Shown in pieces: positions 1 to 17,814 of a stretch of 17,814 bases of DNA. The notes beneath the pieces are model-generated. The model did not search any database. It worked only from the letters and a program-made list of their open reading frames with translations, and was not told the origin of the DNA. Origin of the DNA: a virus; the IMG/VR virus record IMGVR_UViG_3300045988_010373, positions 1-17,814 of that record. The stretch is one strand, 5' to 3'. Within the stretch, counting starts at the first letter, position 1, and every line of letters starts with the position of its first letter. Made by a program: the position numbers and the translations under genes.

Positions 1-22
1 TCCGGCGTGTTGTTTTGTGTCG

Positions 23-67
23 TTTTTTAAGCGCGTAGTTTTGTCGATTTTTTAAGCGCGTAGTTTT
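23..67 (+). repeat. Two 20-bp direct repeats TTTTTTAAGCGCGTAGTTTT (23-42 and 48-67) inside ITR-L, period 25 bp
   Basis: Exact 20/20 match read directly, separated by the 5 nt GTCGA. They are flanked by permuted GT-rich modules: CGGCGTGTTGT at 3-13 and 87-97, and TGTTTTGTGT at 11-20 and 73-82. Confidence 0.95.
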
Positions 68-107
68 CTCACTGTTTTGTGTTGTTCGGCGTGTTGTGGT
101 GGTGGTG

Positions 108-116
108 TGGTAGTAT
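108..116 (+). promoter_or_regulatory. Candidate extended -10 promoter TGGTAGTAT inside ITR-L, reading inward
   Basis: TGnTAnnnT form. It lies about 30 nt upstream of SD AGGAAAGG (138-145) and ATG 146. I saw no convincing -35. Confidence 0.35.
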
Positions 117-145
117 GTAACTATCAACCAAGGACACAGGAAAGG

Positions 146-496
146 ATGGTGGTTGATATGTATTTTCATCACGACACGCTCGATAAGATGACCAACATGG
201 TCAAGACGTATATCACCGATTATCTTCATGATGATATCGCCGCGTATGATGTGCAGCGTATTGTGAGTATTTTGTGGCATCGTTGGTATTATGTTGATGG
301 CATCAAGGGTTATCGTGCCGCGCAGGTTTTGCCCGCCCATAAGATTCGCAATCTTGAGGATGTGGCGTGCCGTGAGGGGTATTGTGATTGTTTCCGCGAG
401 GGTTACGCGCAGGGTGTAGCCGAGCGTGAGAATACGCAACATGATAATGCCGCCGCTACGCGCGCATTACGGGAGGCTTATTGTGGACTCGCTTAA
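146..496 (+). CDS. Early protein of unknown function (116 aa)
   Basis: ATG 146 is preceded by SD AGGAAAGG. The ORF-track TTG start at 77 would lie inside the ITR and is unlikely. The C-terminus has REGY..REGYAQG repeats. No family recognised. Confidence 0.6.
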   Translation: MVVDMYFHHDTLDKMTNMVKTYITDYLHDDIAAYDVQRIVSILWHRWYYVDGIKGYRAAQVLPAHKIRNLEDVACREGYCDCFREGYAQGVAERENTQHDNAAATRALREAYCGLA

Positions 497-542
497 GAAT
501 TTATGCGCGCAATTGTTCGGCCAGTGGTCTGAGCAAGGCGCG

Positions 543-707
543 ATGATTGCCGCCACGCAAGGCTATGAGCGTGGTGTATTGGACGCCGCTGAGGGTAAGC
601 CCGAACGCGAAACGCTCCCCTATGATATTCATAGGATGTATGAGGACGATTACCGACGTGGATACCGTGAAGGGTATGAGCATGGGAATGAACAGCCTGA
701 ATTTTAG
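543..707 (+). CDS. Small acidic early protein of unknown function (54 aa; start uncertain, TTG 513 alternative)
   Basis: In-frame ATG 543 after the stop of the previous gene. By count, about 13 acidic versus 7 basic residues. Repeated GY motifs (QGYERG, RRGYREGYEHG) resemble the tail of the upstream ORF. Confidence 0.4.
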   Translation: MIAATQGYERGVLDAAEGKPERETLPYDIHRMYEDDYRRGYREGYEHGNEQPEF

Positions 708-1215
708 GAAGACAACCGAGACGCCGACGAATTGGTTTGATGATGGCGTGTTGGATGATGATCGTGTGCGCCGCGTCATCCGCGGCAGGCGGCGTAATCT
801 GCACTTGCGTGAATACGATCGCGGTAAGGGCGATTGGGAAACATTGTGCCGTAGTATAGCGCTACTCAAGGACTTCTATAAGCCCCAGGGTGCGCAGGTG
901 GCGTTTGCGGACGGTATCGAACATGCGGCAAACGTTTGCCTATCATTATCCCCGCGCACGTCCCGCATCGGCGCGTTGGCGCGAACCCAGAACATTGAAA
1001 TGCTGAGCGGCGTCATTTACGCCCCGGCGATGGTGGCATGGTGTGCGGTCTGCCATGTCAAGGGCGCTACTTGCTACGAGATGTGCAAAATCTGGGAGGG
1101 CAATGAATTCGCCCAAACCATTATCAAAATCGCATGTCGTTGTTTTGACAACCTAAGCGATGTGCGGTATACTGATGAAGACGTGGCAAGAATGTCACAA
1201 CAGCAGCAACACTAG
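676..1215 (+). CDS. Early protein of unknown function (about 179 aa, Cys-rich C-terminal half)
   Basis: The long ORF 547-1215 has its first ATGs at 676/682/688, so the exact start is uncertain. It overlaps the 3' end of the previous ORF. No family recognised. Confidence 0.55.
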   Translation: MSMGMNSLNFRKTTETPTNWFDDGVLDDDRVRRVIRGRRRNLHLREYDRGKGDWETLCRSIALLKDFYKPQGAQVAFADGIEHAANVCLSLSPRTSRIGALARTQNIEMLSGVIYAPAMVAWCAVCHVKGATCYEMCKIWEGNEFAQTIIKIACRCFDNLSDVRYTDEDVARMSQQQQH

Positions 1216-1226
1216 GAAAAGGCGGT

Positions 1227-1547
1227 ATGATTATGGCATACATTAAGCGAGCAAAGCACTACAGTATTGTGCGCGGCGTTACTCGCGGCGAAAACGGGGA
1301 ACTTGTTGACGCCGAGGTGGTTGTAGATGGCGCGTGCCGCACGGCTGACATGGCTATGAAGAAGGCCCGCAAGATTAACAAGGACATGCTACCAATGTCC
1401 GCCGAGTATCATGCGCAGGAAACGCGCATGGACGAGGCAATCTATTGGGCTAATTGTGAGTTTGGGGATGATACCGTTATCGATTATCCGGGGCCGGTGA
1501 ACGGCAACGTGGTCGAGGATGATATTATCTCTGAGGAAAATAATTAA
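1227..1547 (+). CDS. Small protein with acidic C-terminal tail; candidate phi29 p6-like dsDNA-binding protein (by size, position and composition only)
   Basis: SD AGGAAAAGG precedes ATG 1227. The protein is 106 aa (phi29 p6 is about 104 aa). It has a central basic patch (MAMKKARKINK) and an acidic tail (VVEDDIISEENN). It sits upstream of the SSB-like, TP and pol genes, as gene 6 does in phi29 transcription order. Sequence similarity is weak. Confidence 0.3.
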   Translation: MIMAYIKRAKHYSIVRGVTRGENGELVDAEVVVDGACRTADMAMKKARKINKDMLPMSAEYHAQETRMDEAIYWANCEFGDDTVIDYPGPVNGNVVEDDIISEENN

Positions 1548-1574
1548 TAATCCCTATAAGGAAAGGCAACAATC

Positions 1575-2012
1575 ATGGCTGACAACGAACTGACAGTAAC
1601 CAACGGCAACAATTTTGCGGCGAACGGCGCTAACGCCGTCTCCCACTTCTTCGACACTACCACTATGGACGGTAAAATGGCGCTGTATAACGCCATGCAA
1701 ACCTCCGACAAGGTGGACGAACACCTGAATGAGCCATTGCATGTGACTAACGTGCTTGCGCAGGCTATCGAGGTCGCCAATCAGGAAACCGGTGAAATCA
1801 ACTCGTCTACCCGCGTGGTCATTCACGCCGAAGAAGGCGACTTCGCCGCCGCCTCGCCCACGTTGGCGCACGCCTTCGGCAACCTGTTCGCCATTTTCGG
1901 CACGCCGGACACATGGTCTTCGCCGCTCACGCTCAAGGTGGTGGAAAAGAAGAGCCGCCGCGGCTATAAGTTCTTCGACCTCGAATTAGTGTCGGAAAAC
2001 AAGCGTAAGTAG
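1575..2012 (+). CDS. Candidate single-stranded DNA-binding protein (145 aa)
   Basis: SD AGGAAAGG precedes ATG 1575. It occupies the position of phi29 gene 5, just upstream of the TP/pol genes. The pattern ...ETGE...RVVI...G...ASP.....L..FG.P..W..PL.LKV...KS.RGYKF..LEL recalls a phage OB-fold SSB family as I remember it. Unverified. Confidence 0.4.
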   Translation: MADNELTVTNGNNFAANGANAVSHFFDTTTMDGKMALYNAMQTSDKVDEHLNEPLHVTNVLAQAIEVANQETGEINSSTRVVIHAEEGDFAAASPTLAHAFGNLFAIFGTPDTWSSPLTLKVVEKKSRRGYKFFDLELVSENKRK

Positions 2013-2031
2013 CCCACTTGTCCACACCATA

Positions 2032-2040
2032 TGATAGCAT
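2032..2040 (+). promoter_or_regulatory. Candidate extended -10 promoter TGATAGCAT upstream of the TP/pol genes
   Basis: TGnTAnnnT in the 119-nt spacer between the SSB-like gene and the TP gene. Confidence 0.3.
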
Positions 2041-2047
2041 GGTAGCG

Positions 2048-2059
2048 TCCCTATAGGGA
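2048..2059. promoter_or_regulatory. Perfect 12-bp palindrome TCCCTATAGGGA (candidate operator)
   Basis: Read directly. A near copy, TCCCTATAAGGA, sits at 1551-1562 just upstream of the SSB-like gene. Confidence 0.3.
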
Positions 2060-2074
2060 TGTTGCCGCCAGACT

Positions 2075-2111
2075 CACCCCCGTCGTTTCCATCCTTGCGG
2101 CGGGGGTGTTT
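2075..2111 (+). terminator. GC-rich hairpin followed by TTT (terminator, attenuator or 5'-UTR stem)
   Basis: CACCCCCGTCG (2075-2085) pairs with CGGCGGGGGTG (2098-2108): 11 bp including one G-U, 12-nt loop, then TTT. It lies between the candidate promoter at 2032 and SD AAGGAGGGG (2121-2129). Confidence 0.45.
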
Positions 2112-2131
2112 CACACTCACAAGGAGGGGCC

Positions 2132-3076
2132 GTGGCAAAACGCAAAAACAACCGACGCGCCAACAATCTGAAACGCAACGCCGCAATCAGGTCAGCGCAG
2201 GTACGCCAAGAGCGGGCCGTAAGGGATTACAGTACCGGACGCCTCCCCAAGCAAATCACTGAAGCATTCCTAGGGAAACTCAGTGCCCAACAGCTTGAGC
2301 AGGTTGCGCGACGTATCGGGCAGGAATTCGGGGAGCAGCAGCAAGCCTTACGTGCGCGGGATAATGAACCGTATCAGGTTGTCCCCGACGTGCATATTAC
2401 GAAACTCGATAGGGAACTGGCGGCGCGCCCGCTGATAACCGACGTGGAAATCGCCGCCGCCCCGTCGAAACGCCGGAAAACATTACGGCAGCAGCAGCGC
2501 CGCCGACTTGAGGCGCGGCGGAAAATCAAACGCGCCCAACAATTCGAGGCGCTGAGTATGGCCCGCTATACCGTGGGGGAGATCCGCGAAATGGAACTTG
2601 CGGGAGAATCCCCATTCGACGTGCTGGGTACGCATACGGTTGGCGGGTCGGCGCGCGATGAACTCACACGCAACCGCGCGAACATATTCGGCACCGAACG
2701 TGGTATAAGCCATGCGCGTGCGATGATTCGAGGCGGCAACCGCAGGCGACTTGAGCGGGAGATATTGGAATACGCCGGGCTTGTAGGCCGCGCGCCATTA
2801 CGCGCGGGAACTCGGCAAATTCCCGAGAGTGAGGGGACTGCGGATTTTGATAGGGTCGAACAACAGCTAGAAGCATTCGACTCAAGTATCGCACAAAAAT
2901 TCGCGTCCCTATCAAACCGTCAAAAAAGATGGTTGATGAACAATACGAATTTTAGCACCGTGGTACGCGAAGCAACATGGTATAATGACAAGACGCATAA
3001 ATGGGAGACCAAAGCGGACGCGGGAGATGTGGCAACGCGAATCGATGAATGGATGACCAGCGCAGCACGACACTAA
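2132..3076 (+). CDS. Candidate terminal protein (TP), 314 aa
   Basis: GTG 2132 lies after the strong SD AAGGAGGGG. The gene is immediately upstream of the pPolB gene with a 12-nt gap, as in phi29 (gene 3 then gene 2). The N-terminus is very basic (MAKRKNNRRANNLKRNAAIR, compare phi29 TP MARSPRIRIK...). There are Arg-rich helical segments. The size is close to known TPs. No motif-level proof. Confidence 0.55.
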   Translation: MAKRKNNRRANNLKRNAAIRSAQVRQERAVRDYSTGRLPKQITEAFLGKLSAQQLEQVARRIGQEFGEQQQALRARDNEPYQVVPDVHITKLDRELAARPLITDVEIAAAPSKRRKTLRQQQRRRLEARRKIKRAQQFEALSMARYTVGEIREMELAGESPFDVLGTHTVGGSARDELTRNRANIFGTERGISHARAMIRGGNRRRLEREILEYAGLVGRAPLRAGTRQIPESEGTADFDRVEQQLEAFDSSIAQKFASLSNRQKRWLMNNTNFSTVVREATWYNDKTHKWETKADAGDVATRIDEWMTSAARH

Positions 3077-3088
3077 AAGGATGGAATC

Positions 3089-4549
3089 ATGAAAGAGCGT
3101 CGAACGGCGGCAACAGACGGCGCAACACTATTAACGGATGACGGCATGGAACCATTGACAGCCCGTGCCGTCATCCGCCTCACCATGCTCGACCATCATA
3201 CGCGCGTATGGTGTGCGCACGGATGGCAGGACATTAAACCCATAGCCGCCGAACTCTTGAAACGACTACCATTGCAATCGAACCCGAGCAAGGACGGCGC
3301 GTGGGGCACGTTCAATATTCGCGGCCATTTTTACAGTTTTCGTGTGCGCATGGGCGGCATTACCGTGGACTTTATCGACGTGCGCAATATTACGCGCGAC
3401 GATGGGTTGCATGTTTCACGTGAAACGTTCGGAGGAACCACCGACTTGGAAACCACCTGGAACATCGCGCAGGAATGCGACGCCCTGAACCTCAAGGGCA
3501 CCACCATAGCGTCAATGGCGATGACCGACTATATCGGCGGTGACTACGCTGGGTTCAAACGCCATTTTCCGCCATTGGATAGGGATGATTATCATCGGAT
3601 GCGCCCCGCCTACTATGGGGCGATAGTGTACAGCAAGCCGGGCGAATACCGGGATTGTAGAAGCTGGGATGTGAACAGTCTCTATCCGAGCATCATGCGC
3701 GACGCTCCAATGCCAACAGGCTCCCCCATATGGTACGACGGGGAATATCAATACGACGCCGACTATCCATTGCATATCGACGTTGTCGCGTTTGATGCAA
3801 AATTGAAGAACGGCAAAACGGCAACGCTCACCAATATCCTACCCGTATGGGGGTATGAGGGTGAACGCTTGGATAGCACGCTCGGCGTCATCACCATGCC
3901 GGTCACGGATGTGGATTGGGAAACGCTCACGGAAAACTATGACGTGCATGTGTGGGAGCATATTGGCGGCTGGAAATTCCGCAAATCACATGGACTCTAC
4001 TATAACTACGTGGATACATGGTTCCACGTGAAACAAACCGCAACCGGAGAGCGTAAGCAGATGGCAAAACTACTATTGAACTCATTGGTGGGGAAGTTTG
4101 GTGCCTCGCTCTACCGGCCCATGCTGCATCCGAAACCAACTGCGGACGGGGGTATAGATTTTACCGTGGATAAACCCGAGTCGGCCAACAGTCTGGCGTG
4201 GCTGCCGACCGCCGCCTATGTGAACGCTTATGGTCGGCAGGTATCATCCCGTGCGATGAACGCGAACACCGACCGCGTGATATATGCGGATACTGACGGC
4301 ATGATATTGGCTGGGCTGGACGCGCCTACGGGCGTCGAAACGGATGACCGGAAACTGGGTGCATGGAAAAACGACCACACCTATGAAAAATTACGCATTC
4401 TCGGCAATCGTAAATATTGCGGTGTGGAAACAGGCGGCGACACCATTATGCGGTTGAGCGGCGTGCATCGCGCCGCCCCCATCCCTTATGACGAGTTTCT
4501 GTCGGGGTCGCATCATCTCAATGACGATGGCCATAGTTTCATGCTATAA
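3089..4549 (+). CDS. Protein-primed family B DNA polymerase (phi29 gp2-like), compact 486 aa
   Basis: By-eye alignment to phi29 DNAP. WDVNSLYPS matches motif A (3668-3691). The DYPLHI block is present. KLLLNSLVGKFG matches motif B (4067-4102). YADTDG matches motif C (4283-4300). KLGAWKNDH...RKY matches the KxY region. ExoII-like NPSKDGAW is present. Confidence 0.95.
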   Translation: MKERRTAATDGATLLTDDGMEPLTARAVIRLTMLDHHTRVWCAHGWQDIKPIAAELLKRLPLQSNPSKDGAWGTFNIRGHFYSFRVRMGGITVDFIDVRNITRDDGLHVSRETFGGTTDLETTWNIAQECDALNLKGTTIASMAMTDYIGGDYAGFKRHFPPLDRDDYHRMRPAYYGAIVYSKPGEYRDCRSWDVNSLYPSIMRDAPMPTGSPIWYDGEYQYDADYPLHIDVVAFDAKLKNGKTATLTNILPVWGYEGERLDSTLGVITMPVTDVDWETLTENYDVHVWEHIGGWKFRKSHGLYYNYVDTWFHVKQTATGERKQMAKLLLNSLVGKFGASLYRPMLHPKPTADGGIDFTVDKPESANSLAWLPTAAYVNAYGRQVSSRAMNANTDRVIYADTDGMILAGLDAPTGVETDDRKLGAWKNDHTYEKLRILGNRKYCGVETGGDTIMRLSGVHRAAPIPYDEFLSGSHHLNDDGHSFML

Positions 4550-4550
4550 T
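4542..4550 (+). promoter_or_regulatory. Consensus extended -10 promoter TGCTATAAT overlapping the pol stop codon (candidate late promoter)
   Basis: Exact TGnTATAAT. The TAA stop of pol (4547-4549) is inside the hexamer. The predicted start, about 4557, heads the 187-nt non-coding region before the structural module. Confidence 0.45.
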
Positions 4551-4720
4551 ACCTAGTAGCGGGGTGTGCGTCCCAAGTCGATTCGATGGCCCGACCGGTA
4601 GGCAAATCGGTAAGGCGATTCGGTCGGATGTAGACGTGCGTAGCCAGCGCCCATTGACGGCGAGGGAACCCGCACAGCCTAGCAATCCGGCCCGGCAGCG
4701 TGATTGCTGCCGGGCCATTA
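4551..4720 (+). ncRNA. Candidate structured RNA or long structured 5' leader (function unknown)
   Basis: No plausible + strand ORF. By-eye helices: 4565-4574 with 4664-4676 (bulged); 4591-4597 with 4621-4627; 4605-4609 with 4616-4620; 4689-4699 with 4706-4716. No folding program was run. Confidence 0.3.
4689..4716 (+). terminator. Perfect 11-bp GC-rich hairpin GGCCCGGCAGC/GCTGCCGGGCC (loop GTGATT)
   Basis: Read directly. It is followed by ATTAACC, so there is no real U-tract, and only about 20 nt remain to ATG 4737. AGCAATC (4681-4687) can alternatively pair with GATTGCT (4702-4708). Confidence 0.4.
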
Positions 4721-4736
4721 ACCTTAAGGGGTGAAT

Positions 4737-5075
4737 ATGGACGACACCGAAAACAATGAGCCGGACACCACGCTCGACACCGAGCCGGACGCGCCCGCCG
4801 ACGAGAATACGCCGAACCCGGAGCCTGAAACGCAGGACGATAGTGAACCGGAGGACGCGGGCGATGACAAGACCGCCGACATGGCCGACCGGCTGAGCGC
4901 ATTGGAGGCGACAGTGGCGGAACTGTCGAAAACCATTGAGGCGATGCGCGACGCTGCGGCCGACCATGTGTTGAACGATGGCCCGGACGATGACAAGACG
5001 CCGGAATCGGCTGAACTGACCGACGATGACTATAACGGCACCTACAGCACGTTCGATGACCTCTATGAAGACTGA
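4737..5075 (+). CDS. Highly acidic protein, candidate scaffolding protein (112 aa)
   Basis: SD AAGGGG precedes ATG 4737. It lies immediately upstream of the major capsid gene, as phi29 gp7 does. It has D/E/P/T-rich disordered arms flanking a helical core (ADRLSALEATVAELSKTIEAMRDAAA). Confidence 0.5.
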   Translation: MDDTENNEPDTTLDTEPDAPADENTPNPEPETQDDSEPEDAGDDKTADMADRLSALEATVAELSKTIEAMRDAAADHVLNDGPDDDKTPESAELTDDDYNGTYSTFDDLYED

Positions 5076-5097
5076 CAACTAGGAAAGGATAACTATT

Positions 5098-6825
5098 ATG
5101 CCGACTACCCCCGTGGTGACGCCGAAGCAGCAGCTTCGCCCGCTCACTGAATTCAATAACGCCCAGATCCTGAACATAATTCGTAACGAGGCGTCCCCAG
5201 AGTACCAGCGGCGTATGCCCTCCGCCACTCAGATGAACATGGATAGGCAGATGGCCACGCTCATGTCGAGTACTCAGCTGAAGAACGAGTTTTACTCGGC
5301 GCTGGTCAATCGCATCGGCGGCACCTACGTCAACACGTGGAGGTGGAACAACCCGCTTGGTATTTTCCAGCGCGCCTCCCAGACGTTTGGCGACACGTGG
5401 CAGGAAATCGCCGTGGGTATGCCCCTCGCGCAGGTGTATGACCCGAACGCGGAATATTTGGGCGCGGACAACTTCCGCAAGTGGAAAATCGACGTGGATA
5501 GCCTCTATCATCGTTTGGACTTCGCCCACTGGTATCCGGCCACCACGGATGACAAGACGCTCCAGCGCGCGTTTACCTCTGAAACCGGTCTGGCCTCGCT
5601 GACTTCGCAGATTCTTACCTCGTGCTATAATGCGGCTGAAGTGGACTTGTTCGAGGCCATGTGTCACCAGTTTGTCGAGTATGCGAAGCTGGGCGGCTAT
5701 TGGCGCGTGCATATGGACGCTGACCTGAATGACATGGGGTCTACGGAGACGGACGCGCGTGACATGCTGCGACAGATTCGCGCGTGGGCCGATACGCTGA
5801 AATTCGTGTCCACTCGGTATAATGCGCGGCACATGCCGACGTTTGCCAAGCCGGATGAACTCGTATTGTTCTGCTCGCCTGAAGTTAAGTCGGCGCTTGA
5901 TGTGCAGGGTCTGGCCACGGTATTCCAGCGTACCGACGCCGAACCGACCATCGACCGGATTATCGTTATTCCGCAAGACCGGTTCGGCATGGATGGTGTG
6001 CAGGCCATTCTGACCACCGATAAATTCCTCATTGATATTCCGGTCATCAATGAGATGACCCAGCAGCCCAACCCGGTCAACATCAACTCGGTTAACCACT
6101 TCCTGCATGTGCAGCACATCATCTCGGTAAGCGGCTTCGCTCCCGCAGTGATGTTCTGGACAGGAGCAGGATCCACCGCCAACGTGGTGGCCCCGACCGG
6201 CACGACCGCCCAAAAACCGACATTCCAGCTTAAGCTGGCAATGTATGGTGGCGGCACGTCCACCCCGTCGAATGTGGCGCGTGGCGGCGCGGTGCAGGTC
6301 ACCGCCGATACGACCATCACCAATAACGGTACGGCCACATTCCGGTCGGACGCGGTAAGCTACACCATCGGTGACACGGTGAAGCCCAAGAGCGATTACA
6401 CCTACATCTCCCCGACCGGCGTGCTGGTGGTCGGTCTGGACGAGCCGAACACGGTTATTCCGGTGACGGCGGCCGCCTTGTACACCAACCCGGAGACGCC
6501 GGAGGTGCCGGGCACGGTATCCGCCGCGCTCGACGTGCCAGTGACCGGCGACGGCGTTATCGGGTTCAACCCGTCGATTATCGCGTCGATTGCCGTCAAC
6601 GTCTCGAACGTAACCACGGGCCATACGGTGCAGGCGACCGCGACGGCGACCATGATTGACGGGCGCAAGGCCGACGTGACCGCGCAGGCCGCGTGGACGT
6701 CCGGCACTCCGGCGAACGCCACGGTATCCGAGTCGGGCGTAGTGACCGGCGTCAAGGCGGGCACCTCTGACATCACGGCCACACTGTTCGGAGTGTCCGG
6801 TAAGAAGCAGGTAACCGTGTCCTAG
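5098..6825 (+). CDS. Major capsid protein (phi29 gp8-like) with C-terminal Ig-like Big_2 domain
   Basis: SD AGGAAAGGA. By-eye matches to phi29 gp8: NEFYSALVNRIG..NNPLGIFQ versus NDFITSLVDRIG..NNPLKKFK, and CYNAAEVDLFEAM versus IYNSAEVDEYEYM. The C-terminal roughly 75 aa (about 6595-6822) show a Big_2-like pattern (VQATATATMIDGRKADVTAQAAWTSG..ATVSESGVVTGVKAGTSDITATLFGVSG). Confidence 0.93.
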   Translation: MPTTPVVTPKQQLRPLTEFNNAQILNIIRNEASPEYQRRMPSATQMNMDRQMATLMSSTQLKNEFYSALVNRIGGTYVNTWRWNNPLGIFQRASQTFGDTWQEIAVGMPLAQVYDPNAEYLGADNFRKWKIDVDSLYHRLDFAHWYPATTDDKTLQRAFTSETGLASLTSQILTSCYNAAEVDLFEAMCHQFVEYAKLGGYWRVHMDADLNDMGSTETDARDMLRQIRAWADTLKFVSTRYNARHMPTFAKPDELVLFCSPEVKSALDVQGLATVFQRTDAEPTIDRIIVIPQDRFGMDGVQAILTTDKFLIDIPVINEMTQQPNPVNINSVNHFLHVQHIISVSGFAPAVMFWTGAGSTANVVAPTGTTAQKPTFQLKLAMYGGGTSTPSNVARGGAVQVTADTTITNNGTATFRSDAVSYTIGDTVKPKSDYTYISPTGVLVVGLDEPNTVIPVTAAALYTNPETPEVPGTVSAALDVPVTGDGVIGFNPSIIASIAVNVSNVTTGHTVQATATATMIDGRKADVTAQAAWTSGTPANATVSESGVVTGVKAGTSDITATLFGVSGKKQVTVS

Positions 6826-6834
6826 TGATATAAT
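6826..6834 (+). promoter_or_regulatory. Consensus extended -10 box TGATATAAT directly after the capsid stop codon
   Basis: Exact TGnTATAAT at 6826-6834. The predicted start, about 6841, would fall inside the 5' arm of the following hairpin. Confidence 0.35.
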
Positions 6835-6862
6835 GGGAGGGTAGCCGGTTGGCTACCCTCTC
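6835..6862 (+). terminator. Hairpin 1 after the capsid gene (12-bp stem, loop GGTT)
   Basis: 6835-6846 pairs with 6851-6862, with one G-U. The core is GAGGGTAGCC/GGCTACCCTC. There is no U-tract (TCTC follows). Confidence 0.5.
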
Positions 6863-6865
6863 TCA

Positions 6866-6929
6866 CGGTGTGATGCAAGTCAAGGCCCGGAGCGCAAACC
6901 ACGTGAGCGCTCCGGGCCTTGTCATACCG
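6866..6929 (+). terminator. Hairpin 2 after the capsid gene (15-bp perfect stem plus 8-bp basal helix)
   Basis: CAAGGCCCGGAGCGC (6881-6895) pairs with GCGCTCCGGGCCTTG (6907-6921), with the 11-nt loop AAACCACGTGA. CGGTGTGA (6866-6873) pairs with TCATACCG (6922-6929), including one G-U. The structure abuts SD GGAGG (6929-6933). Confidence 0.5.
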
Positions 6930-6937
6930 GAGGTTGG

Positions 6938-9265
6938 ATGATGATTGACGATGCGAACCCTTACGTGGAGTCCAATTTTTCGTGGGCGGAATGGACGCCC
7001 AACACGACACTGAAGCTCTGCCGCGTACCGTGGGATGCGTCCTATCGGGATGTGGTACGGTTTGTTTCACGTGAAACACAGGAAGAGTGGTTTAACAAAC
7101 TGGATGGCGTGGAATGCCGCCCGGCCACCATGCATATTTTTAACGCGCCCGCCCGCGTCGAACTACCGTTCAACGAGGCGTCGAATTGGAATTATCTCGT
7201 AGCTTATAACGATTACCCCGAACTTGAGGGGCCGCGCGCATGGTATTACTTCATCCAGCACGTCGAATACGTCAACGCACACTGTACCCAGTTGGTCTTG
7301 ATGCTGGACGTATGGCAGAGTTTCCAGCACGATATTACACTCGGCAGTTGTTACGTGACGCGCGGGCATATCGGCGTAGCCAACGAACACCAATGGGATG
7401 ACTACGGCCGCACGTATCTCGCTTTGCCCGAGGGGCTGGATACTGGCGCGGAAATGGTCACAACGAATCAGATGTATAAGAGTATTGTAAATGCCCAGCA
7501 CTATGACATTGATGGCGGTGGTATTGACTGGGTTGATTATGGGATAATTGTTGTATCAACTACCAATCTTACCGACTCTCCGGGCACTCAATCCAAGCCC
7601 TCTCTGCAAACGGCCACGGGTAGTATTTTTGAGGGTGCTACGGACGGTTGCGAGGTCTATTATTGCGACAGTCGTATGGCGTATGTTGCCAATATCATGG
7701 CGTTGGGCACGTTGTATCCGTGGGTTACTCAGGGTATTAGTGCTATTTATATGGTGCCAAAATTCCCGCAGGATTATATCGATAAATATGGTTCTGAGGT
7801 TACTAAAATTTACGGTTCAAACGTGGCGACGGATTATGGCAAAATCTATCAATTCACTACCGGTATTGATTCTGAGATGCGTTACGAGGATATCCTAAAC
7901 GTATCCAATTTTAGGAATAATTTTAACATTCCATCGCGCTATAGAAACCTGAAAAAACTCTATTGCTACCCCTATTGTGTCGTGGAATGCAGTAGCATGA
8001 ACGGTACTGTAATCACCTATAAGCCCGAGGACATTCAATCAAACAATCTCGTAATCAGGGAAACGTATTCTTTTGCGCCGAGCGGCACTAGAATCAATTT
8101 TTACATCCCCAATTACAACGAGGCTGGCGCGGAAACAATAAGCCCGCTGAATATCGACGGTAAGGGATATGGGCTGCCTATCGACGGCGGCGAAATGCTG
8201 GATGCAAGTTTCGGCATCACCAACCTACCGCATTTTAGCGTCGTCAACAATGGCGGCGCGTTGGCTATGGCGAATAGCGCGTATACGCGCGCCTATGCGG
8301 CGGATAGCGCCCAATGGACACGCGCCAAGGCGCAGGCGTCGGCCTACACCGATAGCTCCAATGCAATGTGGCAACGTGAATACGCCACACAGCAAACCAA
8401 TTTGTCCAACGCCAATAGAAGCGCGGCGAACGCCATCACCGCCAACAGTCTCAATCAGTCGCTGGCCATCACTCAGGCCAATACCGGCGCAATGGCGGAG
8501 CTGACGGTGCAGACCAATAACCTAAGCTCTGGGATTACAGGGCTGCAGCAGGTCGGGGGTGCATTCATGAGCGCGGCCAGCGGCAACGTGGCGGGAGTCA
8601 TCGGTGGCGCGATGGGCGCAATCGGCACCATGGCGCAGAACGGCGTTAATAATTATTCCACAATCAAGAGCGCAGCCATCGCCAACAACACGGCGGCGGC
8701 TAATACCGCGAACACCGTGGCAACCAATGCGGCGCAGACAACCCAAGCCAACACCTACGCTTCGGCCGCAACAGGGTTAAGCAATCAGCTTAGCGGCGTA
8801 ATAGCTCAGTCAAACCTTGGTCTAGCCAACTATGCGGCAAAGGGCGACTATCAGAACGCGATTGCGGGAATCAATGCGCAAGTGCAGCAAATGCAGTTGA
8901 CGCCGCCCACCATCTCGGGCGCGCTCGGCGGCGATATGTTTAACCTGAGTAACGGCATCATGGGTGTGTTGGTACGATTCAAAATGTGCGCCCCCAGCGC
9001 TCTGAGAGCCGCGGGCGAATACATGCTAAGGTACGGGTATTTTGTCCAGCGGTTCCTCACCCCGCCCGCCTCATTGGAATGCATGGAAAAATTCACGTTC
9101 TGGCAGATGCAGGAGGCATATGTGCGCGGCACGCTGCCGGAAGAATACCGCTTGACCATTAAGGGCATGTTTGAGCGTGGCGTCACCGTGTGGGACAAGC
9201 CCGAGTATATCGGTGTGACCGATTGGGCGGATAATAACCCGCTGCCGGGCATTGGCTACGAGTGA
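6938..9265 (+). CDS. Tail knob / distal tail tube protein (phi29 gp9-like), 775 aa
   Basis: SD GGAGG. By-eye matches to phi29 gp9: WYYFIQHVEYVN...LDVWQSF versus WFYAFVTELEFKN...IDVLQTW; LYCYPYCVVE versus LMMYPYCVTE; the C-terminal YGYFVQR...FERGVTVWD versus YGYKINR...FDNGITLWH; and a Gly/Ala-rich hydrophobic loop GGAFMSAASGNVAGVIGGAMGAIG. Confidence 0.9.
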   Translation: MMIDDANPYVESNFSWAEWTPNTTLKLCRVPWDASYRDVVRFVSRETQEEWFNKLDGVECRPATMHIFNAPARVELPFNEASNWNYLVAYNDYPELEGPRAWYYFIQHVEYVNAHCTQLVLMLDVWQSFQHDITLGSCYVTRGHIGVANEHQWDDYGRTYLALPEGLDTGAEMVTTNQMYKSIVNAQHYDIDGGGIDWVDYGIIVVSTTNLTDSPGTQSKPSLQTATGSIFEGATDGCEVYYCDSRMAYVANIMALGTLYPWVTQGISAIYMVPKFPQDYIDKYGSEVTKIYGSNVATDYGKIYQFTTGIDSEMRYEDILNVSNFRNNFNIPSRYRNLKKLYCYPYCVVECSSMNGTVITYKPEDIQSNNLVIRETYSFAPSGTRINFYIPNYNEAGAETISPLNIDGKGYGLPIDGGEMLDASFGITNLPHFSVVNNGGALAMANSAYTRAYAADSAQWTRAKAQASAYTDSSNAMWQREYATQQTNLSNANRSAANAITANSLNQSLAITQANTGAMAELTVQTNNLSSGITGLQQVGGAFMSAASGNVAGVIGGAMGAIGTMAQNGVNNYSTIKSAAIANNTAAANTANTVATNAAQTTQANTYASAATGLSNQLSGVIAQSNLGLANYAAKGDYQNAIAGINAQVQQMQLTPPTISGALGGDMFNLSNGIMGVLVRFKMCAPSALRAAGEYMLRYGYFVQRFLTPPASLECMEKFTFWQMQEAYVRGTLPEEYRLTIKGMFERGVTVWDKPEYIGVTDWADNNPLPGIGYE

Positions 9266-9271
9266 TACAAT
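9263..9271 (+). promoter_or_regulatory. Extended -10-like box TGATACAAT, 6 nt upstream of the portal ATG (leaderless candidate)
   Basis: The TGA stop of the tail knob gene supplies the TG. TACAAT is at 9266-9271, the spacer GGTATT follows, and ATG is at 9278. There is no SD upstream of the portal gene. Confidence 0.35.
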
Positions 9272-9277
9272 GGTATT

Positions 9278-10228
9278 ATGAGTAGGTCTAAGAGGAATCG
9301 GGTTGGCGGCGCGTTGCACCCGCGTGGCAATTACGCCAAGGCACGCGCCGCCAGTCTCGACATGATGTATTATCATCTGCTGGCGGAATTGGCGCTGAAC
9401 CGGTTCAGCTGGCGTGGGTTGCCGCCCACCGTAGACGAGCGATGGATGGAAATGTGCCTATGCGAGTATGGCTGTGCGCTGTTTTTCGAGGACAAGCGTA
9501 TAGGCCGGTTCCTCGTGACACAAGCCGGTTATCAAGGCCGATTGAACGTGTATAATAATCCCACGCGCTTTGAACCGGTTGGCGTCAACTATCATTACAA
9601 GCAATTGCGGGCGGGCCGTGAGTGTATTCCGATCTGGGATAACCGGATGCGTATGAGCTTCAAGGACATTCTATGGCAGTATGCGCGACGGTTGGCGGAT
9701 ATCGACAAGGCGTATGATGTGAACTTGGAGAGCCTGAAACTGCCGACTATCATCACTGCCGACCCGCGTACCAAACTCACCGTACAGAACATGCTGCAGC
9801 AGCGGCAGGACGGCCAAGACTATATTATCGGCTACGACTCGTTGGATCCCGGTAGTATGTTCCAACCGTGGCCGAACACCACACCATACTTGCTGGACAA
9901 GTTTATCCAGCAAAAGGCGCAGGTCACCAATGAGGTGCTGGGATATTTGGGCATCCAGTCCAGCGGTACGGAGAAAAAAGAGCGTCTCATCTCCGACGAA
10001 GTGGCGCAAGCCAACGAGAAGACAGACGTGTTCCGTTTGAGTTTCCTTAAGGCACGGCAGGCGGCGGCAACGGAAATCAACAGGTTGTGGCCACAATTGA
10101 ACGTGTGGGTTGAATATGCCGACGCGCAGAGCGCCGGCGTGCCCAACGCGCTCGATTCCAGCGCCTCGGGTACGACGGATATCGATATGCCCGCCTCGTA
10201 TGACGCGGGTATCGGAGGTGTATTATAA
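9278..10228 (+). CDS. Portal (head-tail connector) protein, phi29 gp10-like, 316 aa
   Basis: By-eye matches to phi29 gp10: the basic N-terminus MSRSKRNR versus MARKRSN; FSWRGLPPTVDERWME versus FEWENLPPTINPSFLE; LGIQSSGTEKKERLISDEV versus LGIKNANLEKKERMVTDEV. The size also matches (316 versus 309 aa). Confidence 0.93.
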   Translation: MSRSKRNRVGGALHPRGNYAKARAASLDMMYYHLLAELALNRFSWRGLPPTVDERWMEMCLCEYGCALFFEDKRIGRFLVTQAGYQGRLNVYNNPTRFEPVGVNYHYKQLRAGRECIPIWDNRMRMSFKDILWQYARRLADIDKAYDVNLESLKLPTIITADPRTKLTVQNMLQQRQDGQDYIIGYDSLDPGSMFQPWPNTTPYLLDKFIQQKAQVTNEVLGYLGIQSSGTEKKERLISDEVAQANEKTDVFRLSFLKARQAAATEINRLWPQLNVWVEYADAQSAGVPNALDSSASGTTDIDMPASYDAGIGGVL

Positions 10229-11019
10229 TGCAGGATTTTAGCGCCTACGCGATGACAACGCCGGGCGAATACACCGAAACATTGGGTAATCTCATTGCGT
10301 TCGGGTACGATACGGACGAAAAGCTGCACCTGAGCGCCAACTATTATCCGATTTACGATGAGATCCATCGCGCCGAACTGAACGAAAAAATCGTAAGGCA
10401 CTATGCATTGCGGGAAATCGGTCAGGAAACCGCGCAACAGTTCATTTTCTATTTGGGGATGACTATGGCGGAAATCATGCCCTATTTTAATGAACGCTAC
10501 AGGACGCTCGACCTTGAATATAATCCGTTGGATTCCATGGATATGACGACGGATAGCGAGAACGGCAGCGAGTCGCAATCCTCCGGCAGGGCGTCCAGCA
10601 CTCAGGATTCGACCAGCTCAAGCACCAGCAAGTCGGATAATAGCAGCACCACCACGTCGAAGAGTTTCGATAGTGACGTGCCGCAAACCGGCGTCGTGGG
10701 CGACTTCTCTCGCTACGCCAGCCATGCGAACGAATCGCAGGCGGATAGTTCGGGCACGGCATCCAGTTCGCAGGATTCTGCCAGTCACACCACCGCGCAA
10801 AGCGCCACCGATTACCAGCATGATTCCAGCAATTCCAAGGGCACAAGCCGCGTGACCGGGCGCAGTCAGAGCGCCATGAGCCTGATACAGGAATACCGCA
10901 ACGCGATTATCAACGTCGATATGGAAATCGTGCGCAGCCTTGAACCGTGTTTCATGCAGGTGTGGGGGTCATATGATACAATCTTTAGCAGCTGCCATAA
11001 CTATGGAGAATGGGAGTAA
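10228..11019 (+). CDS. Lower collar protein (phi29 gp11-like) with Ser/Thr-rich internal region
   Basis: TAATG stop/start overlap with the portal gene. Position is as in phi29 (10 then 11). The N-terminal pattern YPIYDE.HR.ELN.KI..HY..REIG.ET...F.F.L....EIMPYFNERY fits my recollection of lower collar proteins. Low-complexity S/T/D/Q region at about 10549-10872. Confidence 0.7.
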   Translation: MQDFSAYAMTTPGEYTETLGNLIAFGYDTDEKLHLSANYYPIYDEIHRAELNEKIVRHYALREIGQETAQQFIFYLGMTMAEIMPYFNERYRTLDLEYNPLDSMDMTTDSENGSESQSSGRASSTQDSTSSSTSKSDNSSTTTSKSFDSDVPQTGVVGDFSRYASHANESQADSSGTASSSQDSASHTTAQSATDYQHDSSNSKGTSRVTGRSQSAMSLIQEYRNAIINVDMEIVRSLEPCFMQVWGSYDTIFSSCHNYGEWE

Positions 11020-11021
11020 TC

Positions 11022-11657
11022 ATGGTTGCCATTAACGCATTGATTCCACGGCAACGCTTGTTCGACGGGATACCCACATCCGTACCGTTCACCTACCGGG
11101 ACGGATTGACTACATTACAGTTGATTGAATGCCTGAAGCATAATCTTGACATCATCCAGTGTGACCTCAGCAAGCTGGAGGACACCACCGCCGACCTCGC
11201 AACATCCGTGGATAAAGCGCTTGCGGATACCGTAGCCCAGCTTAATAAGGACATGGCTGAGCTGCGCGCGGAGTTGCTGGCCCTGATTCATGAGATGGAA
11301 CAGCAGGGCACGGCAACCTCCCCGGTATACGGGACTACGCAACCGCTTGGGGACGTGTTGGGCGGCATGTACGATAATTCGCGTAACCACGGATTGTTCT
11401 GGGGGGACTACGATGACATGGAGTTGACCGCTCAGGAATACGACGGCCTTACCCTCGGGGCCCGAGAGTACGACCTCAAGGCCACCGCCGTGGACAACTG
11501 CGTACCCGGCGACTTCCCGGGCCGCTCCCAATTCCCATACGGTAAGAGTATGCCCGAAAACCCGCCCGCCGACATGGCATTCATCACGCAATCCGAAGCG
11601 GATGCACGCTATGTCGAACGCAATCCAACGGCAGACAATTTCGATAGTAAGGAGTAA
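11022..11657 (+). CDS. Tail appendage/fibre-associated protein with coiled-coil N-terminal half (211 aa)
   Basis: ATG 11022 lies after GGGAG; the ORF-track start 11010 overlaps the collar stop. There is a heptad-like segment (LSKLEDTTADLATSVDKALADTVAQLNKDMAELRAELLALIHEME) and a fibre-type motif ITQSEADARYV. The location is in the tail module. The specific function is not established. Confidence 0.4.
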   Translation: MVAINALIPRQRLFDGIPTSVPFTYRDGLTTLQLIECLKHNLDIIQCDLSKLEDTTADLATSVDKALADTVAQLNKDMAELRAELLALIHEMEQQGTATSPVYGTTQPLGDVLGGMYDNSRNHGLFWGDYDDMELTAQEYDGLTLGAREYDLKATAVDNCVPGDFPGRSQFPYGKSMPENPPADMAFITQSEADARYVERNPTADNFDSKE

Positions 11658-11660
11658 ACA

Positions 11661-12077
11661 ATGACTGCCACTCAACATACCAACAATTACAACCTCTCGC
11701 AGTTTGTCGGCACCGACCGACCCACATGGCTCGGTGATTACAACGGCGATATGAAGAAAATCGACGCCCAGCTCAAGCAGAACGCGGATGATATCGCGTC
11801 CGCCGCTGCGGGCGGTCTCACCTCGGTAAGCCACACCGCCGACCTTACCGGTAACGGCACGTCCGGATCCCCGCTCGGCATTGCGGCCACCATCGCCCGC
11901 AAGACCGATATCCCGGATACGAGCGGCTTCGCCACCACCTCCGCGCTCACCTCGGGGCTTGCGGGTAAGGTGGATAAAACCGCGTCCCAGCCCAGCACGC
12001 TCGGATTGACGGCAGCCGAGCTTGATTCACTGTATAAGGACGCGAACGGCATCGTCCGCGTCGGCACCGCAAAGTAA
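11661..12077 (+). CDS. Short tail fibre/receptor-binding protein paralog 1 (138 aa)
   Basis: SD AAGGAG. The N-terminal roughly 40 aa (MTATQHTNNYNLSQFVGTDRPTWLGDYNGDMKKIDAQL) are paralogous to the N-terminus of the next gene. The remainder is Ser/Thr/Gly-rich and fibre-like. Confidence 0.55.
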   Translation: MTATQHTNNYNLSQFVGTDRPTWLGDYNGDMKKIDAQLKQNADDIASAAAGGLTSVSHTADLTGNGTSGSPLGIAATIARKTDIPDTSGFATTSALTSGLAGKVDKTASQPSTLGLTAAELDSLYKDANGIVRVGTAK

Positions 12078-12088
12078 GGAGTAAACCC

Positions 12089-13537
12089 ATGTCAACCACA
12101 CAGCACACCTCTCACTACAATCTGCCGACGTTTGGCGACAACCCGAACGACCGCCCGTCGTGGCGCGGTGACTTCACCGACGCGATGACGAAAATCGATA
12201 ATCAGATGTACGCGAACGCGACCAACATCACCACGGCGACGGCGGCGGCGAACAACGCGACCGCGGCGGCAGGCGAGGCCAAGAAGGAGGCTGAGACTGC
12301 GACAAGCCTATCGCAGGCCAACAAGAACGATATTGCCGACTTGGATGGCTATTTCGGTAAGCTCGGCGTCACGTCGGAATCGACCGCGCAGCAGCTTATG
12401 AACACCATCAACGGTAAGGCGGAGGAAACCGAGCTGACCTCGCTTAAAGGCACGGTATCCTCGCTATCCAGCACAGTCAATACCAAGGCGAACACCTCCG
12501 ACGTGTATACCAAGGGTCAGGCGGACACGACGTTTACCAAGCAGGGCGGATATTCCGGTACCGCGCAGCAGTTGAACCAGCGTATTCAAGCGTTGGAAGA
12601 GGAAGCGCCGCAGGACGCATTGCCCATCTGTTTGTGCATCGGGGATAGCTACGCCAATTCCTCCAGCACCGTTGATGCGGACGGCACGGACGCGACCAAG
12701 TGGCCGACACAGCTCCGTAACATCATCGGTAACGATTATCAGGTGAAAAACTATGCCGTAACCGGGGCTGGGTTCAATGTGTCGGGAAAGACGTTCACCG
12801 ACCAGATCAACAACGCCTACAGCGCCTCGGCCATCGATAACGATAACGTGGCGATTATCATCATCGGTGGCGGGCGTAACGACGTTGCCACCACCTCCCA
12901 GATGAAGTCGTATGCAGATTCGACGTTCTCCAATGCGCGCGCGAAGTTCCCGAAGGCTCGAATCATCGCAGTGCCGATGCTCTGGCATAACGCGGGCATG
13001 GATATGTACGGCAGGCAGAAGGCCGCGGGCGTTGCGGAGGCGGCAGCCACGAACGGTGTGGAAAACGTCGATTGGGCGTGGACGTGGAACATCGGCAACG
13101 ATTCCAATTTCAGCAGCGGCGACATCCACCCCAATGCGAACGGCGCGAAGGTCATCGCGTCCTATATGGCGTCCGCCATCCGGGGCACCTACACCGGACG
13201 CTACGAGGCGGCCACCGTCACGTCATCCAACGGCCGCGTACGCAGCAACGTCGTAGCCTCGGGCGGCATGGTATTCGCCTCGCTCTGGGGCAACGATGGC
13301 ACCCAAAATTCCGACCTGGCCGCAGGCGTCACGTTCCCGGGCTGGGCTAGGATTGCTGCGGGTTCCGATCCCGACCAGTTCCGCGCATGGGGCGCAGGCT
13401 TGACCAATTCCGGTTCTACAGTGAGCGGCTGGCTGTTGACCGGTGTTGATTCGGACACGTCCGGTGCTCCAAAGATTACCTACCACGGCAGTACGGCGGG
13501 GGCCAACAATGGCTGTTTCGTGTGCTATCCGTGGTAA
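12089..13537 (+). CDS. Tail fibre/spike protein paralog 2 with SGNH (GDSL-type) hydrolase domain (482 aa)
   Basis: SD AAGGAG. The shared N-terminal anchor is MSTTQHTSHYNLPTFGDNPNDRPSWRGDFTDAMTKIDNQM. It has an Ala-rich coiled segment and a fibre motif YTKGQADTTFTKQGGY. SGNH blocks are present: CIGDSYAN (GDS at 12641-12649), IIIGGGRNDV, and GDIHPNANG (DxxH). Confidence 0.75.
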   Translation: MSTTQHTSHYNLPTFGDNPNDRPSWRGDFTDAMTKIDNQMYANATNITTATAAANNATAAAGEAKKEAETATSLSQANKNDIADLDGYFGKLGVTSESTAQQLMNTINGKAEETELTSLKGTVSSLSSTVNTKANTSDVYTKGQADTTFTKQGGYSGTAQQLNQRIQALEEEAPQDALPICLCIGDSYANSSSTVDADGTDATKWPTQLRNIIGNDYQVKNYAVTGAGFNVSGKTFTDQINNAYSASAIDNDNVAIIIIGGGRNDVATTSQMKSYADSTFSNARAKFPKARIIAVPMLWHNAGMDMYGRQKAAGVAEAAATNGVENVDWAWTWNIGNDSNFSSGDIHPNANGAKVIASYMASAIRGTYTGRYEAATVTSSNGRVRSNVVASGGMVFASLWGNDGTQNSDLAAGVTFPGWARIAAGSDPDQFRAWGAGLTNSGSTVSGWLLTGVDSDTSGAPKITYHGSTAGANNGCFVCYPW

Positions 13538-13553
13538 ACGTTTCGCTCGAGCC

Positions 13554-13583
13554 ATACCCCGTCCGGTACGCCGGGCGGGGTAT
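13554..13583 (+). terminator. Hairpin after the SGNH tail gene (13-bp stem with one G-U, loop TACG)
   Basis: ATACCCCGTCCGG (13554-13566) pairs with CCGGGCGGGGTAT (13571-13583). There is no clear U-tract. The 3' arm overlaps the TATACT box. Confidence 0.4.
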
Positions 13584-13586
13584 ACT
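13581..13586 (+). promoter_or_regulatory. -10-like hexamer TATACT, 6 nt upstream of ATG 13593 (leaderless candidate)
   Basis: TATACT, then the spacer AATATC, then ATG. No SD and no TG extension. Confidence 0.25.
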
Positions 13587-13592
13587 AATATC

Positions 13593-14807
13593 ATGGTAGA
13601 CGTACAAGCATGGTTGGAACGTACCCAAAACCAATACTGGGACATGGACGGCTCTTATGGTGCCCAGTGTTGGGATTTATGGGCAAAATACTGCATGGAT
13701 AATTACAATTTGTCGCTGGGCGATTGTATCACCCCAACGGGCTATGCGGAGGGCAATTACACCATGTTTCCCACCACGTCCGCCGTGGGGCGCGTGTTTG
13801 AAAAAAAGGACGCCAATTACACGCCCGGCATGGGCGATGTGGTGTTCTGGACGTTCGGCAGTCAAATCTACACCGGCAGCCACGTGGCCATCGTGTGGGG
13901 TGGTATCCAAGGGGATAATATCGATGTGCTGACGCAAAACCCCACGCCTGCCGTCCACCAATCGCTACCGCTAATGAAAGGTTCGCAGCTACTCGGCTAT
14001 CTGCATCCCACGGCATTGCCGGAACCGCCTGAATCCGGCGATAATCCCACCGGCGGTAATAATCCGGGCGTGAGTGTGGACGGTGATATCTCCGCGTGGA
14101 TCCAATTGCAGGGCGATAATCTCATTTACCACAGCGGCTCGGGCACAACATCATTGCAAGCCATTTTCTACAAGTCGAGCGCCCAGACGTGGGTGTATCG
14201 CGGAGGCAAAGGTCAGCCGGACGCCGACCAAGGACAGGGCACGCCAAGCGTGGGCGACGGGGAAAGCTCCTACGCGCTCTACGTCATCGGCACCGTTGAA
14301 TCATCATTACGCTGGGATGCCGTCGAGCCAAACAATCAGGGTATCGGCATCGCGCAATGGAGTTTCGGACGCCGCTTGCAAGTGCTGAACGCGATGAAAG
14401 CGGTTGACGCCGCCGGATATGAGGCGTTTGCCGCCTCCGCTCCAGCTATCGCCGCGCTTATGGAATCGGGCGGCACGTTCAATAGGGCGATGACCGGTAG
14501 CGAGGTTGCCGCATTCCAGGCGTGGGCGCGGCGCACGGAGTCACGTCAGGGGCAGCGTAATCAGTTCGCCACGGATTACGAGGGCTACCCGCAGACGTAT
14601 GATGATGCAAAAATGCAGATACTGTGGACGTGCGCCTATCATCAGAGCCCGGCAGGCGCAATGAACGTGCTGCACGCTTCATCGCTTACCCAACTGTATA
14701 ATAATATCCTCAACACATCCCCGTTCGGGCCATACGGGACGCGCTACAATACCGCCTATTCATTGTTGAACGTGTGGGACGGCATCAGTGCGCCGCCGAA
14801 CTTTTAG
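13593..14807 (+). CDS. Virion-associated peptidoglycan hydrolase: N-terminal CHAP peptidase plus C-terminal lytic transglycosylase-like domain (404 aa)
   Basis: CHAP signature: YGAQCWDLW (Cys codon 13668-13670) and TGSHVAIVW (His codon 13881-13883). Linker: PEPPESGDNPTGGNNPG. The C-terminal part has the SLT-like pattern VESSLRWDAV...GIGIAQWS. It occupies the position of phi29 gp13. The ORF-track start 13443 overlaps the previous gene and the hairpin, so it is rejected. Confidence 0.8.
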   Translation: MVDVQAWLERTQNQYWDMDGSYGAQCWDLWAKYCMDNYNLSLGDCITPTGYAEGNYTMFPTTSAVGRVFEKKDANYTPGMGDVVFWTFGSQIYTGSHVAIVWGGIQGDNIDVLTQNPTPAVHQSLPLMKGSQLLGYLHPTALPEPPESGDNPTGGNNPGVSVDGDISAWIQLQGDNLIYHSGSGTTSLQAIFYKSSAQTWVYRGGKGQPDADQGQGTPSVGDGESSYALYVIGTVESSLRWDAVEPNNQGIGIAQWSFGRRLQVLNAMKAVDAAGYEAFAASAPAIAALMESGGTFNRAMTGSEVAAFQAWARRTESRQGQRNQFATDYEGYPQTYDDAKMQILWTCAYHQSPAGAMNVLHASSLTQLYNNILNTSPFGPYGTRYNTAYSLLNVWDGISAPPNF

Positions 14808-14816
14808 CACCATGAT

Positions 14817-14840
14817 AAACCGGTAGATATCTACCGGTTT
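14817..14840 (+). terminator. Rho-independent-type terminator (perfect 24-bp palindrome AAACCGGTAGAT/ATCTACCGGTTT)
   Basis: Read directly. The 3' arm ends in TTT and is followed by GTCATTGTT. It lies 10 nt after the hydrolase stop. Confidence 0.6.
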
Positions 14841-14852
14841 GTCATTGTTATA

Positions 14853-14861
14853 TGGTATGAT
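14853..14861 (+). promoter_or_regulatory. Extended -10-like box TGGTATGAT upstream of ATG 14869 (leaderless candidate for the ATPase)
   Basis: TATGAT at 14856-14861, then the 7-nt spacer GAATAGT, then ATG 14869. There is no SD before any of the candidate starts. Confidence 0.3.
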
Positions 14862-15966
14862 GAATAGTATGGAGAGGCTGTTAGGCGAGGACGATTATTA
14901 CGATTATGGGCGCGTACTGTCCTATCACGCGCCTTGGATGTTCGTCATCGGCGCGCGCGGCCTCGGCAAAACCTATGGCGCTAAAAAACTGGTCATCGGT
15001 GACTGGATTAAAAAACGCTGGCAATTCATCTACCTACGCCGCACGGCAGAAGAGCAGAAGAATAAGGGCACGTGGTTTGCGGATATCGCGGAACAATACC
15101 CGGAATTAGAATTTAGAGTGTCCGGCAATCAGGCAGAATGTCATTGGCTGGATGATAGGGACGCCACCACCGACAAGCACGGTAAAAAACGACCTACATG
15201 GCATATCATGGGGTACTTCATCGCCCTCAGTCAGGCCGGACAGGTGAAATCAGTCGCCTACCCCAAGGTACGAACGATAATCTTTGATGAAATCTTCCCC
15301 GACAACATGCGCTATCTGGGCGGGGAAGTGACCGCGCTTGAGGAATTCTATAACACGGTTGACCGCTGGAATGATAGGGTTAGGGTCATCATGTGCAGCA
15401 ATGCCGTAACCCTCGCTAACCCGTACTTTAGCGCGTTTAATATCAACCTGAAACCGCAGTTGGATAATCACACGCAATACCAACGCTATTGCGACGGGTT
15501 TATTATGGTGGAATTAGCGGATTATGGCGGCTTCAGCGCCAAGGTCGCTACATCCAAGTTCGGGCAATTTTTACGCAAATATGATGAGAATTATGCGAAT
15601 TATGCAATCAATAATGATTTTAAGGATAACGCTAATACTCTCATTAGTGATTTTAACAACGCCGGTTATGCGTTCACACTGAGAACAACTGAATATGGTA
15701 TTTTCAACGTGTATCAGCAATTAAGCGACGCCGACGAGGTGCTATATATCATTACCAAAAAACAGCCTAAAATCACGCGTGATTTTACGTTTGATTATCG
15801 GTTGGTGGATAATGATTGTATGATGCTCAAACGTTCGGATGATATGACGCAGAAAATATTAAACGCCTATCGCGTCGGAAGACTACGGTTTGAAACGCCT
15901 CAGATTAAGGCTGAATTTAGTATGATTCTTGGCGGCTTGTTGCAACAGTCAGGCATAAGAAAGTGA
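14857..15966 (+). CDS. DNA encapsidation (packaging) ATPase, phi29 gp16-like
   Basis: By-eye alignment to phi29 gp16: LSYHAPWMFVIGARGLGKTYG versus LSYDRILNFVIGARGIGKSYA (Walker A, 14950-14973); QFIYLRR versus QFIYVRR; TIIFDE (Walker B, 15277-15291); RVRVIMCSNAVTLANPYF versus RVRCICLSNAVSVVNPYF. The start is ambiguous (ATG 14857, 14860 or 14869). The ORF-track TTG 14839 lies inside the terminator. Confidence 0.93.
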   Translation: MMNSMERLLGEDDYYDYGRVLSYHAPWMFVIGARGLGKTYGAKKLVIGDWIKKRWQFIYLRRTAEEQKNKGTWFADIAEQYPELEFRVSGNQAECHWLDDRDATTDKHGKKRPTWHIMGYFIALSQAGQVKSVAYPKVRTIIFDEIFPDNMRYLGGEVTALEEFYNTVDRWNDRVRVIMCSNAVTLANPYFSAFNINLKPQLDNHTQYQRYCDGFIMVELADYGGFSAKVATSKFGQFLRKYDENYANYAINNDFKDNANTLISDFNNAGYAFTLRTTEYGIFNVYQQLSDADEVLYIITKKQPKITRDFTFDYRLVDNDCMMLKRSDDMTQKILNAYRVGRLRFETPQIKAEFSMILGGLLQQSGIRK

Positions 15967-15975
15967 GGAAAATTT

Positions 15976-16341
15976 ATGCCAATCCATGAATTAATCGTCG
16001 TTGGCATCGTATTTTTATTGGTGCTAATCGACTATGTTACCGGCGTGGTTAATGCGATTATGCACGGTGAACTATCCAGCGAGAGAATGCGGCAGGGGCT
16101 CGGGCACAAGTTCGCATATCTGGCGGTAATCTGCGTGGCACTAATCGTAGAGTACGGTTCGGATTACATCGACTTGGGAATCGAACTACCCGTATTCATC
16201 CCCGTGTGCGTGGGCATCTGCCTGATTGAGATTACCTCAATCATGGAAAATTGCGTAAAAATCAACCCCGAACTATCCGGCTCGAATATCCTGAATATTT
16301 TCAACATTAATAGAAAAGAAAACAATGGTAAAGAAGATTAA
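15976..16341 (+). CDS. Holin (phage_holin_4 / LL-H-type pattern), 121 aa
   Basis: SD GAGGAAA. There are three hydrophobic segments. The motif LIDYVTGVVNAIMHGELSSERMRQGLGHKF and the C-terminal IEITSIMENCVKINP fit the D..TG...A....SS....G..K ... E..SI.EN pattern of that holin family. It lies directly upstream of, and overlaps, the endolysin. AT-richer than the genome average. Confidence 0.8.
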   Translation: MPIHELIVVGIVFLLVLIDYVTGVVNAIMHGELSSERMRQGLGHKFAYLAVICVALIVEYGSDYIDLGIELPVFIPVCVGICLIEITSIMENCVKINPELSGSNILNIFNINRKENNGKED

Positions 16342-17377
16342 GGCAATCGCCTATAGTGTGATTGCGGCAATCGCCGCCCTACTGCTGGCATTTTCGCCAA
16401 CCGCTAGCGCGGCAGACATGATAGACGTATCCAGTTGGCAAACCGGCATCAACGTCACCACGTCCGGCGCGCAGATTGTGGTCTCCAAGGCAACCGAGGG
16501 CATTGGATACGTCAACCCGGATTGCGACCGCGTAGTGCAGGACGCCTTAGCGGCGGGACAGGGTGTAGGCGTCTACCACTTCGCCCACACCGAAAACAAC
16601 GCGCTGAGCGAAGCCAATTACTTTATCGACAACACGCGCGGCTACATCGGCAAAGGTATCGTGCCTATTCTGGACTGGGAGCCGTCCGCTCCTTGGGATA
16701 CCGGTTGGGCACTCACATGGCTCCGCACAGTAGAAGCCGCATGGGGCACCAAGCCTATCATTTATATGAATCAGTCCACGGAAAATTCCTACGACTGGAC
16801 GGCGGTAGTCGCCAGGAATTATGGGCTATGGATTGCCGCATACACCTTGGGTTACACGCCAATCTACGGGTTCAACCCGCCCGCAGCGCAACCCACGTTG
16901 CATCATTGGCCGTTTGCGGTCGCATGGCAATACACCTCGACCGGCTACGTTGGCGACTGGGGTGGCGCGCTCGACTTGAGCGTGGTCTATGGTGACCTGA
17001 ATACATGGTATGCGTATGCAGGTAGCGGACAGGTTGCCCCCGCACCCGCGCCCGCGCCAGCACCGCAGCCCAGCACGCCGGACACCACGTGCGACACCAA
17101 TTGCGTGGTCATCCAGTCTGGCCAGTACGTTTCAATGTTCTGGGCTGACTGGTGGAACGTCAGCGTGCCCAGCGGCAACCCGTCCGTAGTGTACCCCGGT
17201 GACAAGGTATGCCACAATGGCGGCGGTGCCGTTGCAACATCGCGGACATATGTGGTGCAGGCGGGCGACACATTGAGCGGCATCGCCGCTTGGCTCGGAG
17301 TCAGCATGTATGATATCACAGGATATTCCTCGGGTAATATGAATCTCATTTATCCCGGAGAAGTCTTGCACTACTGA
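16325..17377 (+). CDS. Endolysin: N-terminal Sec-type signal peptide, GH25 muramidase domain, Pro-Ala linker, C-terminal LysM
   Basis: MVKKIKAIAYSVIAAIAALLLAFSPTASA/AD has a basic n-region, a hydrophobic core and an AxA site. GH25 pattern: IDVSSWQ..INV, VVSKATEG.GYVNP, GVYHFA. Linker: APAPAPAPAPQP. LysM: YVVQAGDTLSGIAAWLGVSMYDITGYSSGNMNLIYPGEVL (about 17243-17374). The start overlaps the holin 3' end by 17 nt. Confidence 0.88.
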   Translation: MVKKIKAIAYSVIAAIAALLLAFSPTASAADMIDVSSWQTGINVTTSGAQIVVSKATEGIGYVNPDCDRVVQDALAAGQGVGVYHFAHTENNALSEANYFIDNTRGYIGKGIVPILDWEPSAPWDTGWALTWLRTVEAAWGTKPIIYMNQSTENSYDWTAVVARNYGLWIAAYTLGYTPIYGFNPPAAQPTLHHWPFAVAWQYTSTGYVGDWGGALDLSVVYGDLNTWYAYAGSGQVAPAPAPAPAPQPSTPDTTCDTNCVVIQSGQYVSMFWADWWNVSVPSGNPSVVYPGDKVCHNGGGAVATSRTYVVQAGDTLSGIAAWLGVSMYDITGYSSGNMNLIYPGEVLHY

Positions 17378-17387
17378 CGCCATCGCA

Positions 17388-17420
17388 TGAATAAGCCCCG
17401 CAGGTTGCGGGGCTTATTCA
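17388..17420. terminator. Bidirectional terminator hairpin between convergent genes (15-bp perfect stem, loop GGT)
   Basis: TGAATAAGCCCCGCA (17388-17402) pairs with TGCGGGGCTTATTCA (17406-17420), with A/T-rich flanks on both sides. It lies between the endolysin stop (17377) and the stop of the minus-strand ORF (17426). Confidence 0.75.
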
Positions 17421-17425
17421 TTAGA

Positions 17426-17614
17426 CTACTTATTAAGCAGAGTCACCGCATACAAGTAACGAATCACGCCGTTAACCTCATACTTATATTTAAGCGCAAA
17501 AAAATCAAAATCAGACGAAACGAATGTACTCAAGAACAATCTCAGCGCTTCATCTACACTAGAAACATCCTCTGTTACCCAAGAGAGACGTTTCCCATCT
17601 TGACGTGGTAGCAA
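17426..17614 (-). CDS. Right-end hypothetical protein, distal frame (62 aa; no in-frame ATG, TTG start in the ORF track)
   Basis: This is the only sizeable minus-strand ORF not antisense to a + gene. It is AT-rich. It sits in the -1 frame relative to the ITR-proximal ATG 17670 ORF, which it overlaps. It may be the 3' part of a frameshifted or disrupted gene. Confidence 0.35.
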   Translation of the reverse strand: MLPRQDGKRLSWVTEDVSSVDEALRLFLSTFVSSDFDFFALKYKYEVNGVIRYLYAVTLLNK

Positions 17615-17670
17615 GAAGACACTTCGCGTACCCCTGAAACTCGAATTACAATATTCATCTCAACCACCAT
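17575..17670 (-). CDS. Right-end ITR-proximal short ORF (31 aa, MVVEMNIVIRVSG...), possibly the 5' part of a split gene
   Basis: ATG 17670 lies after SD GGAAAGGA, the mirror image of the SD/ATG of the left-end gene at 146. The first five codons, MVVEM, compare with MVVDM at the left end. Stop TAA is at 17577-17575. Confidence 0.35.
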   Translation of the reverse strand: MVVEMNIVIRVSGVREVSSCYHVKMGNVSLG

Positions 17671-17698
17671 CCTTTCCATAACCTTGGTTGATACCTAC

Positions 17699-17707
17699 AT
17701 ACTACCA
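17699..17707 (-). promoter_or_regulatory. Mirror-image candidate extended -10 promoter inside ITR-R, reading inward
   Basis: Same TGGTAGTAT on the minus strand by ITR symmetry, upstream of SD GGAAAGGA and the minus-strand ATG at 17670. Confidence 0.35.
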
Positions 17708-17747
17708 CACCACCACCACAACACGCCGAACAACACAAAACAGTGAG

Positions 17748-17792
17748 AAAACTACGCGCTTAAAAAATCGACAAAACTACGCGCTTAAAAAA
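17748..17792 (-). repeat. Mirror copies of the two 20-bp direct repeats inside ITR-R
   Basis: Follows from the perfect ITR identity (17748-17767 and 17773-17792). Confidence 0.95.
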
Positions 17793-17814
17793 CGACACAA
17801 AACAACACGCCGGA

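Follow-up and report, generated by a model that had tools for sequence, protein, structure and literature searches.

phi29-type DNA polymerases are the textbook single-subunit replicases, in which priming, processivity, strand displacement and proofreading are united. In the phi29 enzyme, single substitutions of the catalytic carboxylates cut exonuclease activity by orders of magnitude, and engineered exonuclease-deficient (exo-minus) mutants lose some strand displacement. The exonuclease site is formed by the carboxylates Asp12, Glu14, Asp66 and Asp169 together with Tyr165 and Lys143, and the exonuclease domain is a wall of the template tunnel (PMC4974454). The ExoII residues Tyr59, His61 and Phe69 are essential for the interaction with the terminal protein, according to Eisenbrandt 2002 as cited in PMC1635332, and the role of the Asp121 loop has been described (PMC6351526).

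Our literature search found no description of exonuclease-degenerate protein-primed family B polymerases (pPolBs) in tailed phages, the nearest precedent being mavirus. The pPolBs of mavirus and polinton-like viruses have a remnant exonuclease domain or none, and a lower fidelity has been proposed for them (PMC11161782). In family B polymerases with an inactivated exonuclease domain, such as Pol zeta (PMC7544198), and in the phage polymerase divPolA1 (PMC11348598) the exonuclease fold is retained and its catalytic residues are replaced.

The polymerase analysed here is encoded in a window of 17,814 nt (the whole stretch of viral DNA that was analysed). It resembles phi29 DNA polymerase (gp2; PDB 1XHX, 2PYJ) in being a protein-primed family B enzyme with TPR1 and TPR2, the residues of motifs A and C and the KxY region, its model matching phi29 DNAP (2pyj) over the whole chain with a Foldseek TM of 0.84. 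The genome context is also alike, with inverted terminal repeats, a phi29-type single-stranded DNA-binding protein (SSB) and a gene placed where phi29 encodes its terminal protein. On the other hand, the protein is 89 aa shorter overall, its exonuclease domain is ~50 aa shorter, the thumb and the palm hairpin after KxY are shortened, Glu14, Asn62, Lys143 and Tyr165 have no equivalent, and Tyr390 is changed to Val.

The mavirus and polinton-like cases concern eukaryotic viruses that have lost most of the domain and, along with it, have gained a helicase (S3H or fused S1H), whereas in the present phage strong selection preserves the fold and no helicase was detected among the ORFs. Pol zeta and divPolA1 are RNA/DNA-primed or of family A, and either act in concert with further subunits or do not carry replication on their own; the minimal genome studied here has no other polymerase. 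The engineered exo-minus phi29 DNAP (D12A/D66A) is likewise a phi29-type polymerase deprived of part of the catalytic set, but in the natural enzyme those two Asp residues are the very ones kept (D10 and D48), the losses falling on the Glu, Asn, Lys and Tyr.

The cultured Bifidobacterium phages BadAztec1, BD811P1-3 and BP1 belong to the same compact clade. Their polymerases (469-481 aa, 34-36% identity to the query) show the deletions and the degenerate exonuclease positions of the query and likewise have a residue other than Tyr in motif B, their ~18 kb genomes are syntenic, and the predicted structure of the BadAztec1 enzyme matches ours with a TM of 0.87-0.90. They differ in having lost more of the site, with no equivalent of Asp66 or Asp169 and, in BadAztec1, no aligned ExoI. 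These proteins are annotated plainly as 'DNA polymerase', and we found no comment on their exonuclease site in the literature.

A pPolB gene in a complete phi29-like genome

The polymerase ORF (3089-4549, + strand, which holds for all features within it given below) is genuine and encodes 486 aa according to the ORF list and translation. It starts with the ATG at 3089, with AAGGA just 5' of it; the upstream ORF ends at 3076, and the stop at 3074-3076 leaves no room for an upstream extension. The product matched Pfam PF03175 with 117.9 bits, above the cut-off of 25.8 (E 7e-34), as well as PHROG 1907 (E 2e-53) and phi29 DNAP (E 9.5e-45). With Megablast the gene had no match in the phage collection, relatives being found only at the protein level.

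Terminal inverted repeats of 133 nt (left copy 1-133, right copy 17682-17814; 98% complementary) mark this 17.8-kb linear, probably protein-primed genome as complete. By PHROG and Pfam matches, the ~18 kb genome holds a full phi29-like podophage gene set: phi29-type SSB, pPolB, major head protein, tail protein, upper collar connector, lower collar and encapsidation ATPase. The SSB gene (1575-2012, + strand) matches Pfam PF17427 (Phi29_Phage_SSB, E 1.5e-15) and PHROG 6243. Directly upstream of the polymerase lies a candidate terminal protein gene (2132-3076, + strand), so named from synteny only: phi29 has its gene 3 at this place, phages Curie and Prophecy have genes annotated as terminal proteins there, and the ORF is 31% identical to its counterpart in Bifidobacterium phage BD811P2, with which the whole genome is syntenic. 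Pfam and PHROG searches gave no match for this ORF, nor any recognisable family for the early ORFs 77-496, 547-1215 and 1227-1547. The same collections gave no match to an exonuclease or a helicase anywhere else in the genome, and no ORF of the window matched any of their exonuclease families, even at E<=10. The source of the polymerase would be a phi29-like podophage of the Bifidobacterium type.

Fold and register of the N-terminal domain

The N-terminal domain (aa 1-139, 3089-3505) corresponds to phi29 residues 1-189 and adopts a compact exonuclease fold. An earlier note on this DNA had described polymerase motifs that align cleanly with phi29 and an N-terminal domain some 50 aa shorter; in our alignment residue 155 corresponds to phi29 residue 206, so that the N-terminal part is 51 aa shorter, in agreement with that description.

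Single-sequence searches left the first 154 residues unaligned: phmmer with these 154 aa returned noise only (TetR, E ~0.6), and a Pfam search with them alone returned no family. Placing the exonuclease motifs is beyond single-sequence methods and required profiles. A DnaQ-like fold, as in the DEDDy proofreading exonucleases of family B polymerases, was recognised at the N-terminus by hhalign, with probabilities of 98.8-99.2% when 118 intact pPolBs supplied the exonuclease domains for comparison. The register was established from two hhalign profile-profile runs, of which one covered local, low-MAC and global modes, from a MAFFT L-INS-i alignment of 165 sequences and from a full-length alignment. 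All of them concur in pairing D48 with Asp66 and D119 with Asp169 and in a deletion that takes out Lys143 and Tyr165, and every alignment that covers the N-terminus pairs D10 with Asp12 and A12 with Glu14. Further pairs (query and phi29, respectively) are T13 and Thr15, W41 and Tyr59, H44 and His61, G45 and Asn62, D97 and Asp121, and T139 and Thr189.

The AlphaFold2 model had a pLDDT of 92.9 (84-96 in the N-terminal blocks) and a pTM of 0.89, the model being biased towards the phi29 fold by the phi29-like sequences in its input alignment. Its N-terminal elements (E4-9, E13-16, E19-22, H25-32, E37-42, H46-59 ... H119-132) follow the expected order of strands and helices and fit the alignment-derived register. 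The beta2-beta3 hairpin is reduced, the DnaQ-like fold being kept in trimmed form. The segments 'CFDYE' (P0095) and 'AIDAE' (P0098), which stand opposite 'CAHGW' of the query, were considered as ExoI and rejected, the strand in question being beta4 (ExoII) by both hhalign and the model.

An incomplete exonuclease site

The earlier note had also proposed that the exonuclease site is degenerate. The catalytic set is indeed incomplete, with no equivalent of Glu14, Asn62, Lys143 or Tyr165, but all three motifs had been misplaced.

The ExoI remnant, T9-D10-G11-A12-T13 (3113-3127), corresponds to phi29 C11-D12-F13-E14-T15 in hhalign (low-MAC and global modes) and in MAFFT, and D10 directly follows strand 4-9 of the model. 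Asp and Thr of this motif are kept, while D-x-E is broken by Ala12 in place of the catalytic Glu. None of 84 close relatives deviates at D10 or G11 or has an acidic residue at position 12, which is taken by A, V, T or S, and most keep T13, whose phi29 equivalent Thr15 is a ssDNA ligand. The loss of the Glu had been anticipated, although as a replacement by His at D35-H36-H37. The segment then taken for ExoI, L34-D35-H36-H37-T38 (3188-3202), is no active-site motif: it is the end of helix A before strand beta4, aligned with phi29 L52-K-V-Q-A56 and lying between helix 25-32 and strand 37-42 of the model. The 'RVW' common to both proteins is a coincidence, as that of phi29 lies in strand beta2, deleted here, and R39-V-W41 of the query corresponds to phi29 D57-L-Y59.

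The ExoII remnant, W41-C-A-H44-G45-W46-Q47-D48 (3209-3232), is the counterpart of phi29 Y59-F-H61-N62-L-K-F65-D66 and runs from the end of strand 37-42 to the start of helix 46-59. Measured against N-x2-3-(F/Y)-D, it has Gly45 for Asn62 and has lost the aromatic Phe65, with Asp66 kept as D48. MAFFT sets H44 rather than G45 (hhalign) opposite Asn62; D48 pairs with Asp66 in both, and there is no Asn at this place either way. H44, G45, W46 and D48 are invariant in the 84 relatives. ExoII had previously been regarded as retained at N65-P-S-K-D-G-A-W72 (3281-3304). This stretch, roughly phi29 84-91, is a loop after helix B (helix 46-59 of the model, followed by coil at 60-69 and strand at 70-75) with conservation limited to close relatives, and the true ExoII has lost its Asn.

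A deletion of ~27 aa, with the same gap position in hhalign and MAFFT, immediately precedes the ExoIII remnant F114-G-G-T-T-D119-L-E121 (3428-3451) and takes with it the Kx2hxA lysine (Lys143) and the ExoIII Tyr165. The equivalent of Asp169 is D119, or E121 if the register shifts by 2; the helix of the model begins at 119, and D119 is invariant in the 84 relatives. Four to five positions before D119 stand G115 and F114, with no Tyr to complete Y-x3-D. The lysine is deleted in the query and in 26/26 compact-family representatives. Loss of the Tyr had been foreseen, at TTWNIAQEC; it results instead from the deletion, and that segment (aa 122-130), although in the ExoIII helix, lies 3-5 residues downstream of the catalytic position. 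Nor is the Asp replaced by Asn as then supposed, D119 being present.

In all, four of the seven residues that define the family B exonuclease site are missing: Glu14 (Ala12), Asn62 (Gly45), and Lys143 and Tyr165 (both deleted). Three of the four catalytic carboxylates (D10, D48 and D119) are retained. The profile alignments and the model, which the earlier note had recommended as a check, place no intact D-x-E or Y-x3-D elsewhere in the N-terminal domain. The loop D97-V-R-N100 (3377-3388) matches the phi29 loop D121-S-L-K124 in hhalign and MAFFT and keeps the equivalent of the non-catalytic Asp121.

Distribution and selection across the compact clade

The degenerate state is common to a compact clade of 26 clusters (50% identity) with polymerases of 454-496 aa, which takes in the cultured Bifidobacterium phages BD811P2, BP1 and BadAztec1. 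All seven exonuclease residues are present in 118 of 171 pPolB representatives, as against two at most in each of the 26 compact ones. The question of whether relatives share the substitutions, raised with the original observation, is answered by the whole clade: this is not the peculiarity of one gene. In a neighbour-joining tree of the polymerase domain the compact family forms one clade of 26. Degenerate forms of intermediate length (516-553 aa) also exist; the deeper branches of the tree, from which their relation to the compact family and a single loss of the exonuclease would have to be read, are very short.

D10, G11, H44-W46, D48, D97, N100, D119 and T139 are invariant in the 84 relatives. 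N100 and T139 are invariant throughout the family, whereas the catalytic positions are not: D48 is found in 8/26 and D119 in 6/26 compact-family representatives. Within the subclade of the query (P0083, P0089-P0094), D10, H44, D48 and D119 are conserved down to ~47% identity. Across 78 genomes dN/dS was 0.084 for the N-terminal domain versus 0.076 for the polymerase domain, which indicates that the former is not decaying and that purifying selection on it is as strong as on the latter. This agrees with the suggestion that the domain is kept for other reasons.

Probable absence of proofreading

The idea of a protein-primed replicase whose proofreading site has degenerated survives profile alignment and modelling, and the enzyme is likely to be naturally deficient in proofreading, with an N-terminal domain kept as a scaffold. 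The polymerase, and all its relatives, probably copy without error correction, because several of the residues needed for it are absent. The enzyme would start from the terminal protein and replicate the 17.8-kb linear genome processively and with strand displacement, while its own 3'-5' proofreading would be slight or absent. The strong purifying selection on the N-terminal domain would then likely reflect a structural part in the enzyme. The domain may be one wall of the narrow tunnel for the downstream template, to which phi29-type polymerases owe their strand displacement, and may bear both the Asp121 and Thr189 loop contacts to the polymerase domain (D97 and T139 here) and the ExoII residues that phi29 uses for terminal protein binding (W41 and H44 here). 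As to viability, a polymerase of this compact degenerate type is found in BD811P2, BP1 and BadAztec1, which are cultured phages.

It is unlikely, though the best of the alternatives, that the domain is a working exonuclease, weakened or altered, with a non-canonical site made of D10, D48, D119 (or E121) and His44, proofreading being reduced rather than absent. The invariance of D10, H44, D48 and D119 in the 84 close relatives and their conservation across the subclade mean that three carboxylates and His44 are kept more than a purely structural remnant predicts, leaving room for a residual or altered metal-dependent activity; T13, the Thr15 equivalent, is mostly kept too, and the domain is under strong purifying selection. 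However, four members of the defined catalytic set (PMC4974454) are without counterpart: Glu of ExoI, Asn of ExoII, Lys of Kx2hxA and Tyr of ExoIII. The wider compact family, moreover, keeps D48 and D119 in only the minority of representatives given above; therefore its shared property is not this site.

Still less probable is proofreading in trans, by a host 3'-5' exonuclease or an unannotated early protein of the phage, with little effect on fidelity. The three early ORFs of no recognisable family could hide such a trans-acting nuclease, but no ORF of the window matches an exonuclease family of Pfam or PHROGs at E<=10, and proofreading is intramolecular in phi29 (PMC4974454). With the primer end inside the closed polymerase ring, access of an external nuclease would not be expected.

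An alignment artefact, with intact DxE, NxxFD and Yx3D elsewhere in the N-terminal domain, or a decaying gene copy in a defective element is effectively refuted: although the register of the first 154 residues depends on profile methods and a 'D119-L-E121' tripeptide is present, three independent alignment approaches and the model concur, the tripeptide stands at the start of the ExoIII helix and not at the end of strand beta1, with no Tyr or His 3-5 residues before it, the stop at 3074-3076 precludes an N-terminal extension, and a pseudogene is excluded by the dN/dS of 0.08, an ORF intact in 78-84 relatives, complete inverted terminal repeats and the cultured relatives.

Polymerase domain and expected fidelity

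The polymerase half aligns cleanly with phi29. Motif A, D194-V-N-S-L-Y199-P (3668-3688), is intact, with its metal ligand and steric-gate Tyr, and invariant in relatives. D194/Y199, D401/D403 and R441-K442-Y443 occupy the places of phi29 D249/Y254 (motif A), D456/D458 (motif C) and K498-T-Y500 (KxY), and the alignment is unbroken over phi29 residues 261-358 and 395-426, the TPR1 and TPR2 insertions.

In motif B, K327-LLL-N331-S-L-V334-G-K (4067-4096), a Val replaces the near-universal Tyr (phi29 Tyr390), as had been read earlier from NSLV334GKF. Against the pattern Kx3NSxYG the motif deviates at the Tyr only, with K327, N331, S332 and G335 present; V334 is a motif variant and no ground for exclusion from the family. 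Val occupies this position in 81/84 close relatives, and the Tyr is found in 0/26 compact-family representatives versus 109/118 exonuclease-intact pPolBs. If proofreading is lacking, nucleotide selection would be the sole source of fidelity, and this in an active site also deprived of the motif B tyrosine.

We tentatively propose, as a somewhat doubtful extension of the proofreading-deficient reading, that a clade of gut Bifidobacterium podophages, cultured isolates included, replicates with a natural proofreading-less pPolB without the fidelity-linked motif B tyrosine, and that its mutation rates may be at least an order of magnitude above those of exonuclease-intact phi29-like phages. The enzyme would be exo-minus, strand-displacing, processive and 15% smaller than phi29 DNAP. 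The clade offers a natural experiment in which the structural roles of the exonuclease domain (template tunnel and terminal-protein contact) are split from catalysis. If the activity is truly lost, these phages, abundant in the gut, would make more replication errors than is usual for dsDNA viruses, which bears on their evolvability and microdiversity, and a compact natural exo-minus strand-displacing polymerase could be of use for amplification, nanopore sequencing and modified-nucleotide incorporation. The cultured relatives BD811P1-3, BP1 and BadAztec1 make the loss of proofreading directly testable.

Motif C, Y399-A-D401-T-D403-G404 (4283-4300), has its catalytic Asp residues intact. It does read DTDG instead of DTDS, as the earlier note had pointed out, a difference that is uninformative because close members of the family carry either.

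The polymerase gene and the register of its N-terminal domain

The DNA polymerase gene (3089-4549, +) encodes a product of 486 aa. Its ATG is preceded by AAGGA, and the preceding ORF, with its stop at 3076, leaves no room for an upstream extension. The product scored 117.9 bits against Pfam DNA_pol_B_2 (cut-off 25.8) and matched phi29 DNA polymerase with an E value of 9.5e-45 in pairwise comparison. This pairwise match is limited to residues 155-443, which pair with phi29 206-500, bearing out the earlier note's description of a clean polymerase half behind a shortened N-terminal part (by ~51 aa). Single-sequence methods are silent on the exonuclease motifs because the match covers only these residues.

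Two families were built for alignment, a compact one of query relatives (454-496 aa) and a phi29-like one (546-672 aa). A second profile-profile run was restricted to the N-terminal domains of 26 compact and 118 exonuclease-intact sequences, in local, low-threshold and global modes, and gave probabilities of 98.8-99.2%. Both profile-profile alignments and a 165-sequence MAFFT L-INS-i alignment gave one register. Phi29 Asp12, Glu14 and Thr15 correspond to D10, A12 and T13 of the query; Tyr59, Asp66 and Asp121 to W41, D48 and D97; and Asp169 and Thr189 to D119 and T139. His61 and Asn62 pair with H44 and G45 in the profile-profile alignments, and MAFFT places H44 opposite Asn62 instead of His61; the query has no Asn there in either alignment. 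A single deletion of ~27 aa takes out both Lys143 and Tyr165, and the beta2-beta3 hairpin (phi29 ~16-42) has shrunk to ~10 residues. Judged from the alignments, E121 could be the Asp169 equivalent under a two-residue register shift.

An AlphaFold2 model, computed from a 75-sequence alignment, reached a mean pLDDT of 92.9 (84-96 in N-terminal 10-residue blocks) and a pTM of 0.89, and superposed on phi29 DNA polymerase structures with TM 0.79-0.84. Its elements follow the expected order: a strand (4-9) ending at D10, a mini-hairpin (13-22), a helix (25-32), a strand (37-42), a helix (46-59) and a later helix (119-132).

A degenerate exonuclease site

The phi29 exonuclease site comprises the carboxylates Asp12, Glu14, Asp66 and Asp169, together with Tyr165 and the auxiliary Lys143 (PMC4974454); Asn62 is part of ExoII. 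The query keeps three carboxylates and lacks Glu14, Asn62, Lys143 and Tyr165, so the site is indeed degenerate, as the earlier note had proposed, although the residues named there were the wrong ones. The note's ExoI candidate, LDHHT, connects helix A to strand beta4, and the RVW common to both enzymes is a coincidence, since that of phi29 lies in a strand deleted in the query. The proposed ExoII, NPSKDGAW, forms the loop that follows helix B, and the proposed ExoIII, TTWNIAQEC, lies a few residues too far along the ExoIII helix. The observation was therefore partly confirmed and its interpretation partly supported.

By its residues, the site resembles that of a natural Glu14-to-Ala enzyme in which the water-orienting Tyr and also the Lys are missing, and we infer that exonuclease activity would have been lost. 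The DEDDy exonuclease fold is present and four of its defining sequence features are absent; the protein was therefore not filed as a proofreading exonuclease, and is a member of the protein-primed family B polymerases (pPolBs) with one variant motif.

Reduction of the exonuclease domain in a pPolB has its nearest precedents in mavirus and polinton-like viruses, in which most of the domain is gone and a helicase was gained alongside (PMC11161782); in the query, by contrast, the fold is kept under selection and no helicase was detected in the genome. Pol zeta (PMC7544198) and a divergent phage PolA (PMC11348598) likewise have inactivated exonuclease domains. Our literature searches found no report of the degenerate state in phi29-like tailed phages.

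Distribution among pPolBs and phages

Exhaustive searching of 1.84 billion cluster representatives with HMMER recovered 10,129 pPolB-like proteins. Among the best 150 of these plus earlier matches, 118 had all seven exonuclease residues. The earlier note had asked whether relatives share the substitutions; all 26 compact representatives retain at most two of the seven. Neighbour-joining on the polymerase domain grouped the compact family as one clade. Some 15 clusters of intermediate length (516-553 aa) are also degenerate, at ExoI, ExoII and ExoIII alike, and keep the beta2-beta3 hairpin, so exonuclease decay among phi29-like polymerases extends beyond the compact clade. This decay may have been stepwise or recurrent; the deeper branches of the tree are too short to place the intermediates relative to the compact clade. 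Metagenomic intermediates include the relatives P0136, P0145, P0164, P0166, P0199, P0210, P0213, P0214, P0225, P0231, P0233, P0241, P0242, P0247 and P0252.

Three cultured Bifidobacterium phages, BD811P2, BP1 and BadAztec1, carry the compact degenerate type, and the BadAztec1 polymerase was the best match among predicted viral structures (TM 0.87-0.90). All motifs are intact in phi29-like phages of Clostridium, Hungatella, Eggerthella, Microbacterium and Curtobacterium. Because the three phages have been propagated in culture, the compact degenerate enzyme is a working replicase. The degenerate state is real, clade-wide and experimentally tractable.

Selection on the N-terminal domain

The N-terminal domain is not a decaying remnant: across 78 IMG/VR genomes, dN/dS was 0.084 for codons 1-154 versus 0.076 for codons 155-486. 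Invariant in 84 close relatives are D10, G11, H44, G45, W46, D48, D97, N100, G115, G116, D119 and T139. Across the 26 compact representatives, the N-terminal invariants are all non-catalytic (P61, Y82, N100, T139 and A144) and the catalytic positions drift, D10 being kept in 18, D48 in 8 and D119 in 6, with position 12 acidic in only 4.

Mapped onto phi29 polymerase, the conserved residues fall in parts with other jobs. Its Asp121-Lys125 and Gln183-Thr189 loops couple the two domains (PMC6351526), its exonuclease domain walls one side of the narrow template tunnel underlying strand displacement (PMC4974454), and interaction with the terminal protein depends on ExoII residues Tyr59 and His61, according to a reference title in PMC1635332. 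This mapping supports retention of the domain for non-catalytic roles, as the earlier note had suggested. The main rival explanation is a residual or non-canonical nuclease activity of the domain, favoured by the conservation of D10, H44, D48 and D119 in the query's subclade, which is stricter than expected if the domain served only as a scaffold. The analysis lends no support to proofreading in trans: no exonuclease or helicase match was found among the other ORFs of the window. Several small early ORFs fell into no recognised family. Concordant methods, the AlphaFold2 model, the measured selection and the existence of cultured relatives together exclude both an alignment artefact and a pseudogene.

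In 78 related genomes, dS was only 0.27 in codons 1-23 (3089-3157), compared with 0.63-0.83 elsewhere in the gene, which suggests nucleotide-level constraint at its 5' end; dN/dS there reached 0.29. The viral contig collection holds at least 111 related genomes (IMG/VR loci L011-L090), most of them from one dataset, 3300045988. Polymerase dS of ~0.8 and nucleotide identity of ~85% among them denote high microdiversity, which by itself does not indicate a high mutation rate.

Changes in the polymerase domain

The earlier note correctly read Val in place of the motif B Tyr (Val334). This Tyr is present in 109 of the 118 exonuclease-intact sequences versus none of the 26 compact ones, an association among related sequences and not a test of a link. 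In phi29 Y390S, which has lost the aromatic ring, insertion discrimination is lower and dA opposite 8-oxo-dG is no longer discriminated against (PMC1976434), so the Val334 change is plausibly relevant to fidelity. DTDG at motif C, also singled out earlier, is uninformative because both DTDG and DTDS occur among close family members. In many divergent compact members with otherwise intact-looking polymerases, the motif C sequence is N-T-D-G, with Asn in place of the first Asp of DTD (relatives P0094, P0099, P0100, P0121-P0125, P0132 and P0139, all outside the window). The thumb and the palm hairpin that follows KxY (4409-4549, aa 441-486) are ~30 aa shorter than in phi29, a shortening that may accompany the predicted loss of proofreading; the phi29 thumb contributes to coordinating synthesis with degradation (PMC1475753).

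Genome organization

The window comprises an entire linear phage genome, with terminal inverted repeats of 133 nt (1-133 and 17682-17814; 98% complementary). A weaker extension reaches ~166 nt (1-166 and 17650-17814), and a unit of ~25 nt (TTTTTTAAGCGCGTAGTTTT...) occurs twice within the repeat (23-53 and 48-78), where it may be a repeated origin or protein-binding element. Genes for a phi29-type SSB, an unannotated 314-aa ORF, the DNA polymerase, the major head protein and a tail protein are followed by those for connector, collar, encapsidation ATPase, holin and endolysin, an order syntenic with Bifidobacterium phage BD811P2. A polymerase 89% identical to the query carries a Bifidobacterium breve MAG label.

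The major head protein (5098-6825) has an Ig-like extension at its C-terminus. In the tail/lysis region, a 482-aa ORF (12089-13537, +) contains a GDSL/SGNH hydrolase domain (Pfam PF13472, E 4e-12) and may encode a receptor- or cell-wall-modifying esterase. Endolysin-type domains occur in two separate genes (13443-14807, + and 16325-17377, +), the first probably encoding a tail-associated cell-wall hydrolase.

What the first reader, a model, noticed from the sequence alone, without database searches (positions are those of the whole stretch)
4542..4736. 187-nt GC-rich structured non-coding region behind a consensus extended -10 at the replication/structural boundary
A perfect TGCTATAAT overlaps the pol stop. 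It is followed by the longest non-coding stretch in the genome, which has no credible ORF. I can see several nested complementary segments: 4565-4574/4664-4676 enclosing 4591-4597/4621-4627 and 4605-4609/4616-4620, then a perfect 11-bp hairpin at 4689-4716. The hairpin loop and 3' arm (GATTGCT, 4702-4708) can alternatively pair with AGCAATC (4681-4687). Only about 20 nt separate the hairpin from the scaffold gene start, so the region is not simply a terminator followed by a promoter. Options are a stable ncRNA, a long regulatory leader or attenuator for the late operon, or a packaging RNA. phi29-type gp16 ATPases dock on a pRNA ring, and to my knowledge it is unresolved whether non-Bacillus relatives have one.
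Basis: partly seen in the sequence, partly recalled or inferred. Interest (0 to 1): 0.65.

Follow-up and report, generated by a model that had tools for sequence, protein, structure and literature searches.

The report
Candidate packaging RNA in gut phage
The gap between the polymerase and scaffold genes of this small phi29-like gut phage encodes a highly conserved folded RNA whose shape closely matches the "prohead RNA" that phi29 needs to pack its DNA. That RNA has so far been reported only from Bacillus phages.

Summary
Window 4550-4736 is a 187-nt non-coding gap behind a conserved extended -10 promoter (TGCTATAAT, 4542-4550). It folds far better than shuffles (z = -3.98).

About 170 related human-gut contigs carry the same gap. 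Conservation jumps from 50% to 95% at the predicted transcription start. That exceeds the flanking genes (84-86%) and shows no codon periodicity.

The fold has two parts:
- Domain I (4559-4683) is a long 5'/3' arm and a three-way junction.
- Domain II (4689-4716) is an 11-bp hairpin whose stem covaries and whose loop GUGAUU is almost invariant.

Domain I matches phi29 pRNA element for element, including GGC/GCC complementarity between two loops.

In a sister clade (Bifidobacterium phages BD811P1-3, BP1 and about 75 contigs), the same locus is a separate gene with its own promoter, terminator and a second promoter. There 29 of 50 pairs covary. The loop-loop pair changed at least 9 times (G:C, G:U, A:U) and is never A:C.

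Against membership, Rfam's pRNA model and my own clade models find no cross-clade match. No RNA or prohead data exist.

Best reading is a pRNA-like packaging RNA (confidence about 0.6). This would be a new variant of a known kind.

The parts
4521..4526 (+). -35-like hexamer ATGACG, 18 nt upstream of the -10 box
   Evidence: Promoter scan. It lies inside the pol coding sequence.
4542..4550 (+). Extended -10 promoter TGCTATAAT, overlapping the pol stop codon (TAA 4547-4549)
   Evidence: It is 98% conserved over 80 relatives. The same box sits at the pol stop in BD811-like and BadAztec Bifidobacterium phages.
4551..4558 (+). Variable spacer ending at the predicted transcription start (about 4557-4559)
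   Evidence: Identity over 4551-4557 is only 50%, then jumps to 95%. The first paired base, G4559, is 8 nt after the -10 box. The spacing is the same in the sister clade.
4559..4589 (+). 5' strand of the long outer arm (A-like). Segments are GCGGG, UGUGCG, UCC, GUCG and UCGAUGG, separated by small bulges and internal loops
   Evidence: MFE and consensus folds. Pair counts are and coordinates.
4591..4627 (+). First branch of the three-way junction. It comprises the C-like helix CCGACCG/CGGUCGG (4591-4597/4621-4627), the 5'-side-only internal loop GUAGGCA (4598-4604, CE-like, invariant GGC at 4601-4603), the E-like helix AAUCG/CGAUU (4605-4609/4616-4620) and the loop GUAAGG (4610-4615)
   Evidence: The C helix is 99.7% paired and the E helix 97.2% paired over 100 variants.
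4628..4637 (+). Junction strand AUGUAGACGU, nearly invariant
   Evidence: Invariant columns.
4638..4650 (+). Second branch, the D-like hairpin GCGU-AGCCA-GCGC. The 5-nt loop carries an invariant GCC (4643-4645) complementary to the GGC at 4601-4603
   Evidence: The closing pair covaries: U-A 57, C-G 22, U-G 21, none unpaired. GGC/GCC is kept in 99.7% of cells. It is unchanged in 73 further gut-metagenome contigs.
4651..4683 (+). 3' strand of the outer arm: CCAUUGA, CGGC, GGA, CGCACA and CCUAGC
4684..4688 (+). Short single-stranded linker between the two domains
   Evidence: Its length varies among relatives.
4689..4716 (+). Domain II: an 11-bp GC hairpin with the 6-nt loop GUGAUU (4700-4705)
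   Evidence: Five of 11 stem pairs show compensatory change and 98.5% of cells are paired. The loop is nearly invariant here. GUGAUU, or rarely GCGAUU, is also the terminator-hairpin loop in the sister clade, where a U-tract follows.
4717..4736 (+). 20-nt tail AUUAACCUUAAGGGGUGAAU with the scaffold-gene ribosome-binding site (AAGGGG). The U-tract is weak and there is no room for a second promoter
   Evidence: The terminator scan does not call this site.
9278..10228 (+). Connector (phi29 gp10-type) gene, the presumed docking partner. Its N-terminus MSRSKRNRVGG... is strongly basic
   Evidence: Pfam PF05352, E = 4e-42. Translation.
14839..15966 (+). Encapsidation ATPase (phi29 gp16-type) gene, the presumed partner of the outer arm
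   Evidence: Pfam PF05894, E = 5.6e-43.

Best explanation
The gap encodes a small non-coding RNA of about 155-160 nt that works like phi29 prohead RNA (pRNA).

**Shown at sequence level**
- Host RNA polymerase would start about 7 nt after the extended -10 box at 4542-4550.
- The first 125 nt or so fold into a long arm made from the 5' and 3' ends, topped by a three-way junction.
- One branch carries a one-sided internal loop and a small hairpin. The other branch is a hairpin with a 5-nt loop.
- A covarying GC hairpin with a nearly fixed GUGAUU loop closes the RNA.

**Inferred**
- The GGC of the internal loop pairs with the GCC of the hairpin loop of a neighbouring molecule.
- The protruding arms would dock the gp16-type ATPase that pumps the terminal-protein-capped genome into the head. 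The RNA would leave afterwards.
- In this clade the 3' hairpin is a poor terminator and no second promoter follows. The late structural genes are therefore probably transcribed by read-through. The RNA would arise by partial termination or by processing of the 5' end of the late transcript.
For: **Context**
- The window is a complete 17.8-kb phi29-type genome. It has inverted terminal repeats of at least 90 nt, a protein-primed type B polymerase, a phi29-type capsid protein, a gp9-like tail knob, a gp10-type connector and a gp16-type ATPase.
- The connector N-terminus is strongly basic. From my own knowledge, this resembles the RKR N-terminal segment of phi29 gp10 that binds pRNA.

**A real, selected plus-strand RNA**
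- Fold z = -3.98.
- Domain I is 94.8% identical across relatives. Pol is 83.9%, scaffold 86.0% and MCP 85.7%. The spacer before the predicted start is 49.6%.
- 97.9% of cells are paired, 9 pairs are compensatory, and 0 of 500 shuffles reach these values.
- Many G-U pairs (for example U-G 68 / C-G 32, and G-U 88) would be C-A mismatches on the other strand.

**A separate gene in the sister clade**
- In about 80 variants, including the isolates BD811P1-3 and BP1, the locus reads as follows: TGCTATAAT at the pol stop, an RNA of about 150 nt, a GC hairpin with a GUGAUU loop, a U-tract, a second extended -10 box (CATGATATAAT), the RBS and the scaffold gene.
- In that clade 29 of 50 pairs show compensatory change, 92.5% of cells are paired, and 0 of 500 shuffles reach these values.

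**Architecture compared with phi29 pRNA (Rfam consensus)**

| Element | phi29 | BD811-like clade | This window |
|---|---|---|---|
| C helix | 9 bp with 1-nt bulge | 9 bp with 1-nt bulge | 7 bp |
| CE loop (5' side only) | 9 nt | 7 nt | 7 nt (6 in some relatives) |
| E helix | 4 bp | 4 bp | 5 bp |
| E loop | 6 nt | 7 nt | 6 nt |
| C-to-D junction | UUU | AUUU | 10 nt |
| D helix | 6 bp | 6-7 bp | 4 bp |
| D loop | 5 nt | 5 nt | 5 nt |

- A descriptor with these ranges hits phi29 pRNA, the window gap, BD811P2, BD811P3 and BP1. It hits only 2 of 1000 dinucleotide shuffles of the gap. It finds one other weak site in the whole window on both strands.

**Loop-loop complementarity**
- In phi29 and the BD811-like clade the pairing uses the last 4 nt of the CE loop and D-loop nt 2-5. 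In the window's own sequence the GGC lies one base further from the E helix.
- phi29 has AACC/GGUU. The BD811-like clade has (G/A)CCA/UGG(C/U). The window has GGC/GCC.
- In the BD811-like clade the variable pair is G:C 60, G:U 9, A:U 8 and A:C 0.
- That pair changed state at least 9 times on a neighbour-joining tree.
- The GG/CC core matches the rule reported for all known pRNAs (PMC12670572).

**Similar RNAs next to packaging genes elsewhere**
- Eggerthella phage LE1-1 has GGGG/CCCC loops just upstream of the encapsidation gene.
- Clostridium_AQ phages CI55P1, CI461P1 and CI130P1 have UACCA/UGGUA loops between pol and the packaging ATPase.
Against: - Rfam RF00044 gives no match to the window gap or to the BD811P2 gap, even at E <= 10. 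It scores 145 bits on phi29 itself.
- Covariance models built from the BD811-like clade, full length and junction only, do not find the window RNA or phi29 pRNA above chance. Homology between clades therefore rests on synteny, promoter position, the shared GUGAUU loop and architecture.
- In the window clade the loop-loop pairing is only 3 G-C pairs and never varies, so it carries no covariation signal of its own. Three complementary bases between two loops of one sequence are not rare by chance.
- I tuned the descriptor ranges after seeing these RNAs, so its false-positive rates are optimistic.
- The position (mid-genome, same strand as all genes) and the 3' domain differ from phi29.
- BadAztec, Arthrobacter, Curtobacterium and Microbacterium phages have structured gaps at the same place, but I could not fit them to the pRNA scheme.
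- There is no transcript, prohead or packaging evidence.
Confidence: 0.6

Rival explanations
1. It is a stable trans-acting small RNA with a different job, such as timing the early-to-late switch, binding a phage or host protein, or base-pairing with host or phage mRNAs. On this reading the pRNA-like shape is convergent or coincidental, and the loop-loop pairing is an intramolecular tertiary contact.
For: - It has its own promoter and terminator in the sister clade.
- It lies exactly at the early/late boundary.
- There are invariant single-stranded stretches: the junction AUGUAGACGU, and the GUGAUU loop shared by two clades whose polymerases are only about 35% identical. That pattern is typical of a protein- or RNA-binding site.
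- No covariance-model link to known pRNA was found.
Against: - It does not explain why helix lengths, the one-sided loop, the loop sizes and the position of the complementary tetrads match pRNA so closely.
- It does not explain why comparable RNAs sit directly upstream of the packaging ATPase in LE1-1 and the CI phages.
- No target complementarity was found or tested.
Confidence: 0.2
2. It is a cis-acting 5' leader of the late operon. It would act as an attenuator, as a processive-antitermination element (like the put RNAs of phage HK022), or as a stabilising 5' structure that controls read-through into, or translation of, the scaffold and capsid genes.
For: - In the window clade only 20 nt separate the hairpin from the scaffold ATG, and there is no second promoter. 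Late transcription probably has to pass through the element.
- The hairpin lacks a good U-tract.
- An alternative 7-bp pairing with the hairpin's loop and 3' arm exists in this window.
Against: - The alternative pairing is complete in only 40 of 100 relatives. Two of its positions mismatch in 44-56% of them without compensation.
- In the sister clade a canonical terminator with a U-tract and a fresh extended -10 promoter separate the RNA from the late genes. There the conserved fold cannot act as their leader.
- There is no Rfam cis-regulatory match.
Confidence: 0.13
3. It is merely the intrinsic terminator of the early (replication) operon plus GC-rich spacer DNA, or a DNA-level signal, with no RNA function beyond termination.
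For: - The 3' hairpin resembles sRNA terminators in weak Rfam alignments.
- The sister clade has a U-tract after it.
Against: - The 125 nt upstream of the hairpin are the most conserved stretch of the region: 94.8%, above all flanking coding sequence.
- They carry structure-preserving and compensatory substitutions in two clades.
- A conserved promoter points into them.
- G-U pairs make the fold favour the plus strand.
Confidence: 0.04

Closest known systems
phi29 prohead/packaging RNA (pRNA; Rfam RF00044), known from phi29, PZA, B103, M2/Nf, SF5, GA-1 and other Bacillus phages
   Same: - It is encoded by a phi29-type phage with a gp10-type connector and a gp16-type ATPase.
- It has a promoter of its own.
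- It has two domains.
- Domain I is about 120 nt, with the 5' and 3' ends paired into a long arm and a three-way junction.
- The C helix carries a one-sided CE loop, there is a short E hairpin with a 6-7-nt loop, and the D hairpin has a 5-nt loop.
- CE and D loops are complementary through a GG/CC core.
   Different: - There is no detectable sequence or covariance-model similarity.
- The gene is mid-genome, between pol and scaffold and co-oriented with all genes. In phi29 it lies at genome positions 147-320, next to early promoter A1 and on the same strand as the early genes there.
- The kissing core is 3 G-C pairs with the strands swapped (GG in CE, CC in D).
- The C-to-D junction is 10 nt, not UUU.
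- The 3-nt bulge of the arm is on the 3' strand.
- Domain II is a single terminator-like hairpin with a conserved GUGAUU loop.
- The host is a gut bacterium related to Bifidobacterium-phage hosts, not Bacillus.
The unannotated gap RNA of Bifidobacterium phages BD811P1-3, BP1 and about 75 gut viral contigs (found here; not described in the papers I could search)
   Same: - Same synteny (pol, gap, scaffold, MCP).
- Same TGCTATAAT box at the pol stop, with the same spacing to the first helix.
- Same junction layout.
- Same GUGAUU loop on the 3' hairpin.
   Different: - The polymerases are only 35% identical and the capsid proteins 37%.
- The RNA sequences cannot be aligned by covariance model.
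- The outer arm is shorter, with an extra small hairpin.
- The kissing tetrad is (G/A)CCA/UGG(C/U).
- There is a true U-tract terminator and a second promoter before the scaffold gene.
Terminator-bearing bacterial and phage small RNAs
   Same: It is a short transcript with its own sigma-70-type promoter, ending in a GC hairpin. Weak Rfam alignments of the sister-clade RNA to sRNA 3' ends reflect this.
   Different: There is no family match. The conserved body is a three-way junction rather than a seed region, and no target is known.
Phage HK022 put antiterminator RNAs (from my own knowledge; not tested here)
   Same: It is a structured RNA transcribed immediately downstream of a promoter and upstream of a terminator-like hairpin and of late genes.
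   Different: - put RNAs are two stem-loops of about 70 nt that act in cis on the transcribing polymerase.
- In the sister clade this element ends at an efficient-looking terminator followed by a new promoter. That does not fit an antiterminator.

Membership tests
phi29 pRNA (Rfam RF00044 Phage_pRNA) | Scores at or above the gathering threshold (100 bits) of the RF00044 covariance model | tested here: not met
   There is no RF00044 match at E <= 10 in the whole window, in 4540-4745 alone, or in the BD811P2 gap. The positive control, phi29, scores 145.4 bits.
phi29 pRNA (Rfam RF00044 Phage_pRNA) | Encoded by a phage with a phi29-type packaging apparatus (gp10 connector, gp16 ATPase, protein-primed genome) | tested here: met
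   Pfam PF05352 (4e-42), PF05894 (5.6e-43), PF03175 and PF25622. Inverted terminal repeats of at least 90 nt.
phi29 pRNA (Rfam RF00044 Phage_pRNA) | Domain I architecture: the 5'/3' ends form the A helix; a three-way junction; a C helix with a 5'-side-only CE loop; a short E hairpin; a D hairpin with a roughly 5-nt loop abutting the A helix | tested here: met
   MFE and consensus folds, pair counts and coordinates. A descriptor derived from the RF00044 consensus hits the gap. It hits 2 of 1000 shuffles and one other weak site in the genome. The descriptor ranges were widened after inspection.
phi29 pRNA (Rfam RF00044 Phage_pRNA) | [quoted passage not shown] | tested here: inconclusive
   GGC (4601-4603) and GCC (4643-4645) are complementary and kept in 99.7% of cells. 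They never vary within the window clade, so there is no covariation signal there. In the syntenic RNA of the sister clade the tetrad covaries: G:C 60, G:U 9, A:U 8, A:C 0, with at least 9 changes on a tree.
phi29 pRNA (Rfam RF00044 Phage_pRNA) | Transcribed as a discrete small RNA from its own (early) promoter | tested here: inconclusive
   There is a conserved extended -10 promoter, and conservation starts at the predicted start. In this clade no clear terminator or second promoter follows. In the sister clade both are present. No transcript data are available.
phi29 pRNA (Rfam RF00044 Phage_pRNA) | Gene position close to the left genome end, as in phi29 | tested here: not met
   The gene is at 4559-4716 of 17,814, between pol and scaffold, on the same strand as all genes. 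phi29 pRNA lies at genome positions 147-320.
phi29 pRNA (Rfam RF00044 Phage_pRNA) | Forms a ring on the prohead connector and is required for DNA packaging | not testable with these tools
   This needs prohead RNA extraction, RNase sensitivity of packaging, and cryo-EM. The only supporting hint is the basic connector N-terminus MSRSKRNR.
Rho-independent (intrinsic) terminator | GC-rich hairpin immediately followed by a U-tract | tested here: not met
   The hairpin 4689-4716 is followed by AUUAACCUU, and the scan does not call it. Sister-clade copies do have AUUUUAUUUU.
Transcription attenuator or riboswitch-type leader | Conserved mutually exclusive pairings (anti-terminator against terminator), or a match to a known cis-regulatory family | tested here: not met
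   The alternative pairing is complete in 40 of 100 variants without compensation. There is no Rfam cis-regulatory hit.
tRNA / tmRNA | Cloverleaf detected by ARAGORN | tested here: not met
   ARAGORN finds 0 genes in the window.

The most novel reading that the evidence does not exclude
RNA-dependent packaging motors are not a peculiarity of Bacillus phi29-like phages. They may be ancestral and widespread in the whole phi29-like assemblage. On this reading the window RNA, the BD811/BP1 RNA and the candidates in Eggerthella phage LE1-1 and Clostridium_AQ phages CI55P1, CI461P1 and CI130P1 are strongly diverged pRNA orthologues. Their sequence has drifted beyond covariance-model reach.
Probability: 0.45. 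Interest if true: 0.88.

Novelty: new variant of a known kind. Interest (0 to 1): 0.8.

Why it matters
- **An open question becomes testable.** pRNA is the only known RNA component of a viral DNA-packaging motor. A 2016 review (PMC5066667), a 2024 review (PMC11476376) and a 2025 Infernal survey (PMC12670572) all treat it as confined to Bacillus phages. Why these phages need an RNA, and whether their many relatives do, is unresolved.
- **Material is available.** This candidate family comes from abundant human-gut phages, with about 170 natural sequence variants of the window's RNA and about 80 of the sister clade's. The sister clade includes cultured phages with cultivable hosts: BD811P1-3 on B. 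dentium and BP1 on B. pseudocatenulatum.
- **Consequences if confirmed.**
  - It would show how far a pRNA can diverge while keeping its function.
  - It would supply new GC-rich junction scaffolds for RNA nanotechnology.
  - It would mean that annotation of small podovirus genomes routinely misses an essential gene.

Tried and rejected
- **Known RNA families.** ARAGORN found nothing. Rfam at E <= 10 gave only chance hits, on the whole window and on the gap alone.
- **Close phage relatives.** Megablast of the window against 50,697 phage records found no match.
- **Single-protein locus searches.** BD811P3 and BadAztec1 polymerases found nothing new in IMG/VR.
- **Broad capsid alignment.** A 9-way capsid alignment was too diverse to search with. 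A 4-way alignment worked.
- **Cross-clade covariance models.**
  - R1 (full RNA, BD811-like clade) found no window hit with default filters.
  - With filters off, R1 gave only a local 9-bit match to the hairpin loop (4692-4713, E = 1.2) among equally good chance hits.
  - R2 (junction only) found neither the window RNA, phi29 pRNA nor LE1-1.
  - I therefore do not claim covariance-model homology.
- **Coding reading.** The 56-aa ORF 4564-4734 is rejected. It shows no codon periodicity, and indels among relatives break its frame.
- **Host search.** A conserved 21-mer searched against 185,579 species genomes gave two chance matches in unrelated MAGs.
- **Metagenome search for new loop variants.** 73 more human-gut contigs all keep GGC/GCC unchanged, so no covariation was gained.
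- **Other phages at the same locus.** I could not fit the BadAztec, Arthrobacter, Curtobacterium, Microbacterium, Glutamicibacter and Rhizobium phage gaps to the pRNA scheme.
- **Literature.** Searches for pRNA outside Bacillus phages found none.
Full report
**1. What the window is**

All large ORFs are on the plus strand. Pfam identifies the following:
- A protein-primed type B DNA polymerase (3089-4549).
- A phi29-type major capsid protein (5098-6825).
- A gp9-like tail knob (6938-9265).
- A gp10-type connector (9278-10228).
- A gp16-type encapsidation ATPase (14839-15966).
- A GH25/LysM lysin (16325-17377).

The two ends are perfect inverted repeats of at least 90 nt. The window is therefore a complete 17.8-kb linear phi29-like genome.

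No phage record is close at the DNA level. By protein, the nearest isolates are Bifidobacterium phages: capsid 37-43% identical and polymerase 34-36%. More than 110 close relatives are in IMG/VR, and 73 are in human-gut metagenome assemblies. The small ORF after the gap (4737-5075) encodes a very acidic protein in the scaffold position.

**2.

- TGCTATAAT is at 4542-4550 across the pol stop codon. A -35-like ATGACG lies 18 nt upstream.
- The gap 4550-4736 is 187 nt and 61% GC.
- The plus strand folds at -87.4 kcal/mol, z = -3.98. The minus strand is weaker, z = -2.9.
- It is the longest internal gap. Only the right terminal 203 nt is longer.

**3. It is under selection as an RNA, not as protein or spacer**

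I aligned 100 distinct versions of the gap. Mean identity to the window across 80 relatives is shown below.

| Segment | Identity |
|---|---|
| pol | 0.839 |
| -10 box | 0.981 |
| Spacer after the -10 box (4551-4557) | 0.496 |
| 4558-4682 (domain I) | 0.948 |
| 3' hairpin | 0.81 |
| scaffold | 0.860 |
| capsid | 0.857 |

Conservation switches on where a transcript from this promoter should begin. It exceeds that of the neighbouring genes.

In the frame of the only ORF (56 aa, GTG 4564) the three codon positions are equally conserved (0.90/0.93/0.89). In pol they are 0.91/0.94/0.67. One-base indels among relatives break that frame.

On a curated structure, 97.9% of 5,494 cells are standard pairs. 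With partners slid by 1-3 columns the figure is 25-42%. Nine pairs show compensatory change, and none of 500 shuffles reaches the observed measures.

Most variation in domain I is G-U to G-C or A-U. Several pairs are predominantly G-U, which would be C-A mismatches on the other strand. That favours a plus-strand RNA.

The 3' hairpin stem covaries at 5 of 11 pairs, while its loop GUGAUU is nearly invariant.

**4. Anatomy (coordinates)**

- **Outer arm:** GCGGG / UGUGCG / UCC / GUCG / UCGAUGG (4559-4589), pairing with CCAUUGA / CGGC / GGA / CGCACA / CCUAGC (4651-4683).
- **Three-way junction:** one unpaired base leads into the branches.
- **Branch 1:**
  - Helix CCGACCG/CGGUCGG (4591-4597/4621-4627).
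  - An internal loop on the 5' side only, GUAGGCA (4598-4604).
  - Helix AAUCG/CGAUU.
  - Loop GUAAGG (4610-4615).
- **Junction strand:** AUGUAGACGU (4628-4637), nearly invariant.
- **Branch 2:** GCGU-AGCCA-GCGC (4638-4650). Its closing pair covaries: U-A 57, C-G 22, U-G 21.
- **Linker:** 5 nt.
- **Domain II:** the hairpin 4689-4716.
- **Tail:** 20 nt containing the RBS.

The GGC of the internal loop (4601-4603) and the GCC of the branch-2 loop (4643-4645) are complementary and essentially invariant. The loop bases around them vary.

**5. The same locus in other phages**

All Bifidobacterium phage isolates I fetched have an unannotated gap of 180-230 nt between pol and the scaffold-position gene.

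The BD811/BP1-like clade has 80 distinct gaps, from isolates and IMG/VR. In it the layout is explicit:
- TGCTATAAT at the pol stop.
- An 8-nt variable spacer.
- About 150 nt of RNA.
- A GC hairpin whose loop is again GUGAUU (rarely GCGAUU).
- A U-tract (AUUUUAUUUU).
- A second extended -10 box (CATGATATAAT).
- A leader of about 45 nt, then AAGGAG and the scaffold ATG.

There the RNA is a self-contained transcription unit and cannot be the late leader.

Its structure is well supported on 55 representatives:
- 92.5% of cells are paired.
- 29 of 50 pairs show compensatory change.
- 0 of 500 shuffles reach these values.
- All 6 pairs of the second-branch helix covary and are 100% paired.

**6. Comparison with phi29 pRNA**

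I took the Rfam RF00044 consensus from its alignment to phi29 itself, 145 bits. The table compares it with the two gut-phage clades.

| Element | phi29 | BD811-like clade | This window |
|---|---|---|---|
| Arm-to-C junction | 1 nt | 5 nt | 1 nt |
| C helix | 5+4 bp, 1-nt bulge | 9 bp, 1-nt bulge | 7 bp |
| CE loop (5' side only) | 9 nt | 7 nt | 7 nt (6 in some relatives) |
| E helix | 4 bp | 4 bp | 5 bp |
| E loop | 6 nt (UUGAGU) | 7 nt (UGAGAAU) | 6 nt (GUAAGG) |
| C-to-D junction | UUU | AUUU | 10 nt |
| D helix | 6 bp | 6-7 bp | 4 bp |
| D loop | 5 nt (UGGUU) | 5 nt (GUGGC/U) | 5 nt (AGCCA) |

In phi29 the A helix 3' strand follows the D hairpin directly.

A descriptor written from these ranges finds phi29 pRNA, the window gap, BD811P2, BD811P3 and BP1. 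It also hits one site in Eggerthella phage LE1-1. It matches 2 of 1000 dinucleotide shuffles of the window gap and 11 of 1000 of the BD811P2 gap. It matches one other weak site in the window on both strands. I set the ranges after seeing the RNAs, so these rates are optimistic.

In phi29 the last four bases of the CE loop (AACC) pair with D-loop bases 2-5 (GGUU) of the next molecule (PMC5066667; sequence).

At the same positions the BD811-like clade has (G/A)CCA and UGG(C/U). Over 77 distinct sequences the variable pair is G:C 60, G:U 9, A:U 8 and A:C 0. On a neighbour-joining tree built without these columns, the pair changed state at least 9 times. This is direct comparative evidence for a loop-loop base pair.

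The window clade has GGC in CE and GCC in D. That is the same kind of complementarity with the strands swapped. In the window's own sequence the GGC lies one base further from the E helix, so the register is shifted by one. It is only 3 bp and does not vary, so it carries no covariation signal of its own. Four variants with D loop UUUGCCGA and CE GGCAAA could extend the pairing to 5-6 bp.

A 2025 survey reports that all known pRNAs use a GG/CC core plus 0-2 A/U pairs (PMC12670572). All three patterns fit that rule.

**8. Further hints**

- The connector N-terminus is MSRSKRNRVGGALHPRGNYAKARAAS. From my own knowledge, this resembles the basic N-terminal segment of phi29 gp10 that binds pRNA.
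- Eggerthella phage LE1-1 has a promoter-proximal RNA immediately upstream of its encapsidation gene. It has a 9-bp C-like helix and loops GGGGCA and CCCCCU.
- Clostridium_AQ phages CI55P1, CI461P1 and CI130P1 have, between pol and the packaging ATPase:
  - A TGCTACAAT/TGCTATAAT promoter.
  - A three-way junction.
  - Loops AUACCA and CUGGUAA, giving UACCA/UGGUA.
- Arthrobacter, Curtobacterium, Microbacterium, Glutamicibacter and Rhizobium phages also have gaps of 155-195 nt upstream of the scaffold-position gene. Each has a long arm and a strong 3' hairpin. I could not resolve their folds.

**9. What speaks against membership**

- RF00044 does not match the window or the BD811P2 gap, even at E <= 10.
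- Covariance models from the BD811-like clade, full length (R1) and junction only (R2), do not find the window RNA, phi29 pRNA or LE1-1 above chance.
- The gene is mid-genome rather than at the left end.
- Domain II is a single hairpin.
- In this clade no good terminator or second promoter follows. The RNA would have to arise by leaky termination or processing, and the late genes by read-through.
- There is no experimental evidence for a transcript or for prohead association.

**10. Rivals**

- **Attenuator.** The proposed alternative pairing is intact in only 40 of 100 relatives, without compensation. The sister clade's layout also contradicts it.
- **Bare terminator or spacer.** This is contradicted by the conservation and covariation of the 125 nt upstream of the hairpin.
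- **Trans-acting sRNA with another function.** This cannot be excluded and is the main rival. It does not explain the detailed match to pRNA, or the proximity to packaging genes in other lineages.

**11. Literature**

A 2016 review, a 2024 review and a 2025 Infernal survey describe pRNA only in Bacillus phages. The 2024 review calls it a unique feature of these phages. Searches combining pRNA with Bifidobacterium phage, or with the other phi29-like families, found nothing further. The library is incomplete, so prior description elsewhere cannot be ruled out.

**12. Verdict**

This is a real, strongly selected, independently promoted structured RNA. It is most likely a diverged functional counterpart of phi29 pRNA (confidence about 0.6). 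I file it as working like a pRNA, not as a member of RF00044.

Noticed in passing
window 1-90 and 17725-17814: The two ends are perfect inverted terminal repeats of at least 90 nt, beginning TCCGGCGTGTTGTTTTGTGTCG. The window is therefore a complete linear, protein-primed genome. These repeats are far longer than the 6-nt repeat of phi29.
   Followed up: partly
window 6876-6926: An 18-bp GC-rich hairpin (CAAGGCCCGGAGCGC...GCGCUCCGGGCCUUG) lies in the 112-nt gap between the capsid and tail-knob genes. It gave spurious miRNA hits on both strands. It may be a terminator or an RNA-stability element.
   Followed up: no
window 14812-14845: A perfect 15-bp palindrome (ATGATAAACCGGTAGATATCTACCGGTTTGTCAT) sits right at the listed TTG start of the gp16-type ATPase ORF. 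It could be an operator or a terminator. In LE1-1 and the CI phages, the pRNA-like candidate occupies the position just upstream of the ATPase gene.
   Followed up: no
window 7650-8100 and 15450-16050: Two low-GC islands (0.39-0.41, against 0.55 for the genome) lie inside the tail-knob gene and at the 3' end of the ATPase gene. They may reflect mosaic acquisition.
   Followed up: no
L168 (Eggerthella phage LE1-1, MW679025) 12523-12733: An unannotated 209-nt gap lies upstream of a small ORF and the encapsidation gene. It folds into a pRNA-like three-way junction with a 9-bp C-like helix, CE-like loop GGGGCA, E-like loop GUGAAA and D-like loop CCCCCU, followed by a strong 3' hairpin.
   Followed up: partly
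L251 (Clostridium phage CI55P1) 4748-4897; L255 and L256 2953-3101: A 150-nt gap lies between pol and the packaging ATPase. It has a TGCTACAAT/TGCTATAAT promoter, a three-way junction, loops AUACCA and CUGGUAA (UACCA/UGGUA, 5 bp; 4 bp in CI461P1 and CI130P1) and a U-rich tail. It is a low-GC pRNA-like candidate without a domain II.
   Followed up: partly
L166 4933-5106; L167 3933-4128; L169 3968-4146; L252 4768-4931; L254 5588-5744: Arthrobacter, Curtobacterium, Microbacterium, Glutamicibacter and Rhizobium phi29-like phages all have unannotated gaps of 155-195 nt just upstream of the scaffold-position gene. Each has a long closing arm and a very strong 3' hairpin. E-like hairpin loops UUGAAU (Mendel) and UUGAUU (Voltaire) resemble phi29's UUGAGU. 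The folds are unresolved.
   Followed up: partly
L159 5779-5956 and L165 3836-4014 (Bifidobacterium phages BadAztec1, BadAargau2): The honeybee-gut Bifidobacterium phages have the same promoter-plus-structured-gap layout, and the arm shows compensatory changes between the two phages. The hairpin CGUA-UUAAGU-UACG is preceded by AACC, the same tetrad as phi29's CE loop. I found no matching GGUU loop.
   Followed up: partly
window 4700-4705, and the BD811-like loci (for example L162 about 3945-3950): The 3' hairpin loop is GUGAUU in two clades whose polymerases are only about 35% identical, while the stems covary freely. The loop has an unexplained sequence-specific role, possibly a protein-binding site or a tertiary contact.
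   Followed up: no
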